DNA from: Candidatus Avispirillum sp.
Lineage (GTDB): Bacteria > Bacillota > Clostridia > Oscillospirales > CAG-272
Assembly: GCA_045597805.1 (NCBI GenBank)
Contig: JAZLKW010000024.1
Span: 1-52,644 of the forward strand
DNA length: 52,644 nt
Direction of reading: 5' to 3'
Each line of letters begins with the position of its first letter. Position 1 is the first letter of the stretch. Positions 1 through 52,644 of this stretch are shown piece by piece. Made by a program: the position numbers and the translations under genes. Under the pieces are notes generated by a model. It saw only the letters and a list, made by a program, of their open reading frames with translations, was not told where the DNA came from and did not search any database.

Positions 1-193
1 TCTCATAAAGAGCGTGGCAGTTTTTGCAGCCGGAGCCGAGAACCTTGATGCAACAGATGCCGTCAACCTTTTCGCCACAGCAAGTGGACGATGCAGCAGT
101 TTCTTTGACTTTGGCAGTATCACAGCCGCAACCGCAGGAGCAGCCGCACGCAGTTTCTTTCTTTTCTTCCTTTTTCTTTCCGAATAATGACAT
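1..193 (-). CDS. Thioredoxin-like small redox-active disulfide protein with Cys-rich N-terminal extension (runs off the window edge)
   Basis: Not in the ORF track. Manual translation from ATG at 193 (RBS GGAGGT at 201-206): MSLFGKKKEEKKETACGCSCGCGCDT...CCIKVLGSGCKNCHALYE. IKVLGxGCxxC is typical of thioredoxin-like proteins in ars operons. Confidence 0.85.
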   Translation of the reverse strand, partial: MSLFGKKKEEKKETACGCSCGCGCDTAKVKETAASSTCCGEKVDGICCIKVLGSGCKNCHALYE

Positions 194-208
194 AATAAAT
201 ACCTCCGT

Positions 209-403
209 TTATTTTTCGCTTTCAAAGCGATTTTTTAAAACTTTGTAATGATTGTAATTGCTTTTGTCTCCGCCATTGTCCGGGAACAGACAAAACGGAA
301 GACTGTCAGTATTTCTGTGTTTTATTACACACGCACAGCATTTGCCGTGATTGGGGCAAGACGTTTTCGGGCAAGCACATTCTTTTACGTTAGGACATTC
401 CAT
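209..403 (-). CDS. Small Cys-rich protein (DUF6485-like)
   Basis: 64 aa with CxCPxxxCxNHGKCCACV...LPFC, RBS GGAGG upstream, in operon with the permease. Confidence 0.75.
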   Translation of the reverse strand: MECPNVKECACPKTSCPNHGKCCACVIKHRNTDSLPFCLFPDNGGDKSNYNHYKVLKNRFESEK

Positions 404-414
404 TTACCTCCACC

Positions 415-1410
415 TCACATAATCAAAAATTGAATTGCATTAAACAAATATCCTACAAGGATAATACCGACCGTACAAATGGCAATGAATATGCCGAGCA
501 GCTTCGGCTTTATTGCTTTTTTGAGCATTACCATTGACGGCAGCGAAAGGGTTGTAACTCCCATCATAAAGGAGAGAACAACGCCGAGCCGTGCGCCCTT
601 TGCCAGCAATGCCTCTGCAATCGGGATCGTGCCGAAAATATCGGCATACATCGGAACACCGGCCACCGTGGCGATCAATACGCCGAACGGATTGCCCGTA
701 CCGAGAATTTTTACGATATAATCCTCCGGTATCCAGTTATGAATGACAGCACCGATTGCAACACCGATCAGCACGTAAGGAAACACCTTTTTTGCCGTGC
801 CGCAGGCCTGCTCCCAAGCATATTTGCATCTGTCCCCCCAACGCAGTTCGTCCTGCGGTAGGTCAATGGATTTTCCGTTGCGAATAAATTCCTCGACCTG
901 ATTTTCAAGATGCAGCTTCTCGATCAGTGTACCGCCTGCAACGGCGATTACAAGACCGAAAACCACATAAAGCACAGCGACCTTCCAGCCGAAGATACTC
1001 ATCAGCAGAACAAGACTGCCGAGATCGACCATAGGGGAAGAAATCAGAAACGAGAACGTCACGCCGAGAGGAAGTCCTGCGCTTGTAAAGCCGATAAACA
1101 GCGGGATGGATGAGCAGGAACAAAACGGTGTTACCGTTCCGAGTAATGCGGCGATGCAATTCGCCCACAACCCGTGAAATCTGCCGAGTATCTTTTTGCT
1201 TCTCTCCGGTGGAAAATAGCTTTGAATGTACGAAATGATAAAAATCAGCACGCAGAGAAGTATCATGATTTTGATGCAGTCATAAAGGAAGAACTGAACG
1301 CTGCCCCCGATACGATTTTCAATGTCAAGACCGAAGGAACGAAGCATTGCGCCGATCAGTCTGTTCAGCCATTTCATTCCCAAGGCCTCATCCTGAATGA
1401 ATTGCCACAT
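415..1410 (-). CDS. ArsP/DUF318-family permease (putative organoarsenical exporter)
   Basis: Hydrophobic 331 aa with TPFCSCSSIP and FLISSP motifs, next to an ArsR regulator. Confidence 0.9.
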   Translation of the reverse strand: MWQFIQDEALGMKWLNRLIGAMLRSFGLDIENRIGGSVQFFLYDCIKIMILLCVLIFIISYIQSYFPPERSKKILGRFHGLWANCIAALLGTVTPFCSCSSIPLFIGFTSAGLPLGVTFSFLISSPMVDLGSLVLLMSIFGWKVAVLYVVFGLVIAVAGGTLIEKLHLENQVEEFIRNGKSIDLPQDELRWGDRCKYAWEQACGTAKKVFPYVLIGVAIGAVIHNWIPEDYIVKILGTGNPFGVLIATVAGVPMYADIFGTIPIAEALLAKGARLGVVLSFMMGVTTLSLPSMVMLKKAIKPKLLGIFIAICTVGIILVGYLFNAIQFLIM

Positions 1411-1430
1411 AAAAATTCTCCAATCAATCC

Positions 1431-1454
1431 ATATATTTAAATACGTCGATATAT
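1431..1454. promoter_or_regulatory. Putative ArsR operator upstream of the permease
   Basis: Imperfect inverted repeat ATATTTA-AATACG-TCGATAT, similar to the site in the arsR promoter. Confidence 0.5.
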
Positions 1455-1488
1455 AGTTATGAAATATAGTCGTGCCGTAAAAATGCTT

Positions 1489-1803
1489 TTATTTTTCACA
1501 GCACGACTTGTTATTTGGGGTGCATCCGTTTTCTTTCAGTGCGTTCAGATAGCCGATGGCGATGTCAATACCGTTTGAAGAAATGGAGTAGTGCATCCAT
1601 TTTCCTTCTTTTCGTCCGATGTCTAAACCGGAATCTGTCAGCACTTTCATATGATGGGAAAGCGTAGACTGTGCGATGTTCAGATCGTCCAGCAGCTTGC
1701 AGGCGCATTTCTCTCCGCCCATCAGGTATTTGAGTATCCGCACACGGTTTTCATCGCATAATGCCTTGAATACAACAGGAGTACGTTTTTCGTCAAGCTC
1801 CAT
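1489..1803 (-). CDS. arsR: ArsR/SmtB-family metalloregulator
   Basis: FKALCDENRVRIL, EKCACKL, QSTLSHH, GKWMHY motifs and a C-terminal CC pair. Confidence 0.92.
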   Translation of the reverse strand: MELDEKRTPVVFKALCDENRVRILKYLMGGEKCACKLLDDLNIAQSTLSHHMKVLTDSGLDIGRKEGKWMHYSISSNGIDIAIGYLNALKENGCTPNNKSCCEK

Positions 1804-1842
1804 CCGAACACCTCCTTGTGCTTGATTATGATCACTATATAC

Positions 1843-1870
1843 ATTATATCGATATTTCTCGATTTGTCAA
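1843..1870 (-). promoter_or_regulatory. Sigma-A promoter of arsR with overlapping operator
   Basis: TTGACA-16bp-TATAAT on the minus strand, with the inverted repeat ATCGA-N6-TCGAT in the spacer. Confidence 0.7.
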
Positions 1871-1899
1871 GAAAATTCAAAAAAAGAATGAAGAATCAC

Positions 1900-2146
1900 A
1901 GGGCGAGACTACTTCGTTACGTAGTCTCGCCCTTACTGCATCCCTTTATTTTTATTTGTTCCGGGTAGGTTCTTTGCGGAGCTTTCTCTATAATTTGCAA
2001 GAGTGTTTGCACAAAGGCAAAGCCTTTGTGGGGGAGGCGCAGACCGTTGACTCGATTCGCACTTGCTTAGGCACCGATCAAGAAAGCGACCGTGTCCTTC
2101 CCGGGTTAGTTTCTTTGGGGCGCCTTTCTTTTCAAAGAAAGGCGCG
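1900..2146. repeat. Composite palindromic region with two copies of the TTTCTTT..CTTTCTT/AAGAAAG element, one interrupted by a ~90 bp insert
   Basis: Hairpin GGGCGAGACTAC/GTAGTCTCGCCC; element copies at 1961-2087 and 2101-2145; similar copies at 7624-7666 and 38063-38102. Confidence 0.7.
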
Positions 2147-2623
2147 TACTCTTTTAACTATGATCCCGGCCGCGATGCCGATGACGGTGCCGGCGGCGAT
2201 GCCTCCGAGAACGAGGACGGGGAGGTAATAGGCGATCTGCTCCGTTCCGGTCACGGCTATCGCCACCCCGATCTGCGCCAGGTTATGGGAAACGCCTCCC
2301 GCGACGCTCACCGCCACGGGCGAAAATCTGTCCGTGCGGCGAAGGAGAGCCATCACGGTAAGGCTCAAAATTGTGCCGGCTATACTGTACCAGAAGCTCA
2401 TCATGCTTCCGAAGAGAAGGGCAGTCAGGACGCACCGCACCGCGGAGACCGCGGCGGCATCCCACACGCCGTACAGGTACAACACGCACACGATGAATAC
2501 GTTGGGAAGACCGATCTTCAGCCCGGGGATACCGAGAGAAAAGAAGCTTTCCACGTATGAAAGGATCATGGCGGCTGCCGCCGCCATGCCCAGGATCGCT
2601 GTTTTTTTTGCTTTGTTGTTCAT
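2132..2623 (-). CDS. Gx transporter family / heptaprenyl diphosphate synthase component I-like membrane protein
   Basis: LSYVE, PGLKIGLPN and GGVSHNLAQI motifs. Start placed at MNNK (2623); the ORF extends to 2674. Confidence 0.85.
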   Translation of the reverse strand: MNNKAKKTAILGMAAAAAMILSYVESFFSLGIPGLKIGLPNVFIVCVLYLYGVWDAAAVSAVRCVLTALLFGSMMSFWYSIAGTILSLTVMALLRRTDRFSPVAVSVAGGVSHNLAQIGVAIAVTGTEQIAYYLPVLVLGGIAAGTVIGIAAGIIVKRVRAFL

Positions 2624-2687
2624 ATTAATCAGCTGCGCTTGCCGCACCGCAAGCATACTTGGATTATATTTCACACTATGCGGGGGC

Positions 2688-4799
2688 TTACCAGGTGGGC
2701 ATGGGGTCCTTCGTATCCCTCGGGTTGTGGTAAGGCTTGCTCTTTGACGTTACCCAGCCATTCCACTCATAAGGATCGCGGACGGAGTCGTCACCCAGGG
2801 GGAAGTTCTCCCATTCGTCGTCAAGGTTGAGAATGGGATATTTGACTACCCAGTCGTACAGCCTCTTGTAGCGCTCGGCATATTTTGCCTGCTGTGCCTC
2901 CGTGCCTTCGAGATCAGCTGAGGTCGCAGAGAGGCACAGCCAGTACATGCTTGCAGCTATGTGCTCCACGTGGTCGATCTCGGAATCGGTCTTCGCCAGC
3001 GCAAGAGCATTGTCGGCGAGAGCGAACATCTCCTCGGCGTGTTCTCTGTAATAATCAATGCTCATCTGGTCGAACATCATATCACAGTTGTTCGAACCGC
3101 ACTTTCCGAGGGCATCGGTGGATTCCTCGTTCATTTCGATAAAGGTCTTTACGTATTCCCAGCCGTCGCCGTAATAGAAGCGCAGGAACTCGTCGATATA
3201 GCTCTGGTACTCCTCCTCCGTCATGTCGGGATCCCACTGCAGACGGATGTACATATACATGGTCAGAAGGTCGAAGCAGTTGCCGTCCTTATAGGTATCG
3301 GAGGTGCCGTAATAGCCCTCGCAGTAGACACCATCCACGCCGTGGTCGTTCAAGTACTTGATATCCTGCCTCATATGCTCGAACATGGCGGGCTCGGCAA
3401 GGAAGCCAGAATAAGAGGTAGCATAGATCCAGACGTACAGAGCGCCCTTTACAATTTCAGCCCATCTCTCGAAATAGGCGCTTTCCTTGATGTTATTGTA
3501 CCACAGACGGTTGCCCTCTTCATAGCACTGAGAGCCGTCGAAGGGATGGTTATTGCAGCCTCCCCAGCAGAAGAGGATATCAACGTGCTCGTTAGGCTCG
3601 AGGTTCTGGGGAGGAACGCGTGCCAGCCAGTACGCAGTGGTCATGACGTGGATTTCCGGATAAATCTCCGCCAGGTCCAGCGCAAGCTTGTTAATAAAGG
3701 TAAGCTGTGCGCCCATGAGAGAGTTTTCAGCCTTGTACAGTTTGTTGCAGCCGCGGCACTTGCAGTAGTCGGGGTTATCCATGGGAGCCACGGTCACTCT
3801 GTTGAACCTGTAGCCGCGCTCGTGCTTCATCTCAATATGCGCGATAAGATTTTCAAGGCACTGATCGTAGAGGTCGGTATTGCACCAGTCGGCATAGGAA
3901 TAATTGTCGTGCACGTAGTCGGGAGCATAATAGGACATGGTATGCGCCGAACCCTCATAGCCCACGGCATATCCGTACTTCTCGCTTTTTTCGAGGATAC
4001 CGCGGTTTTTCCAGCTTGACGTTTTCAGCTTCAGCGCCGCCTCGGTGTTGGGTATTCTGTTGTCCTTCTGGTAGCTCCAGGTCTGGCTGTCGCGGTCAAT
4101 GATGGTGGGAATATGGCGGTAGTGGGAGCCGTCGCGCACAACAACGCTCTGGTTTTCGTTTATATACTCGTTTTCACAGTTTATGAATACCCAGCCCACG
4201 TATCTCTCGAGGAAATCGTAAGCGGCGTACATACAACCGCGGAGAATACCGCCGGTAAGGTATACGTTTCCGCCGGAGGCGGAAATGTCGATGCCCTCAA
4301 CGCCCAGAGCTACGTCAGTCCTGAGGACGAGCTTATGGGCAGCCGCGGAATCAAGCTCTATGGGAAGCGTGCAGCCCGTTGCCGCCGCAAGATATTTCTG
4401 CAGCTCAGACGCGGCAAATTCCACGTTCTCGCTCTCGCCGTCCGAGTAAGTGATGACGAACTCCGAAACGTTGGTGCCCGCCAGCATGAGGCGTTTGACG
4501 GGGGCTTCGCTGTCGCCGTAAAGGGTGGGGACAAGCTCTGCAAAATATGCTTTGAGCCGGAGGATGTCGCGGGCGTTCGCCTCACCGTCGCCGTCGGCGT
4601 CCGCTGCGGCACGGTCTATTTCGGCGTAGTCCGTCACGCTCTGCTTTATGGTAGCAGTGTCGCGGGAGTTTACCGCACCGTCGCCGTTTGCATCGCCGAG
4701 AAGGGCGGCATGGTCAGCCTCGCTTATAAAGGCGCCAACGGGAAGAGCTGACGAAATCAGCATAACGAGCGCTATTGCGAGACACAGTAGTTTTTTCAT
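2688..4799 (-). CDS. Secreted dockerin + DUF4838-like protein
   Basis: Signal peptide MKKLLCLA after RBS AGGAG; dockerin GDANGDGAVNSRD...ADADGDGEANARD; GGxxRGxMYAAYDFLE; DNPDYCKCxxC; LQWDP...FLRFYYG. Confidence 0.85.
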   Translation of the reverse strand: MKKLLCLAIALVMLISSALPVGAFISEADHAALLGDANGDGAVNSRDTATIKQSVTDYAEIDRAAADADGDGEANARDILRLKAYFAELVPTLYGDSEAPVKRLMLAGTNVSEFVITYSDGESENVEFAASELQKYLAAATGCTLPIELDSAAAHKLVLRTDVALGVEGIDISASGGNVYLTGGILRGCMYAAYDFLERYVGWVFINCENEYINENQSVVVRDGSHYRHIPTIIDRDSQTWSYQKDNRIPNTEAALKLKTSSWKNRGILEKSEKYGYAVGYEGSAHTMSYYAPDYVHDNYSYADWCNTDLYDQCLENLIAHIEMKHERGYRFNRVTVAPMDNPDYCKCRGCNKLYKAENSLMGAQLTFINKLALDLAEIYPEIHVMTTAYWLARVPPQNLEPNEHVDILFCWGGCNNHPFDGSQCYEEGNRLWYNNIKESAYFERWAEIVKGALYVWIYATSYSGFLAEPAMFEHMRQDIKYLNDHGVDGVYCEGYYGTSDTYKDGNCFDLLTMYMYIRLQWDPDMTEEEYQSYIDEFLRFYYGDGWEYVKTFIEMNEESTDALGKCGSNNCDMMFDQMSIDYYREHAEEMFALADNALALAKTDSEIDHVEHIAASMYWLCLSATSADLEGTEAQQAKYAERYKRLYDWVVKYPILNLDDEWENFPLGDDSVRDPYEWNGWVTSKSKPYHNPRDTKDPMPTW

Positions 4800-4824
4800 G
4801 TTGTACTCCTTTTTTGGGGGGACA

Positions 4825-6330
4825 TTAATCATATTTTGCGAATTCTTCGGCAAGGCGGTCGGTGTGGTTGAGCCACATATCCATCATAGCATAGTACCGC
4901 TCGTGGGTACGCCAGCCCTGGTCGATGGAGCCGCTGCCGTAATTTATTATGGTCGCGTTGGGGTAGGTGGCGCGGAGCAGGTCAACGTCCGCCTGAGAAA
5001 CGGCGGTCGATTCCAGCCACAGTCTCTCAAGCTTGGGGAGATCGAGGAGGGGCGTGATGTCCGACAGCCCGTGGTTATAGCTTATGTTCAGATCCACCAG
5101 CTGCTTGCAGGAGGCAAGCGGTGTAAGATCGGTGACGCTGTTAACGAAAAACTCAAGATAGTGCAGATGGGGAAGCTTAGCGAGGGGCGACAGGTCGGTC
5201 AGCTCATTGTCGGCAAGGATCAGAAGCCTCAATTCCGTGAGGTAGTCGCCTATAACGGAAATGTCGTTTATGCACTGGTGACCAAGGTCAAGTGCCTGAA
5301 GGTCGGTGCAGTATTTGAGCACCTGTATGTCCTGTGTGACCATAAACCTGTAATCGTAGGTGTATATGAGCACGGAGAACGCCACCTGATCGGTACGGAG
5401 CGACCAGCGCTGACCAAGGTACACTCTCCAAACTATTTTCACGTCCGGGCACTCGTCGCGCAGTTTTGCCATTTCCTCATTGGAGAGATAACAGTCGCAC
5501 ATGACAATCTTCCTCGCGCTGCAGAGTAGCGGGATCGCACGCTTTAATTCCTCCGTATGTCCGGGCATATATTTCCGGCTTATGTCAACGGTCTCAAGCA
5601 TGGAGTCCACAGGGGTACCCGCCACGTCCACAGTCCACCCGAAGATGACGTCCGGGAACTTTTCCACGAGGCTATGCTGCAGCTCCGCAGAAAGGGTCTG
5701 ACCGTGGAGATCCACAAAGGAAAGATTCGGGAAAATGGTCAGTTTTTCAGCGATGTCGCCGTCGATTTTCACGCCCTGAAGGTCGATTTTCTCCGCGTCC
5801 TCGCGGACCTTTGAGCCGTAGAGATCGTAAATGGCGACGATATTGAAATCGAGGTCGGGGAAATTGCGGCACAGCTCTTCCCTTTCCTCCGAGGGCACGG
5901 CGTTTTCACCGAGGGTCACAGTTTTCGCACGTCTGAAATAGGGGAGAAACCGCGAAAGCTCGGCTGTATCGGTGATCTCCACTGAAGACATATCAAGCTC
6001 CTCCACGTCCGTGAAGAACTCGCCTCCGTACATACGCGCAACGGCGCGGTATCTGAACTCCACTCCGGGAAATTCACAAAGAAGCGCTTCCTCCTCCGTC
6101 GCGTCCACATGATAGTCGCCCAGATCCGCCACCTTGAGGTTTTTCATGCGCCTGAGGTTTTTCCGGAGCGCTTCCGGCGACTCTATCTCGTCTCCGGAAA
6201 AGAAAACGTAGCTTTCCGCAGAGCTCACCTCGTGACCGAAAAGGTCAATATGCCCCGCGGAGCACTCGAAGCCCGCCGCGATGGCAATCACTGTCAGTAT
6301 CAGCAATATTGAAAATAAGACTTTTCTCAT
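4825..6330 (-). CDS. Exported leucine-rich repeat protein
   Basis: N-terminal hydrophobic segment; LRR units LQALDLGHQ, LRLLILADN, LHYLEFFVN, LVDLNISYN, LERLWLEST. Confidence 0.85.
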   Translation of the reverse strand: MRKVLFSILLILTVIAIAAGFECSAGHIDLFGHEVSSAESYVFFSGDEIESPEALRKNLRRMKNLKVADLGDYHVDATEEEALLCEFPGVEFRYRAVARMYGGEFFTDVEELDMSSVEITDTAELSRFLPYFRRAKTVTLGENAVPSEEREELCRNFPDLDFNIVAIYDLYGSKVREDAEKIDLQGVKIDGDIAEKLTIFPNLSFVDLHGQTLSAELQHSLVEKFPDVIFGWTVDVAGTPVDSMLETVDISRKYMPGHTEELKRAIPLLCSARKIVMCDCYLSNEEMAKLRDECPDVKIVWRVYLGQRWSLRTDQVAFSVLIYTYDYRFMVTQDIQVLKYCTDLQALDLGHQCINDISVIGDYLTELRLLILADNELTDLSPLAKLPHLHYLEFFVNSVTDLTPLASCKQLVDLNISYNHGLSDITPLLDLPKLERLWLESTAVSQADVDLLRATYPNATIINYGSGSIDQGWRTHERYYAMMDMWLNHTDRLAEEFAKYD

Positions 6331-6364
6331 TTTTCGCCTGATTTTTATAATAATAATCTATAGT

Positions 6365-6463
6365 AATTTTATCACACGGAAAATGACTTTTCAATAGGTT
6401 TTATAAATAATAAGGTAAATTCGTGCAGCCTTTATTGACTCGGGGCCGCAAGTGTGCTATGAT
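6365..6463. promoter_or_regulatory. Divergent sigma-A promoters (LRR gene and coiled-coil gene)
   Basis: Minus strand TTGAAA-17-TAAAAT; plus strand TTGACT-17-TATGAT, each with an extended TG. Confidence 0.55.
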
Positions 6464-6490
6464 TTTATAAAGACCTTTCTGGAGGGTATT

Positions 6491-6880
6491 ATGACTGATC
6501 AGGAAATATCAAAGCTCACAAGAAAAGAGCTTATAGAAATGCTTCTCGCAGCGACTGAAGAGAACGCCGGGCTCAAAGAAGAGATCGAAAAGCTGAACCG
6601 AGAGCTCCGCGTCCGCAGGATAGCCATCGAGAGCTCCGGCACCATGGCTGAAGCGGCTCTCAAGCTGAACCGCGTATTCGAGGCGGCAGACGCCGCAGCG
6701 AAGCAGTATCTGCAGAACGTAAAGGCAAAAGCGGACGCGGAAAAGAAATCGGAAGAGGATACCGCGAAGACCGCCAAAGAGGTGGAAGCGGCAGTGGAAG
6801 AGCTGATATCCGGAACGCAAGACGAAACGGAAGCGGCCGCCAAAGCCGGTGCAAAGCCCGAAAAAGAAAAAGAGGCGTGA
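6491..6880 (+). CDS. Small coiled-coil protein of the type found upstream of signal peptidase genes
   Basis: GGAGG RBS before ATG 6491; MTDQEISKLTRKELIEML...SGTMAEAALKLNRVFEAADAAAKQYL. Confidence 0.75.
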   Translation: MTDQEISKLTRKELIEMLLAATEENAGLKEEIEKLNRELRVRRIAIESSGTMAEAALKLNRVFEAADAAAKQYLQNVKAKADAEKKSEEDTAKTAKEVEAAVEELISGTQDETEAAAKAGAKPEKEKEA

Positions 6881-6883
6881 GCT

Positions 6884-7444
6884 GTGGCAAAGCGTAATTT
6901 GACCCTTGACCGTCCCACTGCGGAGCAGCTCCGTGAGGAGCTTCGGCACGAGACCGAAAAGGAACAGAAGAAAATGCGCCGTTCGATAAAAGCGGGGATA
7001 GCGTTCGCCGCCGTCGCCGTAGTGCTTGTCATCGCCCTTTGCATTTTCCCCGTTTTGGAGATCAGCGGCGGCGCCATGACGTCCTCGTATCCCGATTCGT
7101 CTGCGGTGATAGCGTTCAGGTCTCCCGTTCTGCATCACGGCAGCGTTGTCGCCTACGCCTACGGCAACAAAACGCAGGCGGGCCGGATCATAGGTCTGCC
7201 CGGTGATGTGGTAGACATCGGGCGTGACGGGAAAGTGACCGTCAACGGCGAAGAGACAGAGGAAGATTACGTAAAAGAACTCGCTTTCGGTGACTGCGAT
7301 GCTGCGCTTCCCTGCACCGTACCCGAGGGACGGTATTTCGTTCTCGGTGATGACAGAGAGAACGCTCTCGATTCGCGGAATAAGAAGGTCGGCTGCATAG
7401 ACAAAAGCCAGATCGAAGGCGTGATTTTAGTCAGGATAAAATAA
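6884..7444 (+). CDS. Signal peptidase I (S26) homologue, predicted catalytically inactive
   Basis: TM helix, RIIGLPGD and YFVLGDDRENALDSR boxes present, but GxSM reads GGAM and KR reads GR. Confidence 0.85.
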   Translation: MAKRNLTLDRPTAEQLREELRHETEKEQKKMRRSIKAGIAFAAVAVVLVIALCIFPVLEISGGAMTSSYPDSSAVIAFRSPVLHHGSVVAYAYGNKTQAGRIIGLPGDVVDIGRDGKVTVNGEETEEDYVKELAFGDCDAALPCTVPEGRYFVLGDDRENALDSRNKKVGCIDKSQIEGVILVRIK

Positions 7445-7468
7445 AAAAGCCCCAAAGGGGCTTTTTTT
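7443..7468. terminator. Bidirectional intrinsic terminator
   Basis: AAAAAAGCCCC-AAA-GGGGCTTTTTTT. Confidence 0.8.
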
Positions 7469-7500
7469 AGTTTTAAGTTTTAAGAATTAAGTTTTAAGAG
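7464..7500. repeat. Heptamer tandem repeat (TTTTAAG)n
   Basis: TTTTTAG TTTTAAG TTTTAAG AATTAAG TTTTAAG AG. Confidence 0.7.
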
Positions 7501-7582
7501 GCGGCGAAGCCGCCCCGAAAGCACACCTCCCCCTGTAACGGGCGACCGCACCCCTACGGGAAAGCGGACGGTTTCTGCATGC

Positions 7583-7666
7583 AAAAAGGGATGCAGTTAT
7601 TGCACCCCTTTTTATTTGCCTTTGGGTAAGTTTCTTTCGGGCGCCTTTCTTTTCAAAGAAAGGCGC
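7583..7666. repeat. TTTCTTT element plus terminator-like hairpin just downstream of thrS
   Basis: AAAAAGGGATGCA/TGCACCCCTTTTT hairpin and GCGCCTTTCTT-TTCA-AAGAAAGGCGC hairpin, the latter identical to 2120-2145. Confidence 0.75.
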
Positions 7667-7671
7667 ATAAA

Positions 7672-9438
7672 TCATTTCGCGCGGGTCTCGATTTCCTCGG
7701 CGACCATCCTGATGAAGTCGTCGGCGGACATGACCTCGTTGGCAACGGTGTCGCGGCGGCGGACGGAAACGGTGCCGTCCTCCTGCTCCTTATCGCCGAT
7801 AATGAGCATATAGGGGACCTTGGAAAGCTGTGCTTCGCGGATCTTGAAGCCGGTCTTTTCCTGGCGCTTGTCAGATACGCAGCGGATGCCCTGCTTCTTC
7901 ATCTTCGCGATAAGCTCGTCCACGTACTCGTTGTTTCTGTCGGTGATGGGAAGCACCTTTACCTGGCAGGGAGCCAGCCACGTGGGGAATTTACCGCCGA
8001 AGTGCTCGATGATGACGCCGATGAATCTTTCAACGGAGCCGAACACGACGCGGTGGATCATTACGGGGCAATGCTTCTCGCCGTCGGAACCGGTATACTC
8101 AAGGCCGAATCTGCCGGGGAGCTGATAGTCAAGCTGGATGGTACCGCACTGCCACGTTCTGCCCAGGCTGTCCTGGATATGGAAGTCAAGCTTCGGGCCG
8201 TAGAATGCGCCGTCGCCCACGTTGATGATATATTCCTTGCCGATGCTGGTAATGGCGTCAGCAAGCGCGGACGTTGCGATCTCCCAGTCCTTCTCGTCAC
8301 CGATGTGGTCCTCGGGCATGGTGGAAAGCTCTATCTTATAGGGCAGTCCGAACAGAGAATAAACCTCGTCGAACAGCTGTGCGATGCGGATGACCTCGTC
8401 CTTTATCTGCTCGGGAGCAAGGAGGATGTGGGCATCGTCCTGAGTGAAGCAGCGGACACGGAACAGACCGTGCAGAGCGCCGGAAAGCTCGTGGCGGTGT
8501 ACTCTGCCCAGCTCGCCGTAACGGAGAGGAAGCTCCTTATAGGAGTGGGGCTCCAGCTGATAAACGAGAATGGAGCCGGGGCAGTTCATGGGCTTGACAG
8601 CGAAGTCCTCCTCGTCGATAACGGTGGTGTACATGTTTTCCTTGTAGTGATCCCAGTGGCCGGAGGTCTCCCACAGAGTTCTCTTCATGATCTGGGGGGT
8701 GGAGATCTCAAGATAATCCCACTTTTCGTGGACCTCGTGCCAGTAGTCAAGAAGGGTGTTTCTGAGGATCATACCGTTGGGCAGGAAGAAAGGCATTCCG
8801 GGAGCCTCGTCGCGCAGAGCGAACAGTCCCATTTCCTTACCTAATTTTCTGTGGTCGCGCTTCTTCGCTTCCTCGATCTTGTTGATGTACTCTTCAAGGT
8901 CTGCCTTGGAGGAGAACGCCGTGCCGTAAATTCTAGTCAGCATCTTGTTCTTTTCGCTGCCGCGCCAGTACGCGCCCGCAACGCTTAAGAGCTTGAATGC
9001 CTTGACGGCGGAGGTGTAGGTGACGTGAGGGCCTGCGCACAGGTCAACGTAGTCGCCCTGCTTGAAGAAGGACAGCTCCTCGTCCTCGGGCAGATCGTTG
9101 ATAAGTTCTACCTTGTAGGGCTCGCCCTTTTCTTCCATGAGCTTTATCGCCTCGGCGCGGGGCAGAGTGAAGCGCTCCATCTTGAGGTTTTCCTTGACGA
9201 TCTTCTTCATCTCAGCCTCGATAGCCTCAAGCTCCTCGTCTGCGAAGGGAGTCTCGCGGTCAAAATCGTAGTAGAAGCCGTCCTTGATGGAGGGGCCTAT
9301 CGCAAGCTTGGTGTCGGGATAGAGGCGTTTTACAGCCTGCGCCATGATGTGGGACGCCGTGTGACGGAGGGCGCCTGCGCCTATCTCTTCTTCAAAGGAA
9401 TGCTCTTCGACACTCCCGTCGTGCATGATTACTTTCAT
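7672..9438 (-). CDS. thrS: Threonine--tRNA ligase
   Basis: RHTASH, DLCAGPHV, RDHRKLG, KPMNCPG, GAFYGPKLD and MIHR motifs. Confidence 0.98.
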   Translation of the reverse strand: MKVIMHDGSVEEHSFEEEIGAGALRHTASHIMAQAVKRLYPDTKLAIGPSIKDGFYYDFDRETPFADEELEAIEAEMKKIVKENLKMERFTLPRAEAIKLMEEKGEPYKVELINDLPEDEELSFFKQGDYVDLCAGPHVTYTSAVKAFKLLSVAGAYWRGSEKNKMLTRIYGTAFSSKADLEEYINKIEEAKKRDHRKLGKEMGLFALRDEAPGMPFFLPNGMILRNTLLDYWHEVHEKWDYLEISTPQIMKRTLWETSGHWDHYKENMYTTVIDEEDFAVKPMNCPGSILVYQLEPHSYKELPLRYGELGRVHRHELSGALHGLFRVRCFTQDDAHILLAPEQIKDEVIRIAQLFDEVYSLFGLPYKIELSTMPEDHIGDEKDWEIATSALADAITSIGKEYIINVGDGAFYGPKLDFHIQDSLGRTWQCGTIQLDYQLPGRFGLEYTGSDGEKHCPVMIHRVVFGSVERFIGVIIEHFGGKFPTWLAPCQVKVLPITDRNNEYVDELIAKMKKQGIRCVSDKRQEKTGFKIREAQLSKVPYMLIIGDKEQEDGTVSVRRRDTVANEVMSADDFIRMVAEEIETRAK

Positions 9439-9463
9439 CTTTTATATCTCCTGTTTTTAATAA

Positions 9464-9492
9464 ATTATATTCGTTTTCGGTGCGGATCACAA
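9464..9492 (-). promoter_or_regulatory. Possible internal promoter directly upstream of thrS
   Basis: TTGTGA-17bp-TATAAT on the minus strand. Confidence 0.4.
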
Positions 9493-9512
9493 AACTCCGC
9501 TTTGCATGTAAA

Positions 9513-11864
9513 TCATTTCCCCCAGCGGTGGCCGTTCAGGTATATCTGTACCATGGGGGTCTTATCAAAGCTGATAGTGCCGGGAAGGTGCATCGCACCC
9601 GCGTTTTCGGGGCCGGTCAGCATTATCGAGTTCGACTTGATGTAGTTATAAAGCCAGGTGTATCTCTCCTCATAGAGAGCGCGGGAGGCGCTGTCGCCGT
9701 TTGTATACAGTCTGTCATATGCGGCGGAAAGTCCCAGCATCTCGCAGTTCATCAGCAGGTTATTGAGACACCCCGTGCAGTTCGGGCTGTCGCACTCATC
9801 CATCGCCGCCACGATCTCCGCTCGCATTTCTTCGTAGTGAGCATTGAGATAGGATTCCGAATACGCGTCGAAGGGACGGTAGAAGTACGCGCCGCAGACT
9901 GTATCATCCTGTTCGGACGCCTCGTCCAGATAGCAGATGTAGTTGTAGATATGCTCGTAGCCCGCGCCGTATTTCACACGGAGGAACTTCTTCATCATTG
10001 CCACGTACTCGTCAAAGGTCATCGAGGGGTTCCACATGACCTCGGAGGCGAGGAATGCGTTCATATCGCAGAAGGTATATTCGGGGCCGCCGGCCTGGAC
10101 GCCCTCGTAATAGAAGCCCACGACGCCCTGCTCGCACATCCACGTGATATCGTAGTAGATGTCGAAGAACTTGGGCATATCGACGATATAGAACAAGTAG
10201 TTTTCGGGATAGTACCAGGTATAGATCTGTGCGCCTGCCTCGCGGCAGATCTCGCCCCAGTTTCTGATAGCTTCAGCATCCTGCTTTGCGCTGTGGGTAT
10301 CGGCATTAATGGGGGCGCATTTGTCGGGATCGGCAAGGCGGCATTTGGTACATCCGGAAATGTTGTCGCAGTAGCAGAGCACCATATTCTCGCGGGGACG
10401 CACGCTTTCGGGCACAGTACCGTCATAGAGAATGGAGAATATCTGAACGTCTGGATATATCTCCTTTATCCTGTCGGCGGCACGGATTATCATAGCCAGA
10501 TACGTGCCGGAATAGCTTTCCTTTTTGAAGGTCACGCTCTTTTCGTCCTCGGACAGCTCGTAGTATCCGACGTAATTTGCAAGGTGATCCTTCTGTGAGC
10601 CGCGGAGCCTTACCGTTGTGCCGTTGGCCTTTGCGTTGCAGAGAGAGCATTTGCAATAGTCGGGGTTATCGTTTATGGAGAACGAGAGCATATGGCAATC
10701 CTTCGCGAAATTGAGGGTCTTCCCTCTCGCCCTCAGCATTTCCACAACGTCAAGCATGCCCGAATAAAGCGTTTCGAACACACTGTCATCGGAGGCGCAT
10801 GGCTGTATTGATATGGAATCGGCGGCGCTCGCTCCTCCGCCGTTCAGGAATTTCTGATAGTACCTGTCGGCCAGGGACATGACCGTGCCGTCGGGGTTCA
10901 GCGTTCCCTCGGGAGGCATTTCGCCCTCGCCCATGGGCTTATAATACCAGAAGGAATGGGCATTGAGCATCTGCGGGCCCACAAAGCTGCCGTAATAGCT
11001 TTCGGGGTTTATCTCAACGTGGATATTATTGATATGGCGTGCAAGTGCATAGTATTCCATTGTGCTCCCGCCACCGAAGGTATGCATACAGAAACGGTTT
11101 TTGGTGGGAGTTCTGAAATAGAAATCGGTACCCTCGGGGATATCGGAAGCTCTCAGCTTTTCGCTGTGAGTGAAATTGGCGCTGCAGAAGAACACGCCCA
11201 GATATTTTTCGAGGATATCGTATGCGGCGTACATATTGCCTCTCGTGGCGCCGTATATTTCGAGATCTCCGTTTTCGACCTTATACTCGTAGCCGTCGGG
11301 ACCCAGCTTTTCGCCCAGCTCGGTATCGAGGGGAACGCTGTGGAGCCTTATGGCTTGACCCTCGCAGTCGCCGTAGACCTTGGGCAGGGTGAAGCCGGTC
11401 ATCTTCTCTATGTATTTCAGTAAAAGCTCGTAGGCGAAATAAATATTGTCGTTATAGCCTGCGTCGGCGGGGAGCACGAGAGAATACTCCGAAATATCGT
11501 TGCCGCCGATGGTGAACTTATACACTCTTTCGCCGTTCTCGAAGGAGGCTGTATCGGTGACCCCGGCGAGGCACGCCTTGATATAGAAATTATCCTTCGA
11601 GGTGATCCTGCCGTCGGCGTCGAGGTCGGCGGCGGACTTATTTATCTCGGGGTCAAATCCCGAAACATAGCGCACGATAAGCGCGCCGTCGCGGGCATTG
11701 ACGGCGCCGTCGTCGTCGGTGTCGCCTACCTTATAGGAATCGGTCTGCCAGAACGACTGGTTTATCCTCAGGTTGTCTTCACCTTTCGTGTCGTCAGCAA
11801 GCACGGGCAGGCACATTGCCGCCAGCATGGCCATGACGAGAAGCGCGGAAATTAATCTTTTCAT
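9513..11864 (-). CDS. Secreted dockerin + DUF4838-like protein (tandem paralogue 2)
   Basis: Signal peptide MKRLISALL; dockerin GDTDDDGAVNARD...ADLDADGRITSKD; GATRGNMYAAYDILE; NDNPDYCKCSLC; VMWNP...YGAG. Confidence 0.85.
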   Translation of the reverse strand: MKRLISALLVMAMLAAMCLPVLADDTKGEDNLRINQSFWQTDSYKVGDTDDDGAVNARDGALIVRYVSGFDPEINKSAADLDADGRITSKDNFYIKACLAGVTDTASFENGERVYKFTIGGNDISEYSLVLPADAGYNDNIYFAYELLLKYIEKMTGFTLPKVYGDCEGQAIRLHSVPLDTELGEKLGPDGYEYKVENGDLEIYGATRGNMYAAYDILEKYLGVFFCSANFTHSEKLRASDIPEGTDFYFRTPTKNRFCMHTFGGGSTMEYYALARHINNIHVEINPESYYGSFVGPQMLNAHSFWYYKPMGEGEMPPEGTLNPDGTVMSLADRYYQKFLNGGGASAADSISIQPCASDDSVFETLYSGMLDVVEMLRARGKTLNFAKDCHMLSFSINDNPDYCKCSLCNAKANGTTVRLRGSQKDHLANYVGYYELSEDEKSVTFKKESYSGTYLAMIIRAADRIKEIYPDVQIFSILYDGTVPESVRPRENMVLCYCDNISGCTKCRLADPDKCAPINADTHSAKQDAEAIRNWGEICREAGAQIYTWYYPENYLFYIVDMPKFFDIYYDITWMCEQGVVGFYYEGVQAGGPEYTFCDMNAFLASEVMWNPSMTFDEYVAMMKKFLRVKYGAGYEHIYNYICYLDEASEQDDTVCGAYFYRPFDAYSESYLNAHYEEMRAEIVAAMDECDSPNCTGCLNNLLMNCEMLGLSAAYDRLYTNGDSASRALYEERYTWLYNYIKSNSIMLTGPENAGAMHLPGTISFDKTPMVQIYLNGHRWGK

Positions 11865-11926
11865 ATTTGTTTTATCGGGCATATAGCTTTTTAACTTTTG
11901 TTATTACCGTTTGTACCGCTATATCG

Positions 11927-14284
11927 TCAGCTCCAGCGGCGCTCGCTCTTGTATATCTGCACCAGAGGGGACTTGTCAAAACTGACGGAGGCGGGGAGGA
12001 AAAACGCGTCTGCATTGTCCGAGCCGGTCAGCTTTGATACGTTTGCTCTGATATAATTATAGAGCCAGATATATCTTTCCTCATAGAGTGCGCGGGAGGC
12101 GGCATCTCCGCTTACATACAGTCTGTCATATGCGGCGGAAAGTCCCAAAAATTCGCAGTTCATCAGCATATTATTAAGGTTCCACATGCAGTCCGGGTTG
12201 TCGCACTCCGCGATCGCCGCCGTGATCTCCGCTCTCATATCCTCATAATGAGCATCGAGATAAGACTTTGAGTACACGTCGAAGGGACGGTAGTAGAATG
12301 CGCCGCAGCAGTTATCGGACCACTGCTCGGACGCTTCGTCCAGAATACAGATGTAGTTATAGATATGCTCGTACCCCGCGCCGTATTTCACGCGGAGGAA
12401 TTTTTTCATAAGTCCCACGTACTCGTCAAAGGTCATCGAAGGGTTCCACATGACCTCGGAAGCGAGGAACGCGTTCAGGTCGCAGAGAGTGTATTCCGGG
12501 CCGTTTGACTGGACGCCCTCGTAATAGAAGCCTACGACGCCCTGCTCGCTCATCCATTTGATATCGTAATAGATATCGAAAAACTTGGGACTGTCGACGA
12601 TGTAATAAGTATAGTTTTCGGGGTAGTACCAGGAATAGAGCTGTGCTCCCGTTTCACGGCAGATTTTGCCCCAGTTACTTATTGCCTCCGCGTCGAATTT
12701 CGCGGTGTGGGTATCGGCATTGACGGGAGCGCACCCGTCGGGATCGGAGAGGCGGCATTTGGTACAGCCGGAGATGTTGTCGCAGTAGCAGAGCACCATA
12801 TTTTCGCGGGGACGTACGCTTTCGGGGACTCTGCCGTCGTAGAGAATGGAGAATATCTGAACACCGGGGTATATCTCACGTATCCTGTCGGCGGCGCGGT
12901 CTATCATCGCCATATATGTTCCGCAGGTGTTCTCTTTCTTGAAGGTGACGCTCTTTCCGTCCTCGGACAGCTCATAGTAGCCTGTATAGTTTTCCAAATG
13001 CGCTTTCTGATTGCCGCGGAGCCGGACCGTCCCTCCGTTGGTCTTCGCGCTGCAGAGAGAGCATTTGCAGTAGTCGGCGTTATCGTTTATGGAGAAGGAG
13101 AGCATATGGCGGTTCTTCGCGAAATTGAGGGTCTTCCCTCTCGCTTTCAGCATCTCGATAACGTCAAGCATGCCGGAGTAAAGCGTTTCGAACACGCTGT
13201 CGTCGGAGGCGCAGGGCTGGCCTGCGTTTGCATCGGTGACGGTGGTGCCGCCGCCGCTTAAGAATTTCTGATAATATCTGTCGGCAAGGGACATTACGGT
13301 GCCGTCGGTGTTAAGCGTTCCCTCCTCGGGCATGATACCCTCGCCCATGCACTTATAGTACCAGAACGAATGGGCATTGAGCATCTGTGCACCAACGTAG
13401 TAGCCGTAGTAGCTTTCGGGGTTGAGCACCCGGCTCAGGTTGTTCTGGTGACGGGCAAGCGCGTAGTGCTCGGTGGTGCTCTCGTTTCCGAAGGTGTGCA
13501 TGCAGAAGCGGCACACAGTGGGGGTGGTGAAACAGAAATCTGTGCCCTCGGGGATATCGGAATATCTCAGCTTTTCGCTGTGGGTGTAGCTGATATTGCA
13601 GAAAAACACGCCCAGATATTTCTCAAGGATGTCGTACGCGGCGTACATATTACCTCTCGTGGCGCCGTATATTTCGAGGTTTCCGTTTTCGACCTTATAC
13701 TCGTAGCCGTCGTCGCCCAGCACCTCTCCGTACTCGGAATCGAGGGGCACGCTGTGGAGGCGGATAGCCCTTCCGTCATAGTCGCCGTAGACCTTCGGCA
13801 GGGTGGTGCCGGTCATCTTCTCAATATATTTCAGAAGCAGCTCGTAGGCGAAATAGATATTATCGTTATAATTGGCGTCTTTCGGGAGCACCAGAGTGTA
13901 TTCGGAAATATCGTTGCCGCCGATAGTGAATCGGTATACTCTCTTTGAGTTATCGAAGGAGGCTATATCGGCGACCTCCGCGAGGCACGCCTTGATATAG
14001 AAATTATCCCTCGAGGTGACTTTGCCGTCGGCGTCGAGGTCGGCGGCGGACTCGTTTATCACGGGATCGAATCCCGACACGAATCGTACGATAAGCGCGC
14101 CGTCGCGGGCATTGACAGCACCGTCATCGTCAGCGTCTCCCGCCTTATAGGAATCGGTCTGCCATATCGGCTGGTTTATTTTCAGGTTGTCTTCTCTTTT
14201 CCAGTAGCCGTCGGCGGCAAAAACGGGCAGGCATAGTGCTGCCGTCATAATAAGAACGAGGATCAAGGAAATTAATCTTTTCAT
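11927..14284 (-). CDS. Secreted dockerin + DUF4838-like protein (tandem paralogue 1)
   Basis: Collinear with and highly similar to 9513-11864; GGAGG RBS. Confidence 0.88.
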   Translation of the reverse strand: MKRLISLILVLIMTAALCLPVFAADGYWKREDNLKINQPIWQTDSYKAGDADDDGAVNARDGALIVRFVSGFDPVINESAADLDADGKVTSRDNFYIKACLAEVADIASFDNSKRVYRFTIGGNDISEYTLVLPKDANYNDNIYFAYELLLKYIEKMTGTTLPKVYGDYDGRAIRLHSVPLDSEYGEVLGDDGYEYKVENGNLEIYGATRGNMYAAYDILEKYLGVFFCNISYTHSEKLRYSDIPEGTDFCFTTPTVCRFCMHTFGNESTTEHYALARHQNNLSRVLNPESYYGYYVGAQMLNAHSFWYYKCMGEGIMPEEGTLNTDGTVMSLADRYYQKFLSGGGTTVTDANAGQPCASDDSVFETLYSGMLDVIEMLKARGKTLNFAKNRHMLSFSINDNADYCKCSLCSAKTNGGTVRLRGNQKAHLENYTGYYELSEDGKSVTFKKENTCGTYMAMIDRAADRIREIYPGVQIFSILYDGRVPESVRPRENMVLCYCDNISGCTKCRLSDPDGCAPVNADTHTAKFDAEAISNWGKICRETGAQLYSWYYPENYTYYIVDSPKFFDIYYDIKWMSEQGVVGFYYEGVQSNGPEYTLCDLNAFLASEVMWNPSMTFDEYVGLMKKFLRVKYGAGYEHIYNYICILDEASEQWSDNCCGAFYYRPFDVYSKSYLDAHYEDMRAEITAAIAECDNPDCMWNLNNMLMNCEFLGLSAAYDRLYVSGDAASRALYEERYIWLYNYIRANVSKLTGSDNADAFFLPASVSFDKSPLVQIYKSERRWS

Positions 14285-14410
14285 ATAACCTCCGGTTTAT
14301 ATGTAATGGCTTTTCTGAAACTTATCTGTCTCCCGCCAAGTACCGGGAAAATGGAGCATATGGCTCTCCGTACGTCCGCATCGCTTACAGCGGGATATTT
14401 TCATCGGTAA

Positions 14411-14618
14411 CAAAAACGCACCCCTGCTTTCGCAAGGGTGCAGATTTACACGGTTCCACCTTGAATTTAACTCAAAACTCCCATAACGCGGGAAAGCGGT
14501 ATGCTCATCACATACGGCTCGGGAGTGGTCTTCACGGTGTTCTGCACAACGGGACTTTCAGCCCACGGTCCCGTCTCTCTTGGTGCTTTGCGCCGCTACT
14601 CTTTCCGTCACAGCCTTT
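14411..14618 (-). ncRNA. T-box riboswitch with Thr (ACC) specifier
   Basis: On the minus strand: GA motif GCTGTGACGGAAAGAGTAG, AGAGA box, GGGCTGAAA distal loop, specifier GAAG-ACC-ACTC (14527-14529), T-box AATTCAAGGTGGAACCGTG, terminator TGCACCCTTGC-GAAA-GCAGGGGTGCG-TTTTT. Confidence 0.92.
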
Positions 14619-14623
14619 ATTTA

Positions 14624-14651
14624 ATTATAGTACGATTTCCCCTTTTGTCAA
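14624..14651 (-). promoter_or_regulatory. Sigma-A promoter of the T-box leader
   Basis: TTGACA-16bp-TATAAT immediately before the T-box 5' end. Confidence 0.8.
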
Positions 14652-14681
14652 GAGGAAATTTCGGCATCAGGCGGCCTGCGT

Positions 14682-16136
14682 TTACCTCTTCGTCCACGTT
14701 GTGGGGATGAAGGCTATCATCATGGGGAGTATCTCAAGACGTCCGAACAGCATCGCCGCAGAGAGGACTATCTTCGACACGCCCGAATAAGCATGGAAAT
14801 TACCCGAAGGGCCGATAAGCTGTCCCAGACCGGGGCCCACGTTATTGAAGCAGGTCACCGTGGCGGTGATATTGGTTTCAAGATCAAAGGAGCCGGGGTC
14901 GAAGCTGAGCAGGAGAAATACAACTCCCATACAGAGGATGTACAGAGAGAAATAGTTGCTGACGGAGCGGAGCACGTCCTTTTCCACCGTCTTCCCCTCC
15001 AGCTTTACGGCACTGACGGAGCGGGGATGGATAAGGTGAAGGAACTCGTTTCTCATCATCTTGAACAGGAGCATGACGCGGGACATTTTAAGTCCGCCCG
15101 CGGTAGAGCCGGCACATCCTCCCAGAAACATAAGCACGAAGAGCAGAGCTCGCGAAGCGCCCGGCCACAGGTTGAAGTCCGTCGTGGCATAGCCCGTGGT
15201 TGTTACGATAGATGCGGTCTGGAACGAAGCGCTTCTAACCGCATCAGAGAAATTGCCGAAAAGGTGATAGATATTTACCGTGATGATCGCGACGGAGGCA
15301 AGCACGATGCAGAGATAAGTCCACAGTTCGGAGCTTTTCAGGGCATCCTTTACCTTACGGACCAGGATGAGGTAATACAGATTGAAGTTCACGCCGAACA
15401 GCAGCATAAAGACAACGATTACCCATTGGCTGTACGGGGAAAAGGCGCCGATGCTCGCCGCCCTCGTGCTGAAGCCGCCGGTACCGGCGGTACCGAAGGC
15501 GTGGACCACGCTCTCAAAAAAGCTCATATCTCCCGCCCACAGGAGAATGATCTCCGCGACGGTGATGACGATATATATGAGATACAGTATCTTTGCCGTG
15601 TCCTTGACGCGGGGCACCAGTTTACCGATTATCGGTCCGGGCATCTCGGCGCGTATAATATGGATGGAGCGGTCGGAGACGTTGGGTACTATGGCCATGA
15701 TGAACACCAGAACGCCCATACCGCCGACCCAGTGGGTGAAGCTTCTCCAGAAGAGAGCCGCGTGGGTGAGGGATTCTATGTCCGTAAGTATGGACGAGCC
15801 CGTGGTGGTAAAGCCGCTGACCGTCTCGAAAAAGGCGTCGATATAGTGAGGGATATCGCCGGATATGACGAAGGGCACGGCGCCGATGGCGGACACCGCG
15901 ATCCACGTGAGAGCCACTATGACGAAGCCCTCTTTGGCGTATATGACGTGATTCTTCGTTCTGCAGACAAGAAGAATGAGAGTGCCAAGGACTGCCGCCC
16001 CCGCCGCGGTGACGGTAAAGGACATTGTCGCGATCCGCTCGCCGTATATAAGTGACACCGCCAAAGGCAGAAGCAGCAGCGCCGCTTCGATCAGGACCAG
16101 CTGCCCCACGGTGTAGAAAACCATTCTGCGGTTCAT
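14682..16136 (-). CDS. trkH: Trk potassium uptake membrane subunit
   Basis: FFETVSGFTTTG, TGGFS, TTTGY, GSTAGGLK, NNVGPG and GRLEI motifs. Confidence 0.95.
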   Translation of the reverse strand: MNRRMVFYTVGQLVLIEAALLLLPLAVSLIYGERIATMSFTVTAAGAAVLGTLILLVCRTKNHVIYAKEGFVIVALTWIAVSAIGAVPFVISGDIPHYIDAFFETVSGFTTTGSSILTDIESLTHAALFWRSFTHWVGGMGVLVFIMAIVPNVSDRSIHIIRAEMPGPIIGKLVPRVKDTAKILYLIYIVITVAEIILLWAGDMSFFESVVHAFGTAGTGGFSTRAASIGAFSPYSQWVIVVFMLLFGVNFNLYYLILVRKVKDALKSSELWTYLCIVLASVAIITVNIYHLFGNFSDAVRSASFQTASIVTTTGYATTDFNLWPGASRALLFVLMFLGGCAGSTAGGLKMSRVMLLFKMMRNEFLHLIHPRSVSAVKLEGKTVEKDVLRSVSNYFSLYILCMGVVFLLLSFDPGSFDLETNITATVTCFNNVGPGLGQLIGPSGNFHAYSGVSKIVLSAAMLFGRLEILPMMIAFIPTTWTKR

Positions 16137-16149
16137 ACTTTTCTCCGGT

Positions 16150-17508
16150 TTATTTTATGATATCTGAAAGGTCGTTCATACCCTGCTTTTTCGCGATGAC
16201 CACCACGTGATCTCCCGTCATGATGACATCGTCACCGTTGGGGATGATGACCCTTCTGCCGCGGATTATGCCCGCTATCAGCAAATGAGACTTAAGTTTC
16301 AGATCTTTCAGGGGGATATTATAGCAGCTGAAATCTGCGCCCGCTATGAATTCCAGAGCCTCTGCTCTGCCGTCTATGAGCTTGTACATTGTCTCAATAT
16401 TGGAGCCGAGCGAATTTTCAAGCGCTCTGGCGTACCTTATGAAAATATCGGAGACGATCTTCTTGGGGGAGATTATGGTCTCCAGATCCAGCTTCTGCGC
16501 CATGGAATAGTACTCGGGGCGGTTGATCTTGGTTATGACCTTGGGCACGCCCGCGTCAGATGCCGCGTAGGACATCAGTATATTCTGCTCGTCAATGCCG
16601 GTGAGGGAGACGAAAGCGTCCATTGAGGTGAGCCCCTCCTCAAGGAGCAGTTCCTGATCGGCGCCGTCGCCGTTTATGACGACCGCCTTGGGGTTACGCT
16701 CGCGGAGCTTTACGCAAAGGTCGCGGTCCTGCTCTATGACCTTGACCTCACTGCCTCCGGAAAGGAGCATTTTGGTGAGGTAGAACGCAGTTCTTGACGC
16801 ACCCACTATCATGACGTTTTTCGCCTGTTTTGAGGTCAGCCCCAGGTCGCGGAACAGTTTCTGCACCTCGTTAAAGGTCGCCGCGATGCCTACTCTGTCG
16901 CCGCCGCGGAGCTGGAAATTACCATCGGGGATATAGAGCTCCCCGTCGCGTTCGACGGCGCATATAAGGTAACTATACGGATATTTTTTTCTCATTTCGA
17001 TGAGCTTCATGCCGTCCAGCGGGGAGTCCTCGCGGAGCTTCAGCTCGATCATTTCGAAGCTGCGGCGTGAAAAGGTCTCAATATTGACCGCACCGGGCAT
17101 TTTCAGTATATGGTATAGCTCCTGTGCCGCCAGCAGGTCCGGGTTTACGGACATAGAGAGATCCAGACTCTGGCGTATGAAGCCGAGAGAGGAGTCGTTA
17201 TACTCGGGGTTTCTTATTCTCGCCACGGTATGGGCGGCGCCCATCTTTTTCGCTATGAAGCAGGAGAGCATATTGACCTCGTCGGCGCCTGTGATGGCTG
17301 CGAAAAGCTCCGCCTTTCCAACTCCCGCCTCGGCGAGGGTGTCGTAGTCGGTACTGCTTCCGCACACACCTATGACATCGTATATATTGGTTATCCTGCG
17401 GATGACCTCCGGATCGTTATCCACCGCCACTATATCGTGGCCCTCCGTGAGAAGACTCTCTATGACGGTAGCGCCTATTTTGCCGCATCCTACTATGATT
17501 ATCCTCAT
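16150..17508 (-). CDS. trkA: Trk potassium uptake NAD-binding subunit
   Basis: IIIVGCGKIG, two RCK domains, 452 aa, adjacent to trkH. Confidence 0.95.
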   Translation of the reverse strand: MRIIIVGCGKIGATVIESLLTEGHDIVAVDNDPEVIRRITNIYDVIGVCGSSTDYDTLAEAGVGKAELFAAITGADEVNMLSCFIAKKMGAAHTVARIRNPEYNDSSLGFIRQSLDLSMSVNPDLLAAQELYHILKMPGAVNIETFSRRSFEMIELKLREDSPLDGMKLIEMRKKYPYSYLICAVERDGELYIPDGNFQLRGGDRVGIAATFNEVQKLFRDLGLTSKQAKNVMIVGASRTAFYLTKMLLSGGSEVKVIEQDRDLCVKLRERNPKAVVINGDGADQELLLEEGLTSMDAFVSLTGIDEQNILMSYAASDAGVPKVITKINRPEYYSMAQKLDLETIISPKKIVSDIFIRYARALENSLGSNIETMYKLIDGRAEALEFIAGADFSCYNIPLKDLKLKSHLLIAGIIRGRRVIIPNGDDVIMTGDHVVVIAKKQGMNDLSDIIK

Positions 17509-17529
17509 ATCTGCACCTCAAAAAGTCAA

Positions 17530-17558
17530 TATCGGCGGGCGCAATGCGCCCACCGATA
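17530..17558 (-). terminator. Hairpin after rplA (possible terminator)
   Basis: TATCGGTGGGCGC-ATT-GCGCCCGCCGATA followed by a broken T-run. Confidence 0.45.
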
Positions 17559-17613
17559 CATAAATATTTGCTTAAGTGAGTGACTTCTGATATTAATTAT
17601 CTTCCGCACTCGA

Positions 17614-18306
17614 TCAGCCAAGCTTTGCAGCGTTGACCTTGATGCCGGGGCCCATAGTGGAGGCGATTACGCAGCTCTTGATGTACTGACCCTTTGCTGC
17701 AGCAGGCTTCGCCTTGATGATAGCGCCCATGATAGTATTGAAGTTATCCATAAGCTTCTCGTTGCCGAAGGAAGCCTTGCCTATGGGGCAATGGATGATA
17801 TTGGTCTTGTCGAGACGGTACTCGATCTTACCGGCCTTAGCCTCCTGGACTGCCTTAGCAACGTCCATGGTAACGGTACCTGCCTTGGGGTTAGGCATAA
17901 GTCCCTTAGGACCGAGGACCTTACCGAGACGACCGATGGTACCCATCATATCGGGAGTAGCGATAACTACGTCGAACTCAAACCAGTTTTCTTTCTGGAT
18001 CTTCTCTACGAGATCAGCCTCGCCGACATAGTCAGCGCCTGCCGCTTCAGCTTCCTTTGCGCGGTCGCCCTTTGCGAACACCAGGGTGCGGACGGTCTTA
18101 CCGGTTCCGTGAGGAAGCACGATAGCGCCTCTTACCTGCTGGTCTGCGTGACGGGAGTCAACGCCCAGACGAACGTGAAGCTCGATGGTCTCGTCAAATT
18201 TTGCCTTGGAAGTGTCGCAGACAAGCTTTACAGCCTCTGCGGGATCGTATGCTACGGTCTTCTCGAAAAGCTTTGCGCTTTCCTTATACTTTTTACCCTT
18301 AAACAT
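17614..18306 (-). CDS. rplA: 50S ribosomal protein L1
   Basis: [25 protein letters not shown] and STMGPG motifs. Confidence 0.99.
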
Positions 18307-18320
18307 CTGTGTCGCCCTCC

Positions 18321-18746
18321 TTATTCCTCAACGGTTACGCCCATAGAACGTGCGGTACCTGCGATCATGCTCATGGCGGTCTCGATAGAAGCCGCGTTCA
18401 GGTCAGGCATCTTGGTCTCGGCGATCTGGCGAACCTGCTCCTTGGTGATGGAAGCCACTTTGGTCTTGTTGGGAGTACCGGAAGCGGTCTCTATACCTGC
18501 TGCCTTCTTTATCAGAACGGCTGCGGGAGGAGTCTTGGTGATGAAGGTGAAGGAACGGTCAGCATACACCGTGATAACTACGGGGATGATGAGACCGATA
18601 TCATTCTTAGTTCTTTCGTTGAACTCTTTGGTGAAGTTAGGGATGGCTACGCCGTATGCACCGAGGGCGGGACCTACGGGGGGCTGAGGAGTAGCCTTAC
18701 CAGCGGGAAGCTGGAGCTTTATATAGCCTATAATTTTCTTTGCCAT
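18321..18746 (-). CDS. rplK: 50S ribosomal protein L11
   Basis: [16 protein letters not shown] and GTARSMG motifs. Confidence 0.99.
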
Positions 18747-18764
18747 AGTGTTAAATACCTCCGT

Positions 18765-18812
18765 ATGTGGTTATAAGACGGGAGAATTGAAGATTTTTCT
18801 CCCTCCCACATT
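18765..18812 (-). promoter_or_regulatory. Probable L1-binding autoregulatory leader of rplK-rplA
   Basis: ATGTGGGAGGGAGAA...TTCTCCC...ACCACAT stem with internal loop, ending just before the rplK RBS. Confidence 0.6.
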
Positions 18813-18856
18813 AAATGTGCCGTATGGCACGTGCTCCGGGGATTTTCTCCGTGAGC

Positions 18857-19402
18857 TTATTTTGCCGCGTGTCTGATCTCCTTGATATTCGCCTTGATGG
18901 GCATATCACGTCCGACGGTGGAGACGATGACCGTGACCTCGCCGGAATCGGAGATTTCAGCAAGTCTGCCGCTGTATCCTGAGAAGATACCCTCTGCGAT
19001 GTTGACCTCGTCACCGATTTCAAATGCATCTGCGGCAGCCTTATGTGCAGATTCGCCGAGCAGGGACTCAACTTCCTCATCGGTGAGCGGCACCGGCTTT
19101 GATCCGGGGCCCACGAAGCCCGTAACGCCCGTGATGTTTCTGACGATGTGCCAGCTTTCGTCGCACATTATCATCTTTATCAAAACGTACGCGGGAAGAA
19201 GCTTGGATTCACGGCTCTTCATCTCCTCGCCATCGCCCTCGGTGATTATCTCCATGGGGATGCGGACGTCTTCGATGAGATCCTGAACGCCTCTGTTTTC
19301 GACGATCTTTTCAAGGCTGGTTTTTACCTTGTTTTCGTAACCGGAATATGTGTGCGCTACGTACCAGCGCATTCCGGCATTCATCTCGTTAATATCGCTC
19401 AT
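18857..19402 (-). CDS. nusG: Transcription factor NusG
   Basis: WYVAHTYSGYENKVK and VRNITGVTGFVG motifs; conserved secE-nusG-rplK synteny. Confidence 0.96.
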   Translation of the reverse strand: MSDINEMNAGMRWYVAHTYSGYENKVKTSLEKIVENRGVQDLIEDVRIPMEIITEGDGEEMKSRESKLLPAYVLIKMIMCDESWHIVRNITGVTGFVGPGSKPVPLTDEEVESLLGESAHKAAADAFEIGDEVNIAEGIFSGYSGRLAEISDSGEVTVIVSTVGRDMPIKANIKEIRHAAK

Positions 19403-19415
19403 CGAGTGTGCTCCG

Positions 19416-19682
19416 TCAGATCAGTCTTCCGAGGATGTAAATGAATCTCGAGAAGATCAGGTCTACAAGACCGGTCAGCGCTGCGAATACGATCATAACG
19501 ATGATGACCATGATAGTGTTCGTACGAACAGCCTCAGGGCTGGTCCATACGATCTTTTTGAGCTCTGCTTTAACGCTCTTGAGCCATGCTCCGAAACGCT
19601 TGAAAACGGAAGGCTTGGAGTTCTTTGCCTTGGCCGGTTTCTCAGCCTTTTCGGCAGTAGTGGTTACTTTTTCTTCAGCCAT
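19416..19682 (-). CDS. secE: Preprotein translocase subunit SecE
   Basis: KAELKKIVW followed by one TM helix; synteny. Confidence 0.92.
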   Translation of the reverse strand: MAEEKVTTTAEKAEKPAKAKNSKPSVFKRFGAWLKSVKAELKKIVWTSPEAVRTNTIMVIIVMIVFAALTGLVDLIFSRFIYILGRLI

Positions 19683-19694
19683 TGCTTTACTCCT

Positions 19695-19844
19695 TTACTT
19701 CGTTTCTTTGTGCAGAGTGTGCTTGCGGCAGAAACGGCAGTATTTGTTCATTTCAATTCTGTCGGGATCGTTCTTCTTGTTTTTCTTAGAATCGTAATTC
19801 CGCTGCTTGCATTCGCTGCATGCGAGAGTGACTTTAACTCTCAT
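19695..19844 (-). CDS. rpmG: 50S ribosomal protein L33 (Cys-containing form)
   Basis: [17 protein letters not shown]...[16 protein letters not shown]; start at 19844 after GGAGG. Confidence 0.97.
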
Positions 19845-19954
19845 TTTCGGCACCTCCTGTATATTCGGACATTGTCCGTTGAATTTGACGGGAACCCCGC
19901 CATTGTACCTCCCTCCGGGGCACAAAAAAATAGCCCTCAATCAGAGGTAGAGTT

Positions 19955-19983
19955 ATTATAGCAAATGGCCGCCGGTTTGTCAA
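19955..19983 (-). promoter_or_regulatory. Sigma-A promoter of the rpmG-secE-nusG operon
   Basis: TTGACA-17bp-TATAAT with extended TG. Confidence 0.8.
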
Positions 19984-20041
19984 TACCTTTTTCTGATTTT
20001 TTTCTTCATATATTATAGCGGCATAAATCGCAAGTGTCAGC

Positions 20042-20076
20042 CTCTTGAAACTTAACTCTTAAAACTTAAAACTAAA
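20042..20076. repeat. Heptamer tandem repeat, reverse complement of the (TTTTAAG)n family
   Basis: CT CTTGAAA CTTAACT CTTAAAA CTTAAAA CTAAA. Confidence 0.65.
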
Positions 20077-20152
20077 TGCCTCAATCCCTTGACTTTCCAT
20101 TTCCCACCGTGATATACTTTCCATAGAAAAATCCCACAGGGAGGGTGAAACA

Positions 20153-21367
20153 ATGAGCAAAATGAAAGCCGTCATCATAGGTTTCGGCGGACGTGGCCAG
20201 AATTACTCCGACTACATATTCGGACACGGAAACGAATACGAGATCGCGGCGGTGGCGGAGCCCCGCGATTATCTTCTTAAAAAGGCTCGGGAAAAGTACA
20301 ACTGTCCCGAGGAGGGGCTTTTCACCGACTGGCGCGAGCTTCTCGCACGCGGCGTTTTGGGAGACGTGCTCTTCGTCTGCACCAATGACAACGATCACGT
20401 TGAGCCTGCCATCGCGGCCATAAAGACGGGTTATAAATTCCTTATGGTGGAGAAGCCCATCGACAAGGATATAGAAAAATGCAACGAGCTGGTACGGGTC
20501 GCCAACGAATACGGTGCGACCGTGCAGGTCTGCCATTCCCTCAGATACACGAGATTTTTCCGCACCCTCAAGGACAAGCTTGACGAGGGCGCCGTAGGCG
20601 ATATCCTCTGCATAAATCACATCGAGGGCGTGGGCGTGTTCCACATGTCCCACAGCTACGTCCGCGGCGACTGGGGCCGCGACGACTCCAGTCCCATGCT
20701 TCTCGCCAAATGCTGTCACGACACCGACCTGCTCTTATGGATGATCGGAAAGCATTGCCGCGCGGTATCCTCCTTCGGCTCGCTGACCCACTTCACTCCC
20801 GAGAACGCACCCGAGGGTGCGCCTGACCGCTGCATCGACGGATGTCCCCACGGGGACACCTGCCCCTTCAACGCCATGACCTATTTTGAGGATAAGGGCT
20901 GGCAGTTTTTAGCCGTTGAGAAAGAGGGCTTTACCGACGTGGAGGAAGCTATGCGGAAAGGCAGATACGGCCGCTGCGCGTACAAATGCGACAACAACGT
21001 AGTGGACCACCAGACCGTCAACATGGAGTTTGAGGGCGGCGCCACGGCGACACTGACCATGTGCGGACTTTCCGACTGCGGACGTCAGACCCACATCATG
21101 GGAACGCGCGGCGAGATATACGCCGATTTCTACAAAAACAGCATCGTCATCCACGATTTCACCAACGGCAACAAGACCGAGATATACGTTTCCCACGAAT
21201 CCTCCGGGCACGGCGGTGCGGACACCCTGCTGGTCGCCGATTTTCTCCGGGTGGCTCGGGGCGAAAAGGAGCCCGACACGCCTGTGGAAATGTCCGTCGA
21301 GAGCCATATCGTCGCCATGGCCGCGGAGGAGTCAAGAATCACGGGAAAGAATATCGTACTGAGATAA
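20153..21367 (+). CDS. Gfo/Idh/MocA-family oxidoreductase
   Basis: IIGFGGRG, EKP, HSYVRG, LLAKCCHD and HGGAD motifs. Confidence 0.92.
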   Translation: MSKMKAVIIGFGGRGQNYSDYIFGHGNEYEIAAVAEPRDYLLKKAREKYNCPEEGLFTDWRELLARGVLGDVLFVCTNDNDHVEPAIAAIKTGYKFLMVEKPIDKDIEKCNELVRVANEYGATVQVCHSLRYTRFFRTLKDKLDEGAVGDILCINHIEGVGVFHMSHSYVRGDWGRDDSSPMLLAKCCHDTDLLLWMIGKHCRAVSSFGSLTHFTPENAPEGAPDRCIDGCPHGDTCPFNAMTYFEDKGWQFLAVEKEGFTDVEEAMRKGRYGRCAYKCDNNVVDHQTVNMEFEGGATATLTMCGLSDCGRQTHIMGTRGEIYADFYKNSIVIHDFTNGNKTEIYVSHESSGHGGADTLLVADFLRVARGEKEPDTPVEMSVESHIVAMAAEESRITGKNIVLR

Positions 21368-21371
21368 GCGG

Positions 21372-21399
21372 CTGGTCACCGGTCACCGGTCACTGGCAA
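21372..21399. repeat. Heptamer tandem repeat (CYGGTCA)n
   Basis: CTGGTCA CCGGTCA CCGGTCA CTGGCAA; reverse-complement relative of the array at 31702-31750. Confidence 0.6.
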
Positions 21400-21401
21400 A
21401 T

Positions 21402-21431
21402 GAAAAAGCCATCCTTTCGGATGGCTTTTTC
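21402..21431. terminator. Bidirectional intrinsic terminator
   Basis: GAAAAAGCCATCC-TTTC-GGATGGCTTTTTC between convergent genes. Confidence 0.85.
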
Positions 21432-21437
21432 TATTCA

Positions 21438-22916
21438 TTAAAACTTCTGATATATGAACGCGGTATAGCCGGATCTGAAAACGTAGCCGAGGGATACTAT
21501 GAACACGGCAAGCAGCGCGGCCGCCTCCGCGACCCGCAGAAAGGCCTGCGTCTTTTTCATTTCCGGACGGACGAATCTCTCTTTCAGCTTCGTGTATATG
21601 GGGAAGGATGCCAGAACTCCGATCGCGAGGAACATCCAGTATTCCTTTATGAACATCGCTGTCATGCCATCCGAGAAGACGTTTCCGTACGCCCCGAACA
21701 TGGCACCGAAAAACGACACCGCGGTCTTCATATCGGGAGTACACACTATGGCCTTGGTTAAAAGCACCACCGCCATGGAATACAGCCATCCGAGGAAGGA
21801 ATCCAACTTCGCGTTTTTCAGCGGCTTCTTATAGAGCTCCCATATGACGAACACGCCGTTGATGAGGCCCCATACCATGTAATTCCACTTGGCGCCGTGC
21901 CATATACCCGTAGTGAACCATATAGTTCCCACCACGAACACGTTCTGTATGAATTTAGCGGTTTCCTTATTTACCTTTTTCTTCGCGAAGAACTTTCTCA
22001 TCCTGATCGCCGGGCCCAGGGTCAGCGGATAGAACATATAGTCGCGGAACCACCCTCCGAGAGTTATGTGCCATCTCTGCCAGTACTCCGTGACGGAGGT
22101 GGCGATGTAAGGATAGTTGAAGTTCTCGGGTATCTCGAAGCCGAACATCATACCGAGGCCTATGGCCATATCGGAGTATCCGGCGAAGTCGAAGAACACC
22201 TGTATCATATACGCGAAGCACCCCAGCCATGCGGACGCTACGGGAAGCGTCGCGGGATCAGCGGCAAAGACACGCGTGGTTATGAACGACACATTGGAGG
22301 CGATTATCACCTTTTTTGCAAGACCGAGGACGAATTTCCAGATACCGCGGGAGAACAGATCCCACGTGGATTTTCTCGAAGCGATCTCAGTCTCCAGCTG
22401 ATTATACTGGGTAATGGGTCCCTGCGTGACCTTGAAGAACAGGCTGAGGAACAGCACCGCCGACAGGAAATTGCGGGGGGCCTTTACCTTGCCGCGGTAG
22501 ATATCCACCACGTATGATATGGCCTGGAAGCAGAAGAAGGAAAGTCCCAGAGGAAGAGTGAATCCAAGGGTGGGCAGCTCCTGCCCTATGAGGATGCCTA
22601 TATTGGAGAGCGTGAAATCGAGATACTTATAGACGAACAGAACGCCCACGTTTATCATAACGGTGATAAACACTATAAGCTTTCCCTTTTTCGTGCCCTT
22701 TTTCCCGTCCACCAGCACGCCGAGGATATAGGCTGCCAGCATAAGCGCGCACAGAAGGAGCACTCTGACCGGCTCTCCCCAGGCATAGAAGAAAAGACTG
22801 ATAAGGATCAGAAAAACGTTGCGTGCGGTAAGGCTTTTCTTCGCCGGTATCAGATAATATATCCCTACGCCGAGAGGCAAAAACAGGAACAGGAACGGGA
22901 CCGATACGATACTCAT
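21438..22916 (-). CDS. MBOAT-family O-acyltransferase (AlgI/DltB-like)
   Basis: LPLGLSFF, DFAGYSDMAIG, ENFNYPY, WQRWHITL and GIWHGA motifs. Confidence 0.95.
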   Translation of the reverse strand: MSIVSVPFLFLFLPLGVGIYYLIPAKKSLTARNVFLILISLFFYAWGEPVRVLLLCALMLAAYILGVLVDGKKGTKKGKLIVFITVMINVGVLFVYKYLDFTLSNIGILIGQELPTLGFTLPLGLSFFCFQAISYVVDIYRGKVKAPRNFLSAVLFLSLFFKVTQGPITQYNQLETEIASRKSTWDLFSRGIWKFVLGLAKKVIIASNVSFITTRVFAADPATLPVASAWLGCFAYMIQVFFDFAGYSDMAIGLGMMFGFEIPENFNYPYIATSVTEYWQRWHITLGGWFRDYMFYPLTLGPAIRMRKFFAKKKVNKETAKFIQNVFVVGTIWFTTGIWHGAKWNYMVWGLINGVFVIWELYKKPLKNAKLDSFLGWLYSMAVVLLTKAIVCTPDMKTAVSFFGAMFGAYGNVFSDGMTAMFIKEYWMFLAIGVLASFPIYTKLKERFVRPEMKKTQAFLRVAEAAALLAVFIVSLGYVFRSGYTAFIYQKF

Positions 22917-22940
22917 ACTCTTTTTCCTTTACGGACTGTT

Positions 22941-23162
22941 TTACTGGAGGCTCTTTACAAGCGCCTCTATCGCTGCCACGGAATTGAAGTTCTCGTTAAC
23001 TAAAGCGTCGAAGGGGATCTCCACGTCAAACACCAGGTCAAGTTCGGTGACCAGGTTCACGACCACTATGGAATCTATGTAGCCGTCATCGGCGAGGGTC
23101 ACGGAATCGAGATCTACTCCCACGAGCAGCTCTCCCAGAATTTCTTTGATCTTTTCCTGCAT
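22941..23162 (-). CDS. Acyl/aminoacyl carrier protein (DltC-like)
   Basis: 73 aa acidic protein starting at 23162 after AAGGAG; GYIDSI phosphopantetheine Ser; ENFNSV motif. Confidence 0.85.
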   Translation of the reverse strand: MQEKIKEILGELLVGVDLDSVTLADDGYIDSIVVVNLVTELDLVFDVEIPFDALVNENFNSVAAIEALVKSLQ

Positions 23163-23182
23163 TTTTATATCTCCTTTTTCAG

Positions 23183-24454
23183 TTATTTCAATGTCCAGGG
23201 GGTGTCCTCGGAGCCCGGGAACGATGCCAATATCACCACCGCGTCGGGCTTCGTTTCTTTTATGAACGTGCGTATGCTTCCGTTGAAGTTTCTGGGGTCT
23301 ATGATGTCCATATATTTCACCGAGCAGGCAAAATAGGGGTTCACCACGTCGGCGTTGGACTGCTTCAGCACCAGCACGCGGGTGTCGTTTTCGCACTTTT
23401 TGTTCTCTATACGGATAAGCTTTCTGTCACCGTATAGGAACGCCTCGTACGACGATTTTGTGGAATACCCGGCTTTGATGATGTTCTCGTTTATGAGCGT
23501 TTCACCGAAATCGCCGGTCATATCTATCTTGTTCTGCTTAATCTCTATGTGGAACTCAGTATCGAAGCGGGGATAAAGGATCTCCAGATCCTCCGGCTCC
23601 ACGTAACCCATGGTGACCTTACGTCCCAGGCTTCCGAGGAAGGACTTCGGAAAGACCTTCGGGGTATAGTTTTCCTCGCCGAAAACTGACATATCGCAGG
23701 ATATGCCGAACCGTTCCGAAAGAGCCTTCGCCTCAGCCTCTGCGACAGCGACGGCGGCGTGAACGTTCCAATGGTGGTCGGTCTCATAGAACCAGTTGTC
23801 GAACTCCGGGTCTATGCCGAGAAGGCTCTCCTTCGCGTCAAGATACTCTATCCCGTTATCGGAAAGATACTGCAGAAACTCTTCTGCAGTCTTGTCATAG
23901 CCCGTCCCGAAGCCCGCTGGATAGTCTTTTTGAGAGTCGTCGTTCTTGCACGCGGGCAGAAGATACATAAACGCGGTATCATTCCCGCGGAGCCACTCAG
24001 CGAAGTCTGAGACATACTCCCACGCGGAATCCGCCTTTTCGTATTCCGTCAGATATACGAGCTCGCCATCCTTCAGCCTGTATACGTTCTTCTCGCTGTT
24101 CTCAATGAGATCGCGTCCGAGAACACGGTGTACCGCGCCGAAAACGCCGTAGTACAGAGGGGAGAGCTTATTTTCGTTCGTGGAGTATTCGTTGATTTTA
24201 TCCTTCAGGTTCTGCGCTTTGCTTTCGACCTTTTCCGTTATCGTCATACGGGCGGTCTTGTCGGCGCTTGCGTCCTCAAAGGGGTACTCCTTGTCGTAAC
24301 GCACGTCCACCACGGGCAGGTAATCCTCCAGCTCGACTACGCCGAAGTAACGTCCCACATTGGGAGCGACGGAAAAAACGGCAAAAAAGCAGGTCACCGC
24401 CGCAACGGCGAGCACCGCTATCGCAAATATGGTTTTTGAAACGTCTGTTTTCAT
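23183..24454 (-). CDS. DHHW-family (AlgJ/AlgX-like) extracytoplasmic acyltransferase
   Basis: N-terminal TM, FYETDHHWN, FLGSLG and IIDPR motifs; adjacent to ACP and MBOAT. Confidence 0.85.
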   Translation of the reverse strand: MKTDVSKTIFAIAVLAVAAVTCFFAVFSVAPNVGRYFGVVELEDYLPVVDVRYDKEYPFEDASADKTARMTITEKVESKAQNLKDKINEYSTNENKLSPLYYGVFGAVHRVLGRDLIENSEKNVYRLKDGELVYLTEYEKADSAWEYVSDFAEWLRGNDTAFMYLLPACKNDDSQKDYPAGFGTGYDKTAEEFLQYLSDNGIEYLDAKESLLGIDPEFDNWFYETDHHWNVHAAVAVAEAEAKALSERFGISCDMSVFGEENYTPKVFPKSFLGSLGRKVTMGYVEPEDLEILYPRFDTEFHIEIKQNKIDMTGDFGETLINENIIKAGYSTKSSYEAFLYGDRKLIRIENKKCENDTRVLVLKQSNADVVNPYFACSVKYMDIIDPRNFNGSIRTFIKETKPDAVVILASFPGSEDTPWTLK

Positions 24455-24511
24455 GCCGTTCCCCCGAAATAATCACGGACAAACAGGTCCGCGGTCAAAC
24501 ATATCCGTATT

Positions 24512-24540
24512 ATTATAGCATATGCTGTTGCATTTTTCAA
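24512..24540 (-). promoter_or_regulatory. Sigma-A promoter of the DHHW-ACP-MBOAT operon
   Basis: TTGAAA-17bp-TATAAT with extended TG. Confidence 0.65.
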
Positions 24541-24571
24541 GAAAAATCGCATATTCTGTCCCGACGGTGTA

Positions 24572-25642
24572 CTAAACCGCGAAAAGAACTATATCCCACG
24601 CGGGAATGCAGGGGGCACGGCGGAGATACAGCGATTTGTCCGGGCACAGCTCCCTGATATAAAGCGGCAGGGCAAAAAGGTCCGCCGTTCTGTGATATAC
24701 GGAGACTGCGAGAGCGGGGGAATCGCGGTGCACGGTCTCAAGGCTTCCGTGCAGAGCCTCCCACTCGTCGCCCTCCACGTCGTATTTTATAAAATCCACA
24801 GTCTCGCCCTCACTGAGGGTATCCACCCGGCGCACGGGAACTGTCACGGTCTTCGCGCCGCGGGTAATGCCGGAGGCACCGCTTCCCCGCCCCGCGGATG
24901 CAGATATTACGGTCTCGCCGTCCGTTTTCCCCACGGCGGCGTTCACGGGGATGATCTCACACCGCTTTTCGTTTTCGGCATATGCCGAAAGTCTTTTGAA
25001 GGTGCCCGGATCGGGCTCCGCCGCGATGATACGCCGAGGGGCTATGGCGTCAATGATGGCGGCGGCCGAGTCTCCTCTGTACGCGCCGCAGTCAACGGAG
25101 CATTTTATGTTCTTTCCGGACAACAGCTTTCTGTATGAATCCACCGGATTTTCGACAGCTGTCAAATATTCAGGTATGCCGGTATATCGGAACGCGATCA
25201 TATCACGGTATAGCTTTTTCGAGTATTCGTCGGCGAAGACCTGTTCCGCCGCGGCGATCTCATCAAAGTGGTCCCCGTAATAGTCCGCGTCAAAAAGGTC
25301 CTCCCCATACAGCGGCACCTCCGGGATATAGAGAGTATGCTTCTCACCTACTGCCCGTATATCCTGCGCCACGTTTTCAAGAGTCGTCCCGAAGCACAGG
25401 AGAGTGACTATATCGTCCCCGTACTCCGCCTCGATATCCGCAAGACTGCGGACCCTCATATCCCGGAAAGTCCTGTCGCGTACGAATCCCGAGGACGCGA
25501 AAACACCGGATACCGGGATCCCCCGTTTTATGCAAACGTCTAAGATCTTATCGGCGCCGTTGCCCGTGCCGTACAGAAATATGGGCCTCTCTTCTCTTTT
25601 CAGCTTTTCCCAGAGGCTGTCCTCTCTTTTCATTTTTTCCAT
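24572..25642 (-). CDS. FkbM-family SAM-dependent methyltransferase
   Basis: VDCGAYRGD, AAEPD, FIKYDVEG and AVSVYH motifs. Confidence 0.9.
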   Translation of the reverse strand: MEKMKREDSLWEKLKREERPIFLYGTGNGADKILDVCIKRGIPVSGVFASSGFVRDRTFRDMRVRSLADIEAEYGDDIVTLLCFGTTLENVAQDIRAVGEKHTLYIPEVPLYGEDLFDADYYGDHFDEIAAAEQVFADEYSKKLYRDMIAFRYTGIPEYLTAVENPVDSYRKLLSGKNIKCSVDCGAYRGDSAAAIIDAIAPRRIIAAEPDPGTFKRLSAYAENEKRCEIIPVNAAVGKTDGETVISASAGRGSGASGITRGAKTVTVPVRRVDTLSEGETVDFIKYDVEGDEWEALHGSLETVHRDSPALAVSVYHRTADLFALPLYIRELCPDKSLYLRRAPCIPAWDIVLFAV

Positions 25643-25643
25643 A

Positions 25644-26456
25644 TCAAAGCCTCAGGAACTCAGCGGCGTTGCCGTAAAGAATCCGTTCCCTTTCCTTTTC
25701 GGTGAGGTCTATTGCAAAAAAGCGTTTCAGCTCGTCCGCAACATCCAGACACGGGTAGTCAGTGCCGAACATGATGTTCTCCGCCCCCAGCGTTCCGATG
25801 ATCTCCTTTGCCCGCCCGGGGTTCATATATACGAAGGAACTTGACGAATCAAACATCAGCCCCTCTCTCCCTGCCAAAGTGCGCACCGCCTCATCCCACA
25901 TCATGTACCCGCCGAAATGGGCGGCGATGACCCGCAGGCGCGGGAAGTCGTTCATCACGCGCAGAAGTCTGTCCGGACCGGAACAGCATCTTCTCGGAAG
26001 CTTGTCCCCCATGTGGAAGGTGACGGGAAGATCCCTTGCGCAAAGCATTTCATACAGCGGGTAGAGAGCTCTGTCGTCAAGGTTGATTTCCTGCATATCC
26101 GGATGAAGCTTTACGCCCGAGAGCCCCAGTTCCGCCATGCGGTCAAGCTCTTTTTCCTTTTCGGTGTCGGTCATATTCTGGTGCATACCGCCGAATGCCG
26201 CCGCCTCAAAGCCCCGTTCTCTCGCCGCACGGACACTTTCGGCGGCATAATCGTTGATTTTCGACAAGTTGGCGGGTTTTGTCGCCACGGTAAGGAGAAG
26301 AAAACCTTTTACACCGGAATTCTCGCTTCTCTCTTCAAGGTCCCCGAGAAGCCCTGTACATTCCAGCTTACATTCATAAAAGCTCTGAAAATTCTCGGCC
26401 GCCTTGGCGGCAACCTTTTCGGGGTATATATGTGTGTGTATGTCAAATATTTTCAT
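25644..26456 (-). CDS. Amidohydrolase-family protein
   Basis: DIHTH, GVKLHP, FHMG, AAHFGG and MFGTDYP motifs. Confidence 0.92.
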   Translation of the reverse strand: MKIFDIHTHIYPEKVAAKAAENFQSFYECKLECTGLLGDLEERSENSGVKGFLLLTVATKPANLSKINDYAAESVRAARERGFEAAAFGGMHQNMTDTEKEKELDRMAELGLSGVKLHPDMQEINLDDRALYPLYEMLCARDLPVTFHMGDKLPRRCCSGPDRLLRVMNDFPRLRVIAAHFGGYMMWDEAVRTLAGREGLMFDSSSSFVYMNPGRAKEIIGTLGAENIMFGTDYPCLDVADELKRFFAIDLTEKERERILYGNAAEFLRL

Positions 26457-26516
26457 AATCTTGATTTTTCCGTTATCCGGTGATATACTTATAATATCAA
26501 AGTAAAGGAGACCTAT

Positions 26517-26855
26517 ATGGACTGCATTTTCTGTTCAATAATCAAAGGGGATATCCCCTCCGCAAAGGTATACGAGGACGAATACGTATACGCCTTCAAG
26601 GACATTCATCCCATGGCGCCCGTCCATATCCTGGTGGTGCCTAAGGAGCACATCGCGTCTGCTGACGACATCTCTGCCGACAATTCCGCAGTAGTTGCGA
26701 AGATTTTCGAGGTCATCCCGAAGATCGCCGCCGAAGCAGGACTTAAAAACGGCTACCGCGTCATCTCCAACTGCGGGCCTGACGCCGATCAGTCCGTCCT
26801 CCACCTGCATTTCCACATTCTCGGAGGAAAGAAGCTTCCCGCGAAGCTGGGTTGA
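26517..26855 (+). CDS. Histidine triad (HIT) nucleotide-binding protein
   Basis: CIFC start and HLHFHILGG. Confidence 0.95.
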   Translation: MDCIFCSIIKGDIPSAKVYEDEYVYAFKDIHPMAPVHILVVPKEHIASADDISADNSAVVAKIFEVIPKIAAEAGLKNGYRVISNCGPDADQSVLHLHFHILGGKKLPAKLG

Positions 26856-26874
26856 CCGGAGCTTTCAGTTAAGT

Positions 26875-26911
26875 AAAGCCCGCCGAAAGGTGATCTTTCG
26901 GCGGGCTTTTT
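26875..26911 (+). terminator. Intrinsic terminator
   Basis: AAAGCCCGCCGAAAG...CTTTCGGCGGGCTTTTT. Confidence 0.8.
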
Positions 26912-26997
26912 CTCGCCATAGGGTTTTCGGTTTTCGCTCTAAGCCATTATGCCGTTCATCCTCTGCTGACAGCCGTACGGTTTGATCCACCGGCCAC

Positions 26998-28323
26998 TTA
27001 TTTCACAAACTCGGAGTAGATGGCGCAGAGAGTCTTGTCAAAATCCTTTTCGCTGATGCCGAGGATTATGGATATTTCGCTTGAGCCCTGGTCTATCATG
27101 CGGATATTGATACCCGCGTCGGCGACTGCCTTAAATACACGCGCTGCGGTACCCTTGGCGCTGACCATGCCGCGGCCGACGACCGCGACGAGGGCGAGTC
27201 CGTCCTCAAATTCAACGGAATCAGGCTCGCACTCTTCCCTGATGGTGCGAATGACGGAGCGGCGCTGTTTTTTCGTGATATCCGCAGAAAGCACCACGCT
27301 CATGGTGTCGATCCCGGAGGGCAGATGCTCAAAGGTGACGCCCTCGTTCTCGATGGCCTCAAGTACCTTTCTGCCGAAGCCCACCTCGGCGTTCATGCGG
27401 TCCTTTTCTATATTCAGTACGGAGAAGCCCTTTTTGCCGGCGATACCGGTGATGATCTTCTCTTTATCGTAGTCCTTTGCCTCGGGCACGATCATGGTAC
27501 CGGGGGCGGATATATCCTTCGTATTTCTTACGTTTATGGGGATTCCCGCAAATCTCACGGGGAAGATGGAGTCCTCATGGAGAACGGTGGCGCCCATGTA
27601 GGAAAGCTCGCGGAGCTCTCGGTAGGTTATCCTGTCGATCACACAGGGGTCCTTGACGATCCTGGGATCCGTCATGAGGAAGCCCGGTACGTCCGTCCAG
27701 TTCTCGTACAGAGAGGACGCGGAGGCTCTCGCCACGATGGAGCCGGTGATGTCACTGCCGCCGCGGGAGAAGGTCCTGATGGTACCGTTGGGCATGGAGC
27801 CGTAAAAGCCCGGGATGACTGCGCAGGGATGGCGCACCAGTCTGTCGGAAAGGATGATATTGGTCTTTTCCGAATCGAAGGTGCCGTCGGCATAGAACTT
27901 TATGACCTTGGCGGCGTCAATGAAATCATACCCGAGAAGAGCGGCAAGTATATAACCGCTGAGGTACTCGCCGCGGGAGGCGGCGTAGTCGCTTCCGGCG
28001 TGGAAGCGGAATGCGTTGCGAATTTCCTCGAACTTTTCGGATAGATCCAGCGTCAGTCCGAGATCGCGGATGATACCGTTATATCTCTCCTCTATCTGTG
28101 AGAACTCACGGGCAAAGTCCTCACCCTCCTCGGCGAGCGCGTAACAATGGTAGAGCATATCGGTGACTTTTATATCGTCTGCCGATCTCTTGCCGGGAGC
28201 TGAGGGCACAACGTATCTGCGCGCCGGGTCCTCTTCAACTATTTTCTTCGCCGTGAGAAAAGCCTTCGCATCGGCGAGGGACGTTCCTCCGAATTTGACC
28301 GTTACGGTCCTTTCATCGTTCAT
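26998..28323 (-). CDS. Aspartate kinase
   Basis: VKFGGTSLAD, SAPGKR, FSRGGSD, ENWTDV motifs and C-terminal ACT domains. Confidence 0.95.
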   Translation of the reverse strand: MNDERTVTVKFGGTSLADAKAFLTAKKIVEEDPARRYVVPSAPGKRSADDIKVTDMLYHCYALAEEGEDFAREFSQIEERYNGIIRDLGLTLDLSEKFEEIRNAFRFHAGSDYAASRGEYLSGYILAALLGYDFIDAAKVIKFYADGTFDSEKTNIILSDRLVRHPCAVIPGFYGSMPNGTIRTFSRGGSDITGSIVARASASSLYENWTDVPGFLMTDPRIVKDPCVIDRITYRELRELSYMGATVLHEDSIFPVRFAGIPINVRNTKDISAPGTMIVPEAKDYDKEKIITGIAGKKGFSVLNIEKDRMNAEVGFGRKVLEAIENEGVTFEHLPSGIDTMSVVLSADITKKQRRSVIRTIREECEPDSVEFEDGLALVAVVGRGMVSAKGTAARVFKAVADAGINIRMIDQGSSEISIILGISEKDFDKTLCAIYSEFVK

Positions 28324-28360
28324 CGGGAAATACTCCGCAAAAAATAAAAATTATAATAAG

Positions 28361-28389
28361 ATTATATTCACAGCGTCGCCTTTTGTCAA
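28361..28389 (-). promoter_or_regulatory. Sigma-A promoter of the aspartate kinase gene
   Basis: TTGACA-17bp-TATAAT. Confidence 0.75.
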
Positions 28390-28402
28390 GGGACGCAGGC
28401 AA

Positions 28403-28981
28403 TTATTGTTCGATAAAGAACGTTGCCTCCATGTCGGCGGCGGAAACGCAGTAGGCAAGAGGGAATTTGTGGAAAGCGGCGGACACATCGCGGTCCTCGG
28501 TAGTACCGGAAAAGCCCATGTGATAGCGGATGGCAAAGGCTTCCTCTCTCGTCAGGCGCATATAGCCCGAAATAATATAAACGGACTTTTCGCCGTGGCC
28601 GTAGGGGAGCTGATCCTCGATGGTATAGCAGGGCACCTTTTCCCACACACCTGCATCGTTTTTCACGTTGCGGTAGCTTTCCTTATAGAAATTTATCTTG
28701 CACAGGTCGTGCAGAAGCGACACTATGGCGACGGTCTCGTCGGAAGGGTCACAGCCGTATTTCTCTCTCACGGAATCGCGGGCGAGAAAATCGCAAAGGC
28801 AGTCGTACACGTTCAGACTGTGGTTCAGAAGTCCGCCGGGACAGCTGTTATGATACTTTCCGCTGGCGGGAGCCGTGAAGAAATCGCTCTGAGGCGAGGT
28901 AAGGTATTCCAGCAGGGCGTCCGCGCCCTCTCTTTTTATGTTGGTCTTGTAGATGTCGATAAATCTTTCTCTGTCAGTCAT
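28403..28981 (-). CDS. HD-domain hydrolase
   Basis: APASxKYH, GGLLNHS, LLHDLCK, GHGEKS and YHMG motifs. Confidence 0.9.
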   Translation of the reverse strand: MTDRERFIDIYKTNIKREGADALLEYLTSPQSDFFTAPASGKYHNSCPGGLLNHSLNVYDCLCDFLARDSVREKYGCDPSDETVAIVSLLHDLCKINFYKESYRNVKNDAGVWEKVPCYTIEDQLPYGHGEKSVYIISGYMRLTREEAFAIRYHMGFSGTTEDRDVSAAFHKFPLAYCVSAADMEATFFIEQ

Positions 28982-29999
28982 CGTTTTGTCCTTTCGCGCC
29001 TATCATTTCCGAAACGTATTCCCACGAGCCGTCCTCCGTGTCCTTAAAGGACTGCTCTATTTCATCCCCATTGAGCACGGTGAGTTCCGCACCCTCAGAG
29101 GTCATCATGCGCACGGCGTGTGCCATGTAATCATAAACGTTATCATATTTTTGAGAAAAGCTCTCCCCGGAGAACAGGCTCGCCGGGAAAAGCTCCGTTT
29201 TCTTTCCGTCCGCGGTCCTCACCTCCACTGACAGGGAGCTCAGGAGCTTCTGTGAGACAGTTACCGTCTCGGCGTCGCTCCACTTGTATTTTCCGAAGCC
29301 CTCCTCCGTTTCCGGCATCACCGCAAAGGAGGCAGCGAAGGCAGTGCCGAAAGCCAGCGCCGCGGCGACGAGGGTGCAAATTACTTTTGAAAGCACGGTC
29401 TCGCCCGGGTGCCACCTTTTCACCGTGTAGCCCCGGTCAAATTCTATTTCCTCCTCCTCGGTCTCCTCCGGTGCGGAGTAGCCCTCCGGCAGGGTATCGG
29501 GGATATCGTCGTAAAGCTCGCGGGGAATATCGTCCCCGGGTCTATCCCCCACGAACTCGTCCCAGGCGGAATAGTCCGGAGCATCGGTCTCTTCCGCCAA
29601 TGTCTCCTTTTGCGCGGAGATGGCGGTGGAGATGCTCTCCGCTACGTCGTAGGATATTTCCTCCTCCTGTTCACGCTCGGTGTAGAACTCCGGGTACTCC
29701 TCCAGAGGCACGTCGGAGACCTCGTAGTGCTCCGTCACTTTCTCCTCGCCGGGAGCTTCCTCTTCTTCCACGCGCTCGTCCGCCGCCTCACGGCGCAGGA
29801 CAAGGTAGGAGAACAGCCCTGCCGCCAGGGAAAGCACTACCACCGGCACCTGATGCGGCGCCACGTACAGGACCGCGCTCCCGGCGCGATAGCGCGTGAG
29901 GATAAGGTAAAGGGCGACAGGCACAAGGAAAATAAGGAGCGCAAGGCACCTCTTGAGGTTCTTTATTATACGTTCTTTTCTGGTCATTTGGTCTTTCAT
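28974..29999 (-). CDS. Hypothetical membrane protein with long acidic linker
   Basis: Two N-terminal TM segments, a Glu/Asp-rich region and a third hydrophobic segment; overlaps the start of the HD gene. Confidence 0.7.
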   Translation of the reverse strand: MKDQMTRKERIIKNLKRCLALLIFLVPVALYLILTRYRAGSAVLYVAPHQVPVVVLSLAAGLFSYLVLRREAADERVEEEEAPGEEKVTEHYEVSDVPLEEYPEFYTEREQEEEISYDVAESISTAISAQKETLAEETDAPDYSAWDEFVGDRPGDDIPRELYDDIPDTLPEGYSAPEETEEEEIEFDRGYTVKRWHPGETVLSKVICTLVAAALAFGTAFAASFAVMPETEEGFGKYKWSDAETVTVSQKLLSSLSVEVRTADGKKTELFPASLFSGESFSQKYDNVYDYMAHAVRMMTSEGAELTVLNGDEIEQSFKDTEDGSWEYVSEMIGAKGQNDD

Positions 30000-30055
30000 T
30001 TTGTTTTACATCGCAGTGGCGATCATTGGTCGCCCGACAGGTAACCCCTGCAATA

Positions 30056-30084
30056 TAGACATTTTTCGTGATTTATGTTATAAT
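30056..30084 (+). promoter_or_regulatory. Promoter-like sequence pointing antisense into the DUF6062-like gene
   Basis: TAGACA-17bp-TATAAT with extended TG. Confidence 0.45.
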
Positions 30085-30085
30085 A

Positions 30086-30787
30086 TTATAGTTCTTCCTT
30101 GCCGCAGAGAAAGTCGATCGCGGTCTCGGGGGCGTTTTCCCTGCCCTCCCACGGCTCGTTCTCATATCTGTAATCGAATTTCTTCGCAAAGAAGGAGACG
30201 TCCTCGGAAATCTTTTTCAGAGCAGTTTCCTCCTTGCCGTATAGGGACTTGTAGAAATCAGCAAAGGTCTTGCGGTCCAGCTGTGCCTTTCCCGCCGCCA
30301 GGAACTGTGCGAAATGGTCTATGCAGAAAAAGGACTGCTTTGAACACTTGGTGACAAAGTCCATGTCGGTGCTCCAGAGCATGGCGGCATTGTCCATCAT
30401 CTTCGAAAGATAGAGATCCACCTTTTTACATATATAGCAGTTGTCGGACATATGCCCCAGCTTCTTTGCGGCGCCGCCGCCCGCCATAGCGGGTGCGAGC
30501 ACAGGTTTTTTCACCATTTTGTCTACCTCGGCGAGATGGCTCTCCAGGATAAGTGCCAGAGGAAGCCTCTTTCCTGCTGCAAGCAGCTTGCCGTAATGGT
30601 CGCGGCAGAAGCCCTGGAGGTTGGTCTGTTTTCTGACATCGGGCTCCATCATTGATGCGCCCAGTATCAGTTCTATTTCGTTTCTGTTAAGGTCGTCGCG
30701 CAGGCGGCAGAAAGGACAGCCGCGGCTCTCGTCGCCCGCGCCCTTTTCAAATGCTTCATTTACGGGTATGGTATATATCTGTTCCAT
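30086..30787 (-). CDS. DUF6062-like conserved protein
   Basis: IYTIPVNEAF, CPFC, SMMEPDVR, GFCxxH, CYIC and KKFDYR motifs; start placed at 30787. Confidence 0.8.
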   Translation of the reverse strand: MEQIYTIPVNEAFEKGAGDESRGCPFCRLRDDLNRNEIELILGASMMEPDVRKQTNLQGFCRDHYGKLLAAGKRLPLALILESHLAEVDKMVKKPVLAPAMAGGGAAKKLGHMSDNCYICKKVDLYLSKMMDNAAMLWSTDMDFVTKCSKQSFFCIDHFAQFLAAGKAQLDRKTFADFYKSLYGKEETALKKISEDVSFFAKKFDYRYENEPWEGRENAPETAIDFLCGKEEL

Positions 30788-30838
30788 AATGATTCCCCTT
30801 TTTTCTACATTATACATCATTTACCGGAGATATTCAAT

Positions 30839-31705
30839 ATGAAAAATGCGCTAATTACGGAGGTCGGCGGCGGATGGCTGCGGGTAGATTGCACTGAGAA
30901 GATTTCAGTTTTCCGCACCTTCGATTGCGGTCAGTGCTTCCGTTTTGATCCAGCCCCCGAGCCTGAGTACAAAAATCAGGTAGACGGTGTGGCATTCGGA
31001 AGATATGTCAGCTTCGCCGACGGTGAGGACGGTACCTTTCTCGTGCGCTCTTCCCCGGAGGACTTTGAAAATATATGGTACTCCTACCTTGCTCTCGACC
31101 GCTGCTACACCGGGATAGAAAAGAGCATCGTCTCCGCCGTTTCCGGTGCGGGCGCAGATCACATGAGGCGGGCGGCGGAGGTCTCACGGGGCATCCGCAT
31201 CCTGCGGCAGGAGCCGTGGGAAGCACTCTGCTCCTTCATCGTGTCGCAGAACAACAACATCCCCAGAATAAAAAAGATCGTCCGCGCCATGAGCGAGCGG
31301 TACGGCGAGAAAACGGAGGGCGGATTTGCCTTTCCCACTGCAAAGGTGCTCGCCGACGCGGGAGAGGACGCGATCTTCTCTCTTAGGACGGGATTTCGCG
31401 CGAAGTACATATACGACGCGGCGAAAAAGGTCGCCGGCGGTGAACTCGACCTTGAAAAAGTGAGGAATGCAGGAACATATGCGGACGCGGAAAAAATGCT
31501 CCTTTCCATAAGCGGCGTGGGGCCCAAGGTCGCGGCGTGCACTCTGCTCTTCGGCTTCGAGCGCCTTGAAGCGTTCCCCGTGGACGTATGGATAAAGAGA
31601 GTCATGGAGCGCCGCTTCTCCGACGGGCTTGACCCCGCGGTATTCGGAGAATACGCCGGCGTGGCACAGCAGTTTCTTTTCTACTGCGAGAGATATTGTA
31701 ATTAG
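30839..31705 (+). CDS. 8-oxoguanine DNA glycosylase-like (OGG_N + HhH-GPD)
   Basis: CGQCFRF, GIRILRQEPWE, SQNNNIPRI, GVGPKVA and FPVDVWI motifs. Confidence 0.92.
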   Translation: MKNALITEVGGGWLRVDCTEKISVFRTFDCGQCFRFDPAPEPEYKNQVDGVAFGRYVSFADGEDGTFLVRSSPEDFENIWYSYLALDRCYTGIEKSIVSAVSGAGADHMRRAAEVSRGIRILRQEPWEALCSFIVSQNNNIPRIKKIVRAMSERYGEKTEGGFAFPTAKVLADAGEDAIFSLRTGFRAKYIYDAAKKVAGGELDLEKVRNAGTYADAEKMLLSISGVGPKVAACTLLFGFERLEAFPVDVWIKRVMERRFSDGLDPAVFGEYAGVAQQFLFYCERYCN

Positions 31706-31750
31706 CTGCTAGCGGCTAGTGGCTAGTGGCCAGTGACCAGTGGCCAGTGG
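31702..31750. repeat. Heptamer tandem repeat (CYAGTGG)n
   Basis: TTAGCTG CTAGCGG CTAGTGG CTAGTGG CCAGTGA CCAGTGG CCAGTGG, starting at the stop codon. Confidence 0.75.
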
Positions 31751-31802
31751 ATTAAACCGTTCGTCCCGCTGACAGTGGTGTAGGCGGCTTCGCTGCCCCG
31801 GT

Positions 31803-31950
31803 GCCTCCCTTAGATTCCGCAGGAATCAAAGGGAGGTGGTACGAGCGCAGCGAGTGACGGAGGGATTCTTTTGCGCTGGAATCAAAAGCTTCTGATCCCT
31901 CCACCGCTTCGCGGTCCCCCTCCCTTTGTCCCTTCGGGACTAAGGGAGGC
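31803..31950. mobile_element. MITE/REPIN-like palindromic element (family shared with 48681-48841)
   Basis: 11 bp terminal inverted repeat GCCTCCCTTAG/CTAAGGGAGGC; internal AGGGAGGTGG and CCACCGC-TTC-GCGGTCCCCCTCCC. Confidence 0.65.
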
Positions 31951-31968
31951 TATCCGCCTCTTAAAAAC

Positions 31969-31994
31969 AAAAAAGACCCGTTCGGGTCTTTTTT
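31969..31994. terminator. Bidirectional intrinsic terminator
   Basis: AAAAAAGACCCG-TT-CGGGTCTTTTTT. Confidence 0.75.
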
Positions 31995-32000
31995 GTTGCC

Positions 32001-34931
32001 TTAGATAAGATTCGCGGCGCCTACTCTCACGGTCTCCGCATTCTGTGCTGCGGAATAGGTGGGAGTGAGAACGAAGGAATCAAAGAACACCACGTCGCCT
32101 GCCGCGTTATCGAAGGTGAAGCTGACAGAGGTGATATTTCCGGTAAGGGTCGTAAATTTTGCGCTGTAGGCGGTGAAGGAATCGCTTTCCTCGATAATTA
32201 CCGTATCGGTGGCTGTGCCGTTTTCGGTCGTTACGGTAATCGTCACCTCCATGGCGCTGCCGTCCGCGGTCTTCGTGCAGAGGGTCACGTATTTGAACAT
32301 ATCGGCGAAAAGGAAAGCATCGGTGAGGTCAGCCGTAACGGTGGCTTTTTCCTCGGAGAAGGTGAGCTTTGCCGCTTCGTTGGCACTGTCGAACTCAATT
32401 GCGACGGCGCCGTCCTTTACGATCGCAGCTTCCTCAATGCCTGCAAGAGTACGGCGAAGGAGCACTACGTCGGAGGCTGTTATCTGGCCGTCATGGTCAA
32501 CGTCCGCGCTGTTAGTAAGAACGGTTTCAGTGTCGCCTGCAAGGTATTTTCGGATAAGGAGCAGGTCCTTTGCACGCAGCACGCCGTCGCCGTCCGCGTC
32601 ACCGCAGAGAATTTCTTCGCCTGCCGCAGTAAGGATAGCGCAGCTTACGTCATCGCCGCACAGGTAAGTCACGGGGACTGCCGCGTCGCCGTTCGCATCT
32701 CTTTCTCTCTCAACCGCAAGGTCGCGCGCTTCTTCCTCGTCAGCGCAGAGAATGACGGAGCTCAGATACAGAGCGTCGTTTACGGAAGCAGAGGCGTATA
32801 CTGCGACCTTCAGACCGTCTATCGTACCCTCGAACCCCTCAAGACCGGTCAGATCCAGAACGTAGGAATGATATTTGTCGTCCTTCTGCTGATCCACGGA
32901 AAGAGCGGAAAGCTCCTCGCCGTTCACGATGAAGGAGAAATTGGTCGTCTTTGCTCTGGTACCGTTGGAGGTGGGCTCCATGCAGGTAACGACTGCGTAG
33001 GAATAATTCTCGGCGTAAAGGGTATCATTGCCTACGGAATAGTTCAGATTGAACGCGGGCTTTCTCGCGTTGGTGACCGTGGAGACAATTGCCTTTTCAC
33101 TGTCGTCGTATCTGACAGCAACGTTCACCAGGCTGTTCTGATCTACGGTGTCGGCGGTCTTTTTATAATTGAATACGAGTTTCTCGGTGTCGACGGAGGC
33201 GCCTTCGGCGATCTCCTTCGCGTTGGGGATTGCATCGATCTCAGCGGCATAGTGGAGATAAAGCGCTCTTGCCGCGTCGACGGTGGTCTCGTCCGCAATA
33301 TCGAGAGATGCCTCAGCCGCCAGAGAACAAATCTCCTCCCACTGCTCGGGCAAAAACTCGTTTTCGTATCTGTAATTGGTTATTCTGTCGGCAAGCCCTG
33401 CGATATATTCTTCCTCGCTGCCCTCCTCAAGTGCCTTGAGGATGGTGTGCACGAACAGTCTCGTGCCGAAGTCGGAGGGGTGGCACAGATGGTCACCGGT
33501 CATGTCGATATATCTCTTCTCGGACATTGCGAACTGGTAGAGGCTGGTGGAATCCGCCACCACTACGCCCTCTCTCTCAATGGAGTAGAGAGAATCTGCG
33601 AATGTGTAGAACCAGTCGGTGGGGAAGAAGACGGGATGGGAGATGATGGGAGCTACGAGCACGATCTCACAGTCGGGAAGCGCATTGTTGATGGATGCGA
33701 TCGCCCGGTTAAGGGTGTCGATATAGCCGCCGGAAGCCCAGGGGGACTCGCCGTTCATGCACTCGTTGGTACCGAACTCGATAAACACGATGTCAGGCTC
33801 GAAAGCGAGGAGCGAATACATTCTCTCAATGGCGAGAGATGCGGTAGCGCCGCCCTGAGCGATGGTATCGTATACGATGTCAACGTCGGGATATTTTATC
33901 TGAAGTGCCTTGGGCACCATGTCGCGCCAGATGTCGGCGTAGGGAAGAGTGCCGTTGGAGGCGGAAGCGTTAGCGCCGCCGGCAAGAGAGTCACCGATCG
34001 ACATGATACGGAGGGTCTCGCCGGGGGTATTCAGCTTCGCGGTGGTTTTGGGAAGCAGGTAGCCCTTGCTCTCAGGGATGACCCCGCCCCACTCATTGGC
34101 GGGAGTATATGTGATGTTGCAGTAGCCCGTAAAGAACATCATCTGCTGGCCGCAGGTCGCGTAACCGCCGTCGATCATCTCGCGGAACGTGGAGTTCTTC
34201 TGGATGTCGGCATATATCTGATCATATCTGTAAACCAGCATGGAGGTTTCAGGGGTGAGTATGAGCTGACCGTTTTCTATGTAGTAATCCTCGCCGTAGG
34301 TGTACTCCAGGTTAAGGTATGAGTTCTTTACGGAGACCACGCGGTCAACGTCGTACATAAGGTTGATGGGGGCGATAGATCCGTCCTTTTCCTCTACGGG
34401 GAAGAAGGACTCGTTGAAGACGATGTCGCCGTCCCAGAAATACTTGGTGTATCTCTCCACCTCATATTCGGACAGGTCGAGAAATTCCTCGTCGAATTCG
34501 TTGAGGGATCCGTTTGCGGCAGCAACTATCTCATCCGCATCGGGACCGAAACCGTAGAAATACACTGTGTAGGCGGAATCCGCCGCGGGAAGAACGATCT
34601 CCTCACCCGCAGGAACGGAGACGAACTTATGACCAGCCGCGAGAGCAGCGACGCTGCTGTCAGCGGTGATGGTGATGCTGTCAATATTATAGGACGCGGG
34701 GATCCATGCAGCGATATATCCCTCCGCGCCGTCAAGCGTCAGCGTGGCACCGGTGCCGTCCGTTCTGACCTTTACCGCACCGAGGTATTCGTCGTATGAT
34801 ACTGTCGCGCCGACAGCCGAGACGGCAGAGGCGTCGGTAAAATGGACGTCCGTGACCGCTGCCGGGGTAGTAATGCACAGGGATGCGAAAACGATCACCG
34901 CGCAAAGAACTGCTGAAATGATTCTTTTCAT
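32001..34931 (-). CDS. Secreted SGNH/GDSL hydrolase with an internal dockerin and repeated beta-rich modules
   Basis: Signal peptide; SIGDSL, AQGG, EFGTNE and DHLCHP blocks; dockerin GDADGDGVLRAKD...ADVDHDGQITASD. Confidence 0.87.
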   Translation of the reverse strand: MKRIISAVLCAVIVFASLCITTPAAVTDVHFTDASAVSAVGATVSYDEYLGAVKVRTDGTGATLTLDGAEGYIAAWIPASYNIDSITITADSSVAALAAGHKFVSVPAGEEIVLPAADSAYTVYFYGFGPDADEIVAAANGSLNEFDEEFLDLSEYEVERYTKYFWDGDIVFNESFFPVEEKDGSIAPINLMYDVDRVVSVKNSYLNLEYTYGEDYYIENGQLILTPETSMLVYRYDQIYADIQKNSTFREMIDGGYATCGQQMMFFTGYCNITYTPANEWGGVIPESKGYLLPKTTAKLNTPGETLRIMSIGDSLAGGANASASNGTLPYADIWRDMVPKALQIKYPDVDIVYDTIAQGGATASLAIERMYSLLAFEPDIVFIEFGTNECMNGESPWASGGYIDTLNRAIASINNALPDCEIVLVAPIISHPVFFPTDWFYTFADSLYSIEREGVVVADSTSLYQFAMSEKRYIDMTGDHLCHPSDFGTRLFVHTILKALEEGSEEEYIAGLADRITNYRYENEFLPEQWEEICSLAAEASLDIADETTVDAARALYLHYAAEIDAIPNAKEIAEGASVDTEKLVFNYKKTADTVDQNSLVNVAVRYDDSEKAIVSTVTNARKPAFNLNYSVGNDTLYAENYSYAVVTCMEPTSNGTRAKTTNFSFIVNGEELSALSVDQQKDDKYHSYVLDLTGLEGFEGTIDGLKVAVYASASVNDALYLSSVILCADEEEARDLAVERERDANGDAAVPVTYLCGDDVSCAILTAAGEEILCGDADGDGVLRAKDLLLIRKYLAGDTETVLTNSADVDHDGQITASDVVLLRRTLAGIEEAAIVKDGAVAIEFDSANEAAKLTFSEEKATVTADLTDAFLFADMFKYVTLCTKTADGSAMEVTITVTTENGTATDTVIIEESDSFTAYSAKFTTLTGNITSVSFTFDNAAGDVVFFDSFVLTPTYSAAQNAETVRVGAANLI

Positions 34932-35139
34932 GATTAGCCCTTTCTTTGACTATACAAATATACATAATAATAGTATCACAATGTGAGGGGATAGTCAAGG
35001 AGAATTTGGTTTAAGCTCAGCGTCTATGCGTTATAGCTTTAAGAGTTAAGAGATGTACGGCTATAGTCGGACGCTCCGTCGGCAAATGGATCGCTTCTTA
35101 AATCTTAAAACTCCTTATATAATACAGAGAGGTGATAAC

Positions 35140-35340
35140 ATGACGATAATCCGGACCAAAAAAAGCAAGAGCCCCGCGAGGGCGGGTGCCGCCGTCTGCT
35201 CCGTGATCTGCGCGGTGGCGCTGATCCTTCTCGCGGGGAAAGAAAATACTGCGGCGGTTTCCTCCCCGGGGAGGACGACGGAGGAAAGCTTCTGGGAGGA
35301 CTATGCCCTCTTCGTGTCTGGGCTTTTCGGAGATTTTTAG
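35140..35340 (+). CDS. Small hypothetical membrane protein
   Basis: GAGGTG RBS, 66 aa, one TM segment, directly upstream of the M50-like gene. Confidence 0.55.
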   Translation: MTIIRTKKSKSPARAGAAVCSVICAVALILLAGKENTAAVSSPGRTTEESFWEDYALFVSGLFGDF

Positions 35341-35342
35341 TA

Positions 35343-35864
35343 TTGCCCGGGCTTATGTTTTTCGCACTGGCGCTCTGCTGTGCCCGATCGCCGCTGTCGC
35401 TTCTTGCTGCAGTTCTTTGTCACGAGGCAGGGCACCTCGTCTGCGCCGCGCTGACCGGAACGGGCAGGCCGCGCTTACATCTTCTTCCCGCCGGGATACG
35501 GCTTTCCTTCCCGCCGGCGCGGAGCTTTTCCTGTGATCTTTTGCTCTGTCTCTCCGGTCCCGCCGCAAGTCTTATTCTTGCCGCCCTCTTCCCTCATACG
35601 GACTTTTCTCTCTACTGCCTCGGGCTGGGGCTTGTAAACCTTCTCCCCCTGTCCGTTTTCGACGGCGGCGGGGCGCTTTTCTCTCTCCTGTCCCTTTTTC
35701 TCTCCTGCGACACCGGCGCGAGAGTCTGCCGCGCAGTATCTGCGGTCTTTGCCGCCGCCCTCGTTCTTTTCAACATTCTCATTCAGCTGAAAATCGGGTT
35801 CAACCCCACTCTCATGGCGGTCACGCTTTATGCCGCTGTGACCGTTTTCGCAGACGGCGCATAA
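35343..35864 (+). CDS. Peptidase M50-like (SpoIVFB-like) membrane metalloprotease; start uncertain
   Basis: HEAGH, LSGPAAS and NLLPLSVFDGG motifs. Confidence 0.8.
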   Translation: MPGLMFFALALCCARSPLSLLAAVLCHEAGHLVCAALTGTGRPRLHLLPAGIRLSFPPARSFSCDLLLCLSGPAASLILAALFPHTDFSLYCLGLGLVNLLPLSVFDGGGALFSLLSLFLSCDTGARVCRAVSAVFAAALVLFNILIQLKIGFNPTLMAVTLYAAVTVFADGA

Positions 35865-35889
35865 ACTGGTGGAGAAAAGGAGGTATATT

Positions 35890-36330
35890 ATGGAAAAAAC
35901 AGGTATCGGATACATAAGGATCCGGGTCTTCACCGCAAACGGCGCGCTCCCCGTAAAAGGGGCGCTGGTCTCCGTAATGCTTGACGAGGACAGCGGCGAA
36001 AGCGGGCAGCTTCTCGCGGAGTTATCGACAGACGTTTCAGGACTTACCCCGACTGTGGCGGTTCCGACCCCGCCGCGTTCTCTCACCATGTCGCCGAACA
36101 GTTCGGTGCGCCCGTACTCCACCGTCAACGTACAGGTGGTCTCCCCAGGGTATTACACGGTGGAAAACGTAGGCATTCCCGTTTTCGACGGATCGCTTTC
36201 GCGGCAGGACGTGAACATGCTTCCCCGCTCCGACGGGGGCGGATACCCCGACGAGGGCATCATCATCAACGAAAATACAGGCGAAGGCGAAGTATACAGC
36301 GAACGGGGCAAGTTGGGAGGTGAGGACTGA
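35890..36330 (+). CDS. Protein resembling the N-terminal (pro) region of SleC-type spore cortex-lytic enzymes
   Basis: AAGGAGG RBS; GYIRIRV, ALPVKGA, TDxSGLT, RPYS and VFDG motifs; stop overlaps the next start (TGATG). Confidence 0.75.
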   Translation: MEKTGIGYIRIRVFTANGALPVKGALVSVMLDEDSGESGQLLAELSTDVSGLTPTVAVPTPPRSLTMSPNSSVRPYSTVNVQVVSPGYYTVENVGIPVFDGSLSRQDVNMLPRSDGGGYPDEGIIINENTGEGEVYSERGKLGGED

Positions 36331-37688
36331 TGGCGCCTGTAAATCTGCCCGCGATACCCGAAAGCATTACGGTACATCTGGGCTCACCCTCATCGTCCTC
36401 ACCGAACGTGACCGTCCCTTTCACTGAATACATTAAAAACGTAGCGTCCTCGGAGATATATCCCACATGGCCCGGTGAGGCCCTGCGGGCAAACATCATC
36501 GCGCAAATAACCTTTGCGCTGAACAGGATCTACACGGAATATTACCGCTCCCGCGGATACGATTTCGACATTACGAACTCCACTGCCATCGACCAGTCTT
36601 TCGTGTATGGCCGTGAAATATTCCAGTCGGTGAGCGACGCCGTTGACGAGGTTTTCAACACCTATATCCGTCGTCAGGGCTCGGTGGAGCCGATATACTC
36701 ACTCTACTGCGACGGAGTGGAGAATTCCCGGTGCGGAGGGCTTATCCAATGGGGAACGGTGGATCTCGCGGAGAACGGGCTCACCGCCGAAGAGATCCTG
36801 CGGAGATATTACGGAAACGACATAGAGCTGGTCTCGGCGCCTGTGGGCGGTGTTGCCGAAAGCTATCCGGGCAGAGAGCTTACCGTGGGAACTTCGGGAG
36901 ACGACGTCCGCTATATTCAGACGAGACTGAACCGCATCCGCCGCAATTATCCCGCCATTCCGGAAGCCATCTCCGATGGGATATATGACGATTCCACGGC
37001 GGCCGACGTGAGGAAATTCCAGGAGATCTTCTCCCTGCCGCAGACGGGACGGGTAGACCGTGCCACTTGGTACGCGATACTCCGCATATATGCCGCGGTG
37101 AAGCGGCTTGCCGACCTCAGCTCTGAGGGCGTGTCTCCGGAAGAGGTGACGGGAATATTCCCTGAAACGCTCTCTATCGGATTTGCCGGAGTGGGCGTGA
37201 GGGATCTGCAGTATTTCCTCAGCTTCATTTCCGAGTTCGATCCGGCAGTCCCGCCTGCTAAAATCGACGGCATCTTCGGTCCCGAGACGGAAAACTCCGT
37301 CATATCCTATCAGCGGGAATACGGACTCCCCGAAACAGGGGTGGTGGACCGAGCGACGTGGGAGTCTATCTACAACAATTACCTTGCACTTCTCGGGAGC
37401 CTGCCGCCCGGATTCTTCTCGCCCGTGGCGGAGCCTTATCCGGGGTACCCCATACGGCAGGGCTCGCGGGGGGATTACGTTACGAGAGTACAGAATTATC
37501 TGAATCTCATATCGGACACTTACCCGGAGATCCCCCGGCTCAACGCGGACGGTATTTTCGGGCCCGCCACGCGCGACGCCGTCATCGCCTATCAGCTTCT
37601 CTTCGGGATCGAGCCAACAGGCGTTGTCGCCGCCACCACGTACAATTCCATCGCGGAGACTTATGCGGATTTAGCGGGGAGTAATTAA
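36330..37688 (+). CDS. SleC-like spore cortex-lytic enzyme with three peptidoglycan-binding domains
   Basis: ITVHLG, YIKNVASSEIYPTWP, ALNRIYTEYY; three repeats of the GxDVxxxQ...DGIFG...Q type. Confidence 0.88.
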   Translation: MAPVNLPAIPESITVHLGSPSSSSPNVTVPFTEYIKNVASSEIYPTWPGEALRANIIAQITFALNRIYTEYYRSRGYDFDITNSTAIDQSFVYGREIFQSVSDAVDEVFNTYIRRQGSVEPIYSLYCDGVENSRCGGLIQWGTVDLAENGLTAEEILRRYYGNDIELVSAPVGGVAESYPGRELTVGTSGDDVRYIQTRLNRIRRNYPAIPEAISDGIYDDSTAADVRKFQEIFSLPQTGRVDRATWYAILRIYAAVKRLADLSSEGVSPEEVTGIFPETLSIGFAGVGVRDLQYFLSFISEFDPAVPPAKIDGIFGPETENSVISYQREYGLPETGVVDRATWESIYNNYLALLGSLPPGFFSPVAEPYPGYPIRQGSRGDYVTRVQNYLNLISDTYPEIPRLNADGIFGPATRDAVIAYQLLFGIEPTGVVAATTYNSIAETYADLAGSN

Positions 37689-37708
37689 ATTATTGTTTGT
37701 AGAGGAGA

Positions 37709-37748
37709 AGCATTCAGCATTCGGCATTCAGCCGGCGGCAAAGCCGCC
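37709..37748. repeat. Heptamer repeat (GCATTCA)n plus GGCGGC-AAA-GCCGCC mini-hairpin
   Basis: AGCATTC AGCATTC GGCATTC AGCC followed by the hairpin. Confidence 0.6.
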
Positions 37749-37774
37749 AACACCGAGGAGGCGAAGCCCCGAGC

Positions 37775-37922
37775 GTGTCATTGCGAGGAGACACTCTTTC
37801 CGAAGGAAAGTGGGGCGACGTGGCAATCTCTACTAATGCTTTGATGTCACCTATATTAGATGGGCTAAACCGTTCATAGAGATTGCCACGACCAGTCCTG
37901 CGGACCGGCCTCGCAATGACAC
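37775..37922. mobile_element. GTCATTGCGAG-type palindromic miniature element
   Basis: 14 bp terminal inverted repeat GTGTCATTGCGAGG/CCTCGCAATGACAC and inner 14 bp repeat CGTGGCAATCTCTA/TAGAGATTGCCACG. Confidence 0.75.
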
Positions 37923-38019
37923 CTTTGGAGCGTTCCGCTCCTGCGGTGTGCGGCGGCTTCGCCGCCTTGCGGGCGACCAATGGACGCCCCAACAGAATAG
38001 TCATACGTTTCCGGCATAC

Positions 38020-38102
38020 AAAAAGGGAGGGCAGTTTTCTGCACTCCCTTTATTGGTTTTTTGGTAGTTTCTTTGCGCAGCTTTCTTATCAAAGAAAGCT
38101 GC
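38020..38102. repeat. TTTCTTT element plus terminator-like hairpin downstream of the hydrogenase operon
   Basis: AAAAGGGAGGGCAG/CTGCACTCCCTTT and GCAGCTTTCTT-ATCA-AAGAAAGCTGC. Confidence 0.7.
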
Positions 38103-38111
38103 AAAAACTTC

Positions 38112-39872
38112 TTACAGGCCTCTCTTTACGTAGTGGGTGTGGAGAAGCTCGTGAGCTACGTGGCTGTTGGGCTCGCCGAGGAAGTCCTCATAGACCTTCT
38201 TAACGATGGAGTTCTCGTGGGACTTTCTGATGCCCAGCTTCTTGTCTGCATCGTAGAGGACCTTAGCGCGGACTGCTCTCAGGTCGATGGAGTTGCGTAC
38301 GGATGCGGGCTGGATAGGCTGACCGCCGCCGTTTACGCAGCCGCCGGGACAAGCCATGATCTCGATGAAGTCTGCCTTATACTCGCCGGACTGGATGCCC
38401 TTGAGAAGCTTGGATGCGTTGCCCGTACCGGATGCTACTGCAACACGGAGCTCAAGACCGCCCAGATTGTAGTTCGCGAACTTGATGCCGTCGGTGCCGC
38501 GGACGTCCTCAAAGTCGATGCTGATGTCAGCATCCTCAAGAGACTTGCCGAGGATGACCTCTGCGGCAGTTCTCAGAGCTGCTTCCATTACGCCGCCGGT
38601 AGCGCCGAAGATAGCGCCTGCGCCGGAACCGATATCAACGGGCTGGTCAAACTTCTCATCGGGAAGTGCCTTGAAATTGATTCCGGAAGACTCGATGAGT
38701 CTGCCCAGCTCTCTGGTTGTTACCGCTACGTCTACGTTTGCAAGTCCGTCGTTGGACTGACCGTCGCGGCCTACCTCGAACTTCTTTGCTGTGCAGGGGA
38801 TAGCAGATACGAAGAATACGTCCTTGGGATCTACGCCCATCTTCTTGCAGAAGTATGCCTTATACATAGCACCGAACATCTGCTGAGGAGATTTACATGT
38901 GGACAGATTCTCTGTCATTTCAGGGAAGTAATGCTCGCAGAACTTGATCCATCCGGGTGAGCAGGAGGTGATCATGGGCAGTTTGCCGCCGTTCTTGATC
39001 CTTCCGATGAGCTCATAGCCCTCTTCCATAATGGTAAGGTCTGCTGTGAAGTTCATATCATATACGCCGTCAAAGCCGAGACGCTTCAGAGCCGCTACCA
39101 TCTTGCCTTCGCAATCAGTTCCGGGCTCATATCCGAAGCATTCGCCGATCTGCGCACGAACGGAGGGGGCGCAGCAGATAGCAACGTGCTTTGTGGGATC
39201 GTTGAGAGCTGCAACGATCTTCGCCGTATCATCTCTCTCATAGAGTGCACCGACAGGGCAGGATACGATACACTGACCGCAGTTGATGCAGGATGTGGTT
39301 GCCAGATCCTGTTCAAATGCACAGCCTACCATTGTGTCATAGCCTCTGTTCTGTGCGCCGATAGCTCCGATTCCCTGTACCTTATTACATGCACCTACGC
39401 ATCTGCGGCAAAGGATACACTTATTGGGGTCACGAACGATGGAGGGGCCGGATGCTTCTACTTCGAATGCAGGCTTTTCATCGGGGGTGAAATAATCTTC
39501 CTCAACGCCGAAATCATGTGCATACTTCTGGAGCTCACAGGTTTTGGAGCGGATGCAGGACAGGCACTTCTTCTCGTGAGCGGAAAGAACCAGCTGGATG
39601 TTCATCTTGCGTGCGTTCTTTACCTTCTCGGTGTTGGTGAGGATCTCGGTTCCGTCTCTTTCAATGGGGTATACGCAGGAGGTAACGAGGCCTCTCGCGC
39701 CTACTACTTCTACGAGGCAGAGACGGCATGCACCTATCTCGTTTACGTCCTTCAGGTAGCAGAGCGTGGGGATATCGATTCCCGCCATTTTGCAGGCTTC
39801 GAGTACTGTGGTACCGTAAGGCACCTGGTAATCGTTGCCGTCTATTTTAATGTTAAGCATTTTGGTTTCCAT
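38112..39872 (-). CDS. hydA: NAD(P)-linked [FeFe]-hydrogenase catalytic subunit (HydA/HndD)
   Basis: H-cluster motifs TSCSPGW, PCTAKKFE and EIMACPGGCVNGGGQP; N-terminal 2Fe-2S and 4Fe-4S Cys motifs. Confidence 0.96.
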   Translation of the reverse strand: METKMLNIKIDGNDYQVPYGTTVLEACKMAGIDIPTLCYLKDVNEIGACRLCLVEVVGARGLVTSCVYPIERDGTEILTNTEKVKNARKMNIQLVLSAHEKKCLSCIRSKTCELQKYAHDFGVEEDYFTPDEKPAFEVEASGPSIVRDPNKCILCRRCVGACNKVQGIGAIGAQNRGYDTMVGCAFEQDLATTSCINCGQCIVSCPVGALYERDDTAKIVAALNDPTKHVAICCAPSVRAQIGECFGYEPGTDCEGKMVAALKRLGFDGVYDMNFTADLTIMEEGYELIGRIKNGGKLPMITSCSPGWIKFCEHYFPEMTENLSTCKSPQQMFGAMYKAYFCKKMGVDPKDVFFVSAIPCTAKKFEVGRDGQSNDGLANVDVAVTTRELGRLIESSGINFKALPDEKFDQPVDIGSGAGAIFGATGGVMEAALRTAAEVILGKSLEDADISIDFEDVRGTDGIKFANYNLGGLELRVAVASGTGNASKLLKGIQSGEYKADFIEIMACPGGCVNGGGQPIQPASVRNSIDLRAVRAKVLYDADKKLGIRKSHENSIVKKVYEDFLGEPNSHVAHELLHTHYVKRGL

Positions 39873-39893
39873 TATTATACTCTCGCTCCTTCC

Positions 39894-41717
39894 TTATTTC
39901 TTTGAGATTGCCTTGAGCTTACAGTTGCCCATACATACGCCGCACTTGATACACTTCTGGGTATCTATCTCATAAGAGGGGAGCTTATGACCGGGTGCTG
40001 TATAGTCGGTCTTCGAGATTGCGCTTACGGGGCAGTTCTTTGCGCAAAGTCCGCAGCCTACGCACTTATCCTTGTCGATATTGAAGGAAAGCAGCTTCTT
40101 GCAGACGCCTGCGGGACATCTCTTCTCTTTGATATGTGCTTCATACTCGTCACGGAAGTAACGGAGGGTGGACAGAACAGGGTTGGGAGCTGTCTGACCG
40201 AGACCGCAAAGAGATGCGCTCTTGATATAGTTCGCAAGCTCCTCCAGCTTGTCGATATCTTCCATCTCGCCCTTGCCGTCCGTGATCTTATTGAGCAGTT
40301 CGAGCATACGTACTGTACCGATACGGCAGGGTGCGCACTTACCGCAGGACTCGTCTACGGTGAACTCAAGGAAGAACTTGGCAAGGTCGACCATACAGGT
40401 GTCCTCGTCCATAACGATAAGTCCGCCGGAGCCCATCATAGAGCCGATGGCGAGAAGGTTATCGTAGTCGATAGGAGTATCTATAAGGCTTGCGGGGATA
40501 CAGCCGCCGGAAGGTCCGCCGGTCTGTGCTGCCTTGAATTTCTTGCCGTTGGGGATGCCGCCGCCGATCTCTTCGATGATCTCACGGAGCGTGGTACCCA
40601 TAGGAACCTCAACAAGACCCGTATTGGTGATCTTGCCGCCCAGAGCGAATACCTTGGTGCCCTTGGACTTCTCAGTACCCATAGATGCAAACCAATCAGC
40701 ACCCTTCAGGATGATCTGAGGAATGTTTGCGTATGTCTCAACGTTGTTGAGGATGGTGGGCTTCTCAAACAGACCCTTTACTGCCGGGAACGGAGGACGG
40801 GGACGAGGCTCGCCGCGCTTACCCTCGATAGAGGTCATAAGTGCTGTTTCCTCACCGCATACGAATGCGCCTGCGCCCAGACGGAGCTGGATATCAAAGT
40901 TGAAGCCGGTGCCGAGAATATTATTTCCGAGCAGGCCGTATTCTCTTGCCTGTTCGATAGCGATGTTCAGTCTCTTTACTGCGATGGGGTACTCTGCACG
41001 AACGTAGATATAACCCTGATCAGCGCCGATCGCGTAGCCTGCGATAGCCATTGCTTCGAGAACTGCGTGGGGGTCACCCTCAAGAACGGAACGGTCCATG
41101 AATGCACCCGGGTCGCCCTCGTCTGCGTTACAGCAAACGTACTTCTTACCCTGGGAGCCCATTGCAAACTTCCACTTCAGACCTGTGGGGAAGCCTGCGC
41201 CGCCGCGGCCGCGGAGTCCGGAATCAAGCAGGGTCTGGACTACTTCTTCTCTGGACATTTCCTGGAGGACCTTTGCCAGAGCGAAGTAACCGTCCATAGC
41301 TATGTACTCGTCGATCTTCTCGGGGTTGATAACACCGCAGTTACGGAGCGCAACTCTCTTCTGCTTCTTATAGAATGCTGTTTCGCTGAGGGAGGAGCCG
41401 ATCTCTTTCTCTTCAGCACTTTTATCTCCTGCTGCTTCGTTATAAACCAGTCTGTCAACGATTCTTCCTTTAAGAAGATGCTCGGAAACGATTTCCTTTA
41501 CGTCGTCAACTGTTACTCTTGAATAGAATGTTCCCTCGGGATATACGATCATGATCGGACCGAGAGCACACAGACCGAAGCATCCGGTCTGGACAATCTT
41601 TACCTCTTCATCGAGGCCCTGAGCCTTAAGCTCATCTGCGAGTGCCGCTCTGATCTTGGCACTGCCGGAGGATGTACAGCCGGTACCTCCGCAAATCAGG
41701 ACATGTGAACGAACCAT
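39894..41717 (-). CDS. hydB: NuoF-like flavin subunit of bifurcating hydrogenase (HydB/HndC)
   Basis: GLRGRGGAGFPTG, NADEGDPG, GAGAFVCGEET, ESCGKCAPCR and C-terminal 2x[4Fe-4S]. Confidence 0.95.
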   Translation of the reverse strand: MVRSHVLICGGTGCTSSGSAKIRAALADELKAQGLDEEVKIVQTGCFGLCALGPIMIVYPEGTFYSRVTVDDVKEIVSEHLLKGRIVDRLVYNEAAGDKSAEEKEIGSSLSETAFYKKQKRVALRNCGVINPEKIDEYIAMDGYFALAKVLQEMSREEVVQTLLDSGLRGRGGAGFPTGLKWKFAMGSQGKKYVCCNADEGDPGAFMDRSVLEGDPHAVLEAMAIAGYAIGADQGYIYVRAEYPIAVKRLNIAIEQAREYGLLGNNILGTGFNFDIQLRLGAGAFVCGEETALMTSIEGKRGEPRPRPPFPAVKGLFEKPTILNNVETYANIPQIILKGADWFASMGTEKSKGTKVFALGGKITNTGLVEVPMGTTLREIIEEIGGGIPNGKKFKAAQTGGPSGGCIPASLIDTPIDYDNLLAIGSMMGSGGLIVMDEDTCMVDLAKFFLEFTVDESCGKCAPCRIGTVRMLELLNKITDGKGEMEDIDKLEELANYIKSASLCGLGQTAPNPVLSTLRYFRDEYEAHIKEKRCPAGVCKKLLSFNIDKDKCVGCGLCAKNCPVSAISKTDYTAPGHKLPSYEIDTQKCIKCGVCMGNCKLKAISKK

Positions 41718-41732
41718 ACTTTTTTCCTCCTA

Positions 41733-42104
41733 TCAGAGTTTTGTATTACCGATAAGGTATTCGGCAACGGGGGCGCCGCCTTTAAGGTGTTTCTCAACTA
41801 CCTCTTTTGCCTTCTCGGCTGTCATTTTTACATATGTTACCTTTTCTTTACCGTCCTCGTAGATCTCTACGACGGGCTCGTACTGGCAGATACCGATGCA
41901 TCCTGTCTGTGTGACCATTACCTTATCAGCAAGTCCTGCATTGGTTACCTCCTCTACGAATGTGTTAAGAACAGGTCTTGCACCGGCGGAGATACCGCAG
42001 GTCGCCATACCGACTACGACTCTTACTGCACCGCTTCCGGTACGAATCGCAACCTTGTCCTTCATCTGCTCTCTTATAGCTTGAAGTTCGGCTAAAGATT
42101 TCAT
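41733..42104 (-). CDS. Thioredoxin-like 2Fe-2S ferredoxin subunit (HydD/HndB)
   Basis: VGMATCGISAGA and TGCIGICQYEP motifs. Confidence 0.9.
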   Translation of the reverse strand: MKSLAELQAIREQMKDKVAIRTGSGAVRVVVGMATCGISAGARPVLNTFVEEVTNAGLADKVMVTQTGCIGICQYEPVVEIYEDGKEKVTYVKMTAEKAKEVVEKHLKGGAPVAEYLIGNTKL

Positions 42105-42134
42105 GCTTTTGTTCCTTTCATATATAATTATTTT

Positions 42135-42683
42135 TTATATCTGACTGTATTGGTCGGTAAGGAATTCTTTTATGAATCCCAGAACCTCGTAAGAATTGAG
42201 AGGTATATCCTCTCCCAGGATCGCCCTCATCTCGGCGGTATCAAGTGCCGCCTCGCCACTCTCCTTAGTGTGCCGGAAAACGAAATCCCGGTCGGGATTT
42301 CCCTGCACCAGAGTGATGACGGTCTCGACCATATCGCCAAGGGGGATAAAGTCTATGTGATCTGTGTGGAATACTGCGCAGACCCGTGTTCCGTGGTCTT
42401 CTCCCTCCGATTCCGGCTTTGATGTGATTATCACATTTCCGCCCGTCTGCTCTGCGAGCATACGGAGGAAGGGCACGCCCAGTCCCACTTTTCTGGTTTT
42501 TCTCGTGGTGAAGAACGGGTCTGCCAGCCTTTCCACCTGCTCAGCTGTCATTCCGCAGCCGTCGTCGGTGATCTCAAGCGTCAGCACGTTCTCCTTTTCC
42601 GTAAGGGTTATCGAAATATTTTTCGCTCCCGCTCTTACGGAATTCATTGAGATATCAAGTATATAGAGAGACAAATCCTTCAT
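42135..42683 (-). CDS. Histidine kinase-like ATPase (HATPase_c)
   Basis: DISMNSVRAGA, DDGCGM and DPFFTTRKTRKVGLG motifs. Confidence 0.9.
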   Translation of the reverse strand: MKDLSLYILDISMNSVRAGAKNISITLTEKENVLTLEITDDGCGMTAEQVERLADPFFTTRKTRKVGLGVPFLRMLAEQTGGNVIITSKPESEGEDHGTRVCAVFHTDHIDFIPLGDMVETVITLVQGNPDRDFVFRHTKESGEAALDTAEMRAILGEDIPLNSYEVLGFIKEFLTDQYSQI

Positions 42684-43414
42684 TTTCCCTCCAAAAGGTC
42701 TATGAGCTTCTCCCGCACGAACGCGCCCGAATACGGCTCATCCTCCAGAAAGAAGAAGTTTTCCGCCTCCGATATATCCCACAGATAATGGGCATCGGAG
42801 CTTTTTACGCATCTCATGCCTTCAAGGCACGGGAATCTCTCCTCCATTTTCGCCCGGTCGCCTTTTCCGCTTATCTCATAAGAAGTATAGGACAGCCAGT
42901 CGGGAAATGTACCGAGGATCTCAACCGCTCCGTTTGAAGGTCTGTCGATATGTGCGGGATAGCACACACCGCCCAGCCTGCGGCACAGCTCCGTCCCCTC
43001 ATCCAGAGACAGCTCCGTGGCGTTGAGAAGCAGGTCTTCCTCTTCTCCCGTTACGTTATCCTCTTCATCCATAATTACCTGTTTTCCGAAGATATCCGCA
43101 CGGTTTTTAATTCTTATTTTTCTTTTATCCGCCTCGCGCCCGAAATCCATAGCTCCGTCCAGGTCACGGAACAGGCACAGCAGGTGAATATCCTCTGCCG
43201 TTGTCAGCTCCATACCTCCCACGGGGATCACCCCGTATGCCTTGCACGCTTTAAAAAACGCGGGCAGGTTAAGCGTGGAATTATGGTCGGTCAGTGCGGC
43301 GATCTGCAAGCCTTTTACCGCCGCCATTCCCGCAATATTTGCGGGAGTGCTTTCGTTATCCCCGCATGGGGACAGGCAGGAATGTATGTGCAGATCGTAA
43401 TAATACTTATTCAT
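42680..43414 (-). CDS. PHP-domain phosphoesterase
   Basis: DLHIHSCLSPC, TDHN, PAHIDR and SSDAH motifs; start placed at 43414. Confidence 0.9.
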   Translation of the reverse strand: MNKYYYDLHIHSCLSPCGDNESTPANIAGMAAVKGLQIAALTDHNSTLNLPAFFKACKAYGVIPVGGMELTTAEDIHLLCLFRDLDGAMDFGREADKRKIRIKNRADIFGKQVIMDEEDNVTGEEEDLLLNATELSLDEGTELCRRLGGVCYPAHIDRPSNGAVEILGTFPDWLSYTSYEISGKGDRAKMEERFPCLEGMRCVKSSDAHYLWDISEAENFFFLEDEPYSGAFVREKLIDLLEGK

Positions 43415-43736
43415 TGAGGACTTTGCCGATTTCCCGGCAAAGCTCAAAGGTACTGCGGCTGTCTGAAAAGATCGTCACGCCTTTTTCCCTTGCGGCATCC
43501 AGCGCGTCCGGGTCGGGGGAAACGCCCTCCGCCATGATGACACACGCCGCATCGGTAAGGCTCGCCACGGCGATCACGTTGAGGTTCGACATTATGGTCA
43601 CCCACACATCGCCCTCTTCAGCATGGCTCATGACCCAGCTTAACAGGTCTCCGGCATAGCATCCGGAAACTTCGGCGGACATATCTCCGCACAGCGGCTC
43701 GATTTTCAGATATCCGGCAAGTTCACTGAGTTTCAT
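43407..43736 (-). CDS. DRTGG-domain protein
   Basis: GCYAGDLLSWVM, VWVTIM and NVIAVA motifs; start placed at 43736. Confidence 0.85.
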   Translation of the reverse strand: MKLSELAGYLKIEPLCGDMSAEVSGCYAGDLLSWVMSHAEEGDVWVTIMSNLNVIAVASLTDAACVIMAEGVSPDPDALDAAREKGVTIFSDSRSTFELCREIGKVLNE

Positions 43737-45024
43737 CTTTTTTCTCCGCTCTGTCGTTTGCGTGTCCCTGAATATATGCGCTGTATGCCTGACGCATGAA
43801 CACCACGCATTCATCAGCCCGTGCCGTTCCGGTGATAACGTCCTCCGCAAATGCCGCGCAGGAGGGTGCGCCGCAGGAGCCGCAGTCTAGATCGGGAAGA
43901 TCCTTTCTTATCTCCTGTATATCGGCCATCATCCGCATGGCCTCCATTCTGTCCTCGGACAGAGCGGGTGTGGGATAATACCTTACCTCCGGGGAAACTA
44001 CGCCGTCCGGTATTTCGATCTCTCCGCCCTTCATATTGGGGGATACGGGGAGATACCGTCTGAGAGAGTGGATCCTCGCCTTTGCTATGTACGGATTCGC
44101 CACGGTCATCACACCGCCGACGCACCCGCCCATGCAGGCGTTCAGCTCCACGAATTCAAGCTCGGAAATATCGGAATTGTCTATCTGTTCAAGCACACGG
44201 ATAACATTTTCGATACCGTCCGCCGCCAGATATTTTTCGTTGAATATTGATGTGCTCTCGCCGCCGGTGACAGCCCAGCTGATGCCTAAATTGCCCGCTT
44301 CGGTCCCGGTCTCCGGAACCTTTATGTCACCCATGAATCCGATAAGCTTAAAGTACACATCGGACACGGAAAGCACCGCATCAACATAGCTCTTTTTTCC
44401 GGAAAGTCCGTTTTTAACGTAGCTGTATTTTGCAGGACAGGGGGAAATGAATATACAGCCTATATCCTCTTCGGACAGCTCCGGATGCTCCGCCATCGCT
44501 TCCTCTCGTGCCAGCTTGCCCGCAAGCTCTACGGGCGGCAATATGGGGAGGATATTATCGCAGAGAAAGGGAAAGCGCATACTGATGAGTCTCACTACGA
44601 CCGGGCAGGCCGAACTGATGACGGGCTTTTTCAGCCCCTCTCTTTTCATATACTGCCTGGTATAATCAGAGACAAGCTCCGCCGCCTTTGCCACCTCAAA
44701 GACTTTATCAAAGCCCATTTTGTAAAGGCCGTCGATAACGTAATCGATATCGTCCAGGTGGTCGAACTGACCGTAGAGGGACGGGGCGGGCAGCGCGATC
44801 TTATACTTATAGTCGTCCAGGACCGAAAGAGGATCGTGAATCGACTTCTTCGCGCTGTAAGGGCACACTCTGATACATTCTCCGCAATCAATACACTTCT
44901 GCGGATTGATGCTTGCTTTTCCGTCGCGGACTCTTATTGCCTCAGTGGGGCATCTTCTCACGCAGTGGGTACATCCCTTACACTTTTCAACGTCGAGGGA
45001 AACGGAGTGATTGTATTCCGTCAT
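43723..45024 (-). CDS. [FeFe]-hydrogenase-like Fe-S protein with degenerate H-cluster motifs (putative sensor)
   Basis: N-terminal 2x[4Fe-4S]; SSACP, SPCPAK and ELNACMGGCVGG; C-terminal LDCGSCGAPSC. Confidence 0.85.
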   Translation of the reverse strand: MTEYNHSVSLDVEKCKGCTHCVRRCPTEAIRVRDGKASINPQKCIDCGECIRVCPYSAKKSIHDPLSVLDDYKYKIALPAPSLYGQFDHLDDIDYVIDGLYKMGFDKVFEVAKAAELVSDYTRQYMKREGLKKPVISSACPVVVRLISMRFPFLCDNILPILPPVELAGKLAREEAMAEHPELSEEDIGCIFISPCPAKYSYVKNGLSGKKSYVDAVLSVSDVYFKLIGFMGDIKVPETGTEAGNLGISWAVTGGESTSIFNEKYLAADGIENVIRVLEQIDNSDISELEFVELNACMGGCVGGVMTVANPYIAKARIHSLRRYLPVSPNMKGGEIEIPDGVVSPEVRYYPTPALSEDRMEAMRMMADIQEIRKDLPDLDCGSCGAPSCAAFAEDVITGTARADECVVFMRQAYSAYIQGHANDRAEKKDETQ

Positions 45025-45043
45025 TGTGCTCACCTCAAATGTG

Positions 45044-45469
45044 TCATGTATTCACCGTCATCGTAATGGTAGTGCCCTCACCCACCACGGTGTCGATCAC
45101 CATGGAATCGGTATATTTTTTCATATTGGGCAATCCCATTCCGGCACCGAATCCGAGAGAACGGATATTTTCCTTCGCAGTGGAAAAGCCCTCCTGCATG
45201 GCTCTCTCCACATCCTCAATTCCGGGTCCGTGGTCACTAAGAACCATAGTAATTTTATCAGCTGAGACTTCCACCTCGGCAACACCGCCGTCGGCGTGTA
45301 TCACCATATTGATCTCGCCCTCATACATGGCAATTGCCACGCGGCGGATAATATCGGGGGAAAAGCCCATCTGACGAAGAGTTTTCTTAACCGCCGCGGA
45401 TGCCGCGCCTGCAGATGAAAAATCGCTGCCGTCGACATCGTAACGGAAAACTACATTGTCTTCGCCCAT
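45044..45469 (-). CDS. RsbT-like anti-sigma regulatory factor / Ser-Thr kinase
   Basis: YEGEINMVIHA, DHGPGI, GFST and GAGMGLPN motifs; start placed at 45469. Confidence 0.88.
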   Translation of the reverse strand: MGEDNVVFRYDVDGSDFSSAGAASAAVKKTLRQMGFSPDIIRRVAIAMYEGEINMVIHADGGVAEVEVSADKITMVLSDHGPGIEDVERAMQEGFSTAKENIRSLGFGAGMGLPNMKKYTDSMVIDTVVGEGTTITMTVNT

Positions 45470-45470
45470 A

Positions 45471-45821
45471 TCAGCCACCGATATGTCCGGTAAGACCGGC
45501 ACCGTACAGCTTTCCGCAGGCTTCGAACATACGCAGGTCCGTCTTCATGAGAACGAGCCCCGAAGCCTTTGCCAGACTTATCATCTCCTCCGTGGGAGCT
45601 TTTTTTCTGACAAATACTATGCAGCGCATATCCATCATTTCCGCAGTTCTCACGACCTGAGGATTTACAAGTCCCGTCAGCAGCACAGCCTGGTCCTTAA
45701 CGAATGCGAGCACATCGCTCATCATATCGCTGGAGCATGCGGAACAGACCTCGCAGTCGAGCTCGTCCTCGCCGCACAGAATATCGGCTGAAAGCAGTTC
45801 TTTGATCTCGGTAATTTTCAT
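45471..45821 (-). CDS. DRTGG-domain protein
   Basis: SDMMSDVLAF, LLTGLVNPQVVRTA and FEACGKLY motifs. Confidence 0.85.
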   Translation of the reverse strand: MKITEIKELLSADILCGEDELDCEVCSACSSDMMSDVLAFVKDQAVLLTGLVNPQVVRTAEMMDMRCIVFVRKKAPTEEMISLAKASGLVLMKTDLRMFEACGKLYGAGLTGHIGG

Positions 45822-46315
45822 CAGTTGTATTTATCGAGGATACCCTTTACGTCGTCAGAAGTAAGTCTGCCGTAAACGTCCTCGCCTACCATAAGTACGG
45901 GTGCAAGGCCGCAGGCACCGACGCAGCGGGTCGCGTCAAGGCTGAACTTTTTGTCGGTGGTGATACCGCCGCACTCGATACCGAGCAATTCCTTACACTT
46001 ATCCATAAGGTTTCCGCTTCCCTTTACGTAGCAAGCTGTTCCCAGACAGATATTTACGGGATGCCCGCCCTTGGGATTGAGCAGGAACTGGGAATAGAAG
46101 GTAGCAACGCCGTAAACCTCGGATACGGGGATCTCGAGAGCGAGGGCGATGTGCTTCTGGACCTCGGGGGGCAGGTATCCGTAGATATCCTGTGCCTGCT
46201 GCATAATGGGCATGAGACAGCCTTTTTCGTTTTTGAGGTTCGCGATGACCTCGTCAAGCTGCTTCTCCTGCTCGGGAGTACCGTTGAAAGGTACTGCTGT
46301 CAGTTGTTTTTTCAT
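45821..46315 (-). CDS. hydC: NuoE-like 2Fe-2S subunit (HydC/HndA)
   Basis: VATFYSQF, CLGTACYVKG and RCVGACGLAP motifs. Confidence 0.93.
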   Translation of the reverse strand: MKKQLTAVPFNGTPEQEKQLDEVIANLKNEKGCLMPIMQQAQDIYGYLPPEVQKHIALALEIPVSEVYGVATFYSQFLLNPKGGHPVNICLGTACYVKGSGNLMDKCKELLGIECGGITTDKKFSLDATRCVGACGLAPVLMVGEDVYGRLTSDDVKGILDKYN

Positions 46316-46559
46316 GATGAAAGGTGACCTCCTGTGGGAAATTATTTCTTATCCGTTATATTATATACTATCCGAAATCGAATTTCCATAGGTTTCGACA
46401 ATTTTGTTGCATTTTTTTGCAGTTTTTTTCTGTATATGAAGGAAAAACGAGGGGCTGAGCTTTGAGTTTCAAGTTTTAGGAAGGGGGACGGCTATAACCG
46501 GACATCCCGCTGTCGGGGGAGCGGACGGTGTTTCTCTTAAAACCAAAAAAAGAACGGCA

Positions 46560-48527
46560 TCACGCCGTTCTTTTTCTTCTCTTCCCCGCCGCGGCGCAGA
46601 CTGCAGCCGCCGCGCAGAGGGTAATGATCATCACGCACATGGGGTCTCCCGTGGCGGCACCGTAAGAGCCGTCCGCGCCGCCCGATCCCGTGCCGCCGCC
46701 CGTTATGGCACCGGGGATCTCCTGCGGCAGCTCCACCTCCTTCAGAGAGGCAAAGTTATAGATCTTTACGTTGTCGTACATACATTGAACGTTCATCATC
46801 CTGTAACGGAGGAGAACGCCCTCCTTCAGAGCCTCGTCGGAGGAGCAGTAGAAGTACCGCCAGCAGGTGTTGAAAATAAGCTGTCCCCACTCACTGTCGG
46901 CGTTGTCCGCCTCGGTGGAAAGGTCGTCCACCCACAGTCTCACCGTGCAGGATTCGTTATCCAACTGGAATTTCCAGTTGTACCAGGTGTCCTTTTTCAG
47001 GTCGTAGGGGTAAGTGCCCAGCACCTCCGCCTCGTTCTTGCCGTTGACCAGACGGAACATCCTGTCGTTGAAATTATAGCCGCAGTGGTACGTCCAGTTG
47101 TCGGAGCTGCCGAACCAGTTGAACAGCATGGTGTCGTACTGGGGCTGGACCACCACCGTGTCCGTGTAGCATATATCGAACTCGAAAGTGTAGGACGGGG
47201 GATAGAAGTGGTTTATCTTGCCGTCCCGGGTGTCTATGTAGGTCTGTATGTCCGTGCATGCCTCGGAGTGGTCGGTGCCGATGAAATTGCGGTAATCGAG
47301 AACGTTTCCGTGCTCGCCGCCGATGTCCGTTACGTGGCCCTTATACTCCTTGCAGCCCCATATCTCAAGGTCTCCCTCCGGGTCCTCGTCGTAGGTCAGT
47401 GCGGAAAGGTCCTCGTATTTTACCTTTTCGGACTTGAAGCAGTCCCCCGCCAGATAGTCGTAGAAAACCCCGGGCGGATCAATGTTCTCGGTGGAAAACG
47501 TGGCGTCCAGAAGGCTCTTGCAGTCATAGGTGGGATAGCCCTTTTTCACAGAGACCTTCTTATCCGACAGCGTTACGGCGTTGGAGCCGGTCGCAGATCT
47601 TGCGCCCTCCTGCTGAGAGGCGTTGCAGACGCCGGAGCCCCAGGAAATGAAGCAGTCCCACATGGGATCGGGGTTGGTACCGTCGTCCAGTACCGCCATG
47701 GAGACGCCGAACTCACGTCCGATACCGCCGGTGGGATTGCCGTTTTTACCGCGCCCGGCGGAAAATTTTTCATAGGTCAGCGACGTTATCTGCGAGCCTG
47801 ATCTGTCACTGTCGCCGCGCAGGATATATGCCCAGGGAATGCCCGCCTCATAGGTGGTGATGCCCTTCGCGGTGTCGGTCGAATACGCCGAGCCCGCGGG
47901 CGCGACCACGCAGGGCGCGATGCCCAGCGGATTTTTCGAGAACGCCGTCATGCCTTTGTTGGAGGAGTTTTCCCAAGCTTCGGAGAAGCCGCCCGCTATC
48001 TCAACGTAGCCGAAGAGAAAATCGGGTACCTGCGTGGAACTCCAGGGCCTTTCGTGCTCGGGAGAGACCCAGAAATCCTCGCCCTCCGTGGCGGCGTTGG
48101 CGCCCTCCTTGTCTATTCTCACCTGCACGGCGTCGCCGTTCCAGGTCTCAGTGGTGCCGCAGCGGAGCTGATGTCCGTCGGGGTCCTTTACCTTCACGCC
48201 CAGATAGAAATAGTCGCACGCCCAGCGGAGCCACACGGTAAATTCCATGCCGTTGTAGTCATATCTGTCGCCCGTTCGCCAGAAAAGAAAGCGGCTGTAA
48301 GGGGTCGAGTCGTCACGGGTCGCGCAGTCGGATGCCTCCACCGTAAATGAGGGCTCGCCCCACTCCGCCTCGGTGATGAAGCCGTCAACGGTGGGGGTGC
48401 TTCCCGGCTCGAAAAAGAGCGCGTCTATATAGTCTATGTCCTCCGCCGTCGCCGCAGCAAAGACCGCGTGGGGCAGCAGTGCCCACAGCAGGGATAAAAG
48501 CAGTATCGCGGTTATTGATCTCTTCAT
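46560..48527 (-). CDS. Cell-surface protein with CBM9/DOMON-like domain and sortase-type anchor
   Basis: Signal peptide; PTVDG..EWG, YLGVKVKD and WNGDAVQ; Gly-rich linker, AATGD, hydrophobic helix and KRRKR tail. Confidence 0.78.
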   Translation of the reverse strand: MKRSITAILLLSLLWALLPHAVFAAATAEDIDYIDALFFEPGSTPTVDGFITEAEWGEPSFTVEASDCATRDDSTPYSRFLFWRTGDRYDYNGMEFTVWLRWACDYFYLGVKVKDPDGHQLRCGTTETWNGDAVQVRIDKEGANAATEGEDFWVSPEHERPWSSTQVPDFLFGYVEIAGGFSEAWENSSNKGMTAFSKNPLGIAPCVVAPAGSAYSTDTAKGITTYEAGIPWAYILRGDSDRSGSQITSLTYEKFSAGRGKNGNPTGGIGREFGVSMAVLDDGTNPDPMWDCFISWGSGVCNASQQEGARSATGSNAVTLSDKKVSVKKGYPTYDCKSLLDATFSTENIDPPGVFYDYLAGDCFKSEKVKYEDLSALTYDEDPEGDLEIWGCKEYKGHVTDIGGEHGNVLDYRNFIGTDHSEACTDIQTYIDTRDGKINHFYPPSYTFEFDICYTDTVVVQPQYDTMLFNWFGSSDNWTYHCGYNFNDRMFRLVNGKNEAEVLGTYPYDLKKDTWYNWKFQLDNESCTVRLWVDDLSTEADNADSEWGQLIFNTCWRYFYCSSDEALKEGVLLRYRMMNVQCMYDNVKIYNFASLKEVELPQEIPGAITGGGTGSGGADGSYGAATGDPMCVMIITLCAAAAVCAAAGKRRKRTA

Positions 48528-48553
48528 TTTCTCACCCCCGGATTTCTCTTAAA

Positions 48554-48582
48554 ATTATACTCCCGGATGTGTTTCTTGTCAA
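48554..48582 (-). promoter_or_regulatory. Sigma-A promoter
   Basis: TTGACA-17bp-TATAAT. Confidence 0.75.
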
Positions 48583-48680
48583 TGGGAGGGAGCATCGTCA
48601 GATGCGGCAGGTATATATACTATTATTATAGTTTATCGAGGAGTTCGCCAATGGTGTGGTTGGCGGCGAAGCCCCCATTT

Positions 48681-48841
48681 TGCCTTCCCTGGCAAGGGAA
48701 GGTGGCAAAAGCCGGAATCTCCCCCGGCTTTTGTCGGATGAGTTCGTACCGTGTCAGCATAACGTACAGAGATAAGCCTTTGCCTTTCAGCAGACGACTC
48801 ATCCACCGCAAGCGGTCCCCCTTCCCTTACCAGGGAAGGCA
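48681..48841. mobile_element. MITE/REPIN-like palindromic element (family shared with 31803-31950)
   Basis: Terminal inverted repeat TGCCTTCCCTGG(C/T)AAGGG; internal AGGGAAGGTGG and CCACCGC-AA-GCGGTCCCCCTTCCC. Confidence 0.7.
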
Positions 48842-48863
48842 TCTCGTTAAACTATAATTTACG

Positions 48864-48892
48864 AAAAAAGAGAGGCTTTCGCCTCTCTTTTT
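48864..48892 (-). terminator. Intrinsic terminator of pfkA
   Basis: AAAAAGAGAGGC-TTTC-GCCTCTCTTTTT. Confidence 0.85.
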
Positions 48893-48906
48893 CCTGTATT
48901 CTTTTC

Positions 48907-49971
48907 TCAGCCGGAGATCTCTGCGAGAAGTGCTGTCATGTCACGGAAGAACTGACGCTTCTTCTCAACAGTCGCCATGATGATCTTCTGGTCTTCTGCG
49001 CTGTATTTCTCGATCTCCTCGGGTGCCGCCTTGCCCTTATAGATACGGTCTGTGGTCTGGGCAAAGTTGATATCCACGGTGACGATCTCGTTGTTCTGCT
49101 CGACTACAACGATATTGGACTTGCCGTCCAGCAGCTCTTTGACTGCTCTTGCGCCGAACTCCGCCGCGGTAACTCTGTCACGAAGAGTGGGGTCGCCGCC
49201 ACGCACCACGTGCGCAAGGCGTGCGAACTTGGTCTCGACACCGGTCTTTTCCTGTATCTTCTTTGCAAAAGCGGGATCGGCGTATCCGGGGATGAGCTCG
49301 GAAACGACTACGATAAAGCCGCGCTTGCCGTCGGTCTTGAGGCGGTTTATCTTCGCGTAGAGAGCATCCTCGTCGAAGTCCTGCTCGGCGATAATGCAGT
49401 CGACCGCGCCGCAGGCGATAGCTGTGTTGATGGCGATGCCGCCTGCGTGGTTGCCCATTACCTCAACAACATTGCATCTCGCGTGAGATTCACAGGTGTC
49501 ACGGAGTCTGTCTATCATCTCGACCACGGTGTTCATGGCGGTGTCATAACCGATGGCGTAGTCCGTTGAGGTGATGTCGTTGTCTATGGTGCCGGGGATG
49601 CCTATGGTGGGGATACCGCGGTTGGAAAGGTCCGTCGCGCCGCGGAAGGTGCCGTCGCCGCCGCAGGCAACGATACCGTCGATATTATACTTTTTACAGG
49701 TTTCAATTGCAGCCTGCATACCCTCTTCGGTCTTGAACTCAAGGCACCTGTCGGAATAGAGTATGGTACCGCCGTCCTTGACGATGTTGGAAACGTCGCG
49801 GGCTGAAAGAAGCTTGACCTCATCGTGTACGAGGCCGTGATAGCCGCCCATGATGCCGACCACTTCGATGCCCTTGGAAAGAGCGGCGCGGGTGACGGCG
49901 CGGACTACGTTATTCATACCGGGTGCGTCTCCGCCGGAGGTGAGAACGCCGATTCTTCTGAAGTTTGCCAT
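48907..49971 (-). CDS. pfkA: ATP-dependent 6-phosphofructokinase
   Basis: TSGGDAPGMN, GGDGT and PGTIDND motifs. Confidence 0.92.
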   Translation of the reverse strand: MANFRRIGVLTSGGDAPGMNNVVRAVTRAALSKGIEVVGIMGGYHGLVHDEVKLLSARDVSNIVKDGGTILYSDRCLEFKTEEGMQAAIETCKKYNIDGIVACGGDGTFRGATDLSNRGIPTIGIPGTIDNDITSTDYAIGYDTAMNTVVEMIDRLRDTCESHARCNVVEVMGNHAGGIAINTAIACGAVDCIIAEQDFDEDALYAKINRLKTDGKRGFIVVVSELIPGYADPAFAKKIQEKTGVETKFARLAHVVRGGDPTLRDRVTAAEFGARAVKELLDGKSNIVVVEQNNEIVTVDINFAQTTDRIYKGKAAPEEIEKYSAEDQKIIMATVEKKRQFFRDMTALLAEISG

Positions 49972-49995
49972 AAATTTTCTCCCTATATGTTTTAT

Positions 49996-50568
49996 TTAGT
50001 TTTCTGCAGTTGTATCTGCGGGGACGTAGGGCTTGTCCGCGGTAAATGTTTCGTGGGAGGTCTCCTCGCCCTCGAAATAGGTGAAGCGCTCGGTGACGGT
50101 CACGCCGTCCTCAGCATAGAAAAGCTTTTCCGCAGTTTCTTTTCCCTCTGCATCGTACGACTTTTTCGTGACCTTTTTCAAAGTCTCGAAGTCGTCCGCG
50201 TAAAAGTACTCGTCTTCCTCAATAAGCTCGGTCCCGTCTCTTTTCGTAAAGGAAGCTATCTTGCCTGCGACATTTTTCTTCGTGACCTCGGAGCCTGTGG
50301 GCTCGCCCTTGGAATCGTAAAACATGACGTATTCCGTCAAGCCGTCCTTGAAAAAGTCGGTCTGGCCCTGATACTCGTCCTTATCGTTATAGTACATTAT
50401 TCTGTTCAGCGTACCGTCTTCGTTATAATAGGTTTCCTCGGGCTGGTGCAGACGCTCCCTGCCCTTTCCGGTAAACGGATTAATGACGAAGAAGAGGACC
50501 GCCGCAACGGCAGCAGCGATAAGCACTATAGCGGTTATTATCAGTACGATCTGTGTTTTTCTGCTCAT
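49996..50568 (-). CDS. Hypothetical membrane-anchored protein with short Y-x-x-DG beta repeats
   Basis: N-terminal TM; YYNEDG, FYDSKG, YDAEG and FYAEDG repeats; consensus promoter at 50602-50630. Confidence 0.75.
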   Translation of the reverse strand: MSRKTQIVLIITAIVLIAAAVAAVLFFVINPFTGKGRERLHQPEETYYNEDGTLNRIMYYNDKDEYQGQTDFFKDGLTEYVMFYDSKGEPTGSEVTKKNVAGKIASFTKRDGTELIEEDEYFYADDFETLKKVTKKSYDAEGKETAEKLFYAEDGVTVTERFTYFEGEETSHETFTADKPYVPADTTAEN

Positions 50569-50652
50569 GCGGGCACCGTCCCTTCTTTAATATTCCCAAT
50601 CATTATACCTCTCACTCCCTTTTTTGTCAATACTCACAGTTCAAAAAAGCTA

Positions 50653-50699
50653 TTGACTTTCGAGCGGCTTCGTGGTATGATCAATTATACAAATCATAC
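50653..50699 (+). promoter_or_regulatory. Promoter and putative operator of the AbrB-ABC operon
   Basis: TTGACT-17bp-TATGAT with inverted repeat GTATGAT-N11-ATCATAC overlapping the -10. Confidence 0.55.
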
Positions 50700-50713
50700 T
50701 TTCGGAGAAAATC

Positions 50714-50923
50714 ATGAAGAATCCCGACGGAAAATATGCCTGGACCGCCACCGTAGGCGAAAAAGGGCAGATAGTCATACCCAAGCAGGCGCGCGAGGTC
50801 TTCGGCATCGAGCCGGGCGATACTCTCGTGATTCTGGGCGATATAAAGCGCGGTATCGCCATCCCGCCCAAAACCGAGTTTGCCGGTTGGCTTTCGAGGA
50901 TGTTCGGGGAGAACGAAAAATGA
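50714..50923 (+). CDS. AbrB/MazE/SpoVT-family DNA-binding protein
   Basis: TVGEKGQIVIPKQAREVFGIEPGD. Confidence 0.9.
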   Translation: MKNPDGKYAWTATVGEKGQIVIPKQAREVFGIEPGDTLVILGDIKRGIAIPPKTEFAGWLSRMFGENEK

Positions 50924-51756
50924 ATAGCATACTGAAAATAGAGGGGCTTACAAAAACTTATCCCTCTTTTACCCTTGACGGCGTGAGCTTTTCCGTGCCT
51001 CAGGGCAGTATTACGGGTTTTATCGGGCGCAACGGTGCCGGTAAAACAACCACGCTGAAATCGGCGTTGGGGGTCGTCCACCTGGACGGCGGCTCTGTCT
51101 CCTTTTTCGGGCTTCCCTTCTCAGGGAGCGAAGGGGAAATAAAGCAGCGAATAGGCTTTTCCTCCGGTGCCGTAAATTACTACAAAAAGAAAAAGCTTTA
51201 CGATATCGCCGCGGTCACCTCACAGTTTTACCCGAGCTGGGACAATAACGCTTTTCTATGCTGGATGGACCGTTTTTCCATCGATCCCGCCAAAACTCCC
51301 GAAAAGCTTTCGGAGGGCATGCGCGTCAAGTTCACTCTTGCGCTGGCGCTCTCCCACAGAGCGGAGCTGCTGATCCTTGACGAGCCCACCAGCGGGCTCG
51401 ATCCCGTTTCCAGAGAAGAGCTGCTTGAAATTTTCCTCGCCCTGCGCGACGAGGGCGTTTCGATACTTTTCTCCACCCACATCATATCCGATCTGGACCA
51501 CTGTGCCGACAGGATAGTCTATTTGCAGAACGGGCGCGTCCTTACGGAATCGGCGCTGGACACTTTCACGGAATCCTTTCGCATCGTGACACCGGAAAGC
51601 ATTTCGGCAAGTGCCGAATTTATATTAGGCGAATGTAGAACACGGAACGGTGTGACCTGCCTCGTTAAGGCGGAAAACGCTTCCCTCTTCGGTGGTGAAG
51701 CTGTTAAGCCATCGCTTGAAGAAATCATGCTGCACCTTGAAAAGGAGGATGTTTGA
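50920..51756 (+). CDS. ABC transporter ATP-binding protein
   Basis: GRNGAGKTT, LSEGM, LILDEPTSGLD and STH motifs; ATGA overlap with the AbrB gene fixes the start at 50920. Confidence 0.93.
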   Translation: MNSILKIEGLTKTYPSFTLDGVSFSVPQGSITGFIGRNGAGKTTTLKSALGVVHLDGGSVSFFGLPFSGSEGEIKQRIGFSSGAVNYYKKKKLYDIAAVTSQFYPSWDNNAFLCWMDRFSIDPAKTPEKLSEGMRVKFTLALALSHRAELLILDEPTSGLDPVSREELLEIFLALRDEGVSILFSTHIISDLDHCADRIVYLQNGRVLTESALDTFTESFRIVTPESISASAEFILGECRTRNGVTCLVKAENASLFGGEAVKPSLEEIMLHLEKEDV

Positions 51757-51875
51757 AAATACAGTAAACCTGTATCGCAGGTATGCTTTTTCAAACCCAA
51801 TTTGTGACCTTGGCCGTGGGTGCGCGGCAAATTCAAAGGACCGTCACAAATGCAAATAAACGTCTGATAATCAAC

Positions 51876-52511
51876 ATGAAAAATCTGCTTATAAAGGAGC
51901 TGCGGCTCGCCACGTCTCCGCTTTCTTTCATTTTCATCGCTTTCGCGCTTATGACCCTCATCCCCGGATATCCTATCCTAATGGGGACGTTCTTTGTTTG
52001 TCTGGGGATATTCCAGTCGTATCAGCTCGCCCGTGAGCAGAACGACATTCTCTACTCCGTCCTGCTGCCTATCCGCAAACGGGACGTGGTGTCGGCGAAA
52101 TATATTTCCGCTCTCTTTATCGAACTCTGCGCTTTCCTTATCATGGCGGTGCTGACCGTACTCCGCATGACGGTACTTTCCGCCGTTCCTACGTACGTGA
52201 ATAATGCAATGATGCCCGCAACGCCCGTATATCTGGGATTTGTGCTTCTCATTTTCGGAGAGTTCAACAGTATTTTCATCTGCGGTTTTTTCAAAACGGC
52301 GTATTACTTTGCAAAGCCCTTTGTTATTTTTATTATCGTGTCGATGCTGATCACGGGAATAGGCGAAACGCTTCATCATATCCCCTTTATTCCTTACTCC
52401 GACACGGGGTTTCAGTTCAAATGCCTTGCGTGCGGCGCCGTGATATTCTCTCTTCTGACCTATATTTCATGGAGGCGCTCGCAGGTACTCTTCGAGAAGA
52501 TTGATATTTAG
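51876..52511 (+). CDS. ABC-2 type transporter permease
   Basis: MKNLLIKE..., LLPIRKRDVVSAKY, multiple TMs; start could be 51783. Confidence 0.85.
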   Translation: MKNLLIKELRLATSPLSFIFIAFALMTLIPGYPILMGTFFVCLGIFQSYQLAREQNDILYSVLLPIRKRDVVSAKYISALFIELCAFLIMAVLTVLRMTVLSAVPTYVNNAMMPATPVYLGFVLLIFGEFNSIFICGFFKTAYYFAKPFVIFIIVSMLITGIGETLHHIPFIPYSDTGFQFKCLACGAVIFSLLTYISWRRSQVLFEKIDI

Positions 52512-52532
52512 CCTCTGGGCACCGGCCAATAT

Positions 52533-52555
52533 AAAAAGCCCCCGAAACGGAGCGC
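52533..52555 (-). terminator. Probable terminator for a gene entering from the right edge
   Basis: Minus strand GCTCCG-TTT-CGGGGGC-TTTTT right after a TGA at 52556-52558. Confidence 0.5.
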
Positions 52556-52642
52556 TCACTTAGGGATTTTTTCACCGCCGACCGGCAAGGAATATTGATG
52601 AAGAATATCAAGTACGGCGGGAATTTCCCGAATAACTAATGA
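52556..52642 (-). CDS. Possible 3' end of a gene beyond the window
   Basis: Open frame SLVIREIPAVLDILHQYSLPVGGEKIPK* from the edge, followed by a terminator-like hairpin. Confidence 0.3.
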   Translation of the reverse strand, partial: SLVIREIPAVLDILHQYSLPVGGEKIPK

Positions 52643-52644
52643 AA

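Follow-up and report, generated by a model that had tools for sequence, protein, structure and literature searches.

Among described regulatory systems, the closest to the one presented here are the canonical thrS T-box leaders of Firmicutes, e.g. those of B. subtilis thrS and thrZ. T-boxes in general were sorted by their downstream genes in a 2008 survey, whose main-text categories place 62% ahead of tRNA ligase genes, 12% ahead of genes for transport and 18% ahead of genes for biosynthesis, whereas in 8% (71 genes) the downstream gene has an unknown (54) or unrelated (17) function (PMC2494555). Because of this 8%, T-box control of odd genes has a precedent. On the enzyme side, DUF4838 has been described as the catalytic domain of two enzymes: BT1035 (GH163) cleaves GlcNAc-beta1,2-Man in N-glycans of the complex type, and Sp_0475 (GH185) is a 6-sulfo-GlcNAcase whose substrate is probably an O-glycan. 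The wide diversity within this domain has been stressed in the same article (PMC10570127). A literature search for T-box riboswitches together with glycoside hydrolases found no relevant case, the term T-box occurred in no title or abstract start of the DUF4838 literature and, when T-box or tRNA-mediated antitermination was combined with dockerin or cellulosome, neither T-box term occurred in the papers listed. A literature passage that names the genus studied here contains nothing on function.

The locus lies in a genome of Candidatus Avispirillum sp., within a window, i.e. the whole stretch of DNA that was analysed, of 52,644 nucleotides. Its features, of which the promoter, the T-box, gene 1, gene 2 and thrS would form an operon in this order, are given below; G008 denotes the sister species and G010 a further congener.

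14624..14651, minus strand: operon promoter of the sigma-70 type, TTGACA-16-TATAAT (12/12 matches)
14431..14620, minus strand: T-box leader with Stem I, short Stem II, IIA/B region and T-box sequence (cmscan, RF00230)
14409..14442, minus strand: T-box terminator, 11-pair stem (14442-14417) and then the U run TTTTTG, with a 5' strand overlapping the antiterminator
9454..14410, minus strand: inserted segment of ~4.96 kb (blastn of the window against G010 and G008, junction alignments)
11927..14284, minus strand: gene 1, 785 aa, signal peptide, type I dockerin and glycoside-hydrolase-like DUF4838 domain (Pfam)
9513..11864, minus strand: gene 2, paralogue of gene 1, 783 aa from ATG 11864 (Pfam; N-terminus alignment)
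9464..9492, minus strand: promoter-like site before thrS, TTGTGA-17-TATAAT (10/12 matches), not conserved in G008
7672..9438, minus strand: thrS, threonyl-tRNA synthetase, 588 aa (Pfam)
7443..7467, both strands: bidirectional operon-end terminator, 11-pair stem with T runs on either side
6884-7444, plus strand: signal peptidase gene (Peptidase_S26 match), convergent and sharing the terminator at 7443..7467

A T-box leader with a reduced Stem III

The leader matches RF00230 over model positions 1-219, i.e. the full model, with 78.6 bits and an E-value of 2.6e-17 (1.5e-17 in a search of the whole genome). This falls short of the Rfam gathering score of 93, and at the default cut-off Rfam reports 0 matches in the window, the T-box being under that score. 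The shortfall arises because the model alignment leaves out the Stem III region and because Stem II is shortened; by eye, Stem III can be drawn as a 3-pair mini-hairpin (GAG..UUC) at most. Stem III, together with the purines that flank it, has been described as part of the aminoacylation-sensing unit (PMC7583486). The reduced form is common to all 9 thrS leaders of the genus, and the congener leaders that adjoin thrS share it at RF00230 scores of 55.1-78.4 bits. As these scores lie under the gathering score, default annotation misses the thrS T-boxes of this genus, and the operon would look unregulated. An earlier, sequence-only reading of this DNA had called the T-box 'complete', which does not hold by the standard of Rfam, with the score below the cut-off and Stem III reduced.

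The same reading had proposed a consensus promoter, an ACC specifier and a terminator, all of which were recovered. The promoter site at 14624-14651 matches the consensus at all 12 positions, as does its counterpart ahead of the T-box in G008, and both hexamers are invariant in an alignment of this genome with G008 and G010. Infernal alignment to RF00230 places ACC (14529-14527) at the specifier position of the model, in the context GAA-G-ACC-A with a purine after the codon. The T-box bulge, UGGAACC, is found at 14458-14452, and its UGGA is complementary to the U73-CCA end of the genome's own tRNA-Thr(GGU), with U73 pairing with the A; tRNA-Thr(GGU) and tRNA-Thr(CGU) of this genome both carry this end, and other T-boxes of the genome, among those listed, have UGGU or UGGC bulges. 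Below the bulge, the 11-pair terminator stem runs into its U run. Read from the sequence, the alternative pairing consists of CAAGG/CCUUG and GUGU/GCAC, and the strand GCACCCUUG is common to the terminator and to antiterminator helices A1 and A2, which makes the two structures mutually exclusive. ACC as the specifier and UGGA in the bulge are kept in 9/9 thrS T-boxes of the genus, and 18 of the 42 predicted T-box pairs show compensatory changes across these leaders, with Stem I pairs covarying. By structure and conservation, this is a genuine T-box of the transcription-terminating type, with a predicted specificity for tRNA-Thr(GGU).

Insertion of two genes between leader and thrS

The threonyl-tRNA synthetase gene is recognized by its tRNA-synt_2b (PF00587, 151.5 bits), HGTP_anticodon (PF03129, 78.6 bits) and tRNA_SAD (PF07973, 52.6 bits) domains and is single-copy, with 1 match in the assembly. 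It starts at 9438, i.e. about 5 kb after the T-box and, like all features of the operon, on the minus strand, just as the sequence-only reading had it. A promoter-like site that this reading had overlooked (9492-9464) sits in the 74-nt gap just ahead of thrS; in this genome, it may partly uncouple thrS or provide extra expression.

Comparison with relatives bears out the proposed insertion of the paralogues into the leader of thrS. Among the closest congeners, the end of the T-box model lies 59-183 nt before thrS in 7/8, the exception being G008 with 4857 nt, and in two order-level relatives (G028 and G037) this gap is 55-57 nt. Of the metagenome loci that share the T-box signature, 18/21 have thrS directly downstream and 0/21 have a DUF4838 gene. 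Within the genus, the insert is confined to this genome and its sister species G008 (2/32 genomes), and the flanks are syntenic, with trkA and trkH upstream and the signal peptidase gene downstream. G010, whose T-box adjoins thrS, has 56 nt where the ~4.96-kb insert stands here. Since thrS identities group this genome with G008 (98%, as compared with 94% for either of them versus G010), one insertion on their common stem suffices. According to these comparisons, the paralogue pair was inserted after the T-box terminator and ahead of the ribosome-binding site of thrS, in an ancestor common to the two species, the thrS genes of which differ by a dS of 0.40. The ancestral T-box target is thrS, displaced ~5 kb downstream by the tandem gene pair.

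As to the source of the insert, its G+C content (52.5%) is level with that of the window (53.0%), and neither a target-site duplication nor terminal repeats were seen by eye in the junction alignments. The gene family of the inserted pair has ~27 matches in this genome, only one pair being T-box-linked, and the nearest paralogues within the genus are merely 48-49% identical. A homologue with 61% identity (P0004) was present in a large protein collection. A scan of genome contigs returned only the contig of G008, and for the operon's three intergenic pieces no significant further copy was found in this genome. A DUF4838-family gene also occurs just downstream of thrS in G014, G007 and G011; a second T-box link was rejected for G014 and G007, because a strong terminator separates the gene from thrS.

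The genome is a 78.5%-complete metagenome-assembled genome with a large paralogous family, and in two sequencing runs a contig joint skips 10576-13319, which raises the question whether a misjoined contig simply brought the T-box next to paralogous genes. However, the order T-box, two genes and thrS recurs on the independently assembled contig of G008, collinear over 4.8 kb at 84.5% nucleotide identity. Moreover, public contigs bridge the junction of gene 2 and thrS (X1 record 1, 9111-9486; X5 record 17, 9254-9502), and another spans gene 1 into the terminator (X1 record 7, 13547-14420). For the T-box-side junction (~14410), none of the public contigs listed, which are short, bridges with at least 31 letters on each side. 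Mis-assembly at the junctions, which the sequence-only reading had named among the findings that would overturn it, is on this evidence an exceedingly improbable origin of the arrangement.

Secreted, dockerin-bearing products

The two ~785-aa dockerin-DUF4838 paralogues that had been read from the DNA are 79% identical, and both score above the Pfam cut-offs, i.e. with Dockerin_1 (PF00404) at 37.3 bits in gene 1 and 41.5 bits in gene 2, and with DUF4838 (PF16126, cut-off 26.6 bits) at 82.9 and 84.4 bits, covering profile positions 86/92-323 of 325. The longest open reading frame of gene 2 starts at 11882 (789 aa); ATG 11864 was chosen as matching the paralogue and the G008 orthologue. Gene 2 is without an obvious Shine-Dalgarno sequence in this genome. 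An AlphaFold2 model of the gene 1 product (pLDDT 88.3, pTM 0.87) predicts a GH20-like multi-domain fold, with GH115 as the nearest solved fold (E 3e-13, TM 0.46), followed by GH84, GH138 and GH67. Sequence searches of solved structures gave dockerin matches only and no solved DUF4838 chain, the alignment profile matching solved dockerins down to E 7.8e-12. Putative dockerin partners are available in the form of cohesins, with six matches above cut-off in the assembly. By domain content and modelled fold, then, genes 1 and 2 encode secreted, dockerin-bearing, glycoside-hydrolase-like proteins of the GH163/GH185 type. Their dN/dS ratios against the G008 orthologues (0.097 for gene 1, 0.141 for gene 2) indicate that both have been under purifying selection since the two species split.

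A probable single transcription unit

Whether the T-box governs the inserted genes depends on the signals between its terminator and the end of thrS. Our promoter scans cover sigma-70-type sites only, which would turn up by chance ~6 times in 8 kb; within this scope, no promoter-like site was found in 14285-14410, where the sequence-only reading had seen no clear one either. Its statement that no strong terminator intervenes before thrS also holds, since from the T-box terminator to 7467-7443 the minus strand has only weak 5-pair terminator-like matches, all inside coding sequence; the terminator at 7467-7443 after thrS is strong. The spacer between T-box terminator and gene 1 shows no significant fold (z -0.55) and is not conserved, with ~126 nt here versus ~45 nt in G008. 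Among the sequencing runs listed as containing DNA of 9300-14700, none was an RNA run.

G008 offers the clearest case. In this 96%-complete genome with one thrS, the coding strand scan found as the only promoter the 12/12 site before the T-box and as the only terminator that of the T-box itself; there was no promoter-like site of the sigma-70 type before thrS on this strand, and gene 2 follows gene 1 after a gap of 43 nt, as thrS follows gene 2 after one of 38 nt. Without another promoter or terminator and with a single-copy thrS, transcription of thrS must cross both inserted genes, and T-box control of these genes is strongly implied by the architecture.

A different view would be that the parts are uncoupled, i.e. 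that the inserted genes have an unrecognized promoter of their own, that thrS is transcribed from 9492-9464 and that the T-box plays a minor role or is a relic. This genome does have the 10/12 promoter-like site ahead of thrS, and its 126-nt spacer before gene 1 has room for a promoter which a sigma-70 consensus scan would not recognize. In G008, however, that spacer is only ~45 nt long and thrS is without a coding-strand promoter-like site, and the T-box promoter is perfect (12/12) in both species. Nor does the T-box behave like a relic, as specifier, bulge and terminator have been kept and compensatory changes have accumulated after the insertion. Between this genome and G008, both partners have been replaced in 4/42 T-box pairs with pairing retained, and with G010 as the outgroup, three of these four double changes can be placed on one or the other of the two branches after the split; four predicted pairs that stand in this genome are unpaired in G008, one of them as an alignment gap. 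These substitutions indicate that T-box structure has been maintained after the insertion through compensatory changes. We regard uncoupling as very unlikely and continue with the operon read from a single, T-box-controlled promoter.

Discussion

In the mechanism that we propose, transcription would stop at 14442-14417 as long as tRNA-Thr is charged. Uncharged tRNA-Thr would pair at two sites, namely at ACC and, with its U73-CCA end, at the UGGA bulge; this pairing would stabilize the antiterminator, such that RNA polymerase continues through both enzyme genes into thrS. The inserted enzymes are thus probably switched on together with thrS when threonine is short, with co-transcription and induction both being inferred from the sequence. 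Overall, our analysis makes it likely that a threonine T-box has captured two glycosidase-like genes, most likely as a tolerated by-product of their landing site, i.e. by regulatory capture.

With the same operon and mechanism, the link could also be adaptive. Threonine starvation would then induce hexosaminidase-like enzymes at the cell surface for which host glycoproteins serve as a source, i.e. glycans would be stripped from Thr/Ser-rich proteins such as mucins, which would become accessible to proteolysis and to the recovery of amino acids. In support of this idea, DUF4838 is the catalytic domain of GH163 and GH185, with BT1035 acting on N-glycans and Sp_0475 probably on O-glycans (PMC10570127), the DNA is present in mouse-gut and other gut metagenome runs, and the genome encodes cohesins for surface display. 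The arrangement has also persisted in two species, with the inserted genes under purifying selection; persistence, however, is equally expected if loss of the insert would harm thrS expression. Furthermore, just one pair out of the 27-match family is T-box-linked, and this in only 2/32 species. Threonine auxotrophy is not indicated, because threonine synthase (thrC) and homoserine dehydrogenase (hom) are present in both carriers, and the threonine content of the inserted-gene proteins is ordinary (5.0-5.1%, as compared with a mean of 5.7% for long open reading frames). If true, such a foraging circuit would be the first known case of extracellular glycoside hydrolases governed by a riboswitch-type amino-acid sensor. 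The sequence-only reading had left the choice between this rationale, with Thr-rich glycoproteins, and passive hitch-hiking undecided. We consider the foraging circuit rather unlikely, and for the regulatory link as a whole the evidence leans towards hitch-hiking over an evolved foraging response.

With the states before and after the event both kept in sister species, this locus shows by what route unrelated genes can join a riboswitch regulon, namely by insertion in the short interval that separates a terminator from an essential gene's start codon. Once in place, the new genes would be hard to lose or to silence without affecting thrS. It is also unusual as such that, in a gut bacterium, secreted and dockerin-borne glycosidase-like enzymes would respond to a predicted amino-acid starvation signal.

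How, then, does this locus relate to the systems described before? With the canonical thrS leaders of Firmicutes it shares the ACC specifier followed by a purine, the K-turn, the AG bulge, a T-box bulge pairing with the NCCA end, mutually exclusive antiterminator and terminator structures and a synthetase gene in the operon. It differs from them in its two unrelated secreted-enzyme genes, which put 4.96 kb between leader and thrS, and, as also from RF00230, in its reduced Stem III and a score of 78.6 bits below the cut-off of 93. Like GH163 and GH185, the predicted products of genes 1 and 2 score well above the cut-off for PF16126 and are modelled with a multi-domain fold of the GH20/GH84/GH67/GH115 type. 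They have, however, an N-terminal signal peptide and a type I dockerin in place of the F5/F8 module described for BT1035, and with these two elements they also differ from Sp_0475, the location of which is given as cytoplasmic. In contrast to the odd genes of the 2008 survey, finally, and with respect to its main-text categories only (PMC2494555), the captured genes would encode extracellular glycoside-hydrolase-like proteins, and their origin can be traced to a dated insertion into the leader of an aminoacyl-tRNA synthetase gene that has been kept in the distal position.

Locus and T-box

The window is contig C24 of a metagenome-assembled genome (G000; completeness 78.5%), in which two paralogues encoding signal peptide/dockerin/DUF4838 proteins (genes 1 and 2) lie between a T-box leader and thrS.

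Features of the thrS region (window coordinates)
17508-16150, minus strand: trkA, first in minus-strand order
16136-14682, minus strand: trkH, after trkA
14651-14624, minus strand: perfect sigma-70 promoter, TTGACA-16-TATAAT, as proposed in the sequence-only reading
14620-14431, minus strand: T-box leader
14442-14417, minus strand: T-box terminator, 11-pair stem, then a U run
Minus strand: 126-nt spacer between T-box terminator and gene 1
14284-11927, minus strand: gene 1
11864-9513, minus strand: gene 2
Minus strand: 74-nt gap from gene 2 to thrS
9438-7672, minus strand: thrS
7467-7443: strong bidirectional terminator, common to the thrS unit and the convergent signal peptidase gene

The encoded ThrRS (7672-9438) has just 588 aa, and Pfam detects no N-terminal TGS domain in it. 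Downstream of the signal peptidase gene, a 501-aa ORF (4825-6330, minus strand) contains leucine-rich repeats (LRR_4, 63.1 bits).

A default Rfam search of the window gave no T-box match. By E-value, the T-box model RF00230 matches with 78.6 bits (E 2.6e-17; model positions 1-219), below its gathering score of 93. This alignment upholds the Thr T-box claimed earlier: ACC at 14529-14527, followed by A, occupies the model's specifier position, and the K-turn, AGAGA bulge, F-box (GCGUUA) and T-box sequence are all recovered. By eye, antiterminator helices CAAGG/CCUUG and GUGU/GCAC flank the 7-nt bulge UGGAACC, and the strand GCACCCUUG is common to these helices and the terminator. The tRNA-Thr(GGU) of G000 (contig C82) carries discriminator U73, complementary to the A of UGGA, whereas the other G000 T-boxes with a visible bulge have UGGU or UGGC.

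The score falls short because Stem III is deleted and Stem II is short. Since the orthologous leaders of eight congeners share this reduced form (55.1-78.4 bits), it is a lineage trait, and decay after insertion is ruled out as its cause. All thrS T-boxes of the genus (window 14431-14620 and the eight orthologues; 55-79 bits) lie below the gathering score of 93, lack a normal Stem III and are therefore missed by default annotation. ACC and UGGA are kept in all nine leaders, with compensatory changes at 18 of 42 predicted pairs. Taken together, these features argue firmly that this is a real T-box.

G000 has seven T-box matches, and by eye only that of the thrS operon carries a Thr specifier. 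Of the others, three are followed after 25-53 nt by an aminoacyl-tRNA synthetase gene (two class I of I/L/M/V type, and pheS), two precede transporter genes (a sodium:solute symporter; an ABC binding protein plus permease) and one precedes a gene for an AMP-binding enzyme. This last T-box (109.3 bits; specifier UAC by eye) heads a second G000 T-box operon containing a glycosidase-like gene (contig C26, 40600-45001): the stop of the AMP-binding enzyme gene (546 aa) runs into the start of a GH2-family glycosidase-like gene (556 aa), and this gene overlaps one for a short-chain dehydrogenase.

Insertion into the thrS leader

The proposal that the paralogues were inserted into the thrS leader is borne out by synteny. 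In eight congeners with thrS 75-98% identical, the T-box is always on the thrS strand; in seven (G010, G014, G004, G011, G005, G007, G021) the insert is absent and 59-183 nt separate the end of the T-box model from the start of thrS, and in the order-level relatives G028 and G037 this gap is 55-57 nt. It is 4857 nt in the sister species G008 and 4992 nt in G000. Metagenome contigs were also scanned with a specifier-region motif, and 80 of 81 stretches were examined: 21 had a UGGA-type bulge within 200 nt of the motif, 18 of these with thrS starting 158-485 nt after it and three with less than 340 nt of downstream sequence, and none of the 21 matched the inserted genes.

Aligned by blastn with G010, where thrS starts 56 nt after the aligned T-box, the window has 4957 nt of extra sequence (~9454-14410). 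Junction alignments place its left edge directly after the terminator U run and its right edge ~15-40 nt before the thrS ATG, and the flanks are syntenic in G000, G008 and G010. Among 32 genus genomes only G000 and G008 carry the pair; their thrS genes are 98% identical, as against 94% for either with G010, which makes them sisters, so that a single insertion on their common stem would explain the distribution.

Public contigs support the junctions in part: that with thrS is bridged in two runs, but that with the T-box is not bridged by at least 31 letters per side among the contigs listed, being backed by the independent G008 contig and a public contig running from gene 1 into the terminator. 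Contigs of two runs (X1, X3) join window 10576 to 13319, omitting 2742 bases, with a shorter side of only 29-31 letters; recombination between the paralogues, strain variation or a chimeric unitig may account for it.

In three insert-free congeners (G014, G007 and, on contig C110, G011), thrS is directly followed by a DUF4838-family gene. A strong terminator precedes this gene in G014 and G007, joined in G007 by a 10/12 promoter-like site; because of the terminator we reject it in these two as a member of the T-box unit and regard it as a neighbour.

Probable transcription of the unit

The clearest view of the unit comes from G008 (96% complete, one thrS). In a scan of its coding strand across the whole unit, the only promoter-like site is the 12/12 one ahead of the T-box and the only terminator-like site is that of the T-box, with gaps of ~45 nt from terminator to gene 1, 43 nt between the paralogues and 38 nt to thrS. 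Because thrS is essential and single-copy there and no separate promoter for it is visible, it has to be transcribed through genes 1 and 2, which would thus be transcribed each time the T-box lets polymerase pass. The same read-through most likely operates in G000, apart from an extra site before thrS (TTGTGA-17-TATAAT, 10/12). G008 does not conserve this site, whose -10 falls within sequence aligning with the old G010 leader and whose -35 has no counterpart in the G008 or G010 alignment. It may give thrS some expression independent of the T-box.

Between G000 and G008, four of 42 T-box pairs are altered on both sides with pairing retained, three of them assignable to one or other of the two post-split branches with G010 as outgroup. 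Four pairs standing in G000 are unpaired in G008 (one via an alignment gap), which counts against constraint; overall, the pairing pattern indicates that the T-box is under constraint after insertion. That the unit is co-transcribed, where its transcription starts and how it responds to tRNA-Thr we infer from sequence; the public runs listed as containing this DNA include no RNA run.

The inserted genes

Both products have a signal-peptide-like N-terminus (MKRLIS..., by eye), a type I dockerin and a DUF4838 domain, and G000 encodes cohesins. The nearest solved folds of an AlphaFold2 model (35 sequences; pLDDT 88.3, pTM 0.87) are multi-domain glycoside hydrolases.

Nearest solved folds
GH115: best match (E 3e-13, TM 0.46)
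GH84: O-GlcNAcases
GH138
GH67

Genes 1 and 2 are 79% identical, and each is 86-87% identical to its G008 orthologue; the duplication is older than the G000/G008 split. With dN/dS against these orthologues of 0.097 (gene 1) and 0.141 (gene 2), they are working genes. The strongest terminator-like hairpins of the region (14021-14050 and 11608-11635, plus strand; 11-12 pairs and a T-rich tail) occupy matching positions in the two genes, antisense to the sequence that encodes the dockerin; they may stop antisense transcription or merely reflect the dockerin's internal repeat.

The signal peptide/dockerin/DUF4838 family is strongly expanded across the genus, with 27 matches in G000 and a maximum of 49 in G005, often in tandem arrays (e.g. 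G005 contig C94, G021 contig C4). Of 16 other genera sampled in the order, 15 gave no match at E<=1e-10.

Adaptive or accidental linkage

Could threonine starvation induce surface glycan-stripping enzymes for foraging on host glycoproteins? Known host-glycan activities lend this some plausibility: a paper on DUF4838 (PMC10570127) describes the domain, a very diverse and distant GH20 relative, as catalytic in GH163 (BT1035, an endo-hexosaminidase acting on complex N-glycans) and GH185 (Sp_0475, a 6-sulfo-GlcNAcase). So does a gut habitat, window DNA occurring in mouse-gut and other gut metagenome runs from several studies. We nevertheless consider such an adaptation unlikely, since a T-box link is seen for just one pair of this large family, and in just two species; both carriers have threonine synthase and homoserine dehydrogenase (thrB matches fell below the cut-off); the two proteins have an ordinary threonine content; and genes that separate an essential gene from its sole promoter are hard to lose.

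In the literature searched, no link of a T-box to a glycoside hydrolase, dockerin protein or DUF4838 was found, and the 2008 T-box survey (PMC2494555) gives 8% as the share of T-boxes preceding genes of unknown or unrelated function. The operon is a well-documented variant of the known T-box system, and its main interest lies in showing regulatory capture by a riboswitch in a clean natural case.
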